Below are positions 1-46,373 of a DNA stretch of 46,373 nt, piece by piece. Position 1 is the stretch's first letter. Each line of letters opens with the position of its first letter. The notes under the pieces were generated by a model. The model ran no database searches and was not told where the DNA came from. It worked only from the letters and a program-made list of their open reading frames with translations. Both the position numbers and the translations under genes were made by a program. The DNA comes from an uncultured Nitrososphaerota archaeon (GTDB lineage Archaea > Korarchaeota > Korarchaeia > Korarchaeales > Korarchaeaceae), in assembly GCA_964618805.1 (NCBI GenBank), contig CAZUBM010000017.1, positions 1 through 46,373 on the forward strand, written 5' to 3'.

Positions 1-100
1 CTACATGAGCAGTCTCCCCAGTTAGGACATTGAAAAGCGTGCTCTTTCCAACATTTGGGTTATCCGATAGTGCAAGTATGACTGCTTTAGAATCACAGTT
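1..100 (-). pseudogene. feoB: 5' fragment of ferrous iron transporter FeoB (runs off window edge; apparently disrupted start)
   Basis: The minus strand reads ...KAVILALSDNPNVGKSTLFNVLTGETAHV, the FeoB G1 region, directly downstream of feoA. There is an in-frame TAG at 103-101, no in-frame ATG/GTG/TTG start, and D in place of the first P-loop Gly. Confidence 0.7.
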
Positions 101-164
101 CTACGAGACTGTTGGGAGTTTTGGGAACTCCTATTTTTGGGCACATAACTAGAATGAAGATTAA

Positions 165-434
165 TCAGCTTATTGGCTCCACTAGAATTCTTGATGCTAA
201 TCCTCTCCCTAAAGCTAGCCTTACTCCTCTCACTTCTATTATCAAAGGACCAAGTGAGTTCCTGATGACAATGATTTCAGATCCTGGTGACAGTCCCATC
301 TTCATGAGCCTTCTAACCATTCCTCGCCCTCCGAATATGTCAATAATTCTTGCTTTCTTTCCTTCTCCTATGAACGCCAAAGACAAGTGATTTCTAACAT
401 TTGTATTGTGTCTAGTTTTAGATCTCCCTCCCAT
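165..434 (-). CDS. feoA: Ferrous iron transport protein A (FeoA, SH3-like)
   Basis: RRLMKMGLSPGSEI...GPLIIEVRGVRLALGRGLASRILV is the FeoA signature, and the gene lies upstream of feoB. The true start may be downstream of 434. Confidence 0.92.
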   Translation of the reverse strand: MGGRSKTRHNTNVRNHLSLAFIGEGKKARIIDIFGGRGMVRRLMKMGLSPGSEIIVIRNSLGPLIIEVRGVRLALGRGLASRILVEPIS

Positions 435-460
435 TATTGCTGCACGGTTTGTTATTAATT

Positions 461-475
461 TTAGGTAAAACCTAA
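461..475. promoter_or_regulatory. Candidate DtxR/IdeR-family metal-repressor operator upstream of feoAB
   Basis: Inverted repeat TTAGGT-AAA-ACCTAA 27-41 nt upstream of the feoA ORF start. It resembles TTAGG/CCTAA DtxR half-sites. The sequence TAAAACCTAATT recurs at 581-592. Confidence 0.6.
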
Positions 476-729
476 TTTTTAATCTTGTCTATCCGGTAAT
501 GAAGATCGCACTTTGGGTAGTAAAAACAAACATAGCCAAACGTAGTGTGGAGAATAAGAGGATTATTCTGAAATCATGAATAAAACCTAATTAAATTCTC
601 TTTTCATGGAAATGAAGCCTCCTAGAAGGTAGTGAATAGAGTTTTGCTGGAAGTTTCTACGTTCTACTTTAACAGTTACGCCATAATACTCGTAAAGCTT
701 TTAGTATCAGTTGTGTAAATCAGCATGAG

Positions 730-1257
730 ATGTCATTTCCGAAGGTCTTGCTTTCCTTCCTGCTGATTTCCTTAATGGTCATTCCGATAACCTATACCTT
801 TTCCCTACCAGGTGTTGTTGTTATAGTTTCCAATTCAATAGATATCGATGCTGCTCGTCAACTTAACAGAGCCCTTTTAAACAGAGGAGTTTCTTGCTTT
901 ATCCTAAGACCTCACGAACTTTGGAAGGTTAAGCACTATCATGTGGATGCGATGATACTCTTAGGGGGACCTCAAGCATATGAGGGGGTTGGGGAGATTG
1001 TGGCTAGCTATCTAACCGATGAAGAGGAAGCAAGTTTGATGGAAGAAGGAGCTATGGGGTTCTTCGTGAAGTTTAAGGAGGGAATGAAGATCATAATTCT
1101 TGCAGGCAACACGAGGAATGAGACCAAGGAAGCTGTAACCTATTTCTTTGAGAAAGTCCTAGGCGTTATCAGGACTCCCATAACCAAGGGAATAAAGGCG
1201 AACGTTGTAATGGTTGTAGTAGGTACAAAGCCATCCTCTACACCCGTTGGGGGCTAG
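730..1257 (+). CDS. Secreted/cell-surface protein, S-layer C-terminal-like domain
   Basis: Hydrophobic N-terminal signal, SNSID and ILLGGPQAYEGVG motifs, IILAG..R..T segment. Confidence 0.55.
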   Translation: MSFPKVLLSFLLISLMVIPITYTFSLPGVVVIVSNSIDIDAARQLNRALLNRGVSCFILRPHELWKVKHYHVDAMILLGGPQAYEGVGEIVASYLTDEEEASLMEEGAMGFFVKFKEGMKIIILAGNTRNETKEAVTYFFEKVLGVIRTPITKGIKANVVMVVVGTKPSSTPVGG

Positions 1258-2113
1258 TTCCTTTCAACCAAAACCTGAAGATCACCATAATCGCTAGAAT
1301 TTCTATCATAATTGGAAGAACCCCACCTTCGGGACCAAAATCTCCACCAGTAATCCAATTAGGACCCAAAAGTTTGACTGTAAAGATCCAACTTCTTGGC
1401 TTTAATCCACTTAGAGGCATTCCGAATATTTTCTCTTCAGAGAAGTTCCACATGAAATGTAGCCCAATTGGGACCCAAATTTCATCGTAAACCAGAAAAC
1501 TTATGGCTAGCAAAAAACCAGCTACAGTCAGCCCCAAAACAGCCAATATACTCACATTCGGATTGTTTATATGGGCAATTCCAAAAGTCACTGAACTAAC
1601 GATAAGTGATGGCCATAAACCCGCCTTTCTGGCAGTGTTAAATACATAACCCCTAAAGATCAGTTCTTCATTATAGACTATGATAAGAGATGCCAGGACT
1701 TCTTGTAGAAGAACCGACATTTCAGGCCTAGTTGCGCTTCTTGACACAATGAGATATCCAAAACGGTAAAGAGATAGGAAAAATGAAAAAATAAGACAGA
1801 ATCCCATTATAGCGCCTATAATGAACCTTTTTAGTGCATTTTCAGAGTTCCTAAAGCCAAGATCAGCAAAACTCATTCCATTCCAGGTCTTCATGAAAAA
1901 GTAAGTGAATGCTGATGGAAATCCAAAGAGATAGCATATTAAAAGCAAATCTCCGTAAGCTTTGTCGATTCTGAGAAGAAGGGCTGATACAGACCGAATT
2001 AAAACCATGAAAAGGGCAAAGAACGTCAAAGCTTTTATTAAGGGGATGATTCCTTCCTCAGTCCACAGGCAACTGCCTGCTCTTTGTTGTTTGTTCCTTT
2101 CATATGCAAGCAA
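1238..2113 (-). CDS. CPBP (CAAX/Abi-type) intramembrane metalloprotease
   Basis: EELIFRG, FGIAH and HFMWN motifs in a multi-TM protein. The start is uncertain. Confidence 0.9.
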   Translation of the reverse strand: MLAYERNKQQRAGSCLWTEEGIIPLIKALTFFALFMVLIRSVSALLLRIDKAYGDLLLICYLFGFPSAFTYFFMKTWNGMSFADLGFRNSENALKRFIIGAIMGFCLIFSFFLSLYRFGYLIVSRSATRPEMSVLLQEVLASLIIVYNEELIFRGYVFNTARKAGLWPSLIVSSVTFGIAHINNPNVSILAVLGLTVAGFLLAISFLVYDEIWVPIGLHFMWNFSEEKIFGMPLSGLKPRSWIFTVKLLGPNWITGGDFGPEGGVLPIMIEILAIMVIFRFWLKGTSPQRV

Positions 2114-2351
2114 ATCGATCCTCTCACAATAGTTCTTTGTTCAAAATGAACTCCTTGCTTAACTTATAGCCATAAACATAATAGTATTTGAATACTCATT
2201 ATGAGAAAAAGTCATAATTTCAATTAAAATGGCATTAACGCTCTTATAGATCCCTTTAGACATCGGTTAGATATTTTAATGACAAAATCTCATTCAATAG
2301 GACATCATATACTCTAACTAGTCGATATGCTCGACCATCGGGGGGAATACT

Positions 2352-4616
2352 ATGGACATGGATATCATTGAGGAAATATTTGATAGAGCTGCCTTTGAGG
2401 CTCTAAAAAGTGGAGAGAGGAGAATGCTTGTCGTTGCGGGAGAAGGAAGTCTTGACATCCTCTCACTTTTAGTTAACCGATACGCTAAACTCAGAGAAGG
2501 AAAAACGCAGTTGTTATATTCGAATACTAGCGTAGGCGGCGAACTCCTAGGTCTTGATATCGTTCTTAGCAATTTAGGGAAGAAGATAGAACCCACGATC
2601 TTGGATTTCGATGACAGCGAAGAAGCTATGGGAGAAACGTGGGATGTATTGCTTGCAGACTTCTCAGTTCAGATGAGGGCAAATGACATTGGAAGGCTCG
2701 TGGAAACAATAAGAGGAGGTGGTCTTGTTCTTTTCGCAATACCAAGTCTAAAGGTATGGCTCAATACCTTAACCCTTTTCCAGAGGAAGTTAGTGTCCCC
2801 TCCATTTAGCGAGAGGGATGTAAAGCAAGCTTTCAAGAGGAGGTTTATCTCAAAGCTGAGAGGTAGGCCGGGAGTTTGGTTCGTAGATATAGATTCTGGG
2901 GATATTGAAGGAATTCCTAGGAACTTAGCTCCTAGGCCTATGCCTAAACCAAACGGAAAAGGCCCTGTGAAATCGCTTGCCTTGACAGAAGAACAGCTTA
3001 GGGTAATTGACGGTATTGCGGATTTAGCAGAAGCTAGAGGAAAGAGCGCAATGGTGATAATAGCGGATAGAGGTAGAGGAAAATCTGCAGCCCTTGGACT
3101 GGGCTTATCTCAACTTGTGGCTCAAGGGATTTGGAGGAGGATAGTGGTTACAGCGCCGACCCTAAGGGGAGCTAAGACCTTGTTCCACTTCCTAAAACTA
3201 GGACTCAAGGCCCAAGGATTGAAGTTTAGGGAAAGCGTTAGAGATGATGTAACTACTAGAATATCCTCTGGAAGATGTTCAGTGGTATACATGAGCCCTG
3301 TGCGAGCTGCTGAAGTCAAATCTAGAGTGAAGGTGGTAGACGAAGCTGCCAGCATTCCAACCTACATTTTGTTCTCAATTTTGAGATCATCAAAGCTCGC
3401 CATATTTTCAACCACAGTACATGGTTACGAAGGTGCCGGAAGAAGCTTTTCACTCAGGTTTCTGGAAAGACTGAGAAAGATGAGAGGACTTGACCTTATG
3501 GAAATAAGGATGAAAACACCGATACGATACCCTGAAGGCGATCCTGTAGAAAAATGGCTCTATGAATTCCTGTTATTGGATGCAGAACCGGCAGATATTG
3601 AAAGAGAGGAATTTGAACCCAAGGAACTGGAATTTTCTAAATTAGATGTTGAAAATGCCTCTGAAGAAGTTCTAAAGCAGTTCTATGGGATATATGTCCT
3701 CGCACATTATAGAAATAGGCCGAATGATCTTGCTTTACTCTTAGACGCCCCTCATCACACAGCTTGGGCTTTAACCCAGGATAATAAAGTCCTAGTATCT
3801 GTCCAACTTGCAGAAGAGGGAAAACTGCTTCCTGAAATGGCTGAAGAAATGCTCAAAGGGTGGGAGCCTCCTGGCCACATGATACCTAACAGAATGGTAC
3901 TTCATTATGGTTTCAAGGACTTTGCTAGGCTTTGGGGATGGAGGATCGTTAGAATAGCAACTCATCCATCTCTTCAAGGCAAGGGTTTAGGTTCTCTCGT
4001 CTTAAAGGAGCTAGAACAAAAAGCAACAGATAGAGGTATGGACTGGATTGGAGCTGGCTTTGGAGCATCACCAAGGCTTCTCAACTTCTGGCTAAAGAAC
4101 GGATTCATTCCAGTACACATTAGCCCTAGCAGGAATCCAACCTCAGGGGAATTTAGCGTCTTCGTTTTGAAGCCATTGAACAAGCGGACAAGGAAGATGA
4201 TTGACGCAATGTCCTATGAGTTCAAGAGCAGGCTCCTTGGATCCTTACATGACGTATACTTTACCCTCTCTCCTTCTGTAGCCAGACTTCTATTAACTTC
4301 AGGATCCTTCAAAGTAAAGCTAAAACTCAGTATGTCCCAGAGAAGGAGGCTAAAGGGCTATCTGCTTGGAACTCACACATACGAGATGACAGCTGATGCA
4401 ATAAAGGCCATAGTCCAGCACTACTTCATTAAAGGTTGTGATATAAGACCTCTAAAACCTTGGGAAGAGGACTTAGTTGTAGCAAAAACCTTACAAGGGA
4501 GGGGATGGGATCTAATTAAGAGAATCTTCAAAATGGATAAACCCTTGGATGCTTACAGAGAAATTATCGGGAGGCTAGTGAGACACTATGTCCAAAAGGA
4601 AGGTCTTACGCTTTAA
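2352..4616 (+). CDS. tmcA: RNA cytidine N4-acetyltransferase TmcA/Nat10 (helicase + GNAT)
   Basis: ADRGRGKSA Walker A, VDEAA, STTVHGYEGAGRSF, PIRY..GDPVEKWL, AHYRNRPNDL and RIVRIATHP..QGKGLGS motifs; 754 aa. Confidence 0.96.
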   Translation: MDMDIIEEIFDRAAFEALKSGERRMLVVAGEGSLDILSLLVNRYAKLREGKTQLLYSNTSVGGELLGLDIVLSNLGKKIEPTILDFDDSEEAMGETWDVLLADFSVQMRANDIGRLVETIRGGGLVLFAIPSLKVWLNTLTLFQRKLVSPPFSERDVKQAFKRRFISKLRGRPGVWFVDIDSGDIEGIPRNLAPRPMPKPNGKGPVKSLALTEEQLRVIDGIADLAEARGKSAMVIIADRGRGKSAALGLGLSQLVAQGIWRRIVVTAPTLRGAKTLFHFLKLGLKAQGLKFRESVRDDVTTRISSGRCSVVYMSPVRAAEVKSRVKVVDEAASIPTYILFSILRSSKLAIFSTTVHGYEGAGRSFSLRFLERLRKMRGLDLMEIRMKTPIRYPEGDPVEKWLYEFLLLDAEPADIEREEFEPKELEFSKLDVENASEEVLKQFYGIYVLAHYRNRPNDLALLLDAPHHTAWALTQDNKVLVSVQLAEEGKLLPEMAEEMLKGWEPPGHMIPNRMVLHYGFKDFARLWGWRIVRIATHPSLQGKGLGSLVLKELEQKATDRGMDWIGAGFGASPRLLNFWLKNGFIPVHISPSRNPTSGEFSVFVLKPLNKRTRKMIDAMSYEFKSRLLGSLHDVYFTLSPSVARLLLTSGSFKVKLKLSMSQRRRLKGYLLGTHTYEMTADAIKAIVQHYFIKGCDIRPLKPWEEDLVVAKTLQGRGWDLIKRIFKMDKPLDAYREIIGRLVRHYVQKEGLTL

Positions 4617-4923
4617 GAAGAAATATGAAAAGAGCATTCTATCAAGAAAGAAGAAAACGACTATTAGACTTAGGACAGAACTGAAAGTTGGAGATGATGT
4701 GATAATTAGGGCTGGAAGAGAGGACATCGCAGATGCAAGGATAACTTCCGTAAGAACTGCCAAGATTAAAGATCTAACAGATGAGCACGCTATGCAAGAT
4801 GGTTTTGGAAGCAGAGAAGAGCTAATAAACGAGTTAGAATCTATTTATGGGAAGCTAGATGAAGATACAGAGATAAAGATATTGGAATTTCGTCTGACAC
4901 GCAAAAGATTAAAAAAAGAGTAG
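4588..4923 (+). CDS. ASCH-domain protein (YqfB-like)
   Basis: IL..KKxTTIR and LTDEHAMQDGF...L..IY ASCH motifs; overlaps the tmcA 3' end by 29 nt. Confidence 0.9.
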   Translation: MSKRKVLRFKKKYEKSILSRKKKTTIRLRTELKVGDDVIIRAGREDIADARITSVRTAKIKDLTDEHAMQDGFGSREELINELESIYGKLDEDTEIKILEFRLTRKRLKKE

Positions 4924-5022
4924 CTATTTTCATGTGATTTTGGTCTAATTTGTCTGTTTCAAATGGTTTCAACTCATTTCTGAAATATTCCTTAAATCTT
5001 AACGGGTCGTCAGGTTAATACG

Positions 5023-6042
5023 ATGAACTTAAAAGCTCTTACAAAAAGGACCTCCTTTATTTTGGTCCTAATCTTATGCTTTTCTCCTGTTTCACATTTA
5101 GTAGCCGAAGAAAACATAAATAATCAATCTGAAGTCTCACAACAGCTATTATCAATTTATTTTAGAGCCTATTCTTTCGTTTTGGGCAAAATTGAGGTTT
5201 CTAACATAAGCCTTGAGACAAATCTATCTATCTCTGGCGTTTGTTGCTTAGATATTAATTTAAGCAGAGAAATGAGCATAAAGGAACTGTTAAACCTGAG
5301 CTATTCTTTAGCAATAGAGGCCAACATGCTGGTCGATGAAGGAAATTACTCAGATGCTTGTTTATTGGTGAAAAAAGCGTTAAACCTACTGAGGTCTATA
5401 CTCACAGAGATCCATAAGATCCAAGTAGCTTCAAATTTGACTATTACTCCGGTTGGAACAATAGCAAGGCTTCAAGTGGCATTTGAAAGGCACAAAAGGC
5501 TGCTATCTAGATTAAATCTCAGCATACAGAAGATGCAGAACATTACAGAGATCAATACAACCCTGATAAACCAGTTGTATCTCAATATATCTAATATTCT
5601 AGAAAAAGGACCTGAGATTGCAATGCATAACTTAACTCAAGCCGTTAAGATGTTATCAGAAGCTAACAAGGCAATGACAGAGATTAAGAAAGAGGTCGTT
5701 AAGTCCTCTCAGATAGCTAAAGCTGAAGAAATGTTTAACAGGACTCTTTCTAAGCTAAACTTAACAGCAGTGCCAGAGGACATCTCATCAGTAATTTCAA
5801 ATCTTACGAAGGAATTCAACGAAGCTAAAGCCCGAGGAGATGTGAAGAAGGCAAAGGAAGTCCTTAAAGAGATAAAAACAACAATTGCTCAAATAGAGCG
5901 AAAAGTTAAGGCAGAAATTAAGCAGAAGGGTGTGAAGGAAGTAAAACCTCCTCATACGAAGCCTCCGGCTGAAGAGAAGCCTCCAGAGGAAAAGGGTAAA
6001 GGTAAAGGTGAAAGCAAAGGAAAGGGTAAAGGTAAAGGCTGA
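5023..6042 (+). CDS. Secreted helical protein with many N-glycosylation sequons and a Lys/Gly tail
   Basis: Signal peptide, numerous NxS/T sequons, C-terminal KPP repeats and KGKGKGESKGKGKGKG. Confidence 0.75.
   Translation: MNLKALTKRTSFILVLILCFSPVSHLVAEENINNQSEVSQQLLSIYFRAYSFVLGKIEVSNISLETNLSISGVCCLDINLSREMSIKELLNLSYSLAIEANMLVDEGNYSDACLLVKKALNLLRSILTEIHKIQVASNLTITPVGTIARLQVAFERHKRLLSRLNLSIQKMQNITEINTTLINQLYLNISNILEKGPEIAMHNLTQAVKMLSEANKAMTEIKKEVVKSSQIAKAEEMFNRTLSKLNLTAVPEDISSVISNLTKEFNEAKARGDVKKAKEVLKEIKTTIAQIERKVKAEIKQKGVKEVKPPHTKPPAEEKPPEEKGKGKGESKGKGKGKG
5991..6038 (+). repeat. 18-bp direct repeat encoding the KG tail
   Basis: AAAGGGTAAAGGTAAAGG at 5991-6008 and again at 6021-6038. Confidence 0.85.
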
Positions 6043-6104
6043 AAGATTATTTCAAATTAGATAACAAAATTTTTTTTACAAGATGATTCAAAACTTCTTA
6101 CAGA

Positions 6105-6998
6105 ATGAAAAAGCCATCCGTCATATTACTATTACTACTCATCACACCTCATTGCTTGCTATGTAGGTCTCAAGAAATTGAAATAGAGGATCTTGTTCTT
6201 CTTGTCTTTGAAGATGGGTATGTAGAAGTTTCTTATTTGGTGAGACTCACTGGAGAGGAAGTAGAAGTAGAACTTCCCTTGATAGGAGAACCTGAAGAAG
6301 GATTTATGGTAATTACCGATGAAAAAAGTCTCCTTCTCAACTATGAAATCAAAGATGAAAAGGTGATCGTCGAATCCCTTGGTGCTGAATTAGTTAACGT
6401 AACATATCACACCAAGATGATCACAAAGATGGAAGCAGGGGTGTGGACAATAAATATAACATCTCCATCCAACAGAACGACCATAAGACTGCCTAAGAAT
6501 TCGATAATTATGGGTTTGAGCAGTATACCTGTCTCTATCTCTAAGGAAGATGGAAGAACAGTTTTAGTCTTTGATGTTAAAGGGCTTATTTGGACAAGTT
6601 ATGTTATTGAGCTAGAAACTCCAACCCCTTCTCCAACTTCTTCTTCTGGAGAGCCTTCTCCTACCCCACCAAAGACAGAGATTAGAGAAGAAAGCTTCTA
6701 TACTTGGTTTGTGCCCGTTTTAGCAGGCTTTGTATTTATCCTCTTTCTACTAATTATTAGCCTAAAGAGACCAAGAAAAGTAGTCGTAAAGATAGAAGAA
6801 CTTCCTTACGTTGATAGACTCATAATTGAGGAGCTAAAAGCAAGAGGCGGAAGTGCTTTTCAATCTGAGTTAATTAGGGTACTTGAATTACCAAAAACGA
6901 CGGTTTGGCGGCATTTAAAGGGCCTGGAGGAAGAAGGATTAATTGAAATAAAGAAAATTAGGGGTATGAATCATATTAGGCTAAGGGAACTCAAGTAA
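6105..6998 (+). CDS. Membrane-anchored wHTH transcriptional regulator (COG2512-like)
   Basis: Signal peptide, beta-rich extracellular domain, P/T/S linker, one TM helix, then C-terminal QSELIRVLELPKTTVWRHLKGLEEEGLIEI wHTH. Confidence 0.85.
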   Translation: MKKPSVILLLLLITPHCLLCRSQEIEIEDLVLLVFEDGYVEVSYLVRLTGEEVEVELPLIGEPEEGFMVITDEKSLLLNYEIKDEKVIVESLGAELVNVTYHTKMITKMEAGVWTINITSPSNRTTIRLPKNSIIMGLSSIPVSISKEDGRTVLVFDVKGLIWTSYVIELETPTPSPTSSSGEPSPTPPKTEIREESFYTWFVPVLAGFVFILFLLIISLKRPRKVVVKIEELPYVDRLIIEELKARGGSAFQSELIRVLELPKTTVWRHLKGLEEEGLIEIKKIRGMNHIRLRELK

Positions 6999-7122
6999 AA
7001 ATCTAAGATGAGCCCAATTTTAGCAAAGTGTAAATTCTCTATGGATATGAGCAACGGTCAAGGGCTCTTGACAAGTTATGATTGTGGCAAATATCATAAT
7101 TTTAGGTTTTCTGTAATTCCAC

Positions 7123-7644
7123 TTATTTAAGCTCTTTTGCAATAGAGAGAATATCCCCTGGTTTTAAGAGAGAGATACCCGTTAAAGGTCCTACTATCTC
7201 GATCAGAATGATCCTATCTGGATTGTCTAAGTTTACCTTTCTATCTATCTTGGAAGCAGCTGCTTTTATGACTTCCATAGTTTTTAGTTCGGTGTGTCTT
7301 TTCTCTACAGTTATCCTGAAGGTCTCATCTTCCCCTATCAGACTACCAAATTCTTTAGCAACTTTTTCTATCTCCTCTAGACTCGTTTTAACGATTTTTT
7401 GTATAGGAATAGCTCTTTTAATGTATAGAAAAGATACAGGCCTCTTCTTTAAGAGTTCTCTCATTTTCTGAATAGCCTCTAGAGGATCTATGCTTGTCTT
7501 TGCGGTAAGAAGACCTCTTATGTGAGTTTTCTCCACGATTGGGTTTAGATCTCCTATTTGTTTCAAAACAGCTAATGTTTCTATTCTAGCATCTTCTTCT
7601 TGTCCTCTTGCACAGGTAATTAGGAGGTTAAAATCCTCCAGCAA
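7123..7644 (-). CDS. Stand-alone THUMP-domain protein (Tan1/THUMPD1-like)
   Basis: FNLLITC..G.E, RAIPI, ETFRITVEKR and KVNLDNPD.IILIEI motifs; no catalytic domain attached; TTG start. Confidence 0.88.
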   Translation of the reverse strand: MLEDFNLLITCARGQEEDARIETLAVLKQIGDLNPIVEKTHIRGLLTAKTSIDPLEAIQKMRELLKKRPVSFLYIKRAIPIQKIVKTSLEEIEKVAKEFGSLIGEDETFRITVEKRHTELKTMEVIKAAASKIDRKVNLDNPDRIILIEIVGPLTGISLLKPGDILSIAKELK

Positions 7645-7666
7645 TTAGATACACCTAACAGAAGGA

Positions 7667-8431
7667 TTATGTGCCCTCCTCCAATGCTTCTCTAGCTAGT
7701 TCAATCATTCTCTGAGCAGCTCTTATATTAGCTTTTACCTTAACTCTCTTTCCTGTTGAAAGGAATTCTTCAGCCTCTTCTAGTAATTTCTCAGCTCTTT
7801 TCAACCTGCCTTCGGCTTTACTTATTCTTTTTCCCTCGCTTCTAGCGAGGTCAATTTCTTCCTTGAGAACAGTTAGATCAGTATAGACTTCCTCGAGCTG
7901 ACTCTCAAGTTCCCTTACGACCTCCCTCCTTGCACCTATAGCCGCCTCCTTTCCTCTTTTAATTCCTCTTAGTTCGCTCTCTACTGCTTGAATGGTCTCT
8001 GCTAACATCCTTGAGAATTCAGTAGCCTCATTCATCGCTGTGTTGAAGCCATCGTATACTCCGCTTGCTCCACCAGCAGCCAGCCCTCCAACTAAACTTA
8101 GCAGCCTATCCTTGTTGCTCTCTTCAAAGAGGCTGCTGACTATTGTGCTGAGTCCTCCACCAGTTATAGCTCCCCAAATTCCCTTTCTAAGGATACCGCC
8201 GCCACTCACCTGATAAACCGCTTTAATGTCCTTCCCTAACGGCATTACGATGAGATCACCCCTTTCGTCCATATACTTCACTTTAAACTTCGCTAGATCG
8301 GATTCCACATGCTGCTCGAGAATGGCTGTACCTCTAAGAGCTAATTGAGACATTAGCCTTTCTACGAAGTCATCAAAGTATTCCGAGAGATCTTGTACAA
8401 AATAGACAAAGGATGAGACCGAGTAAGGCAT
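7667..8431 (-). CDS. Hypothetical protein with Gly-rich hairpin and C-terminal coiled coil
   Basis: 254-aa ORF with a TATA-like CTTTTAAT about 25 nt upstream; GxxxG-rich segments and heptad helices. Confidence 0.75.
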   Translation of the reverse strand: MPYSVSSFVYFVQDLSEYFDDFVERLMSQLALRGTAILEQHVESDLAKFKVKYMDERGDLIVMPLGKDIKAVYQVSGGGILRKGIWGAITGGGLSTIVSSLFEESNKDRLLSLVGGLAAGGASGVYDGFNTAMNEATEFSRMLAETIQAVESELRGIKRGKEAAIGARREVVRELESQLEEVYTDLTVLKEEIDLARSEGKRISKAEGRLKRAEKLLEEAEEFLSTGKRVKVKANIRAAQRMIELAREALEEGT

Positions 8432-8514
8432 AAGTACCTTTCTTCATCTACTATTAAAAGAGTTTTGTTTAGTTGGATTAAGTAAATAACTGATTCCGGA
8501 CTACACGCTTTCTA

Positions 8515-9399
8515 TCACGCATAAGCCTCAGCAATAACCTTGTTTCTGAGTTTTCCGATTCCTTCTATTTCAATTTCGACAAGATCTCCAGGTTTTAAGA
8601 ACTTTGGTTCTGGCTTCATGAATACCCCTACTCCTGCAGGTGTACCGGTCGCTATGACGTCACAGGGCTCCAACGTCATGACCCGACTCAAGTGATGGAC
8701 TACCTCATAAACGCTGAACACCATGTTGCTTGTCGACGAGTCCTGACGTAGCTCTCCATTAACCCAAGTACGGATCCTAAGATTTTCAGGGTTCTTAATC
8801 TGATCTTTAGTTGCTATGCATGGACCCATAGGTGCAAATGTATCAAAACTCTTCCCTCTAGTCCACTGTCTGTCTTTGAACTGAATGTCTCTGGCCGTAA
8901 CATCATTAAAAATGGTATAGCCAAATATGTACTCCCTTGCCTCTGATATGGGTATGTACTTCCCCTTCTTACCTATTATTACTGCTAGTTCTCCTTCATA
9001 ATCGAGCTTTTTGACGAAATCAGGCTTTACTATGGGCTGATTTGGCCCTACGATTGAAGTCCTTGGCTTCATAAATATTATGGGCTCGTCTGGTATCCTT
9101 GCTCCTTGCTCAGCCGCATGATCCCAATAGTTTAGCCCCAAACATATTATTTTAGGAGGATTAAGTATTGGAGCGAGGAGCTTTACTTCATTTAGGTCGA
9201 TCGAGAACTCCTTCCTATCCCTTTCAGAGACTTCATTTACTAGCCTTTCTACATCTAAAACAGCTTTAGTTCCCATATTTATGAAATCCTCAACTCTTTT
9301 TGGTAGCCAATCAAATAGAAAGGGTAGAATTAAGATCCTGCCTCCATCTAGCAGGCCATAGAGGTCCTCTTCGTTGTATAGAAAGCGAATTAATTTCAT
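8515..9399 (-). CDS. Fumarylacetoacetate hydrolase family protein
   Basis: KIICLGLNY..HA.E, LDYEGELAV, NDVTARD, GKSFDTF.PMGP and ATGTP.GVG motifs. Confidence 0.95.
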   Translation of the reverse strand: MKLIRFLYNEEDLYGLLDGGRILILPFLFDWLPKRVEDFINMGTKAVLDVERLVNEVSERDRKEFSIDLNEVKLLAPILNPPKIICLGLNYWDHAAEQGARIPDEPIIFMKPRTSIVGPNQPIVKPDFVKKLDYEGELAVIIGKKGKYIPISEAREYIFGYTIFNDVTARDIQFKDRQWTRGKSFDTFAPMGPCIATKDQIKNPENLRIRTWVNGELRQDSSTSNMVFSVYEVVHHLSRVMTLEPCDVIATGTPAGVGVFMKPEPKFLKPGDLVEIEIEGIGKLRNKVIAEAYA

Positions 9400-9507
9400 C
9401 AGTAAACCCTCTCTAAACCATATCTTAAATCAATAAATTGTGATGATTTGAAAACGAAGGCAAGCTAAGTTCGATTAATGCATGAAACACGGCATAATAC
9501 CGCCCTT

Positions 9508-10578
9508 TTAATCTTTTCCAAGTTTTTTCATCATATAACGTCCTGAGAGGAAGGCCAAGAGAGAAAACAAGAAGCCCATTGACATTCCTATAACAAAATC
9601 AGTCGGGTCTCTTAAGACGCTGCCCAAGCCTTCATTTCCCGTTTCTAGAGGATACGCTATCTTCAGATCTTTTCTCAACTGATTCATGTTTCCTTCATAG
9701 AAAACGGCTGTGAACCAGGCCTCTTCATCAAACAGCTCAGTTAACCTAAGATCTATCCTAGATATCTCTCCTAAAGATATCTTAAATTGAATTGGCTCTC
9801 TCTCCTTTCCTATCTTATAATATGCCATCTTCATTGAGGATTCGTGCAATAGCTTCTCGCTTACTTTCTCAGTAGTTATTAGAAACAGAGAAATCTTAGT
9901 ATCTCCAGGAATAATGCTGGATATCTTCAATGGATAGTAGAGAAACGGTGTTTTGAATTCATAAAGGATAGGCTCTACGCTTTTCTCATCTGAAACCTCT
10001 ATTATGTCTAGAACGAAGAATCTGAACCCCAAAGAAGTGTACTCATCTATTACTTTCTCAGCGGAGCCAAGATTCAGTACTATGTCTAAACCATTTTTCC
10101 TCAGGAAATCTTGAATCCAATAAGCTAATTCTTCAGAATCTTTTGTTTTAACGACCGTTATATCATGAACACCTATCTTTGCCTTGAATAATATGGTTAC
10201 GCTTTCGTTACTCAAAGCAACTATGTCCTTCTGCCTATAACCCTGAATCTTTGGGGCGTGCTCAAATATGAGTTCGTTAACCGCTTCAAAGGACTCAAAA
10301 CTTCCTTTCTCGATTCTTTCAGGATTTGAGGGCAAGGGTAAGATCTCCAAGACTTTAGTTTTTTGTGAAGAATACACATCAGTTGACAGAATAAGGACTT
10401 CTGTCTTTCCATTCCAAGCTATAATCGCCTTCTGACTTGGCTCGTATATCAATACACTTGGCATTATTGGGATCATGCCTCTATCCGCCTTTAACTGGAG
10501 GGGGCTAAGCAACGAAACAATCCCCAAAATAACTAGTAGAAAAAGCCTGGCCTCTCTTCTCAAGGATAACATCTTCAA
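9508..10578 (-). CDS. DUF2330-like secreted, C-terminally anchored protein
   Basis: Signal peptide then DRGMIP...EPSQKAIIAW, ILPLPS.P and YYPLKISS; C-terminal TM helix. Confidence 0.65.
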   Translation of the reverse strand: MKMLSLRREARLFLLVILGIVSLLSPLQLKADRGMIPIMPSVLIYEPSQKAIIAWNGKTEVLILSTDVYSSQKTKVLEILPLPSNPERIEKGSFESFEAVNELIFEHAPKIQGYRQKDIVALSNESVTILFKAKIGVHDITVVKTKDSEELAYWIQDFLRKNGLDIVLNLGSAEKVIDEYTSLGFRFFVLDIIEVSDEKSVEPILYEFKTPFLYYPLKISSIIPGDTKISLFLITTEKVSEKLLHESSMKMAYYKIGKEREPIQFKISLGEISRIDLRLTELFDEEAWFTAVFYEGNMNQLRKDLKIAYPLETGNEGLGSVLRDPTDFVIGMSMGFLFSLLAFLSGRYMMKKLGKD

Positions 10579-10686
10579 AGTAAAGAGGAACGTACCTCCT
10601 TTTAAAACAAATCCATTTACTTCGACAGATATTGAAGTACTCCTTGGACTAGCAGGATTTATTTATGTAGAACTATTTTTGAGCGA

Positions 10687-11516
10687 ATGTCTTACCCAAG
10701 ATACGTTACTCCCAACTTCAAACCATTTGACCCGTTAGACCTAGCTAAGAGAACTGAAAGGATAATAGGAAAGCAGAAAGATGGGAGATGGTTAAGAAAA
10801 TACGATAAATTCTCTGTTGCTGGGGTATACAGGGGAATATCAACTGGATATGCAGTTGGTTGCTGTTTAAGATGCATCTTTTGTTGGGTAAGCTTTTCTA
10901 GAGACTTTCCTGAAAAGTATGGAAGGTTCTATTCGGCTGAAGAAGCCTTCAAGAAAATGAGCGATAATGCTAGGAGTAGAGGAATCAGAAAACTTAGAAT
11001 CTCTGGAGGAGAGCCCACGTTAGTTCGAGTCACCTTTTACAAGTTCTGGAGCTAGTTGAGGAATCTGAGTTCCCCCTATTCATATTGGAGACAAATGGGA
11101 TATTGTTCGGTGCCGATAAGGGCTATGTACGGCAAATTTCCAAATATAAGAAAGTTCATGTAAGAATCTCCCTCAAAGCTGGCACTCCAGAAGATTTTAC
11201 AAGAAAAACTGGAGCAAAACCTGAAGCATTTGATCTCCCTTTTAAATCTATACAAAATCTCCTTGATTACGGAGTTTCCTTTCATGTGGCAGCTATGATA
11301 GGAGATCCAAGGATAGTTACAAAGAGGGAAAGACTAGCGTTCATGGAAAAGTTGGCAGAAATAGATCCAAAGCTACTCATAGAGCTCGAAGAGGAAGTAG
11401 TTGATCCCTATTCAACTACGCTGAGAAGACTTGAACTAGCCGGTTACAAGCTAGAGTGGCCCCTTAGAAAGATTTATGCGCCGATAAGCAGATTGATAAG
11501 AGAAAGAAAGTTTTAG
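10687..11516 (+). pseudogene. Radical SAM protein (COG5014-like) split by a -1 frameshift near 11025-11030
   Basis: ORF1 carries CLRCIFC (CxxxCxxC) and RISGGEPTL. The next frame continues HLLQVLELVE..FILETNGI...VHVRISLK, so the two ORFs form one domain. Confidence 0.85.
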
Positions 11517-11572
11517 CTTATGTTATTTGAAATTAATCTCCTAGATCAAGTAAGAAGACTCTTTTTCCTAGC

Positions 11573-12778
11573 CTATTTTTGTGTCATTTCTTCTCCTTTG
11601 AACAGGATATAAAAAGTTACTACGTATATAGTGTAAAGCGCAGAGGTTATGAAGACGGGAAGATCTAAGCTCACATAGTCCATTAAAAATCCCCCAATTC
11701 TATTGGATATAGCATTTGGTAAGTTCCAAGCCATCTGGGATAGGGAAGAAACCGAGCCCCTCTCTTCTTCTGGGGTCAATTTCATCATTAATGCCTGAAT
11801 AAGGGGATTTGACATGTTCATAAGCAAAGTTCTGGGAATGTATAGTGCCGCTGCCAGATTAAAGCTCGGAGAAAATGGGATCAAGGCGAGCAAAGGTATA
11901 GAGATGAGCTGCGGTATTATTACTCCCTTGACTGTGCCTATTGCAGAGGAGAGGGGAGCACTTGCTAAATAGGCAGGAGCGCCAAGAATGTTGGAAAGTG
12001 CATAAAGAGTGCCTATAGGTCCCGATTCAACATTAAACTTCATGCTTAGATAGTACCCAAATAATTGAATGGAAAAACCAGCTCCAAGACCTACAAGGGC
12101 ATTAGTTATGATAAACTTAAGGGCCACCTTTCCAGCTCTAAACCTTAGCTCTCTAGAAGTAGGCTCAAATCTTTCCTTTACAAGAATCAATGGGATATTT
12201 GACAGTAGCTGTGCAGCTATGGGTACGTAAAGGAAGATCCTGTAAGCATTGAAGTAAGTCAGGCCAACCTTTGAGACTAGGAACTCTGGTATCCATCCTA
12301 GGATATTTCCAGTAGCAAAACAGATGTTTCCAAGGAATGCACCCAAACCATATCCAGCTTCCATACCAGATTCTTCAACAGTTTCGGCAAAGAGGGCATT
12401 CCACGAGGGCCCTGAGATAGCCCAAGAAATCCCTCCAATTAACGCTGAAATAAGGAGAGAAGTCATTGAAACAGATAACAAGATGATAAGAGTTGAAATT
12501 ACTCCTAAAAATCCTCCTAATACTAGCAGGCCTCTCCTCTTAACCCTATCAGCGATAAAACCACATGGAATGATTAGGAGGGTCATAGAAATGCTTTGTA
12601 CTAAAGAATATGTTCCAATCTCCAACCCTCCGTAGCCAGCAGATTTCAAATAGAGTTGCCAAATAACTGCATAGATTCCAAAAGATATGTTCCATATGCT
12701 CGAACTAGTCAAGAGTAGTTTTGCATCTTTGCCAATCGAATAGTACTCTGACAAGAACTTTTTAATGCTCTCTGTCAT
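11573..12778 (-). CDS. MFS transporter
   Basis: About 12 hydrophobic segments, GFIADRVKRR motif A, and P.EERG. Confidence 0.92.
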   Translation of the reverse strand: MTESIKKFLSEYYSIGKDAKLLLTSSSIWNISFGIYAVIWQLYLKSAGYGGLEIGTYSLVQSISMTLLIIPCGFIADRVKRRGLLVLGGFLGVISTLIILLSVSMTSLLISALIGGISWAISGPSWNALFAETVEESGMEAGYGLGAFLGNICFATGNILGWIPEFLVSKVGLTYFNAYRIFLYVPIAAQLLSNIPLILVKERFEPTSRELRFRAGKVALKFIITNALVGLGAGFSIQLFGYYLSMKFNVESGPIGTLYALSNILGAPAYLASAPLSSAIGTVKGVIIPQLISIPLLALIPFSPSFNLAAALYIPRTLLMNMSNPLIQALMMKLTPEEERGSVSSLSQMAWNLPNAISNRIGGFLMDYVSLDLPVFITSALYTIYVVTFYILFKGEEMTQK

Positions 12779-13043
12779 TGGAAGCCCTCTTTTTAAGAGT
12801 AGGTCCTTATTTTAATTCCGACACACATAGATTAATCACAAGACGTGAGTATTCTTCTAGATCAAGTTTTAGTATAAAAACAAAGACTTGCAATCAGTTA
12901 AAGTCTCTATGATTCATTAGGCCTAAATTCGAGTGAAAGTTTGGCTTTGATGCATTTTTGTAGGGATGGAAGCAGCGATGCTGCGGGATATCAAGATAGT
13001 TATTACGTAAAACTTAATCTTCTACGTCCTTTCTCCCTTACTT

Positions 13044-13883
13044 ATGGTTATTATTAGGGAGGCTAGGCCATCAGACAGAAGACAGGTAGCTGAATTTACC
13101 TCGCATACATGGAGATGGGGAGATTACATCATGTCAGTTTGGGAGAATTGGATAAGCGATACAAAAGGCAAACTACTAGTTGCAGAGGAAGATAACAAGG
13201 TTATTGGACTAATGCGCCTTTCCCTAAGACCTGAAGGCGAAGCCTATCTTGCAGGAGCTAGAGTTCATCCTAAGTTTAGAAGGAAGGGTGTAGCTACTGC
13301 CTTGACAAAAAGCTGTATAGATTATGCCAGAGCTTCCGGAGCAAGATTTGTTAGCTTAGCCACAAGTTCTAAGAACATTCCAGCAATCTCTCTCGTTGAG
13401 AAGTTGGGCTTCACTCTAGCCCAGGAGTTGGTCGAAGTTGAGGCTTGGCCTAAGAAATCAGCGCAACCAAGCGGAATCAGGAGAATGAAAGTGGAAGAGA
13501 TAGAAGATGTGATGGGATGGATCAGAAACAGGATTAATTGCCGCCCAGTTAAGTTCAAGTTCTTCGAATGGTCCACTCTAAGGTTAGATGATCTGAGGAA
13601 TTATTCTGAGGAGGGGTTTGCAGTTATTCATGGTGAGATGAACGGAATAGCCCTCTATCAACCTTATAGCACTCAATTTCCGTTCATTATGATAGACTTT
13701 TTCCTTGGAGACAAAAAGGCTTCAGAGGAGCTAGGCCTTTTCCTTAGAAAAGAAGCAAGCGTTTTTGGATGTAAACAAGTTTGGGGAGCCATAAAACATG
13801 ATAAAGAAGCTATTTCTGGCCTTAAAAAGGCTGGATTTAGGGTGAAGAAGGGAGGGATGAGAATATACGAAATGAAACTTTAA
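13044..13883 (+). CDS. GNAT family N-acetyltransferase
   Basis: RVHPKFRRKGVATAL acetyl-CoA motif and N.PAI.L.EKLGF. Confidence 0.9.
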   Translation: MVIIREARPSDRRQVAEFTSHTWRWGDYIMSVWENWISDTKGKLLVAEEDNKVIGLMRLSLRPEGEAYLAGARVHPKFRRKGVATALTKSCIDYARASGARFVSLATSSKNIPAISLVEKLGFTLAQELVEVEAWPKKSAQPSGIRRMKVEEIEDVMGWIRNRINCRPVKFKFFEWSTLRLDDLRNYSEEGFAVIHGEMNGIALYQPYSTQFPFIMIDFFLGDKKASEELGLFLRKEASVFGCKQVWGAIKHDKEAISGLKKAGFRVKKGGMRIYEMKL

Positions 13884-13902
13884 CTTCTAACTGCTTTCTT
13901 CT

Positions 13903-15390
13903 CTATCCGTACATCTCTCTTAAGAGCTGAGAAGCTGTCTTCATGGCCTTTCTAGGATATTGCCATAATTCTGTCTCACAGAATACAGGGAACCAGAAGG
14001 GAGATGCGGCTCCCATCAAAAAGCCCACATGAGTCTCGAGGTTTGGTAATATCTCCCTTAGCCTCCATATGGAATAACCTGTAACCCCGCTAACTTGGTC
14101 ATGATCAGCACTACTCATTAATCTAAAGCATATGTGGGTGTTGCACTGTGCTAGGACAGCTTTGGCTACATAAGCAGGCCTTTGGGTCATTATTATGAAT
14201 CCAACATTGTATCCGCCTAGCTGAGACACTCCCATCGATAAGGCGGTGAGAGAACCGTTTCCCCATGGATCCCCATATGTAGGCATCCCTTTTTCCGGAG
14301 CGAAGAACTGTGCTTCTTCAATAACGTTTATGCAGGTGAAATCCTCCCCTCTTGTTGCAACAGCTCTTGAGAATAGTCTACCTACAATGTGCGAGAAAGC
14401 TATCTGCTGCCTCCCTATGTCTGCATCTATGCTGAAATCGATTATAACGACAGGATTCTCCTTTATAAGTTGGATTAGGTCAATCTCTCCCTTCCCGCTC
14501 TGGGATAGGATTTCCAACTCTTTCTTAGCTTTAGGAGACTTCAAAATGTACTCAACTCTTCCCTTAACATCTGCTCTCATCTTCAGAGCTTCAAGTTCTT
14601 CGAGAATCGCCTCGGGCGTGATCGTGCTACCTTTCTCCATTAAAATCTCAATTGCTGTCTTAACATCTCTAAATGCTGAAGATTTGGGGTTCAGTCCTAA
14701 TCTTAACGTAATCTCGTCAGGACTAACAGCCCCAGAGAGAAAGGAGTTATATCCAAATCTAACTCCATATCCAGCATCTATTAGCGGAGAATATTCTCCA
14801 TACCTATCATATATCACAAATCTGGCGGGTGGATCATTGTCAACTGCTGATTTTATCAGCCTAAGAACAAAACTTGTTTTTCCACTCCTAGTTTGGCCAT
14901 AAACTCCAAGATGCCCTTTTGTAATCCAATCAAGGCTTAGGGAGATTGGAAGGTTTGAAAAAGGGTCCTTTCCAACGAAAATCTGGATACCTTCCTGTGC
15001 TTGAAGGAATGGCTTAATCCAATCCTCAGTACACTTGTAAACCTTCGAATTTGGGGCGATAGGGAAGTCTGGGGGCCTAAATCTCCCCTCTTTGATGTAA
15101 CCTAGAACTTCTGCTTTCATAAGAGCTACTTCCTGCTCTCTTCCTATCTCAAAACCGCTCTTGGCGATTACGGCTCCTATTCCCTTCGGACTAACTGTTG
15201 GGTTCTGAACAGAGCCGGTTATCACCCTACAGAGGCAAAAAACATCCTCAAGTGGATGTTTTACAAGGCAGTACTCCTTCGCCCTTATCTCCTTATTTTC
15301 GTTTAATGCAAATGTGAACTCATCTACTTGAGAAGGGCTTACAACTCTGCCCACTTCTTCTAATTCGCTACTATAGCTCAAATTCCTCAC
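13903..15390 (-). CDS. HerA-family ATPase with N-terminal HAS barrel
   Basis: HLGVYGQTRSGKT Walker A, VIEEAQFF Walker B, TQRPA and QCNT motifs; overlaps the upstream nurA-like gene. Confidence 0.9.
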   Translation of the reverse strand: MRNLSYSSELEEVGRVVSPSQVDEFTFALNENKEIRAKEYCLVKHPLEDVFCLCRVITGSVQNPTVSPKGIGAVIAKSGFEIGREQEVALMKAEVLGYIKEGRFRPPDFPIAPNSKVYKCTEDWIKPFLQAQEGIQIFVGKDPFSNLPISLSLDWITKGHLGVYGQTRSGKTSFVLRLIKSAVDNDPPARFVIYDRYGEYSPLIDAGYGVRFGYNSFLSGAVSPDEITLRLGLNPKSSAFRDVKTAIEILMEKGSTITPEAILEELEALKMRADVKGRVEYILKSPKAKKELEILSQSGKGEIDLIQLIKENPVVIIDFSIDADIGRQQIAFSHIVGRLFSRAVATRGEDFTCINVIEEAQFFAPEKGMPTYGDPWGNGSLTALSMGVSQLGGYNVGFIIMTQRPAYVAKAVLAQCNTHICFRLMSSADHDQVSGVTGYSIWRLREILPNLETHVGFLMGAASPFWFPVFCETELWQYPRKAMKTASQLLREMYG

Positions 15391-16501
15391 CTCTCATAGG
15401 TCTCATAGCTCCAACAAGTCTCGGATTCTCTTTAATGAGCCTTGCTAGCATTTCTCCATATATTATTTTCAGTAAATCTGACCCCACACCAGCTAATTCA
15501 TCAGCCTTGAATATATGGACTGGCACTCCGTCTACAGGATTTGCCTTAGAAGTCTCCAGTACAACGCTTGCGATCTCAATTGGATCAACCCAATATGGGA
15601 TTTCTAGTCTTAGGGGACCTCTGGCTGCTGTAGTTTTCAGATAAGCCACTCTTATGAAGCCTTCGGTTGTTGGACCCTCTATGGAAAAGTTTCCCAATTC
15701 CCTATATCTTGACGCATAATAAAGGAGAGCAGGATGGCCTACTCCAGCTTTTGGAGCGCCCCAAAGCCTTTTTGGAAGCATTGGACCGATCATGTCTCCT
15801 ACGTTCATTAGATGATCTAAGATAGCGGCATCCCTCTTTGAAGGAGAGATCAGTTGAGCAGCAGGTCTCTTCACAACTCCAGCCACAGCTATTTCCCTCT
15901 TATAACACTCGTCTAGGAGGTAAAGCAAGGCATCTATGCATGCATCCCTGTCGTTTATGTAGTTTGTACCTCTGTCGAGATCAACCTCACCTTCTTCCCG
16001 GCCCTCACTTAAATAAGGAGGCCTTAACAGTAAGTTTCCGTCGAGCAAAAGGACATCCGGATTTCTTTTCTCAACAACAGAAATCGCTATCTGATATACT
16101 AAGCGTTGTTCTAACAAGGATAGCCAAGTTGGCCCCCTAAACGATAGAAGTCTAAAAACATGCCCATCGCTCAAGGGGGAGGGATCTACAACGTTATAGA
16201 TCCTTCCAGTGTAGGCAACCGCAGTAGCTATACCAAAATAAAAACCCTCGAGTTCCTTTCCATTGTGACCCCCATCAACTGCGCTAACAACAAGTTCTGG
16301 ATCCGGTTTCTTCTCTATTCTTTTAAAGGAGAGATGCTCTAAAGCCAAACAAGGTGTAGTATCTTCTCTCATTTGAGCTGGAGGGAGAGAAGACAATTGC
16401 TTCAAGAGTTTTTCGAAGAGCATCGGGAAAGGTTGACTGGAAATCTTTTCTCTTTCAAAGACGCTTGAAAGCACAGAAGGTAATTCTTCTTCTTTGCCCA
16501 T
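15371..16501 (-). CDS. NurA-family nuclease
   Basis: SAVDGG, LLLDGNL, GVVKR and RLEIP motifs; coupled to the HerA-like gene. Confidence 0.85.
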   Translation of the reverse strand: MGKEEELPSVLSSVFEREKISSQPFPMLFEKLLKQLSSLPPAQMREDTTPCLALEHLSFKRIEKKPDPELVVSAVDGGHNGKELEGFYFGIATAVAYTGRIYNVVDPSPLSDGHVFRLLSFRGPTWLSLLEQRLVYQIAISVVEKRNPDVLLLDGNLLLRPPYLSEGREEGEVDLDRGTNYINDRDACIDALLYLLDECYKREIAVAGVVKRPAAQLISPSKRDAAILDHLMNVGDMIGPMLPKRLWGAPKAGVGHPALLYYASRYRELGNFSIEGPTTEGFIRVAYLKTTAARGPLRLEIPYWVDPIEIASVVLETSKANPVDGVPVHIFKADELAGVGSDLLKIIYGEMLARLIKENPRLVGAMRPMRGEEFEL

Positions 16502-16685
16502 TAAGAGATTTGAGAGCAGTGAGCCCTTATAAAAGCATATACTCAGCCCGAAAATATAGTTTAATAAAGCTGACCTCTTTTGAACGAGGCTTCAAAAACT
16601 ACCGTCCTCAAATGCTACATACTTTAGCATTATCACCATAGCTTAACAGATGTGAGATTACCAAAAATTAGGACTTTTTAGAATC

Positions 16686-17537
16686 TTAATGGTTTGACCT
16701 GGACATAAGCTTGATCCCTTCGAATATATCCTTATACCCCAATTCTATTAGGCTAAGCTCTTTTGCGGAGGCCTTCTCATCCGACTCAAAGCTATAACCT
16801 CGGATTATGGCTACTGGAATCTTCTCTGTGGTCTGCCCTATTACAAGCTCGGCAGCGCCAGCTATCTCATCTGCAACAGCTTGCATCTTAAACCTAAGCC
16901 TATATCCATATGCATCCATCTTTCTCTTGTAATCTTTCACTGGCTTCATGCCAGAAACTCCTATAGCCATATCGATTTGGGCGTACCTGTGAGGTCTGCT
17001 GTACGTGTCGCTTATCACAACCGCAAGCTTTTTTCCCGTAAGCCTCTCCAAGTCCTCTCTTAATCTCTTAGCCTCTTTGTCCGGATCTCTAGGAAGAGCC
17101 GCGCATATCCTAGGGTTTCCACATACGTTGGATCTGTCAATGCCTGCATTGAGGCAGATGTGGCCAAAACGCGTTTCAGTAATTATGTAAGGAGGTCTGA
17201 CCTTAACTATCCTCCTTGCTTCCCTTAATATGAGCTCAACGAATTCCGGATCTTTTCTTGTCTTTCGGGCAATTTCTTTTGCTTTTTCCGATGGCTTAAT
17301 TTCATTTAGATTAAACACCAAGCCCAGAGATTTACTCACGATCTTGTGAGTTATCACGATGATATCGCCGTCTTCTATGCCAACTCCTTCTCTCATGGCT
17401 GCATCTACTATGATCTTTGCCAAGTCATCTCCGGCTTTAATGTCCGGAATCGTTTCAAGCCCTATCACTTGCACCTTCTTTGCCATCTTGCGATGCCCTC
17501 CAATGGAATCTAAAAATGTGAGCCACCCCGTTTTCAA
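16686..17537 (-). CDS. cofE: Coenzyme F420-0:L-glutamate ligase
   Basis: P.IKAGDDLA, HKIVSKS, NAGIDRSN, ISDT..RP.R and ADEIA.AA.LV.G motifs. The likely start is MAKKVQ at about 17486. Confidence 0.92.
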   Translation of the reverse strand: MKTGWLTFLDSIGGHRKMAKKVQVIGLETIPDIKAGDDLAKIIVDAAMREGVGIEDGDIIVITHKIVSKSLGLVFNLNEIKPSEKAKEIARKTRKDPEFVELILREARRIVKVRPPYIITETRFGHICLNAGIDRSNVCGNPRICAALPRDPDKEAKRLREDLERLTGKKLAVVISDTYSRPHRYAQIDMAIGVSGMKPVKDYKRKMDAYGYRLRFKMQAVADEIAGAAELVIGQTTEKIPVAIIRGYSFESDEKASAKELSLIELGYKDIFEGIKLMSRSNH

Positions 17538-17589
17538 GCAAAAATCAATCTTAAGAACCTAGGTTCTTCTTGACGTTTTTGTTAAGAAC

Positions 17590-19461
17590 TTAGGTAGATT
17601 TTGAGGTCCAACCGGCCTTCTCTAAGTCTTCCGCTATCGACATGAAGTCCTCCCATTTGCAACCCTTCACTTCTGATGCTACTAGCCTCCAAGCATCAGA
17701 AAGATCTCTTTTCCCATCTAAGACAAAGTAGAGGATATCTGCTATTTCTGCAAGATCTCCTCTCAAGAGGTATTGCCTAGCTCTGTCCTTTGGGAGGGCA
17801 GCTATGAACCTACGCCGATGCAAGGGACAAGCCTTATTTCTGGAGTAGATCAACCCAACCTTCTTCTTTGCCTCTGGTTTTGGTATCCCCGATTCTCTGA
17901 CTCCGTCCATCAGTTTGCTAAAAACAGACTCAGCAGCCTTAGCCATATAATCACCAAACTCGCTTCCAAGGATCTTACTCAAACTGAGTACCGCTCTTTT
18001 ATAAGCATCTGGTAGGATCCAAGCTCTATTTGAGCTATACTGCCTATTTTCTCCTAAAAGATCGGAAATCTCCCTGAAACCCTGTCTTACAGCCATAATG
18101 TTGATGTATTTAATTAAGAACTCAGAGTCAATCTTGTTAGAAACAAAGCTGGAGAGAAGAGCAACTGTAGCGACGGAAGCTGAGCTCACAACCGAAAGCG
18201 CAACGAGGTCTAAGTTGTCAGCGAAGTCCATGTCTGTGTGGTAGAACTTGTCAACCCACTCTCCAATGGCTGTTTGTGGTACTCCTACCTCAGGATCGGT
18301 AAAAACATGATGATCACTTCCATCAGCATACTTCTCCATGAAGAGTTTCAAGCCCTTTGGAGCAAGCGATGCCATAACCCGCTCCATCATTCCAAAAGTT
18401 AACAAGGGCATGAAGGATGGAGAGAAAAATGGGAAGCCTATTACAGCAAGATGTCCACCTGTCTTCTCTTGGCTTGCTCCTACCATGTCAAGATTTAGGA
18501 GAGCAACAAGCTGATTTACCAATTCATTATGGGATGAGAGGTGAGCTATTGTCCCGTAGAACTCTGGAACCCACCAAAATCTAAAGCCAAATTTCGGAGT
18601 TATTCTGCCATCTTCTACCAATTTCTTCAGCGCAATGGCTATTTCCATGAGACATGCGCTTCCAGACGCGTTATCATGGCCTCCTGGCTTGGGATGACAG
18701 AGATGGCCAACGAGAAGAATGTCTCTATCAGACTCTCCTGGAATTCTAGCTTCAAGCACCTCTAGATTTCCATTGAAGAACTCAGAATCAACATTGTATC
18801 TTAAAACTACTTTAGAAGACCTCATTTCTAACTTCAGCTTGTTTGCCCATTTCCTTGATATGGAAAAAGCTACTCCTAGGTTCTTGATTTCCTTCTTCAG
18901 TGGCCACAGACCAGTATAAGGGTAGGCATCTGCTGGCGAAGTTTCATTGTAGTAAATCAAGCCCTTTGCTCCTCTTTCAGCTACAGCCATTCTGTGAACC
19001 CATCCAACCCTTCCAGTTGCGAGTACAAGCTTTCCTTCGACATCAACAGGGTACTCTTCATCAAGGATCCCTGAACCTACATTTACTACCTCTGCTTCTT
19101 CCCAACCATTCGTTGGTCTACAATGAGCTATCACCATCGTCGGATGATCGATGAACTTAGAAATCAGCTCCTCCTTCGGTTCCTTTAACCAAAGTTCTGC
19201 GTCTTTAACGTCCCATCCTATAGGAGCTGGCCATCCACCTCCGTATAGCGTTTCTCCGTCTGCTGGATATGCATAAACTTTGGTTTCTATTCCAAGCTCA
19301 TCTAAAACTCCCTTAACATACTCCAATGCTTCATGATATCCTGAGGAGGCTTGTATTCTGTGAAATTTCGATATACTTTGGGCAAACTCCTTTACACGCC
19401 GTCCTGAGACGGCTTTAATTGAGCTTTTAATAAGCTCTGATAAAGCTGGAAAGGGGAACAT
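17590..19461 (-). CDS. M28-family / DUF4910 aminopeptidase-like protein with PA domain
   Basis: FHRIQAS.GY, HLCHP..GGHDNASG, VPEFYG, LNLDMVG, GSDH and FYHTD.D motifs. Confidence 0.88.
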   Translation of the reverse strand: MFPFPALSELIKSSIKAVSGRRVKEFAQSISKFHRIQASSGYHEALEYVKGVLDELGIETKVYAYPADGETLYGGGWPAPIGWDVKDAELWLKEPKEELISKFIDHPTMVIAHCRPTNGWEEAEVVNVGSGILDEEYPVDVEGKLVLATGRVGWVHRMAVAERGAKGLIYYNETSPADAYPYTGLWPLKKEIKNLGVAFSISRKWANKLKLEMRSSKVVLRYNVDSEFFNGNLEVLEARIPGESDRDILLVGHLCHPKPGGHDNASGSACLMEIAIALKKLVEDGRITPKFGFRFWWVPEFYGTIAHLSSHNELVNQLVALLNLDMVGASQEKTGGHLAVIGFPFFSPSFMPLLTFGMMERVMASLAPKGLKLFMEKYADGSDHHVFTDPEVGVPQTAIGEWVDKFYHTDMDFADNLDLVALSVVSSASVATVALLSSFVSNKIDSEFLIKYINIMAVRQGFREISDLLGENRQYSSNRAWILPDAYKRAVLSLSKILGSEFGDYMAKAAESVFSKLMDGVRESGIPKPEAKKKVGLIYSRNKACPLHRRRFIAALPKDRARQYLLRGDLAEIADILYFVLDGKRDLSDAWRLVASEVKGCKWEDFMSIAEDLEKAGWTSKST

Positions 19462-19602
19462 TGAGAAATATTGCTTGGATATCCTTTAATTCTAACATTT
19501 GCCCATGGCCTAAATTGGAGCATATTTACAAAAGGATCATGTATATTCTAAAACAGAACTAGTAAATGCCTCAATGGAGCGGTGGAATTCTATGCAAACC
19601 TT

Positions 19603-20049
19603 TCATTCCATAGAAGCTTGCACATCCTCGAAGAATTCACGGATAAATTTCTCAGCAATTTCGTAAACAAACGTGGCCTGCATCAATGCATTTTCGCCGT
19701 CTTTCCTATCAAAAAGTTCGCTAGCTGGCTTTCCAGCAGCCTCTATCCCATACATGCTTGGACTCCTTTTTTCGGCTAGATTTCTAGATATGCTTGATAT
19801 CTCATCCATATGCATCCTCATCCATTCTGGGAACTTGCTTGAACATGCTTTGAGGATGTCTCCTACGTCATGAACTTTAGGATATTCGATTCCAACAGCT
19901 CTCAAGCAAGCTTTTAAGGATAGTTCAACGCATTCTTGAGAATATCTAACGACCTCAGGATAATCACCCCTACTCAACGCTGATCTAGCATCTATTAGCC
20001 TCGATCTAGCCCTTCTTAGACAGTCTTTCGACATCACGTCGGTTCTCAA
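19603..20049 (-). CDS. HEPN-domain protein (toxin-like, Rx4Y class)
   Basis: SQECVELSLKA, PKVHDV and RSPSMY motifs; 4-nt overlap with the MNT gene. Confidence 0.92.
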   Translation of the reverse strand: MRTDVMSKDCLRRARSRLIDARSALSRGDYPEVVRYSQECVELSLKACLRAVGIEYPKVHDVGDILKACSSKFPEWMRMHMDEISSISRNLAEKRSPSMYGIEAAGKPASELFDRKDGENALMQATFVYEIAEKFIREFFEDVQASME

Positions 20050-20783
20050 AGTTCTATTACCTCACCTTTGCTTATTTCTGGCTTAAGCTCCCAGTACCAC
20101 TTTCCATCTGCTAACAAGATTTTCCTAGCCTTAAGCCTATTTAGCTTTTCTTTCAACTGTTCAAGCTTTCTTTCCATGAACCTTTCCCTATCGAAAATCA
20201 GTATGGAGCCCTCCACCATATCAAGATAGAACGGGTGATTTATAGATGCATCTTCAGGAGTTAGGATTATGGGATCTATCAAGGGATATATTCCTTTTTT
20301 CTCCCAAAGCCTTAACCTCAACGCTTCAATTCCTCTTAGTGCTTTGTTGAAAAGTTCAAGCCTATCAGAATATCTCTCAGGAAGATCTTTGATTACTACA
20401 AGGAGGTCAAGGTCACTTTCACTTTTCCCCTCTCCCCTAGCTATTGAGCCGAAGAGGACAATCGAAACCAATTTATCTTGGAAGTTCTCGATTAATCTAG
20501 CTACTATGAATTCCATTAGGCCTCGATACTCTTTTTGGAGGATTTTCTCTCTCCAATCGATTCCAGCCCATTGAAGTGCTAAGATGATTGGATGAATTGC
20601 TCTGAAGGCCCCTCTAGATAACCTCTCTAAGAGCCCTTTTTCACACATTCTATGGAGAAGAAGGCTTAGATTCGATGTATCTATTATTTTTCTTGCCTCA
20701 TCTATGTTAAACTCCCTTAGCCAGAGTTCAGCGATTATTCTTCCATATGCCTCGAAATATTTCATATATTGAAATAAATTCAT
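20046..20783 (-). CDS. Minimal nucleotidyltransferase (MNT) with N-terminal wHTH
   Basis: LFGSIARGEGKSESDLDLL (GSx10DxD); N-terminal LHRMCEKGLLERLSRGAF wHTH; C-terminal WYWELKP. The probable start is 20765. Confidence 0.92.
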   Translation of the reverse strand: MNLFQYMKYFEAYGRIIAELWLREFNIDEARKIIDTSNLSLLLHRMCEKGLLERLSRGAFRAIHPIILALQWAGIDWREKILQKEYRGLMEFIVARLIENFQDKLVSIVLFGSIARGEGKSESDLDLLVVIKDLPERYSDRLELFNKALRGIEALRLRLWEKKGIYPLIDPIILTPEDASINHPFYLDMVEGSILIFDRERFMERKLEQLKEKLNRLKARKILLADGKWYWELKPEISKGEVIEL

Positions 20784-20907
20784 GATATGATATTTAAGAT
20801 GATCGCCGAAGCTACTTCTTCAAGGCAGTTATGTTGTGCAAAGCCTATGAGAAAAGCGTGGTCGTGTGTCTCGACATCTTTTAATTTCTAACACCTCTTC
20901 ATAGCTT

Positions 20908-22239
20908 GTGCCAGACTGGGAGAATGTTACTGGTGAAGTTGCAGAACTCCTGTCTAAATTGATTAAAATCGATACAACGAATCCTCCTGGAAACGAAACT
21001 CAAGCAGCTGAATTCCTTAGGAACTTCCTCTCAAGAGAGGGCTTTGATCCGTTATTGCTCGAGTCTTCAGAAGGAAGAGGTAACGTAATAGCAAAGCTCT
21101 CAGGAGATGGAAGGAAGAGGCTGCTCTTGCTTTCTCACTTGGATGTAGTTCCAGCAGACCCAAGAAAGTGGAAAGTACACCCTTTCTCCGGGGAGATAAA
21201 AGATGGGTTTATCTGGGGGAGAGGGGCTCTTGATTGCAAGGGGCTTGTGGCAGCAGAAGCCATGGTCATGGTTCTGCTTAAGAGAGAAGGGTTTAGACCA
21301 AATGGCGAGATAATATTCGCCTCCACTGCTGACGAGGAGATGGGAGGAAAGGCTGGAGCTGGCTGGCTTGTTAAGAACCATCCCGAGCTTGTAAAGGCTG
21401 AGTTACTGATAAACGAGGGAGGAGGAATTGGCATTCCCATAGGCAATAAGACGCATTACTTGGTTCAAGTTGCTGAGAAAGGGGTTTATTGGCTGAGGCT
21501 AAGGACCAAAGGAATAAGTGCCCATGCATCCATGCCTGGAGTTGGAGAAAATGCTTTGCTGAAGATGACAAAGATATTGGAAAAAATAGGGAGATACCAA
21601 GCTCCAGCAGTTATGCTCGATGTTACAAAAGAACTTCTTAAGAAGCTTGCCGGAGGAGGTCTTAAATCCTGGATGCTAACGAATCCCTTACTCATAGATA
21701 AAGCAATAGATTATCTAAAGAGAAAAAATCCCCAACTTGCTGAGGCCTTGAGGGCCATGATTAGGGCTACTATGGCTCCAACGATGATGAGAGCCGGGGT
21801 GAAGGAGAACATAATTCCAGACGAGTGCGAAGCTGTGATAGACTGTAGGTTGCTTCCTGGACAAGACATGGACTACTTGTTAGAACAGTTGAAGAGAGCA
21901 GTTGGCACGCTAGAAGGGCTCCATATCGAGACTATTCAACAGTCCAAAGGGACCAAATCTCCCTACAAGACAGAATTCTTTGAAACGATTGAAAAGGTCA
22001 TGAGAGAACTTGATCCTGGCTCCACATGCGTCCCATACATGATAACTGGTGGAACGGATAGCAGGTTCTTTAGGGAGAAATTCGGGACGATTGCATACGG
22101 ATTCCAACCCATAAGGCTTGACATGCCTATAGATGAACTTCTAAGGCTTGCTCATGGCGTGAATGAACGTATTAGCGTGAAAAACTTGGTTTTCGGTGTT
22201 AAAGCACTTTATGGAGTGGTAAAAGAGACGATGAAATAA
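20908..22239 (+). CDS. M20/M25/M40 family metallo-hydrolase
   Basis: SHLDVVP, GRGALDCKG, ADEEMGG, NEGG, AHASMP, GGTDSR and AHGVNER motifs. Confidence 0.95.
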   Translation: MPDWENVTGEVAELLSKLIKIDTTNPPGNETQAAEFLRNFLSREGFDPLLLESSEGRGNVIAKLSGDGRKRLLLLSHLDVVPADPRKWKVHPFSGEIKDGFIWGRGALDCKGLVAAEAMVMVLLKREGFRPNGEIIFASTADEEMGGKAGAGWLVKNHPELVKAELLINEGGGIGIPIGNKTHYLVQVAEKGVYWLRLRTKGISAHASMPGVGENALLKMTKILEKIGRYQAPAVMLDVTKELLKKLAGGGLKSWMLTNPLLIDKAIDYLKRKNPQLAEALRAMIRATMAPTMMRAGVKENIIPDECEAVIDCRLLPGQDMDYLLEQLKRAVGTLEGLHIETIQQSKGTKSPYKTEFFETIEKVMRELDPGSTCVPYMITGGTDSRFFREKFGTIAYGFQPIRLDMPIDELLRLAHGVNERISVKNLVFGVKALYGVVKETMK

Positions 22240-22267
22240 AATAGGAAGAGAACTATAGTTACCAGAA

Positions 22268-23076
22268 TTGGAAATCCGAATAGTTGATATCGATAGGAGA
22301 AACATCGACGATCTAGTCCTTATTTGCTCAGGAAAATACCTCTCTGACCCAAAGTATGCAACTGGAATTGAATTAAAGAAGAAGTGGCTTCTTAAAATGT
22401 TAGAAAAAGTTGGAGTTTGCGCTAAGATAGCTTATTTAAACGACAAACCAGTAGGGCAAATCCTATTCCAGCCAGAGAATTCCAATCCAGCAGATCCTTA
22501 TCCAAGAGAAGGAGTCCTTTACTTGCACTGCATCTTCGTCCCAGTTCAAGAGGCTCAGAGAAAGGGAGTTGCTACAGCGCTTCTTGAATCTCTAATTGAG
22601 GACTGTAAGGAGTGTCCAGAAAAGCTTGGAATGAAGGAGTGCAGGTTTATAGTGACTCATGCCTTTGACACTGGGCTTTTTCTGAGCCAAGCGGATTTCT
22701 ACAGGAAAAGAGGCTTCAAGAATTGCCCCGAGGGGGTCCCAATGATCTATACCTTCCGATATTTGGTGAGTACGAACCCAAGCCAAAAATAGAATACAAG
22801 CCACTGAAAGAGGATCTTAACAGAGCAGTCATAATATTCGGGGAGTCTTGCCAATTTGGCCATGTATTCGCAATAAGAGCCTTTGAGCTGATTAAAGAAG
22901 TAGCGCCAGATCTACCCATAACTCTAATCGATGAGGATGAACAACCAGAAGAATCAAAGAAAAGGGCTGGAGAGTGGCTAATCGTTAACGCGAGACCCAT
23001 AAGGGCATGGGTTGGGGACACAGATGCCTTCAAAAATGCTGTTTTAGAAGCCCTTAAAGGCGACAATAAGGACTAA
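22268..23076 (+). pseudogene. YoaP-like GNAT acetyltransferase split by a -1 frameshift in a G5 run (22732-22736)
   Basis: ORF1 has LHCIFV...QRKGVATALL and FYRKRGF. One extra G gives CPEGGPNDLY, which joins ORF2 (a thioredoxin-like C-terminal domain). Confidence 0.8.
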
Positions 23077-23082
23077 TTAACG

Positions 23083-24171
23083 ATGATGTCAAAGGTAGCA
23101 TCTCAAATAGTGAAATGCCTGAGAATAAAGGAAGGAGACGTAGTTTTAATTCATTCATGGCAGCATACCATTAATCTTGCTGAAAGAATAGCTGTAGAGT
23201 GCTATAGGTTGGGGGCAGATCCTCTCATCGCCTTACAAACAGATTATCTTCTCCAACGAATGGCTCAAGAGGTTCCAGAAGATAAACTAAGAGATGCGCC
23301 TAAGAGTCTCCTAGCTCTTTCCAAAACCATAACTGTCTGTATAGTCATGGCTGGACCTGAAGATCCAGAGACTATGCTTAAAATTCCTTCAGAAAAGCTA
23401 AAGGCCCTTAGAATTTCTTCTAACAAGTTGGTTGAGATCGAATCAGAAAGAAAGGTTCGCCAAGCTGAAATACTGATCGGGAAGGTCTCCCTGAGGAGAG
23501 CCAAATCCTATGGTTTAGACTTTGCTGAATGGATGAAAGTAATGATGGAAGCCCTAGCAGTTGATTATGAAAGGATACGGGAAATTGGGAAGAAATTAGC
23601 AAGAGATTTCGAAGAAGCTAGCGAAGTTCGAATATCATCCAGCTCAGGGACAGATCTCAGATTTAGAATAGATGAGAGACCCATAATAATCGAAGACGGA
23701 GTAATTGACGAAGAAGATATCGAAAAAGGGATAATTTCAACATATTTGCCAGCTGGATGCTTAATAGTAGCTCCAATCGAGGATAGCGCTGAAGGAAATG
23801 TTGTATTCGATCTCCCAAATCATATATGGGGAGGAACTGTGGGGGGATTGGAATGGTTTTTCGAAAGGGGTAAACTCAAATCTTGGAAGGCTTCAAAAGG
23901 CGCTGAATTATTCAAAAAGAGTCTAGAAGGTATGAGCGGGGACAGGGATAGAATAGGTCTCTTTATGATAGGTCTCAATCCAGTCTATAAAGCAGGATAC
24001 CCTTTAAGCGAAATAGCTCTAGGTACCGTCTCGATAGGCATAGGCAAAAACGAGGAGTATGGAGGGAAGAACAAAGGTGTTGGAGTGTTTACAGCGTGTA
24101 TGTCTGGTGCAACGGTCGAAGTTAACGGTAAGATGATAATGAAAGACGGTGAGTTGATATACAAATTTTAG
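23083..24171 (+). CDS. M29 (aminopeptidase T)-like protein, metal ligands apparently lost
   Basis: CLRIKEGD.VLI, A.AVDYE, GTDLRF, LP.G....AP and A.GT..IGIG.N patterns match the M29 fold. Confidence 0.8.
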   Translation: MMSKVASQIVKCLRIKEGDVVLIHSWQHTINLAERIAVECYRLGADPLIALQTDYLLQRMAQEVPEDKLRDAPKSLLALSKTITVCIVMAGPEDPETMLKIPSEKLKALRISSNKLVEIESERKVRQAEILIGKVSLRRAKSYGLDFAEWMKVMMEALAVDYERIREIGKKLARDFEEASEVRISSSSGTDLRFRIDERPIIIEDGVIDEEDIEKGIISTYLPAGCLIVAPIEDSAEGNVVFDLPNHIWGGTVGGLEWFFERGKLKSWKASKGAELFKKSLEGMSGDRDRIGLFMIGLNPVYKAGYPLSEIALGTVSIGIGKNEEYGGKNKGVGVFTACMSGATVEVNGKMIMKDGELIYKF

Positions 24172-24246
24172 CCCTAGTTCTCAGATATTACAAGCTGAAT
24201 CAAGAATGTAAAGTTAAATTAAGGTTTTTATCCCTTTATCACAATA

Positions 24247-24507
24247 TTGGTAGGGATAGGCATGCCGTGTAAGAGAAGAAGGAAGACAGCAACGAGCTCG
24301 GAACTGGATGAAGTTGGAATGAAGATCTTAAAGGCTTTGGCAGAAATAAACGCTCCTGCTAGTTGTGGGGATATTGCTAAGAAAGCTGGGATTCCAACTC
24401 GCAGGGTAACCGGAAAGCTCAGATCTCTTGCCAACAAAGGTTTTGTAGAGAGACCAGAGAAGGGAAAGTATCTAATATCCGAATCGGGTATGAAGCTCAT
24501 AAAGTAA
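24247..24507 (+). CDS. Small winged-helix DNA-binding protein
   Basis: ILKALAE..ASCGDIAKKAGIPTRRVTGKLRSLANKGFVER..KGKY. The likely start is the ATG at 24262. Confidence 0.82.
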   Translation: MVGIGMPCKRRRKTATSSELDEVGMKILKALAEINAPASCGDIAKKAGIPTRRVTGKLRSLANKGFVERPEKGKYLISESGMKLIK

Positions 24508-24518
24508 AGAGGCTTGAT

Positions 24519-24821
24519 ATGCGCGAAGAGACTAGGAGAAAGGAGATAATAAAGCTCTTGTCGGAAGTAGCTGAGCCAATAAGTGCTAAAGAAATTGCGC
24601 AGGACTTAGGAATGAAAGCAAGAGATATGAGGACAATATATAATCACCTTGATCATATTGCTAAGAGCGTAAGATCAAATGGAAAAAGGCTTCTTATGGT
24701 TCCTCCAAGATGTAAGGAGTGTGGATATGTGTTTAATAATATGAAGAGAGCTAGACTACCTCATCGATGCCCTAAATGCAAGAGCGAAAGAATAGAGCCT
24801 CCAAAGTTCATCATAAAATGA
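24519..24821 (+). CDS. HTH + Zn-ribbon transcriptional regulator (COG3357-like)
   Basis: TRR..II.LL, HL.HIAKS, PPRCKECGYVF and RCPKCKSERI.PP.F motifs. Confidence 0.9.
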   Translation: MREETRRKEIIKLLSEVAEPISAKEIAQDLGMKARDMRTIYNHLDHIAKSVRSNGKRLLMVPPRCKECGYVFNNMKRARLPHRCPKCKSERIEPPKFIIK

Positions 24822-24870
24822 CCATTTCCACGTTAGCTAACGATTAAGGTATTAATCCATTGAAGATAGG

Positions 24871-25884
24871 GTGTATGGTTCCATGAAATCGAGATTAAGA
24901 TTAGGAATAATTCTTCTGATAACGCTCTCCTTAACAGTAGCTATGAAAGCCGCTTGCGAAGAGGAAAAGCTGAGAATCGTCGCAACAATATCCCCTCTAG
25001 GGTCAATTGCTAGGGAAATAGGAGAAAAAAGGGTCCATGTAGTAGTCCTAGTTCCAAGTGGGAGCGATCCACATCAATATGCCCCAAAACCAAGCGAGGC
25101 AGAGCTTGTGAGAACATGTGAACTGTTCATATCAATAGGAAAGGAACCTTTTCTTGGACAATTTCCTGAGGAAAGACTGGGAACAACCTTGGGTTGGGAA
25201 GATTGGATCAAAGCTGGAGCCTATGTGCCAAAAGGAAACCCGCATTACCTCTGGATGTATCCTGAGAACGCTAGACTTGTTGGAAGAGTCGTTGCTAATA
25301 GGTTAAGTCTATTAGATCCAGAAAATAGCGAATATTACATGTCAAACTTAGCTATATTTGAGAGAAAAATAGATTCATTGGAGAAATGGATTTCTACGCT
25401 CAAGGAAAGGTACAACTTGGAGGGAGAAAGAGTTCTACTTGGAGGCGCCCATTTTGAACCCATTTCAGAAATTTTAGGACTAAATGTAATCGGCGTCATA
25501 ATAAAAGGAGAGGGGAAACTTCCTAGTCCTTCTGAAATAGTTGAAATGGAGAAGATTGCTTTAGAGAAAAAAGCAAAGGTGATAATAGCTCTTGCAACTC
25601 AGAAGGAGGGGGACGAGGGAAGGATAGCAGATCAAATAGCTAAAGAGACCGGAATTCCAATAATTTACGTACATGGTGTGGCTATTGATGAAGAAGACAC
25701 TTATATCGAGTTCATGAAATACACGCTCTCTCAGATAGCTGCTGGAATTCAAGCTGGAAGAACGGCTGGAGGAGGTCAAAAATCTGAGTCAACAGGACAT
25801 TTCTGGATAGCGATCATAGTCTTAGGACTCCTAGTAGTCTTTCAGTCTTTCTTGCTTACGAGGTGTTTAAGATGGCCGTCTTAA
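24871..25884 (+). CDS. znuA: Zn/Mn ABC transporter substrate-binding protein with C-terminal TM anchor
   Basis: VP.GSDPHQY and NPHYLWM.P motifs; signal peptide plus C-terminal TM. Confidence 0.88.
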   Translation: MYGSMKSRLRLGIILLITLSLTVAMKAACEEEKLRIVATISPLGSIAREIGEKRVHVVVLVPSGSDPHQYAPKPSEAELVRTCELFISIGKEPFLGQFPEERLGTTLGWEDWIKAGAYVPKGNPHYLWMYPENARLVGRVVANRLSLLDPENSEYYMSNLAIFERKIDSLEKWISTLKERYNLEGERVLLGGAHFEPISEILGLNVIGVIIKGEGKLPSPSEIVEMEKIALEKKAKVIIALATQKEGDEGRIADQIAKETGIPIIYVHGVAIDEEDTYIEFMKYTLSQIAAGIQAGRTAGGGQKSESTGHFWIAIIVLGLLVVFQSFLLTRCLRWPS

Positions 25885-26636
25885 GTGTTAGAAATCTTAC
25901 AGTTGCGTATCCAGAGAAGATAGCTCTTCAGAATATAAGCTTTGAGATGGAAAAACCTACAATGATGGCCATCTTGGGCCCAAACGGGGCGGGCAAGACA
26001 ACCCTTCTTAAGACGATTCTTGGCCTCCTAAGACCTATTTCTGGTACTATTGAGATCCTAGGAATGGATCCATTTGAGGAAGGCTCAAAAGTAAGGAAGA
26101 TGGTTGGATACGTCCCACAAAGGGAGAAGATAGACCCAACCATGCCGGTTCTAGTTAAAGATGTAGTACTGATGGGAAGAACTCCAAAATTACCTCTTGG
26201 TGCTTGGTTTGGAGCTAAAGACATAGAAATAGCTAGAGAAGCGCTAAGTTTGGTTGGAATGGGAGATTACTGGGAGGAACCATACATTCACCTTTCTGGA
26301 GGCCAACAACAAAGAGTTCTAATAGCCAGAGCCCTTGCTTCAAACCCAAAGTTCTTATTGCTTGATGAGCCCTTTGCTGGCATAGACTTGACGTCTAGAT
26401 CAATTATATTAGATGTAATCAGAAATAAGGTAGAGGGAGGTGTTGGGACCATAATAGTCTCCCATAATCCTGAGCCAGCCTTAATAGCTGATCTTGTACT
26501 CTTGCTAAATGTTGAAGTTATGGCATTCGGAAGAAAGGAAGATGTTCTCAGGCCAGAACTTATTCAGAGAGTCTATGGCATGCCTGTTATGCTAGGATTA
26601 CCCAGCTTATCTCGGGATGGTGATGTTCATGTTTGA
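25863..26636 (+). CDS. znuC: Zn/Mn ABC transporter ATP-binding protein
   Basis: GPNGAGKT, GYVPQ, LSGGQQQR, LLLDEP and VSH motifs. Confidence 0.93.
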   Translation: MFKMAVLSVRNLTVAYPEKIALQNISFEMEKPTMMAILGPNGAGKTTLLKTILGLLRPISGTIEILGMDPFEEGSKVRKMVGYVPQREKIDPTMPVLVKDVVLMGRTPKLPLGAWFGAKDIEIAREALSLVGMGDYWEEPYIHLSGGQQQRVLIARALASNPKFLLLDEPFAGIDLTSRSIILDVIRNKVEGGVGTIIVSHNPEPALIADLVLLLNVEVMAFGRKEDVLRPELIQRVYGMPVMLGLPSLSRDGDVHV

Positions 26637-27525
26637 ATTTCTCTCATCTCCCCTAATCTTAAGAGCCCTTCTGGCTCTAATCATATCTTCTGTGATGACA
26701 GCTGTCATAGGAACATTTACTGTGCTAAGGGGACTCTCAACCATGGGAGCTGCGATTGCTCATGCATCACTAGCAGGAGCCGTATTAGGCATAATAATAG
26801 GCATCGAACCAGTGCTAGGTGCCTTTATCCTCAGCATACTCTTTGCTCTAGCAACAGCATATGTTGGTGAGGAAGGAGGCGGTAGAATGGACATACTTCT
26901 TGGGGTTAGCTTTGGTCTTTCTACTTCTATAGCGATCCTGTTCATATCCATGCTAAGCGCCTACACCGTAGCAGCATGGTCTTTCCTACTTGGGGATGTT
27001 TTAGGGGTTACCGAAGGAGAGCTGGCAATCCTTTTGGCTTTCACAATAGCTAGCATCTGCCTTGTCGTTGTATTTTACAAGGAATTCAAGTTCATCACTT
27101 TTGATGAAGATGGGGCAGAAGCGATGGGTCTTAGAGTTAGGTTCATCCATTATTTCATGATATTGCTAATAGCCGTTGCCACAGTCGTTGCACTAAGAGT
27201 CGTTGGGTCTATCCTGACAGTTGTTATGCTTGTAGCTCCTGCAGCAGCCGCATACGAGTTTTCACACAGTTTAGAAAGGATGATCTTTCTCTCGGTTCTA
27301 ATAGCCGTGAGTTCCTCTCTCTTAGGCTTTTTCATATCAATTAGGGCAAACGTGGCAACAAGCGCTATAATAGGAGTGATAACCTCTCTAACTTTTCTCC
27401 TTTCATTGTTGCTGAGTACTAAAAGAAGAAAATGTGCATGTAGGCTTGTATCGCCCGTAAAGCTAGTGAAAGAGAAACAAACTGCCTTCAGAAAACATCT
27501 TACCCATCGCAAACGTGCCAGTTAA
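26617..27525 (+). CDS. znuB: Zn/Mn ABC transporter permease
   Basis: AIAHASLAG, FLLGDVL, FD...AEAMG and VVGSIL motifs. Confidence 0.92.
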   Translation: MVMFMFEFLSSPLILRALLALIISSVMTAVIGTFTVLRGLSTMGAAIAHASLAGAVLGIIIGIEPVLGAFILSILFALATAYVGEEGGGRMDILLGVSFGLSTSIAILFISMLSAYTVAAWSFLLGDVLGVTEGELAILLAFTIASICLVVVFYKEFKFITFDEDGAEAMGLRVRFIHYFMILLIAVATVVALRVVGSILTVVMLVAPAAAAYEFSHSLERMIFLSVLIAVSSSLLGFFISIRANVATSAIIGVITSLTFLLSLLLSTKRRKCACRLVSPVKLVKEKQTAFRKHLTHRKRAS

Positions 27526-27594
27526 GCAGCTTCGATAGAAAATCTTGAAGATCTATATCACTGTTGGCCACTATCTAATACCTTTCAGTCTCTT

Positions 27595-28356
27595 TTACAA
27601 TTCTTTAACGGAATAATAGAGCTTGAATCCTTGATCTGTTTTCTCTACCTTCTTTAATTCGATTGGACCAACCTCACCAGTATTTGTCACATGAGTTCCC
27701 ATGCATGGAATCGCATTTATTCCTTCTATGACTACGAGCCTATATTTTTCAGCCCGAGGCAATCTATCAAGGTTCGGGGCCTCTTTAGCAAATTTCAAAA
27801 GCTCATTTTGTGCAACATATACAAATCTAACAGCTCTTCTTTCCTCAACTATCTTGTTTGCCTTTTTTGAGATGATCTTAATTTGTTCTGAGTTAGGAGG
27901 ATCAGCCTTATACTCAGTAAACGCCTCAGGTGGTCCATGGTTAGCCCCCAAGGTATCTACAACCCTACCATAAACGTCTCTAAGGGCATAATCGAGAATA
28001 TGTCCCGCTGTGTGCAATCTCATAATTAGATGTCGCCTTTGCCAGTCCAAAGAACAATTAACTACCTCACCAGCGCGTGGCAATCTACCATCTAACTTTC
28101 CGAAGTGTACAAGAACCCCTCTAGCTTCCAATACCTTCTTCAATCTTACAGCAAATCCTTCACCTCTTATGAAACCTAGATCCGTTGGTTGTCCTCCTCC
28201 TTTTGGATGGTATATGCTCCTATCAAGTATAATGTAGATGTTTTTCTTCTCCTGCTTTGAGGCTAATACTTTAGCCTTCGCTTCCCTAAGGTATGGATCC
28301 TCCAGATACAGCTTTTTAGTAGGAGAAAAGTCAATAACAAGTTTATTGATATCCAA
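27595..28356 (-). CDS. alaX: Alanyl-tRNA editing protein AlaX (paralog 1)
   Basis: LYLEDPY, HPKGGGQP.D.G, MRLHTAGH and PCMGTH Zn motifs. Confidence 0.92.
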   Translation of the reverse strand: MDINKLVIDFSPTKKLYLEDPYLREAKAKVLASKQEKKNIYIILDRSIYHPKGGGQPTDLGFIRGEGFAVRLKKVLEARGVLVHFGKLDGRLPRAGEVVNCSLDWQRRHLIMRLHTAGHILDYALRDVYGRVVDTLGANHGPPEAFTEYKADPPNSEQIKIISKKANKIVEERRAVRFVYVAQNELLKFAKEAPNLDRLPRAEKYRLVVIEGINAIPCMGTHVTNTGEVGPIELKKVEKTDQGFKLYYSVKEL

Positions 28357-28434
28357 CTCTTTAATGAGCTGATAATTAAAATCATAAAAGGATTTTGGAT
28401 GTTTCCTCTTTTTAACTGATCAGCGGGTAAAATA

Positions 28435-29367
28435 GTGACGTTGTCCCTCAAAGATTTCAGGGATAAGAGAGGCTTCTCAAGACCTCCCGAATCACTTGAA
28501 TCAGAGCTAAATAATTCAAATAGAAGAGATCTAATCTACGTGATTCAGGAGCACCATGCAAGGAGGCTTCACTATGATCTCAGACTTGAAATGGGAGGAG
28601 TTCTGAAAAGCTGGGCGATCCCAAAGGAGCCTCCTACCAGGCCAGGGATAAGGAGACTAGCTATACAGACAGAGGATCACCCTCTTGAATATGCATACTT
28701 CGAAGGATGCTTAGAGTTTCACACCTTGCTTCTTACGAACAAGGGATTGTTAAGAATAGGAGAGATTGTAGAAAGAAGGTTAAAAGTGAATGTTCTCTCA
28801 TATAACATAGAGAAGAAAAGGCTGGAGTGGAAACCAGTAATAGGGTGGTACAAGAACGGTATAACAAGCAATTTCATAGAGCTATCGATTTCAAGCAATT
28901 TTTTATTTGAAAAGCTTATTTTGACCCCTAATCATATTATTTATACTCCTTTCGGAAAGAGAAAAGCTGGAGAGCTTGAGAAGGGAGATGCTGTGCTTAC
29001 AGCATGCTCAGCCGAGGATTGGAAACAGCAGAAGATCTCACTAGGAAAAGTTGAATCAGTTAGGAGGATAGATCTAGGTAATTCTCAAAGATATGACATC
29101 AGAGTTAAACAAAACCATAATTACTTCGCTAAATCAATTCTAGTGTCTAATTCAATTCCCGAAGGGTTGTATGGGGCTGGATTGGTGAAGATATGGGATA
29201 GAGGGACGTACAAACCCATAGAGGTTGGCGAAGATAAGCTAATATTTGAGATAAATGGAACAAAACTCCGAGGAAAATACGCACTTATCAGAGCAAGATT
29301 GAAAGGAAGAGAAAATTACTGGCTTTTCTTCAAAATGAAGGAAGATCCTCTCAATGGATCCTTCTGA
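28435..29367 (+). CDS. Stand-alone LigD-type DNA 3'-phosphoesterase (PE) precursor containing an intein
   Basis: VIQEH.ARRLHYDLRLE..GVLKSWA.PK, RLA..TEDHPLEYA.FEG [insert] SIPEGLYGAG.V.IWD.G.Y and L.G.YAL motifs; the spliced product would be 162 aa. Confidence 0.93.
   Translation: MTLSLKDFRDKRGFSRPPESLESELNNSNRRDLIYVIQEHHARRLHYDLRLEMGGVLKSWAIPKEPPTRPGIRRLAIQTEDHPLEYAYFEGCLEFHTLLLTNKGLLRIGEIVERRLKVNVLSYNIEKKRLEWKPVIGWYKNGITSNFIELSISSNFLFEKLILTPNHIIYTPFGKRKAGELEKGDAVLTACSAEDWKQQKISLGKVESVRRIDLGNSQRYDIRVKQNHNYFAKSILVSNSIPEGLYGAGLVKIWDRGTYKPIEVGEDKLIFEINGTKLRGKYALIRARLKGRENYWLFFKMKEDPLNGSF
28708..29151 (+). mobile_element. 148-aa mini-intein (Hint only, no homing endonuclease)
   Basis: Starts with Cys (CLEFHT), block B LTPNH, block F RYDIRV..NHNYF, ends ILVSN followed by +1 Ser. 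Removing it restores the FEG-SIPEG.YGAG PE motif. Confidence 0.93.
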
Positions 29368-29547
29368 AGATTATATCTCAGACATTGATGAACATGCTAT
29401 GGAAAATATTGCTCGTGCAAACTGGAGGCATGTCTTTCTGCGAAAAATGAAGAATAGTTATCACACCTAAACGCATCTCCAGAATCAGAACTTCTTTTTG
29501 GATTAGACTATTTGCATAAGGTTCCTGCCCTTTCAAACAGGTTTTGG

Positions 29548-30510
29548 TTATATCTTTATTCCAGCTTTCTCAAATTCTTCAAGAATGTTTTCTATTAGTT
29601 CACTTTTAATTCTGGTTAGATCGTTTGGTCTATCAGTGTAGGCATTTATCTCATATGTAATAGCGTTCTTTCCGAGTTCTGTCGAGTATGAAATGTCCAG
29701 AAAGAGGACAAAGGGTTTTTTATCACCTTCCTTTAATATTCCCCTCGTCTTCATCGCGCTCCTTATCAATATTTCCTTTACTACCTCCTTATCTAGATCG
29801 TAGCCCAAAGTAATCGGTACATGGACTAAGACTGTGCCAAGAGCACTATAATTTGATAATCCATTTTCAACTACGTGGAGGTTAGGTATACTTATGATCT
29901 CATTCTTTGTCGTCTTTATCTTGGTGAAGAAAAAGCCAAAGTCGATGATGTCCCCAGAAGCATTTCCTATCCGAATTCTATCTCCCTTCTTAAACAGATC
30001 TACGTGATTTAACGTCCAATATGCTAGAACATTGCCTAGAACACTCGATGTAAATAAACCTATCATGAATGACATTATCAGGACGAAAATGTTTGTTATA
30101 AAACTAGCCAGCCAGGGACCAACCTTAGAGTACCAAATTATCATTAAACCAAGCAATGCAAGTATGTAGCCAAAGTAGGTGATGTATCTTTCGAGCTGAC
30201 TGAGCATTCTCCTCCTAGCTAAAGGTTCCTTAGCGAATCCCCTAACTACGGGTAAGAATAACTTCTTTACGGAAGGTATGAAGAATCTGTTAAATGCCTG
30301 CAGCAGAAATAGCACGATAAACGAATAGACAAGCTTTTGCAAGAAATCTTGGACGGTGTTCTGTAAAGTTCCTAAGAAAGATAGCCAATTTCCAAAAACT
30401 AACAGCCAAACAAATGCCTGTAATAGTGCTATTGCTAATATTCTGGAAAGAATCCAATATAGCTCCCTTTTCAAAAGGTTTCCCAATTGAGTTTTATTCA
30501 GAGCTACCAT
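29548..30510 (-). CDS. MscS-family mechanosensitive channel
   Basis: N-terminal TM helices, FKKGDRIRIG...G.I.D, TKIKT..NE.I.IPN and IL..F..AGI.I. Confidence 0.9.
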   Translation of the reverse strand: MVALNKTQLGNLLKRELYWILSRILAIALLQAFVWLLVFGNWLSFLGTLQNTVQDFLQKLVYSFIVLFLLQAFNRFFIPSVKKLFLPVVRGFAKEPLARRRMLSQLERYITYFGYILALLGLMIIWYSKVGPWLASFITNIFVLIMSFMIGLFTSSVLGNVLAYWTLNHVDLFKKGDRIRIGNASGDIIDFGFFFTKIKTTKNEIISIPNLHVVENGLSNYSALGTVLVHVPITLGYDLDKEVVKEILIRSAMKTRGILKEGDKKPFVLFLDISYSTELGKNAITYEINAYTDRPNDLTRIKSELIENILEEFEKAGIKI

Positions 30511-30691
30511 TCTAGAAATGAAACTATGATCCTTTATAAGCTGAGAACTAAGGGCCTTTTCAACTAAAAAAGAGATAATACCGATACAAGTAAAATTAGC
30601 TATCTAAGAAAGACATTCTGCATAATTACTGGCTCCTATAACTAAGGATGGAGAGTTTAGTTTAAATTAGCAAAACTCCACCTAATATGTT

Positions 30692-31405
30692 ATGAAATAC
30701 AAAATAATTGGAGACAACCTCCAGATGGTAGTAATCGAGCTTAACCCTGGTGAGAAAATAATAGCAGAGGCAGGAGCCTTAAACCACATGTCTGGAAATG
30801 TCAGACTAGAGGCTGAGGCAAGAGGAGGTATTACAAAGGGATTCCTCAGGAAAATAGCAGGAGAGAGCTTCTTTATGACCGAATTTACGTCAGTTGGGGG
30901 ACCTGGCATAGTTTCCTTTAGTGGAGTGGTTCCTGGTAAGATAGCAGCTCTTGAGCTAGATGGTACGAAGGAATATTACCTTCAGAGAGGAGCTTTCCTT
31001 GCTGCAACAGAGGGAATTGATATCTCTCCAGGAATAGCAAGGAAACTTGGTGCTGCTCTCTTCGGAGGCGAGGGAATAATCCTAGAGAAAATATCAGGAA
31101 TAGGTACCGTTTTCATACACGCAGCTGGAGATTTTGTTGAGTACAACCTAAAGGCTGGGCAGGTATTGAAGGTAGATACTGGTCAACTCGTTGGTTTTGA
31201 GTCCACAGTAGATTATGATATAGAAAGGGTTGGAGGCATTAAGTCGATGCTCTTTGCCGGTGAGGGCATCTTCTTAGCGACGATGAGAGGACCAGGAAAG
31301 GTTATAGTTCAATCAATGAACGTAAGAGCCTTAGCCAGTACTTTAGCTCGCTACACTTCAAGATCTGGAAGAAGCGGTTTTTCGATCACACTAGGAGGGA
31401 GCTAA
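30692..31405 (+). CDS. AIM24/TIGR00266 family protein
   Basis: L.PGEKIIAEAGA, AGESFF, FGGEG, VDTG..V.F and LFAGEG.F..GPG.V..QS motifs. Confidence 0.92.
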   Translation: MKYKIIGDNLQMVVIELNPGEKIIAEAGALNHMSGNVRLEAEARGGITKGFLRKIAGESFFMTEFTSVGGPGIVSFSGVVPGKIAALELDGTKEYYLQRGAFLAATEGIDISPGIARKLGAALFGGEGIILEKISGIGTVFIHAAGDFVEYNLKAGQVLKVDTGQLVGFESTVDYDIERVGGIKSMLFAGEGIFLATMRGPGKVIVQSMNVRALASTLARYTSRSGRSGFSITLGGS

Positions 31406-31406
31406 G

Positions 31407-31697
31407 CTGAACAGAAAGAGCATAGCTGCCCTTCTTCTATTTTTCACTCTACTTGCATGCGTTGGCATCATAGCAGCTGTAATTCTGATCAGATTCCTTC
31501 CGATATTCATTGTACTCATACTAGCACTCATTATCATAGTCCTGGTAGCAGGTATGCTCTTAACTCTCATAGGAGCATTTTTAGCCTCCTTTGGATCAAT
31601 ATATTATATTATAAAGAAGAAGCCCGAGGTAATACCGTCTCCGATGAAGATAGAGGATGTTAAGGAGCCAAAGAAAAGGGATAAGGAAGGAAGTTAG
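31407..31697 (+). CDS. Small (96 aa) membrane protein with probable CTG start; absent from the ORF track
   Basis: Open frame (L/M)NRKSIAALLLFFTLLACVGIIAAVILIRFLPIFIVLILALIIIVLVAGMLLTLIGAFLASFGSIYYIIKKKPEV...KEGS*. AGGAGG lies at 31393-31398, and an in-frame TAG at 31392-31394 bounds the frame. Confidence 0.75.
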   Translation: MNRKSIAALLLFFTLLACVGIIAAVILIRFLPIFIVLILALIIIVLVAGMLLTLIGAFLASFGSIYYIIKKKPEVIPSPMKIEDVKEPKKRDKEGS

Positions 31698-31703
31698 GCA
31701 ATC

Positions 31704-32438
31704 TCATGGAATTACGGTAAACCTTATTCTAGTTATTCCAGCCCCTTTACTCTTCCTTCCAAGCAACTTTACCTGTCCTATTTCTCCAGTTTTGGAGACA
31801 TGAGTCCCTCCACATGGATCAGCTCTTATGCCTTCTATCTCGACCAACCTTAACTCCTTTAAACTCAAATATTCTTTACCAAGGCTCAAACCATATCCTT
31901 TCATTATTCTTTCTGCTTCTTCTTTATCTACAAACCTTGCTAATACAGGAACATCCATTTTAACAAGAGAATTTATCTCTTCTTCTATTTTTGGTAGATC
32001 ATCAGATGAAATTCGGGCCTTAAAATCGAGTCTGGCATGATCAACGTTTATACCACTACCCCACACAATAGCAGTGCCTATTACCTTTTCTACGGCTGTT
32101 TCTAAGAGATGAGCGGCAGTGTGCAATCTCATGAGCCTGTATCTCCTATCCCAGTCTATAATACCTTTTACAACGCTGCCAGGTGATATTTTACCTTCCA
32201 TGCTTCCTAAATGAATAATATCTCCTCTCTCTTCCTTAACCCACGAGACTTTGAACCTAAATTTTCTTGCTTCTATAACTCCGGTGTCAGCTGGCTGTCC
32301 TCCTCCCTCAGGATAAAACGCAGTCTTATCTAGGACCAGCCCAAGAGCATCTGGGAATTCCAAGAGATCCACAACAACAGCCTCAAACTCTCTCATATAT
32401 TGGTCTTCATAGTAAAGGCGCCTTGTCATTTCATGCAT
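31704..32438 (-). CDS. alaX: Alanyl-tRNA editing protein AlaX-M (paralog 2)
   Basis: LYYEDQY, FYPEGGGQP.D.G, MRLHTAAH and PCGGTH motifs. Confidence 0.93.
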   Translation of the reverse strand: MHEMTRRLYYEDQYMREFEAVVVDLLEFPDALGLVLDKTAFYPEGGGQPADTGVIEARKFRFKVSWVKEERGDIIHLGSMEGKISPGSVVKGIIDWDRRYRLMRLHTAAHLLETAVEKVIGTAIVWGSGINVDHARLDFKARISSDDLPKIEEEINSLVKMDVPVLARFVDKEEAERIMKGYGLSLGKEYLSLKELRLVEIEGIRADPCGGTHVSKTGEIGQVKLLGRKSKGAGITRIRFTVIP

Positions 32439-32513
32439 TTTCCATTCAATCGCTTTTATTCGTTTCTACTATAGGAAAAGAATGTTCCGCTAGTTTCCTT
32501 CTAACTCTGTAGG

Positions 32514-33377
32514 ATGAGGCAACATGTTCTGTTTTTTATATTAAGCCGCATAATCTCCACGATGCAACTGCTGGACCGGTTCATAGACAAACTTAGCGAC
32601 TTACTCTATGGAATAGCCTCTTCAATACAGATACCGGTCTACCAAAGATATCTGGAGAGAAGGGTACGAAGAGGTCCCATACCCAAGCACGTAGCCATTA
32701 TACTTGATGGAAACAGACGTTTTGCCAAAATCAAGAATCTACCAATCGAGAAGGGCTATATGCTTGGGGCTAATAAGGTTAGGCAGATCCTTGACTGGTG
32801 CGAAGAACTTGGTATTCAACACGTAACTCTATACTCCTTCAGTACAGAAAACTTTAGGAGACCAAAAGATCAAGTAGAAACAATTCTAAACGTAATAAAA
32901 AGCCAATTAGAGGAAGCTCTAGCTAGTTTGGATGAATTCAAAAGGAGAGGAGTAAGCGTCAGGATTATTGGTAGGCTAGAGCTGTTACCCGATGATCTAA
33001 GAAATCTTGCCAGAGAGTTGGAGGAAAGAACAGCTAGCTTCGGATCAAAGACCATAAACCTAGCCATAGCCTATGGTGGGAGAATGGAAATCTTGGATGC
33101 AGTCAGGAGGATAGCAGAAAAGGTAAGAGAGGGCAAGTTAAGACCTGAAGATATCGATGAGGAGGCCTTTAGATCCCATTTGTACCTGAAAGATCTTCCT
33201 GATCCTGATTTAATCATAAGAACATCAGGAGAGGAGAGAATAAGCAACTTTCTCCTGTGGCATATTGCATATTCAGAATTATACTTCTGCGAAGCTTATT
33301 TGCCAGCTTTTAGAAAGATAGATTTCCTTAGAGCTATCAGGGATTATCAGAGAAGGAGTAGAAGGTTTGGAGCTTAG
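32514..33377 (+). CDS. uppS: Polyprenyl (cis-prenyl) diphosphate synthase
   Basis: PKHVAIILDGNRR, YSFSTENF.R, YGGR.EI and PDLIIRTSGEERISNFLLW motifs. The likely start is 32562. Confidence 0.96.
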   Translation: MRQHVLFFILSRIISTMQLLDRFIDKLSDLLYGIASSIQIPVYQRYLERRVRRGPIPKHVAIILDGNRRFAKIKNLPIEKGYMLGANKVRQILDWCEELGIQHVTLYSFSTENFRRPKDQVETILNVIKSQLEEALASLDEFKRRGVSVRIIGRLELLPDDLRNLARELEERTASFGSKTINLAIAYGGRMEILDAVRRIAEKVREGKLRPEDIDEEAFRSHLYLKDLPDPDLIIRTSGEERISNFLLWHIAYSELYFCEAYLPAFRKIDFLRAIRDYQRRSRRFGA

Positions 33378-33856
33378 CTACATTTATCGGTCTTCTTAAT
33401 GAGATCTTCTAAGAAGCTTACAATATCTTCAAGCTTGCCTTTTGCCCTTATAGAGAGATTGAAGATCACTAGATCTCCATAAGGCCCCGCTACAACTGGT
33501 AGGTTTTCCAAAACTATATAAAATCTCTTAAGAACAGGAATCCAGAGCAAAACATCTTGCAAATAACCCTCTCTATCAGTTAGATCTTCCTCATCCATTT
33601 TCTTTAATAACCCATCGATCTTCAAGAGAATGGCCATAACTGCCTCTAAACGCAGGCCTATTTCACTTTCCATTCTTGCTAGTATGAATGGATTTTTGGT
33701 CGATCTTGATATAACAAGAGATAAATACGAAAGAACCTCTTGTATGCTTTCTCTAATCGATTTAATGTCCAAATCTCTACCCTCTTTATGTCTGAAGCTT
33801 GTGCTTACCATGTTTAGTACCCTTAACATTCTAATTGCTAACCTTTTTTTGGTCAC
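33374..33856 (-). CDS. Hypothetical alpha-helical protein
   Basis: 160-aa ORF filling the gap between convergent uppS and the divergent gene; no motif recognised. Confidence 0.6.
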   Translation of the reverse strand: MTKKRLAIRMLRVLNMVSTSFRHKEGRDLDIKSIRESIQEVLSYLSLVISRSTKNPFILARMESEIGLRLEAVMAILLKIDGLLKKMDEEDLTDREGYLQDVLLWIPVLKRFYIVLENLPVVAGPYGDLVIFNLSIRAKGKLEDIVSFLEDLIKKTDKCS

Positions 33857-33863
33857 CCTATGA

Positions 33864-35240
33864 TTGGTCCGAGACCAATATATGAGGAAGACATTAGCAC
33901 CTCTCCTAGTTATAGTATTGCTCCCTTGCGTTATTCTTTCAGTTAACTCACAAGAGAAAACAAGAAACCCTTTTGCAGTTGGATTTCAATTTGATAAGTT
34001 CTATTATGAGCCAAACTCGACCGGTAACGTTAAGATATGGGTAATGTCTTGGATAGATGCCCCCTTATTTATTGGAGCGATCTTTCTTCACTTTGATTGG
34101 ATGGAAGAGAACGAATCAATTAGTCTTGTGGGATTAAACGTTTCTGTTAATCAATACGAGCCAACGATCGTCGGCAGCCTAAACTTTACCATTCCAGATG
34201 TAGAACCTGGATGGCACGGATATGTTGCATTAGTTTACTACTCGGCAAAATTGGGCGGAAGATGGATTGAAGGAGCCGTCAGAGCTCCAGACCCAGTGGA
34301 TCAAAGGGAGTTTGGCCACGATATGTATCTTATTTCAATCGGATATCCCATAGGAGAAGGCAATGTTCCCGCATTGTATTGGAATGTGTACAATTATACA
34401 CGAGAAGTTAGGAGAGGAGAGTTCCTGACAGTATGGGTTGATCTGGGAAACGCTGGAGGATACTATGCTCCATCGATACATGCGACGCTAATCAACGATC
34501 TTAACGAAGTAGTAGGAGGCATAAGACCTGCAAACATTTTTAGCGGAATAGCTGAACCATATCCTCTTCTCTTCCTTTCTGAAGGTGTTCCATTTGGAAT
34601 TAGAGCTAGATTATTCTGGAGAATACCAGAAAACTATTCACTTGGATCTCACAATATCACTCTCATAATTGCAAGCGGTGAGATACCTCAGGCTTCGAAA
34701 TCATTGAACTTTACAGTTCTAAAGTCGTATTCTGAGGAAGCTAGAGAAAAACTAGATATCATAGACAGATTTCTGAGAGAAGTGAACAGTCTGCTAAACC
34801 TATCTAAGCAAATTGGTTTTAGCATTAAGAAATTAGACGTTTCATCGATAAGAGACGAATATACCCAAGGTCTAACCCTTTTGCTGATAGGAAACGAGAA
34901 ATCAGCTCTAGAACATGCTGAAAAGGGGATGCAACTTGTCTATTCAACAAAGGAGCAACTTAAGCCTTTGGTTGAAGAGATTGAAAAGCAGATAGCTAAG
35001 ATAAGCACTTCGGAAGATCCTACAGTGAAAGAGCACTTGAAAAAAGCCACTAACGCCCTTGAGCAAGCAAAGTTATCGGAAAATCCAGCTAACTGGGCTG
35101 CTAATATGACGATAGCTTTGTCAGAGCTACTTCAAGCGAAGAACCTTGTTGGCAATAAATGGATTTCCTTGATTCTTGCAATCTTCTCAGGGATCCTAGG
35201 TACCCTAGTTCTTTTCATAATAATAAGGAGGAGAAAGTGA
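33864..35240 (+). CDS. Secreted, C-terminally anchored protein (Ig-like beta region + helical stalk)
   Basis: Signal peptide from the ATG at 33882, NxS/T sequons, C-terminal TM followed by RRRK. Confidence 0.8.
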   Translation: MVRDQYMRKTLAPLLVIVLLPCVILSVNSQEKTRNPFAVGFQFDKFYYEPNSTGNVKIWVMSWIDAPLFIGAIFLHFDWMEENESISLVGLNVSVNQYEPTIVGSLNFTIPDVEPGWHGYVALVYYSAKLGGRWIEGAVRAPDPVDQREFGHDMYLISIGYPIGEGNVPALYWNVYNYTREVRRGEFLTVWVDLGNAGGYYAPSIHATLINDLNEVVGGIRPANIFSGIAEPYPLLFLSEGVPFGIRARLFWRIPENYSLGSHNITLIIASGEIPQASKSLNFTVLKSYSEEAREKLDIIDRFLREVNSLLNLSKQIGFSIKKLDVSSIRDEYTQGLTLLLIGNEKSALEHAEKGMQLVYSTKEQLKPLVEEIEKQIAKISTSEDPTVKEHLKKATNALEQAKLSENPANWAANMTIALSELLQAKNLVGNKWISLILAIFSGILGTLVLFIIIRRRK

Positions 35241-35243
35241 TCC

Positions 35244-36197
35244 TCATCTGCAGGAGGTCATTACATCAATTGCATTGACCCAAGCCTTTGCTGTATCCCT
35301 TCTATTATACCCTCCTCCACCTGTAGCCAACAATCGACCTTCACAAAGTTCGTGAGCTAGCTCATGAACTATTTGGACAGCCAAACGATGACCTTTATGG
35401 GAATATCTTAGATGGGTTAGAGGATCGCTTAAAAGCCCGTCTGCACCGCATTGAAGTATTATTATTTCAGGTTTGGCTCTCTTTGCAAAAGCTTTTACTT
35501 CCTCCATGGCTAGCAGCAGCTTCTCATCTCCATCCCCCGGGTTAAGTGGTATGTTTAGTTTCGTTCCCTTAGCTTCTCCTGCTCCCTCTTCTTCTCTGAA
35601 ACCAGTTCCAGGATAAAGAAAGCGTCCGCTTTCATGTATATCTGCGATATAGACTCTCGGATCGTCATAGAATCCATATAAAACTCCATCTCCGTCGTGG
35701 GCATCAAGATCGACATAGAGCACTCTTTTAACTCCATAATCCTTCAAAGCCTTTGAAATAGCGATAGCGACATCGTTAAAAACGCAGAAACCCCCGGCAG
35801 ATTTCTTCCTTGCATGATGGAGTCCTCCCATTGGGTTAAAAGCATGTAGAGCCTCTCCTTGCATGATCTTCTCTAAGCCTAGCAAAGTGGAGCCAACGAC
35901 GTAGCAGGAAGCTTCAAAAACTCCTGAAAAGGCAGGCGTGTCTCCATAGTCTAAGACACCAATTCCACGTTTTGAAGCTTGCTCTACAAATTTCACGTAT
36001 TCTTCATCATGAAACAGGAGGAGGTCCTCTCTTTTAGCCATTATAGGTGCACATACCTCAATTTCTCTTGCTTTTAATAAACCGCTTTCTTCAAGCTCTT
36101 TCCAGAAGAAGGTTAGTCTATCGGATCTCATAGGATGACCAGGTCCAAAGGAATATAGCAGCAGCTCATTACCAAATATTAGACACAGTTTAGGCAT
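35244..36197 (-). CDS. Histone deacetylase family / AcuC-like protein
   Basis: HPM...R, GDTP, GGLHHA, GFCVFND, VDLDAH.GDG, GADG and GGGGY motifs. Confidence 0.95.
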   Translation of the reverse strand: MPKLCLIFGNELLLYSFGPGHPMRSDRLTFFWKELEESGLLKAREIEVCAPIMAKREDLLLFHDEEYVKFVEQASKRGIGVLDYGDTPAFSGVFEASCYVVGSTLLGLEKIMQGEALHAFNPMGGLHHARKKSAGGFCVFNDVAIAISKALKDYGVKRVLYVDLDAHDGDGVLYGFYDDPRVYIADIHESGRFLYPGTGFREEEGAGEAKGTKLNIPLNPGDGDEKLLLAMEEVKAFAKRAKPEIIILQCGADGLLSDPLTHLRYSHKGHRLAVQIVHELAHELCEGRLLATGGGGYNRRDTAKAWVNAIDVMTSCR

Positions 36198-36311
36198 CGT
36201 TCTGATATTCTGCTAAAAGCTAAAACCATTATGTGAGGGATTAAAGGTATAATCAGGCTTTATGGAAAATCACTTTTTCATTTTGATGCATTATTGAATC
36301 CTTTAATCTAG

Positions 36312-37196
36312 CTATCGGTTATCTTGGATCCACTTGCGTATCATGTCCTCGACTCTGGGCTCCTTTCTCCTATACTTGGTCCCAAATCTAAGATAAGGAT
36401 ACCCTCCATATATTTGAATAGCTTTTTTAACCAACTCATCGGCTTCTCCTAAAGAAAATCGTCTCCAATCTCTATCGTGCTTGAAGGAGTTAGGATCAGA
36501 CCAAGACGGATCAAAAGAGCAGATATCATCAGGGTTTATACATACTACAGCCGAATCCACACTTCTGTGCAAGCTTAAGGGAACTGATAACAGGTTTTTG
36601 GGCTTTATTTCATTATCCACCCTGAGTTCGAATGCATCGTACTTTTCCCTCACATCATGAAGTTTCCCTAGGATCTTCCCTCTGATATACTCGACTATTG
36701 CCCAAGCAGCATTAAGTGCACCATATCTCCTAACAATTTCTGGTGAAAGAGACCCCTGATTTAGATTTACATGCATTCCTCTACCAGTCCACATAACATA
36801 TATGGAATTGCTAATGCCTTCTACCTCTAGGAGGTTCAGAATTTCCTGAACTATTTCAACCGTTGCTCTCCACTTTCTTGGATCGTTATCTATATCCCAG
36901 TAAGGGGTATATGATATCACATTGTCCTCGTCTTCAACATCTTCTCTTCCATAGAGATTCAGATAGAGAGCTGATGTCGCATAAAAGGACCTTGGTTCTA
37001 TAGAGGAAAAGCGTTCCAACATCTCTGTAACTTGAGCTGATTTCCCTATGCTTATGGGAATGCCCCTTTCATCATACCTCACTACCTTCTTGCCAAAAAG
37101 AGCAACCCACCTGTTGCGACAAAAATCAGCAACTTCTTTTTTAACCTCTTTTCTGCTGTAATACTTGAGTATTTCATCGTGCGAGAGTGTCATCAA
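36312..37196 (-). CDS. Archaeo-eukaryotic primase (AEP) superfamily protein
   Basis: YY.R..V, motif I WDID, motif II WTGRGMH, motif III RVD, and P.SLH. Confidence 0.78.
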   Translation of the reverse strand: MMTLSHDEILKYYSRKEVKKEVADFCRNRWVALFGKKVVRYDERGIPISIGKSAQVTEMLERFSSIEPRSFYATSALYLNLYGREDVEDEDNVISYTPYWDIDNDPRKWRATVEIVQEILNLLEVEGISNSIYVMWTGRGMHVNLNQGSLSPEIVRRYGALNAAWAIVEYIRGKILGKLHDVREKYDAFELRVDNEIKPKNLLSVPLSLHRSVDSAVVCINPDDICSFDPSWSDPNSFKHDRDWRRFSLGEADELVKKAIQIYGGYPYLRFGTKYRRKEPRVEDMIRKWIQDNR

Positions 37197-37374
37197 GAAT
37201 TACACACAATTCAAAAATATAGAGTTACTTGATTGCTCAAAATGCCCATGGGTAGCTTTAAACCCCGGATTACATGACTTCAGGTTAAACTGTCTTTATG
37301 GGAACAAAAAATATATTACCAGAAGAACCTTTCCCATTCACCTCCTATTACAAATATCAGGTGATCAGATCTAA

Positions 37375-39225
37375 ATGAAAGACGCTGGAATAAGGCGTTA
37401 TGCTCCCATAGCTGGCACAGTATTACTAACAGTTATGTGTATAGGTACAGCTACTGGTGTTCAGAGGACCGTAATATCGCTTTATGCAGAGCAACTGTTG
37501 AGCTCAAAGTCGACACTAACGTACGTAATCTTATATCTTCCAATTTTTATTTTTGGGATTTTGAAAGGTACTGTAGATCTTCTAGGAGGATGGCTATCTG
37601 ATAGATTTGGAAGGAAAAACGTTATAATCGCCGGATCCCTCCTTTATATGATCGGAGCGCTCCTTCTCTATCTCGGTAATAACCTCACAGCCTTGGTCAT
37701 GGCTAACACGATGATAGGAAGCGGGCAAGGCATGCTCCTTGCAGGTGCTATGATTGCTCTATCAGATTTAAGTTCCTCCTCAGAGCAGGCGTTGAGCTTC
37801 GGCTTAATGGAAAGCTTTGTTTACGGAGGCTATACAATAGGAGCTGTCTTAGCAGGCTACATTTCAGAGTTAAAAGGCATAAAAGACTCCTTTATAATAT
37901 CTTTAACCTCTGCTGCCCTTGCTCTGGCCATTTCTACCAGCACTATGAGGGAGACGAGAGAAATACCAAGCAAAAAACAAGATTATGTGAAGGTCAAGGA
38001 GATGAACACGATTGACATATACAAAACATGTCTGAAGAGCTGGACACTTAGGGTTGCTTACTTCCTAGGGCATCTCGCTAGCTTTTCAGATGTTCTGATA
38101 TGGGGCACTTTCCCCTTGTACCTCTATTCTAGGGGGCTTACCCAATCGATGATCGGATTCATTCAGGGAGCATCAACACTGACTTGGGCTATCTCAATGC
38201 CGTTCGCGGGCAAAATATCCGATGTCTTGGGCAGAAGAGTTCTTTCCACGGTTGGTCTAATGATTAAAGCATTTGGGATAATCTCTATCCTGAACTCAAC
38301 CAGCTTCGCGTTAAACCTTGTTGCTGCGTCCCTGATTGGACTAGGTACTGGACTTTATTACCCAATAATGCCCGCCATTTCTACGGACGTCGTTCCATCT
38401 AATGTAAAGGGAAGGGCCTTGGGACTCTTCAGAGCTATAAGGGACTACGGGTATTTCACAGGTGCAATCTTTCTTGGAATTGTTACCTCAGCTTTTAGCT
38501 ATCAACACGCATTCTATGTGACAGTAGCTCTCCTAGGAGTTGGAACTCTTGCCATATTTGCTGGAATAAAGGAGACAAGGCCTTTCTGGCCAGCTTTGGA
38601 ACTAGTAGAGGAACACGTTCTCAAGGTCATGGAGTGTTGTGAGGCCATGAACGAAATGATTAAGCTACATACATCAGGGAAGAAAGAGGATGTTCTACGT
38701 CTTTCAAAGAGGATAAAACAGTTAGAGAGTCAAGCTGATAGCATCAGGTTAAGGATAGATAGAGACCTTTGGTTCAGAGCCTTACACGGGCAAGATAAGG
38801 CTGATCTGTCTAGGCTCTCTGAAAAAATAGATAGAATAGCAGCTTACCTCCTAGGGGCTTCAAGAAGGCTTATCCTATTGGATCCGGAGACAATCCCATC
38901 TCCGATGAAGGCTAAGTTTAACTCTATGGGAGATAAATGTCTAGAGGTTATGGAAAAGCTTGTTTCAGCAGTAAAAGTAATAAGAGAGGATAGAGAGACG
39001 GCACTCCTTCTGGCTGAGGAAGTAGGGGGTCTAGAAACAAATTATGATATGCTTCACTTAGAGGCATCAAGGGAACTTATGGAAATGGCCGATGGTTTGA
39101 AACCGTTGACTCTGCTAAACATCAGGGACTTCATAGATCTTATGGAGTATGCTGTAGATGCTGCCGAGGACGCCTCAGATATCATAAGAGTTCTAATATT
39201 CAAACACAGCGCTTGGCCTATCTAA
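37375..39225 (+). CDS. MFS transporter fused to a C-terminal DUF47/PhoU-like domain
   Basis: About 400 aa of MFS (GWLSDRFGRK, GKISDVLGRR), then helical repeats IKQLESQAD.I..I, LS..ID.IA, LE..YD.L and DAAEDASD. Confidence 0.87.
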   Translation: MKDAGIRRYAPIAGTVLLTVMCIGTATGVQRTVISLYAEQLLSSKSTLTYVILYLPIFIFGILKGTVDLLGGWLSDRFGRKNVIIAGSLLYMIGALLLYLGNNLTALVMANTMIGSGQGMLLAGAMIALSDLSSSSEQALSFGLMESFVYGGYTIGAVLAGYISELKGIKDSFIISLTSAALALAISTSTMRETREIPSKKQDYVKVKEMNTIDIYKTCLKSWTLRVAYFLGHLASFSDVLIWGTFPLYLYSRGLTQSMIGFIQGASTLTWAISMPFAGKISDVLGRRVLSTVGLMIKAFGIISILNSTSFALNLVAASLIGLGTGLYYPIMPAISTDVVPSNVKGRALGLFRAIRDYGYFTGAIFLGIVTSAFSYQHAFYVTVALLGVGTLAIFAGIKETRPFWPALELVEEHVLKVMECCEAMNEMIKLHTSGKKEDVLRLSKRIKQLESQADSIRLRIDRDLWFRALHGQDKADLSRLSEKIDRIAAYLLGASRRLILLDPETIPSPMKAKFNSMGDKCLEVMEKLVSAVKVIREDRETALLLAEEVGGLETNYDMLHLEASRELMEMADGLKPLTLLNIRDFIDLMEYAVDAAEDASDIIRVLIFKHSAWPI

Positions 39226-39268
39226 AAACGCTAACTTTTTTGGAGGCGAGGATCTCTAATCAGATGAG

Positions 39269-40219
39269 ATGTTAACAACACTGGACGAGCTTCAGAAACG
39301 AGTAGCAAAAATTGTAGAAAAATTGACGAGAAGCATAGTAAATATAACCACCACTCGTCTTTTACCAAGCGTATTTCTCCTCCCTGTGCCGGTGAAAGGT
39401 ATTGGAACGGGATTTATCATAGATGAGGAAGGACATGTGGTCACTAACGCTCACGTTTTGTCCGAAGCTAGGAAGGCAGAGATCTACTTATATAATGGAG
39501 ACATGGCTGAAGCTAAGTTTGTTGGAAAAGATCCCTGGACAGATGTGGCTGTCATGAAAATAAAGAGGGTAGATCTTGAACCAGTCGAATTGGGTGATTC
39601 AGACAAGCTATCAGTTGGGCAATTCGTCATAGCTATAGGTAATTCATTTGGTCTGGCAGGAGGTCCAACGGTCACTTTTGGGGTAATTAGTGCCCTTGGA
39701 AGGCATATAAGAACTGAAAGAGGCCCCCTTCTTGCTGGTCTCATTCAAACAGATGCTGCTATAAATCCTGGAAACAGCGGAGGTCCGCTAGTTGATCTAG
39801 ATGGAAAGGTAGTCGGCATGAATACCGCTATAATCCCGTACGCCCAAGGAATTGGGTTTGCGATTCCGATAAACTTAGTTTCTAGAGTGGCCGGAGATCT
39901 GATAAGACTTGGCGCAGTTAGAAGGCCCTGGCTTGGTATAAATGGCATCGATGTAGATCCAAAGATGGCTAAGCATTATGGGTTAAGTGTCAGCAAGGGA
40001 GCCTTGGTGGTTAATGTGATAAGGGGAGGGCCAGCGTGGCGTGCTGGCCTAAGAAAGGGCGATGTTATAGTTTCAATTAAAGGGGTTGAGGTCAAAGGTA
40101 TGGACGACCTAATTGGACAGCTTTGGGAAGAGACTCCTGGCAGCACGGTAGAGATATCCATTGTTAGGAGAAATCAGCTAATGAGGCTTAAGGTAGTATT
40201 GGGCACTCCCCCTTCTTAA
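39269..40219 (+). CDS. HtrA/DegP-like serine protease with one PDZ domain
   Basis: TNAHV, TDVAV and QTDAAINPGNSGGPL triad motifs; PDZ GGPA..AGL.KGDVI. Confidence 0.95.
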   Translation: MLTTLDELQKRVAKIVEKLTRSIVNITTTRLLPSVFLLPVPVKGIGTGFIIDEEGHVVTNAHVLSEARKAEIYLYNGDMAEAKFVGKDPWTDVAVMKIKRVDLEPVELGDSDKLSVGQFVIAIGNSFGLAGGPTVTFGVISALGRHIRTERGPLLAGLIQTDAAINPGNSGGPLVDLDGKVVGMNTAIIPYAQGIGFAIPINLVSRVAGDLIRLGAVRRPWLGINGIDVDPKMAKHYGLSVSKGALVVNVIRGGPAWRAGLRKGDVIVSIKGVEVKGMDDLIGQLWEETPGSTVEISIVRRNQLMRLKVVLGTPPS

Positions 40220-41419
40220 CTATAAAATCATTGACATCACTTCTGTAACCTCGTCTTCATCGAGTATTTCCATATCTCTAAGCCTTGTGATCCCTTTCAT
40301 GATCAAGTCAGAATATCTCGCGACAAGATCTCTTTCGCTTCCTATTTCTGAGATATAAGAAGAGAATCTCACATTATCTAGAAGTTCTTTGTCTAATAAG
40401 TACTTCATTCTCTCGTAAAATTGAGATCTAGTCTCTATCGGGACTACCATGGCTCCAAATGCTTTCCTGAGCTTGCCTCCAATGCCAAGCTTAGAGAGGC
40501 TTGATGGAGGTATAACAAGAAATCTTCTACCTTCCTTTCCTGAAAGAGAAGCGATCATAAATGGAACCTCAAATTCAAGGCCTTCAGGGGCATTTTCTTC
40601 TAATGCTCTTACGAAGGATTCTCTATTACTCTTAGCCTTTTCAAGTCTCTCTAACAAGGAGTTCAATGCATTCAGGGGTTCTGCAAGGATCTCTTTGAAT
40701 TTCTCTATTTCATTTTTCATCTCTTCCTTCAACTTCTTGATCTCAAGTTCTGCTTTCGAACCTAAGTAGCGTTTGGCGTCTTCAATCCTAGTTTCATAAA
40801 TCTTTCTGATCTCTTCTTCTTTTTCCATCGATTCTTTCTCTAAAGAACTCTTAAGTCTAAATAATGAGTCCATGTACGCATTAATTTCTACAACCTCCTT
40901 TTTTAATAGGTCAACCAATCCTATGCCTTCCTTAGCTTTTTCTAGAAACTCCTCTTCGCTTATCCTGTCTTGTAGTTTTATCCCCGGTATTCCCTCTCCT
41001 TCTATGAGTTCGTGAAGGATATCCTTTGCTACATAAACTGGAACGAGTCCATCTATTTTATGAAAGATCTTGGGCTCCGGAATGAGTCCTTGAGCTCTTT
41101 CTAACTTGATTTTTAATTCTTCTGCCGAAAGAGTTGGACCAGAGACCTGCTGCATTGCTTCTCTTATGTTCTGCAAGGGCTCTATCGTTAAAGCTAAACC
41201 AAACAATCCAAGTGGGTCAAAGAAGAGAGTTTTACCGTCTGCTGAGATGGTTCTGAGCGGCCACAAAATTTTAATTAGGAAATCTAATCGCTCAACAGGT
41301 CTTTTCCTTATAAGACCTGCTTTTCTCCTTTTTGAGGTTATATATGAGAGAGAAGTAGCCAATTCAAACTCTGGCTCTGCCTGAAGGCCACCTATCAACA
41401 GATGAGGTACAGACCTCAA
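40220..41419 (-). CDS. Hypothetical protein with central coiled coil
   Basis: 399-aa ORF with an E/K-rich heptad region at about aa 160-275; no family recognised. Confidence 0.75.
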   Translation of the reverse strand: MRSVPHLLIGGLQAEPEFELATSLSYITSKRRKAGLIRKRPVERLDFLIKILWPLRTISADGKTLFFDPLGLFGLALTIEPLQNIREAMQQVSGPTLSAEELKIKLERAQGLIPEPKIFHKIDGLVPVYVAKDILHELIEGEGIPGIKLQDRISEEEFLEKAKEGIGLVDLLKKEVVEINAYMDSLFRLKSSLEKESMEKEEEIRKIYETRIEDAKRYLGSKAELEIKKLKEEMKNEIEKFKEILAEPLNALNSLLERLEKAKSNRESFVRALEENAPEGLEFEVPFMIASLSGKEGRRFLVIPPSSLSKLGIGGKLRKAFGAMVVPIETRSQFYERMKYLLDKELLDNVRFSSYISEIGSERDLVARYSDLIMKGITRLRDMEILDEDEVTEVMSMIL

Positions 41420-41536
41420 ACATACACCAGAATAGCATACACACGCTTCTTAAAAAAGAGTTCAACGTTAGCTCCAGCATTAAGTATCGACAAGAAAAGC
41501 CCCATCATTTTCAAAGAAAGGGATTTTACGAATTCT

Positions 41537-42226
41537 TTATAGACTCTTTAAGAGCCAAGAAACGAAAGACACAAAGACTGGGACTGAAAGATTGTCCTCT
41601 ATTCCATAAACTTCAGCAAAAGAAGCAGAAAGAGCTAGAATAAAGGCTCTACCTACGGGTTCTACGAAGAGAAGTGGACAGAAAAATGAAAAGAAACCAG
41701 CAATCACTCCTTCTAATGTGCCGTTTGAGAAGGGAATCTTTCTCTTACCGAAAGCCATCCCTACTAATGAGGAAAAGATATCAGTCGTCGCCATAGCTGC
41801 TATCCCATATATAACTTCATAGCCAAACAAAGTATAGGCCGTAAAAACACCAATAGTTCCATAAACTAAGCCTAAATAGCCAGCTCTTCTCTCATATTCT
41901 CTTTGCATTGCGTTGATGAGGGAGTCCATGGTCTCCAAGAGTTCCTCGATTTTCTTTCCAAAAGGACCTATCTCACTGGCTTTCTTCCTGAATTCTAGCA
42001 GTTTCTCCCTAGGAATTGGGCTTCTTATCCTGAACGCATTTGCTAAAGCTGCTCCTATCACAATCAAGGCATAAATGATGCCTGGTTCTGCAAGAGTTTC
42101 AATTCCTGGTGGATATGGCTGAGGCAAGATCATTTTTACTATTCCCTTCGAATACAACGGGATTGCAAGAGCTACAATAAGTAAGAAGTGCACTACCTTC
42201 CTTAGAACATCCCCATATGTGAGCAT
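41537..42226 (-). CDS. Dolichol/phytol kinase-like (SEC59/DGK1/VTE5) membrane protein
   Basis: RKVVH, RE.E, D..SSLVG..FG, TLEG..AG and EDNL.VP motifs. Confidence 0.82.
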   Translation of the reverse strand: MLTYGDVLRKVVHFLLIVALAIPLYSKGIVKMILPQPYPPGIETLAEPGIIYALIVIGAALANAFRIRSPIPREKLLEFRKKASEIGPFGKKIEELLETMDSLINAMQREYERRAGYLGLVYGTIGVFTAYTLFGYEVIYGIAAMATTDIFSSLVGMAFGKRKIPFSNGTLEGVIAGFFSFFCPLLFVEPVGRAFILALSASFAEVYGIEDNLSVPVFVSFVSWLLKSL

Positions 42227-42321
42227 TCTTTCTCCTTGAGATCAAGGGGTTTTATCTTACTTAATAAAAGGGTGCATGCGATAGGACTTTATTCTTCACC
42301 GGCTATTCGTCTTGGGTTAAA

Positions 42322-42849
42322 TTGAAGGATGCTCGATCTGGACGAATAATCTTGTTAGCTCATTGTTTGCTAAACCAAAATTCTGTGGTTATGGGACTAG
42401 CAAAGAGAAGGGGACCTGTTGACGAGTTAATAGGGATCTTTTTAAGAGAAGGAATAGGCATCGTTCAACTACCTTGCCCTGAGACTTGCTATTATGGGCT
42501 AAGGAGGTTTTGGGCAGTAAGGGAGCAGTTCGAAAACCCTGGATTCAGAAATTATTGCAAGAAATTAGCCTCAGAAGTTAGAGACTTGATCTTTGAGTAC
42601 TTAAGGAATGGATACGATGTAATAGGGGTTATAGGCATAAAAGGGAGTCCTTCGTGCGGGATTACAGAATCAGGATCTTCGGAAAGCTGGATGGGTCCTC
42701 CTTATGAAGCTAAAGAGTACGGCAAGGTCAAGAAAGCTGGAATCTTTATGGAAGAGCTAAGGAAAAAGTTAGAGAATCTAAAGTTCGAGGAATGGGATTG
42801 GAAAGACGTGGAAGGCTCTTTGTCAAGGATTAAGGATTTGATAAAATAA
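42322..42849 (+). CDS. DUF523/TudS-related (CD3072-like) putative thiouracil desulfidase
   Basis: HCLLNQNS, QLPCPE, GSPSCG and GIFMEEL motifs. Confidence 0.85.
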   Translation: MKDARSGRIILLAHCLLNQNSVVMGLAKRRGPVDELIGIFLREGIGIVQLPCPETCYYGLRRFWAVREQFENPGFRNYCKKLASEVRDLIFEYLRNGYDVIGVIGIKGSPSCGITESGSSESWMGPPYEAKEYGKVKKAGIFMEELRKKLENLKFEEWDWKDVEGSLSRIKDLIK

Positions 42850-42954
42850 TAAAGAGATGCCGAGCAGGATAGATCCTTTTTATTTTTCTTTTTGCTCATC
42901 AAACTGCTGTACTGCAATCTGTGGAAGGAAGGGATGGATTATAAATAGTAAATC

Positions 42955-43644
42955 TTAGGAAACTAGCCTTTTTTCTCCTCTCTTAACAAGTTCTTCCACA
43001 TAGCCAAGTCTACGAATCCTATACACTAACTCATAGAAGGTCAGTGATATTATCAGGAGAAGGAAGATGAGTAAAGATTCCGGAATGAATTCGGCGAAGA
43101 TACCTGCTAGCATAGTTAAGAACAATCTTATGTCTCTTCCAGCCCATATCCTCCTGTACTCGAGACCAGCACTTGCCTTTAGCTTTGCAGCAGAGTAACT
43201 TATGTTAAAGGATCCCATTAAAGCTAAGAAGCCCAAAATTATGACCAGAACTCCAAAGTCGATGTCTGGAAAAATATCTCTCCAAAGAGCGGAGTATTTG
43301 TAGGCTAGCACAGTTAGACCCGTGATTATGGCCCCGTCTCCGAGTCTATCTAGAATTGAGTCCAATATTTCGCCTTTCTTAGTTATACGATCGGTGAGCC
43401 TTGCTATTTCACCATCGCAGCCATCTAAGATGCTAGAAAGCTGAGCAGCAATCCCTCCGAGGAGAGGCTGACTTAAACAGAAGAGAAAAGCACTTAGGAT
43501 GGAGACAAAGAAGCTTATCACAGTCATGCCGCTTGGAGAGATGTTAACACCAGAATTTACTAAGGAAAGGCTTATCCTAGTAGATATCTTTCTGTTAATA
43601 TGTTTGGAGATAAATCCGTCTGTATCCTTTATTAGTTCCTGCAT
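42955..43644 (-). CDS. CDP-alcohol phosphatidyltransferase, DIPP-synthase-like
   Basis: DG.IS..INRKIST N-terminus, SILDGCDGEIAR...G..LDS.LDR signature and GRD.RL. Confidence 0.85.
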   Translation of the reverse strand: MQELIKDTDGFISKHINRKISTRISLSLVNSGVNISPSGMTVISFFVSILSAFLFCLSQPLLGGIAAQLSSILDGCDGEIARLTDRITKKGEILDSILDRLGDGAIITGLTVLAYKYSALWRDIFPDIDFGVLVIILGFLALMGSFNISYSAAKLKASAGLEYRRIWAGRDIRLFLTMLAGIFAEFIPESLLIFLLLIISLTFYELVYRIRRLGYVEELVKRGEKRLVS

Positions 43645-43775
43645 TCTACTTCACCTCCAGAAAAAGGGTCTAATTTGGATTCCCTCAAAGGATATAAAAA
43701 TGTCAGCATTATATGCCTTAAGGTCACTTAAGGGCAAGATCTTGAGAAAGATCGAGTTTCTGATGAAATACTAAC

Positions 43776-44576
43776 CTAGTCTTTATCTGGTATTTCTTCC
43801 TCAGCCCTCCTTTTTGCCTCAATTATCCTTCTAGTAACGCTTCTTGGCAAAGCAATATCCTCAACTCTTTCAGAGGTTGGTCTAAGTATCACTAACCCCT
43901 TCCCATTGACAATGCTTATCTCATACATCCTCAAGTCATGAGGGGTTTGCCTCATTTTCTCAATTAGGAGGTATCTTCTCAAGATTCCATTCCTAACTGC
44001 TCTCCTAAACCTTATTATTCCATCCGCTATGTGCTCTAGCCCAAATCCAAATGCAGAAGCTGTTGTAATTGCATACTGCGTAGTAGCCAGAACTGTAAAG
44101 TCCCACTTGTAGAGGACCTTCTTCATGTAATAGCTGTACTTCCTAGCCATTGCTGGCCTGTCCAACCAAAAGGCACTCATGCTGTCAACAACCAGTCTTG
44201 CTCTTCCATATCCCAAGGTTCTCTTAGCTTCAATCACTTTCTGAACAAGTTGTTCTGGATCCAAGCTCGTAAGGGTCCATTTGTCAGTGCCCATGAGCGC
44301 GTCTATTACTATGGCCTTTCCCTCCGATACTGCAGATCCAAGATCCATCCTAAATTCAGATGCCTGCTTGATAACGGACTCCCTAGATTCCTCAGTTGTA
44401 ACATAAATGACTTTATCTCCATCTTTAACCCCTTGCCAAGAGAAATGAAGGCCCAACACAGTTTTACCAGTGCCAGGCTCGCCCGCAACAGCTACAAAGA
44501 AGCCCTTGGGTACTCCCCCGCTTAGCATCTCATCAAGCTTTTTAATTCCAGTAGAAAGGCGCTCTATTTTTTGCAA
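43776..44576 (-). CDS. Single-domain KaiC-like ATPase (archaeal)
   Basis: STGI..LD.ML.GG.P, GEPGTGKT, TTEES, VVDS, EHIADGII and KMR.T.H motifs. Confidence 0.92.
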   Translation of the reverse strand: MQKIERLSTGIKKLDEMLSGGVPKGFFVAVAGEPGTGKTVLGLHFSWQGVKDGDKVIYVTTEESRESVIKQASEFRMDLGSAVSEGKAIVIDALMGTDKWTLTSLDPEQLVQKVIEAKRTLGYGRARLVVDSMSAFWLDRPAMARKYSYYMKKVLYKWDFTVLATTQYAITTASAFGFGLEHIADGIIRFRRAVRNGILRRYLLIEKMRQTPHDLRMYEISIVNGKGLVILRPTSERVEDIALPRSVTRRIIEAKRRAEEEIPDKD

Positions 44577-44693
44577 GGCAACATCAAATGAATTATCCAG
44601 AAAGCTTGATAAAAGTTCTTTTGAAGAGCTAAAATGTTGATGGATTAAGCGAAATGCTTAGCGCTGACAAATAAGAACATCACTCAAGAATTC

Positions 44694-45236
44694 TCATTCT
44701 GGCCATTTAGGCGAGATAAATTTTGCCAAGGCCATAAGAACTCCGTGTTCGTAGAGATCGCTCCTCTTTACAATTCCTCTTGTGAAAAATCCAATAGCTC
44801 CCTCCTTTCTCTTGGTATCCCTAATTCCAGTCAACTCATCCATGATATTTCCAAGCTCTTCCCCCTTCAATAATCTATGAATGAAGGCATTTGGACATTC
44901 GAACCATCCAGACATTCCTGTTGATATCCTTCCAGATCTTTCAATTATTGCAACAAACCCAGCTAGATAATAAATCTTGGAGAAAGTGAAAAGACCTCCT
45001 TCTATTCCTACACCAAATCTGGCTTCAGAAACTAATTTTAATGCCGAAGAGGCTCTATTCAAAGCCCCTATCATTGCTTGCTCCCCAATCGGTTGAGGAG
45101 GTACTTTAGAACTTACTTCTACAGGAATTACCTTAACCTTGCCAAATATCCTCCTAAAAGCCCTTTCTGTAGCTTCTTTCTTGACAGGATTGGTAGATCC
45201 TAAGGCAATGGTGACGCTTTCTGCTGTTTTATCCAT
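44694..45236 (-). CDS. yjjX: Inosine/xanthosine triphosphatase (YjjX family)
   Basis: GSTNPVK, V..QP, GA.NRA, GVGIEGG, ELG..MD and GAIG..T.G motifs. Confidence 0.92.
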   Translation of the reverse strand: MDKTAESVTIALGSTNPVKKEATERAFRRIFGKVKVIPVEVSSKVPPQPIGEQAMIGALNRASSALKLVSEARFGVGIEGGLFTFSKIYYLAGFVAIIERSGRISTGMSGWFECPNAFIHRLLKGEELGNIMDELTGIRDTKRKEGAIGFFTRGIVKRSDLYEHGVLMALAKFISPKWPE

Positions 45237-45587
45237 TTAAAACACTTCCTCGATAATCTTTAGGTAACATGGCTATAGAGAATGGATAAAATTTTACTTC
45301 CAGAATGCTTGTATAGACACTTTAGAATTCGGTTTGAAGGGCTGATGTACTCAGAGGTAGAAAAGCCCTGACCCTTAAAGGAAAGAGCAATTACATCTAC
45401 TTTTGCTCAATATTTGCTTCTGTTACAGACAAACATTAATTAGGCCTTGATCACTCTTTACTTTACAAGAATCTGATAATAAGCTTCTAACACCAAACAA
45501 CATTCGCTTTCATGAATTGAATTACGCATACCCTCAATCCATGACCAACTGCCCTCAAAAACCATTCCTAGAGCGGAAAAATTAAAA

Positions 45588-46268
45588 ATGAACCTCTTCA
45601 CTACGCTAGAGAGGAGAATGGTCTCACTCTTAAAAGAACTCAAAAATGCTGTCCTGAATTATGATGTTGAAGGAGCAGTTGAAGCCGCTAAGAAGGTCCT
45701 GAAAGAGGGTGTAGATCCAATAATGGCCATAGAAGAAGGTTTAGCAAGCGGTATAAGGGAAGTAGGAGATAAATATGGGGCTGGAGAAGTTTTCTTAACA
45801 GAGCTCATGATGGCAGCAGAGGCTATGAAGGCAGCTGTGGAAGTCCTTAAGCCGGAGATATTGAAAAGGGGAAGCAGCCTTAAGACATTAGGCAAAGTCT
45901 TGATAGGCACCGTAGAGGGTGACATACACGATATAGGCAAAAACCTCGTAGCCACTATGCTGATGGTGAACGGTTTTGAGGTAATAGACTTAGGAGCCGA
46001 TGTACCAGTGGAAGTATTTGTTCAGAAGGTCAAGGAACTAAAGCCAAATATACTGGGAATGTCTGCTCTTCTGACAACAACAATGCCAAAGCAGAAGGAA
46101 GTGATAGAGAAGCTGAGAGAAGAGGGACTTAGGGACAAAGTAAAGGTATTAGTTGGAGGGGCCCCTGTTACGGAGGAATGGGCGAGGGAGATAGGGGCGG
46201 ATGGATATGCACCTAACGCTATAGAGGCAGTTAAAGTAGCTAAAAGAGTTCTTAACTTGTTCGAATAA
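45588..46268 (+). CDS. Methyltransferase cognate corrinoid (B12-binding) protein
   Basis: Cap domain plus GTVEGDIHDIGKNLV (DxHxxG), SALLTTT and VGGAP motifs. The likely start is about 45618. Confidence 0.95.
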   Translation: MNLFTTLERRMVSLLKELKNAVLNYDVEGAVEAAKKVLKEGVDPIMAIEEGLASGIREVGDKYGAGEVFLTELMMAAEAMKAAVEVLKPEILKRGSSLKTLGKVLIGTVEGDIHDIGKNLVATMLMVNGFEVIDLGADVPVEVFVQKVKELKPNILGMSALLTTTMPKQKEVIEKLREEGLRDKVKVLVGGAPVTEEWAREIGADGYAPNAIEAVKVAKRVLNLFE

Positions 46269-46373
46269 ACCCGATCTAGAAAAATCGAAGAGTTTAAAGC
46301 AGCAGCTAAAGCGATGTTTTAAAATTTTACCTATGAGCCTAACCATTGTGTCCTCAGAATCAAGATTAAAAGG

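What the first reader, a model, noticed from the sequence alone, without database searches (positions are those of the whole stretch)
28435..29367. Mini-intein inserted beside the active site of a stand-alone LigD 3'-phosphoesterase
Seen: a 148-aa in-frame insert (28708-29151) with Cys1, a TPNH block B, a block F Asp, terminal Ser-Asn and +1 Ser. It splits the conserved FEG/(T,S)IPEG.YGAG motif six residues after Tyr86 of HPLEY. The exteins keep the PE residue pattern H40, H46, D48, R50, H82, Y86 and an N-terminal KRxF..PE peptide. Known: inteins concentrate in replication/recombination proteins, and stand-alone archaeal PEs are end-healing enzymes. I do not recall PE being a catalogued intein host. 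Inference: this is a new insertion site, and end-healing activity would depend on splicing, possibly conditional splicing as described for the P. horikoshii RadA intein.
Basis: partly seen in the sequence, partly recalled or inferred. Interest (0 to 1): 0.85.

Follow-up and report, generated by a model that had tools for sequence, protein, structure and literature searches.

The report
Mini-intein splitting an archaeal DNA-end-healing enzyme
The only DNA 3'-end-healing phosphoesterase gene of this hot-vent archaeon is interrupted, next to its active site, by a small self-splicing protein element that looks fully functional; the insertion site seems undescribed in papers but recurs in many public archaeal sequences.

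Summary
ORF 28435-29367 (+) encodes a 310-aa stand-alone LigD-type 3'-phosphoesterase (PE) carrying a 148-aa insert (aa 92-239, nt 28708-29151). The insert is a canonical class-1 mini-intein: Cys1, TPNH, block-F Asp and HNYF, terminal Asn, +1 Ser. HMMs, PDB sequence matches and an AlphaFold model (TM 0.88-0.92 to solved mini-inteins, about 0.9 to archaeal PEs) agree.

It is not a one-off. 30 protein clusters share the site FEG|SIPEG: 9 mini-inteins and 21 with a LAGLIDADG endonuclease. Source labels name Korarchaeota, Bathyarchaeota, Asgard, Nitrososphaeria and Nanoarchaeia. Two further sites lie nearby: DHPx|SY in 5 clusters and YG|SG in 1.

In the window's phylum (43 genomes) the intein is in 5 of 5 genomes of its own genus. 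The 14 other PE-bearing genomes lack it.

This genome has one PE gene and no Ku or LigD polymerase, so PE activity should depend on splicing. The intein is under purifying selection.

Seven literature searches found no description of a PE intein. Supplements and InBase could not be seen.

Nothing supports conditional splicing; the second Cys is not conserved.

Verdict: a real new intein allele or host, that is, a new member of a known kind, of moderate interest.

The parts
28435..29367 (+). Precursor gene: stand-alone LigD-type 3'-phosphoesterase (PE) interrupted by a mini-intein. 310 aa plus stop. The likely real start is TTG at 28441 (308 aa, MSL...).
   Evidence: N-termini of homologues
28435..28707 (+). 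N-extein, aa 1-91. It holds a disordered N-peptide (aa 1-33: K11 R12 G13 F14 .. P18 E19) and barrel strands 1-4, and ends in F89-E90-G91.
   Evidence: alignments to 3p43, 2lj6 and 3p4h; model (pLDDT below 50 in aa 1-29, strands at 33-82)
28552..28584 (+). Metal site and phosphate-binding Arg: H40, H46, D48, R50 (equivalent to CkoPE His9, His15, Asp17, Arg19).
   Evidence: alignment; PMC3082917 passages; invariant in 52 of 52 aligned sequences
28678..28692 (+). H82-P-L-E-Y86: phosphate-binding His and water-binding Tyr (equivalent to CkoPE His51, Tyr55). Intein site c of other PEs lies between L84 and E85.
   Evidence: site c
28708..29151 (+). Class-1 mini-intein, 148 aa (aa 92-239), with no endonuclease domain.
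28708..28746 (+). Intein block A: C92-LEFHTLLLTNKG. Cys1 is the first nucleophile.
   Evidence: C92 nearly invariant
28924..28935 (+). Intein block B: T164-P-N-H167.
   Evidence: T164, N166 and H167 nearly invariant
29089..29130 (+). Intein block F: R219-Y-D221-IRVKQ-N227-H-N-Y-F-A232.
   Evidence: Y220, D221, N227, N229 and Y230 nearly invariant
29140..29154 (+). Intein block G and the C-terminal splice junction: L236-V-S238-N239 | S240. Asn cyclises and Ser+1 is the second nucleophile. The penultimate residue is Ser.
   Evidence: LVSN|S in 30 of 30 intein-bearing clusters
29152..29364 (+). C-extein, aa 240-310. S240-IPEGLYGAG is the flexible loop at the edge of the active-site groove, followed by barrel strands 5-8.
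   Evidence: PMC3082917 (CkoPE loop 65-68; Gly68 carbonyl bonded to His9)

Best explanation
The gene encodes the precursor of this archaeon's only LigD-type 3'-phosphoesterase. A 148-aa class-1 mini-intein sits in the loop between barrel strands 4 and 5, between Gly91 and Ser240. That is five residues after the catalytic Tyr86 and four residues before the flexible loop that borders the DNA-binding groove.

Inferred mechanism, from canonical class-1 intein chemistry (not shown here):
1. Cys92 makes a thioester with Gly91.
2. The hydroxyl of Ser240 attacks the thioester and forms a branched ester.
3. Asn239 cyclises and releases the intein.
4. An O-to-N shift leaves a normal 162-aa PE with the loop FEG-SIPEGLYGAG, the same junction sequence that Pseudomonas PE has naturally.

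The mature enzyme would then be a Mn-dependent 3'-ribonucleoside-resecting and 3'-phosphate-removing end-healing enzyme. It would act without Ku or a LigD polymerase.

Evolution. The element is the endonuclease-less descendant of a LAGLIDADG_2-bearing intein allele ('PE-a') that occupies the same site in several archaeal phyla. In the window's lineage it is fixed in the genus and inherited vertically. It is kept splicing-competent by selection on the host gene.
For: Shown here:
- Intein and PE HMM matches lie above the curated cut-offs.
- PDB sequence matches: archaeal and bacterial PEs at E 1.7e-39 to 1.8e-31, broken exactly at aa 91/240; mini-inteins at E 8e-11 (Spl DnaX) and 3.6e-9 (NrdJ-1).
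- AlphaFold model on a 52-sequence alignment: pLDDT 87, pTM 0.70. Its intein part matches solved mini-inteins at target TM 0.88-0.92 and rmsd 1.5-1.8 A. Its extein part matches 3p43 and 3p4h at target TM 0.90 and 0.89 across the insert.
- All splicing residues are present, and LVSN|S is identical in 30 of 30 intein-bearing clusters.
- 29 of those 30 clusters share the site FEG|SIPEG. Nine inteins are mini (145-155 aa) and 20 carry an endonuclease (347-349 aa). P0126 adds one more endonuclease-bearing cluster at site a.
- Intein-free homologues are contiguous across the site.
- The +1 residue is Ser in every site-a allele. In 78 intein-free loci the same position is V 29, T 17, I 12, E 9, S 4, other 7.
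- Purifying selection on the intein: pN 0.20-0.27 against pS 0.59-0.76, dN/dS about 0.1-0.2. The extein gives 0.02-0.06 (3 of 4 genus loci used, dS near saturation).
- PE is single-copy, and no Ku or LigD-Pol was found in the 93.7%-complete genome.
- The intein is in 5 of 5 genomes of the genus. The 14 other PE-positive genomes of the 43-genome phylum gave two adjacent extein matches. I translated 7 of those 14 and all 7 are contiguous.
- The seven closest mini-inteins form one clade (support 94/94) on a long stem.

From papers: the six PE residues were shown essential in CkoPE and MbaPE (PMC3082917 passages).
Against: - No protein-level data exist: splicing, its rate and the products are inferred.
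- The penultimate residue is Ser, not the His that usually assists Asn cyclisation. By recall, inteins without it do splice, but that was not checked here.
- Gly13 replaces the Asp that PaePE needs for 3'-phosphomonoesterase activity. The mature enzyme may therefore be mainly a phosphodiesterase.
- dS is saturated, so the dN/dS values are rough.
- In the tree the mini-intein rows fill under half of the kept columns, and the clade support is not starred.
- The direction of change (endonuclease loss rather than gain) is inferred from how inteins generally evolve, not from a rooted test.
- The genome is 93.7% complete, so a second PE, Ku or Pol cannot be strictly excluded.
Confidence: 0.85

Rival explanations
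1. Conditional protein splicing. The intein stays in the precursor until a signal such as heat, redox state, metal or ssDNA triggers splicing, so that end-healing activity is switched on after translation.
For: - The insertion is at the edge of the DNA-binding groove and this is the sole PE copy, so unspliced protein is plausibly inactive.
- The runs that hold this DNA are labelled hydrothermal vent metagenomes.
- By recall, several inteins of hyperthermophiles splice only at high temperature in vitro.
Against: - There is no conserved second cysteine for a disulfide trap: Cys191 is absent from 8 of 8 other mini-intein alleles.
- There is no specific likeness to the P. horikoshii RadA intein (E 0.037).
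- The same site holds ordinary endonuclease-bearing homing inteins in other phyla, so selfish homing into a conserved motif explains the position without any regulation.
- Intein-free PEs are the rule in sister genera.
Confidence: 0.1
2. A decayed, non-splicing intein. The insert can no longer excise, and the gene is either a dead PE or a PE that tolerates a permanent 148-aa domain in a surface loop.
For: - The penultimate residue is Ser instead of His.
- The mini-intein clade sits on a long stem, suggesting fast evolution after endonuclease loss.
- The N-peptide motif is eroding in some genus members: Gly13 in the window, divergent in P0005 and P0006.
- The AlphaFold model folds the PE barrel around the insert.
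Against: - Every catalytic position is kept in all 9 mini-intein and 20 endonuclease-bearing site-a alleles (Cys1, the C-terminal Asn and Ser+1), with block-B T..H seen in 27 of those 29.
- The penultimate Ser is also found in the endonuclease-bearing, presumably mobile, alleles, so it is ancestral and not a sign of decay.
- Intein pN is far below pS.
- The exteins are under strong constraint (dN/dS 0.02-0.06), so the gene is not a pseudogene.
Confidence: 0.04
3. Not an intein but another HINT-family module (a bacterial-intein-like or pretoxin-HINT domain), or an assembly chimera.
For: - There is a weak PT-HINT match (E 0.0018, 19 bits, below the cut-off of 27.7).
- BIL domain structures appear lower in the fold search, at ranks 30, 32 and 37.
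Against: - The Intein_splicing and TIGR intein N- and C-terminal models pass their cut-offs.
- The insert is in frame, lies within a conserved motif of a housekeeping-type enzyme, and has a +1 nucleophile. Those are features of inteins, not of BILs.
- The same architecture occurs in 4 other genomes of the genus and in about 30 independent clusters.
- A 1912-base contig of run X1 covers 28200-29465 with 2 differing letters. That run may be the source of this DNA, so it is not independent.
Confidence: 0.01

Closest known systems
Natural and engineered class-1 mini-inteins with solved structures (NrdJ-1 8ubs, Mtu RecA splicing domain 2in0/3ifj, Spl DnaX 7cfv, Npu DnaB 4o1r)
   Same: HINT fold: model-to-target TM 0.87-0.92, rmsd 1.5-2.6 A over about 151-155 columns. 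Sequence E 8e-11 to 1.4e-7. Shared Cys1, block-B T..H, block-F Asp and C-terminal Asn. Size about 140-150 aa with no endonuclease.
   Different: The host protein and insertion site (PE, FEG|S). The penultimate residue is Ser rather than His. The +1 residue is Ser. Identity is only 23-30%. Its nearest non-PE relatives (30-40% identity) lie in phage-type portal proteins and RNA ligases with LAGLIDADG_2 endonucleases.
Stand-alone archaeal LigD 3'-phosphoesterases CkoPE (3p4h) and MbaPE (3p43)
   Same: Eight-stranded barrel, and the six residues His, His, Asp, Arg, His, Tyr at aligned positions. Stand-alone gene. An N-peptide like that of MbaPE. By inference, the same phylum as CkoPE: sister genera encode CkoPE-like minimised PEs.
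   Different: It is interrupted by an intein. It carries an N-peptide that CkoPE and the 7 translated PEs of other genera in the phylum lack, but with Gly in place of the monoesterase Asp.
Endonuclease-bearing 'PE-a' inteins in Bathyarchaeota BA2, Promethearchaeota, Nitrososphaerales and Nanoarchaeia MAG proteins (P0008-P0029, P0126)
   Same: Identical insertion site and junctions (G|C ... LVSN|SIP). Identity of 41-51% over the first 95 intein residues and 47-64% over the last 30.
   Different: They hold a roughly 200-aa LAGLIDADG_2 (PF03161) domain between blocks B and F. The window's intein has about 30 unrelated linker residues there.
Hosts with several neighbouring intein sites, e.g. haloarchaeal MCM-a to MCM-d (PMC10643990; only the search listing and abstract were seen)
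   Same: PE has three sites within 15 residues: c DHPx|SY, a FEG|S, b YG|SG.
   Different: No PE with two inteins at once was seen among the clusters examined. Interference between sites was not tested.
Pyrococcus horikoshii RadA intein (conditional, temperature- and ssDNA-responsive splicing; properties recalled, not read here)
   Same: An intein in a DNA-repair protein of a thermophilic archaeon, close to the active site.
   Different: Only marginal sequence similarity (E 0.037; fold-search rank 49). There is no evidence of conditionality here.

Membership tests
Class-1 intein | Cys or Ser nucleophile at intein position 1, directly after the N-extein | tested here: met
   Cys92 follows Gly91. 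It is present in 30 of 30 intein-bearing clusters.
Class-1 intein | Block B T-x-x-H | tested here: met
   T164-P-N-H167. A T.NH motif was found in 28 of the 30 clusters.
Class-1 intein | Block F with conserved Asp and aromatic/His motif | tested here: met
   Y220-D221 and N227-H-N-Y-F-A232. These positions are nearly invariant.
Class-1 intein | C-terminal Asn followed by a Cys, Ser or Thr +1 extein residue | tested here: met
   N239 | S240. LVSN|S occurs in 30 of 30 clusters. Ser is rare at this position in intein-free PEs (4 of 78).
Class-1 intein | Penultimate His in block G (common, not universal) | tested here: not met
   Ser238. The same Ser is present in all 30 clusters, including the endonuclease-bearing ones.
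Class-1 intein | HINT fold | tested here: met
   The model (pLDDT 87) matches solved mini-inteins at target TM 0.88-0.92.
Class-1 intein | In-frame insertion in a conserved host motif, with intein-free homologues contiguous across the site | tested here: met
   (78 of 80 loci contiguous; 2 did not fit my motif pattern).
Class-1 intein | Autocatalytic excision and extein ligation | not testable with these tools
   Needs protein expression or proteomics.
Homing (endonuclease-bearing) intein | LAGLIDADG or other homing endonuclease domain | tested here: not met
   No endonuclease family matched the window protein, and the intein is only 148 aa. Relatives at the same site carry PF03161.
LigD 3'-phosphoesterase (PF13298 / TIGR02777) | Family HMM above the curated cut-off | tested here: met
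   PF13298 at 121.9 bits against 31.1; TIGR02777 at 162.6 bits against 144.
LigD 3'-phosphoesterase (PF13298 / TIGR02777) | Six active-site residues (two His and Asp for Mn; Arg and His for phosphate; Tyr) | tested here: met
   H40, H46, D48, R50, H82 and Y86 align with CkoPE residues 9, 15, 17, 19, 51 and 55. They are invariant in 52 of 52 sequences.
LigD 3'-phosphoesterase (PF13298 / TIGR02777) | Eight-stranded beta barrel | tested here: met
   The extein part of the model matches 3p43 and 3p4h at target TM 0.90 and 0.89.
LigD 3'-phosphoesterase (PF13298 / TIGR02777) | N-peptide Arg, Asp and Glu needed for the 3'-phosphomonoesterase step (PaePE R14, D15, E21) | tested here: not met
   R12 and E19 are present, but Gly13 replaces the Asp (alignment to 2lj6; PMC3300020 passages). 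This is a subtype feature and does not define the family, since CkoPE lacks the whole peptide.
LigD 3'-phosphoesterase (PF13298 / TIGR02777) | Mn-dependent 3'-ribonucleoside resection and 3'-phosphatase activity | not testable with these tools
   Needs an enzyme assay.
Conditional (redox-trap) inteins | A conserved cysteine placed to form a disulfide with Cys1 | tested here: not met
   The only other Cys is Cys191, which is absent from 8 of 8 other mini-intein alleles.
Complete archaeal/bacterial Ku-LigD NHEJ system | Ku, a LigD-type polymerase and a ligase in the same genome | tested here: not met
   There was no Ku (PF02735) and no LigD_Prim-Pol (PF21686) match. Two ATP-dependent ligase genes are present. 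The genome is 93.7% complete.

The most novel reading that the evidence does not exclude
The PE active-site segment is an unrecognised intein hot spot. Three independent insertion sites (DHPx|SY, FEG|S, YG|SG) lie within 15 residues around the catalytic His and Tyr and the DNA-clamping loop. LAGLIDADG homing spread these inteins across at least five archaeal lineages.

In the window's korarchaeal genus the fixed, endonuclease-less copy may have been co-opted. Splicing might respond to heat or to DNA ends, gating the cell's only 3'-end-healing enzyme.
Probability: 0.1. Interest if true: 0.6.

Novelty: new member of a known kind. Interest (0 to 1): 0.38.

Why it matters
- It adds the LigD-type 3'-phosphoesterase to the list of intein hosts, with three insertion sites clustered at the active site. 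That fits the rule that inteins home into the most conserved, function-critical motifs of DNA-metabolism proteins.
- A homing element can persist only in a gene the cell cannot afford to lose. A fixed intein in the single PE of Ku-less archaea is therefore indirect evidence that stand-alone archaeal PEs do something important. The structural papers left their pathway open (PMC3082917 discussion).
- Practically, it offers a small natural thermophile mini-intein with a Gly(-1)/Ser(+1) junction. The mini, endonuclease-bearing and empty alleles make a ready set for homing and splicing studies.
- It does not reveal a new mechanism.

Tried and rejected
- Global search for intein-bearing PEs among named genomes did not help. 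The 80 loci kept were intein-free at site a in 78 cases, and 2 did not fit my motif pattern. It gave no named hosts of the intein.
- Viral contigs: 18 PE loci, 0 with an intein. There is thus no sign that viruses carry this allele, although the intein's nearest non-PE relatives sit in portal proteins and RNA ligases (9 of the 150 listed hits were scanned).
- Multi-domain LigD proteins: among the 120 best longer proteins, only P0270 carries an intein, and it is a stand-alone PE with site c. No Lig- or Pol-fused PE listed carries one. Only 8000 candidates were scored, so this is weak evidence.
- Sequencing runs: no RNA holder was listed. Contigs of X1, which may be the source sample, cover the whole gene and show no joint across the intein. 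X4 gave nothing. In X5 one 157-base contig of a roughly 90%-similar relative runs from the N-extein straight into an intein-free VIPEGEYGAG junction, while another X5 contig matches intein bases 28871-29021 exactly. This is observational only.
- Composition: the intein has 36.5% GC, the exteins 45.8% and 40.8%, and the window 41.4%. The stretch is too short to argue for recent transfer.
- A remnant of the endonuclease in the roughly 30-residue linker (aa about 183-215) was considered. The alignment shows nothing convincing, so the idea was dropped.
- Class 2 and class 3 inteins were rejected because Cys1 is present. The class definitions are recalled, not checked here.
- Gene neighbours are unrelated to DNA repair: a ZnuA/ABC-3 metal transporter, an AlaX-like editing protein, an MscS-like channel, AIM24 and a prenyltransferase. 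No operon logic emerged.
Either could already list a PE intein.
By chain length (152 against 118 residues) and the paper, 3p43 is MbaPE and 3p4h is CkoPE.
Full report
**1. The observation**

One search lists ORF 28435..29367 (+), 310 aa. Pfam splits LigD_N (PF13298, E 1.6e-35) into two stretches around an Intein_splicing match (PF14890, aa 100-239, 37.6 bits against a cut-off of 35.8). NCBIfam gives the LigD PE domain model TIGR02777 at 162.6 bits (cut-off 144), plus the intein N-terminal (aa 92-171) and C-terminal (aa 220-240) models.

Against PDB sequences, the protein aligns to archaeal and bacterial PEs at E 1.7e-39 to 1.8e-31 in two pieces, aa 5-91 and aa 240-301. These pieces are adjacent in the solved chains. 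The middle aligns to mini-inteins: Spl DnaX at 8e-11, NrdJ-1 at 3.6e-9 and Mtu RecA at about 1e-7.

All the named residues are there: Cys92, T164-PNH167, D221 in RYDIRV, NHNYFA, S238-N239 and S240.

**2. The host enzyme**

- H40, H46, D48, R50, H82 and Y86 align with CkoPE His9, His15, Asp17, Arg19, His51 and Tyr55 (chain 3p4h with an offset of one).
- In the passages of PMC3082917 that I read, these residues bind Mn and phosphate. Their alanine mutants lose activity in both CkoPE and MbaPE.
- All six are invariant in 52 of 52 aligned PEs.
- The window protein has an N-peptide like MbaPE and PaePE. However, Gly13 sits where PaePE has Asp15, one of the residues specific to the 3'-phosphomonoesterase step (alignment to 2lj6; PMC3300020 passages). 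Close relatives keep the Asp.

**3. Where the intein sits**

- In PaePE numbering the insertion lies between Gly93 and Ser94. This is in the loop between strand 4 (76-84) and strand 5 (105-115), four residues before the disordered segment 98-101.
- In CkoPE numbering it lies between Gly60 and Arg61, four residues before the flexible loop 65-68. The authors propose that this loop closes over the DNA. The carbonyl of its Gly68 is hydrogen-bonded to the metal ligand His9.
- A 148-aa domain at that spot plausibly blocks the groove. That is an inference.

**4. Structure**

An AlphaFold model built on a 52-sequence alignment has pLDDT 87 and pTM 0.70. Only the N-peptide is disordered.

Foldseek against the PDB gives two kinds of match:
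- The intein part matches NrdJ-1, Mtu RecA and Npu DnaB mini-inteins at target TM 0.88-0.92 and rmsd 1.5-1.8 A.
- The extein part matches 3p43 and 3p4h at target TM 0.90 and 0.89, aligned across the insert.

**5. Relatives**

A search of 5.8 billion proteins listed 120 best hits. The first 30 all carry an intein.
- 29 are at the same site, ...FEG|C...LVSN|SIPEG. Nine of these inteins are mini (145-155 aa) and 20 are 347-349 aa with a LAGLIDADG_2 domain.
- One (P0030) is at a second site...IPEGQYG|C...LVSN|SGTVKIWD.

Names given by the sources include Korarchaeota, Thermoproteota, Odinarchaeia, Bathyarchaeota BA2, Promethearchaeota, Nitrososphaerales and Nanoarchaeia.

The search among longer proteins found one more intein-bearing PE, P0270. 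Its intein lies at a third site...EDHPV|C...LVGN|SYINFEG, between the catalytic His and Tyr. Four further clusters share that site (5 of 5 examined).

So PE has three intein sites within 15 residues. None of the multi-domain LigD proteins listed carries an intein label.

**6. Distribution near the window**

- The window's phylum holds 43 species genomes, and 19 have a PE.
- All 5 genomes of the window's genus have the intein-bearing form. One of them is cut by a contig end.
- The 14 others gave two adjacent extein matches. I translated 7 of these and all 7 are contiguous, minimised, CkoPE-like PEs of 120-150 codons, with V, T, Y, V, R, T or E at the +1 position.
- The likeness of those PEs to the CkoPE chain, and the source names of P0002 and P0007, suggest that the phylum is Korarchaeota. 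This is an inference.
- In 78 intein-free PEs from named genomes the +1-equivalent residue is V 29, T 17, I 12, E 9, S 4, other 7. It is Ser in every intein-bearing allele.

**7. Is the intein alive?**

- Within the genus, intein pN is 0.20-0.27 against pS 0.59-0.76. dN/dS is about 0.1-0.2, against 0.02-0.06 for the exteins. Three of four loci were used because L013 failed my anchor pattern, and dS is near saturation.
- The splice-junction residues (Cys1, the LVSN|S junction) are kept in all 30 clusters. A block-B T.NH motif was found in 28 of the 30, and block F is nearly invariant in the 12-sequence alignment.
- The penultimate Ser is shared with the endonuclease-bearing alleles, so it is not a mark of decay.
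- The genome (93.7% complete) has a single PE, no Ku, no LigD polymerase and two ATP-dependent ligases. Loss of splicing would therefore mean loss of PE.

**8. Origin**

- In a maximum-likelihood tree of the 30 inteins, the seven closest mini-inteins form one clade (94/94) on a long stem.
- The endonuclease-bearing inteins have short branches despite coming from different phyla.
- The two other mini-inteins (P0017, P0018) are unplaced. The tool warned of long branches and gappy rows.
- I read this as homing spread of the full-length element, followed by at least one loss of the endonuclease. The direction is inferred.
- An intein-only search of 1.84 billion representatives gave 1313 hits at E <= 0.001.
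- Of the nine best-scoring hits that I scanned, three are phage-type portal proteins and two are RNA ligases, all five with LAGLIDADG_2. One is a PE, and three showed no host family.
- Other inteins of the same genome lie in MCM (two), a HerA-like helicase, a TIP49-like ATPase and a tyrosine recombinase. Most carry LAGLIDADG_3 endonucleases (none was matched in the HerA-like locus or in one MCM locus), and they are not close relatives of this intein.

**9. Mechanism and function**

The best-supported reading is ordinary class-1 protein splicing that yields a 162-aa PE with the loop FEG-SIPEGLYGAG. The enzyme would then act as a Mn-dependent 3'-end-healing enzyme outside a Ku/LigD system. The chemistry is established knowledge of inteins, and none of it is shown here.

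The regulatory idea has no specific support:
- There is no conserved second Cys.
- Likeness to the RadA intein is only marginal.
- The site is explained by homing.

**10. Novelty**

- Seven full-text searches found no paper that describes an intein in a LigD-type PE.
- The two PE structure papers and the 2015 intein survey do not mention one in the passages searched.
- The survey's supplementary host tables and InBase could not be seen.
- The alleles are already in public sequence sets with automatic domain labels.
- I therefore rate it a new member of a known kind: a real, tidy new intein host with three sites, of moderate interest to intein and archaeal-repair specialists, with no new mechanism.

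Noticed in passing
P0270, P0390-P0393 (site c) and P0030 (site b); the equivalent window positions are between L84|E85 (nt 28686/28687) and between G247|A248 (nt 29175/29176): There are two further intein insertion sites in PE besides the window's. One is DHPx|SY, between the catalytic His and Tyr (5 clusters, inteins of about 434 aa with LAGLIDADG_2). The other is YG|SG, at the end of the flexible active-site loop (1 cluster, 361-aa intein).
   Followed up: partly
G000:C4 about 44.7-46.8 kb (L007:736-2841:+): A 702-aa tyrosine recombinase (Phage_integrase with SAM-like N domains) in the same genome is interrupted by a LAGLIDADG_3 intein. This host looks unusual for an intein.
   Followed up: no
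G000 contigs C8, C11, C4, C38 (L001-L010): The genome is rich in inteins: 16 Intein_splicing matches in about 9 open frames, counting the PE gene. Hosts include MCM with two inteins, a HerA-like DUF87 helicase and a TIP49-like ATPase. Three loci showed no host family in the part fetched.
   Followed up: partly
window 28471-28473 (Gly13): Gly replaces the Asp of the KRDF N-peptide motif, equivalent to PaePE Asp15, which is specific to the 3'-phosphomonoesterase step. P0002-P0004 keep the Asp, while P0005 and P0006 are also divergent. The N-peptide may be under relaxed selection in this genus.
   Followed up: partly
window 28435-28443: The gene call starts at GTG 28435 (MTLSL...). Homologues start MSL..., which fits TTG at 28441.
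   Followed up: partly
window 27595-28356 (-) and 31704-32438 (-): Two paralogous AlaX-like genes (the end of tRNA-synt_2c plus tRNA_SAD) lie 3.3 kb apart and flank the PE gene region.
   Followed up: no
run X5, contig laid at window 28657-28706: A vent-metagenome contig from a roughly 90%-similar relative continues from the N-extein directly into VIPEGEYGAG, an intein-free allele. Another contig of the same run matches the window's intein exactly at 28871-29021.
   Followed up: no
L016-L022 (other genera of the phylum): All 7 translated PEs of other genera in the phylum are minimised (120-150 codons between stops) and lack the N-peptide. The intein-bearing genus keeps an N-peptide. The two PE subtypes thus differ in more than the intein.
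   Followed up: no
L103-L120 (IMG/VR contigs): PE homologues occur on 18 viral contigs. Some lie inside very long open frames (about 1480 aa in L111-L113, 829 aa in L103). None carries an intein.
   Followed up: no
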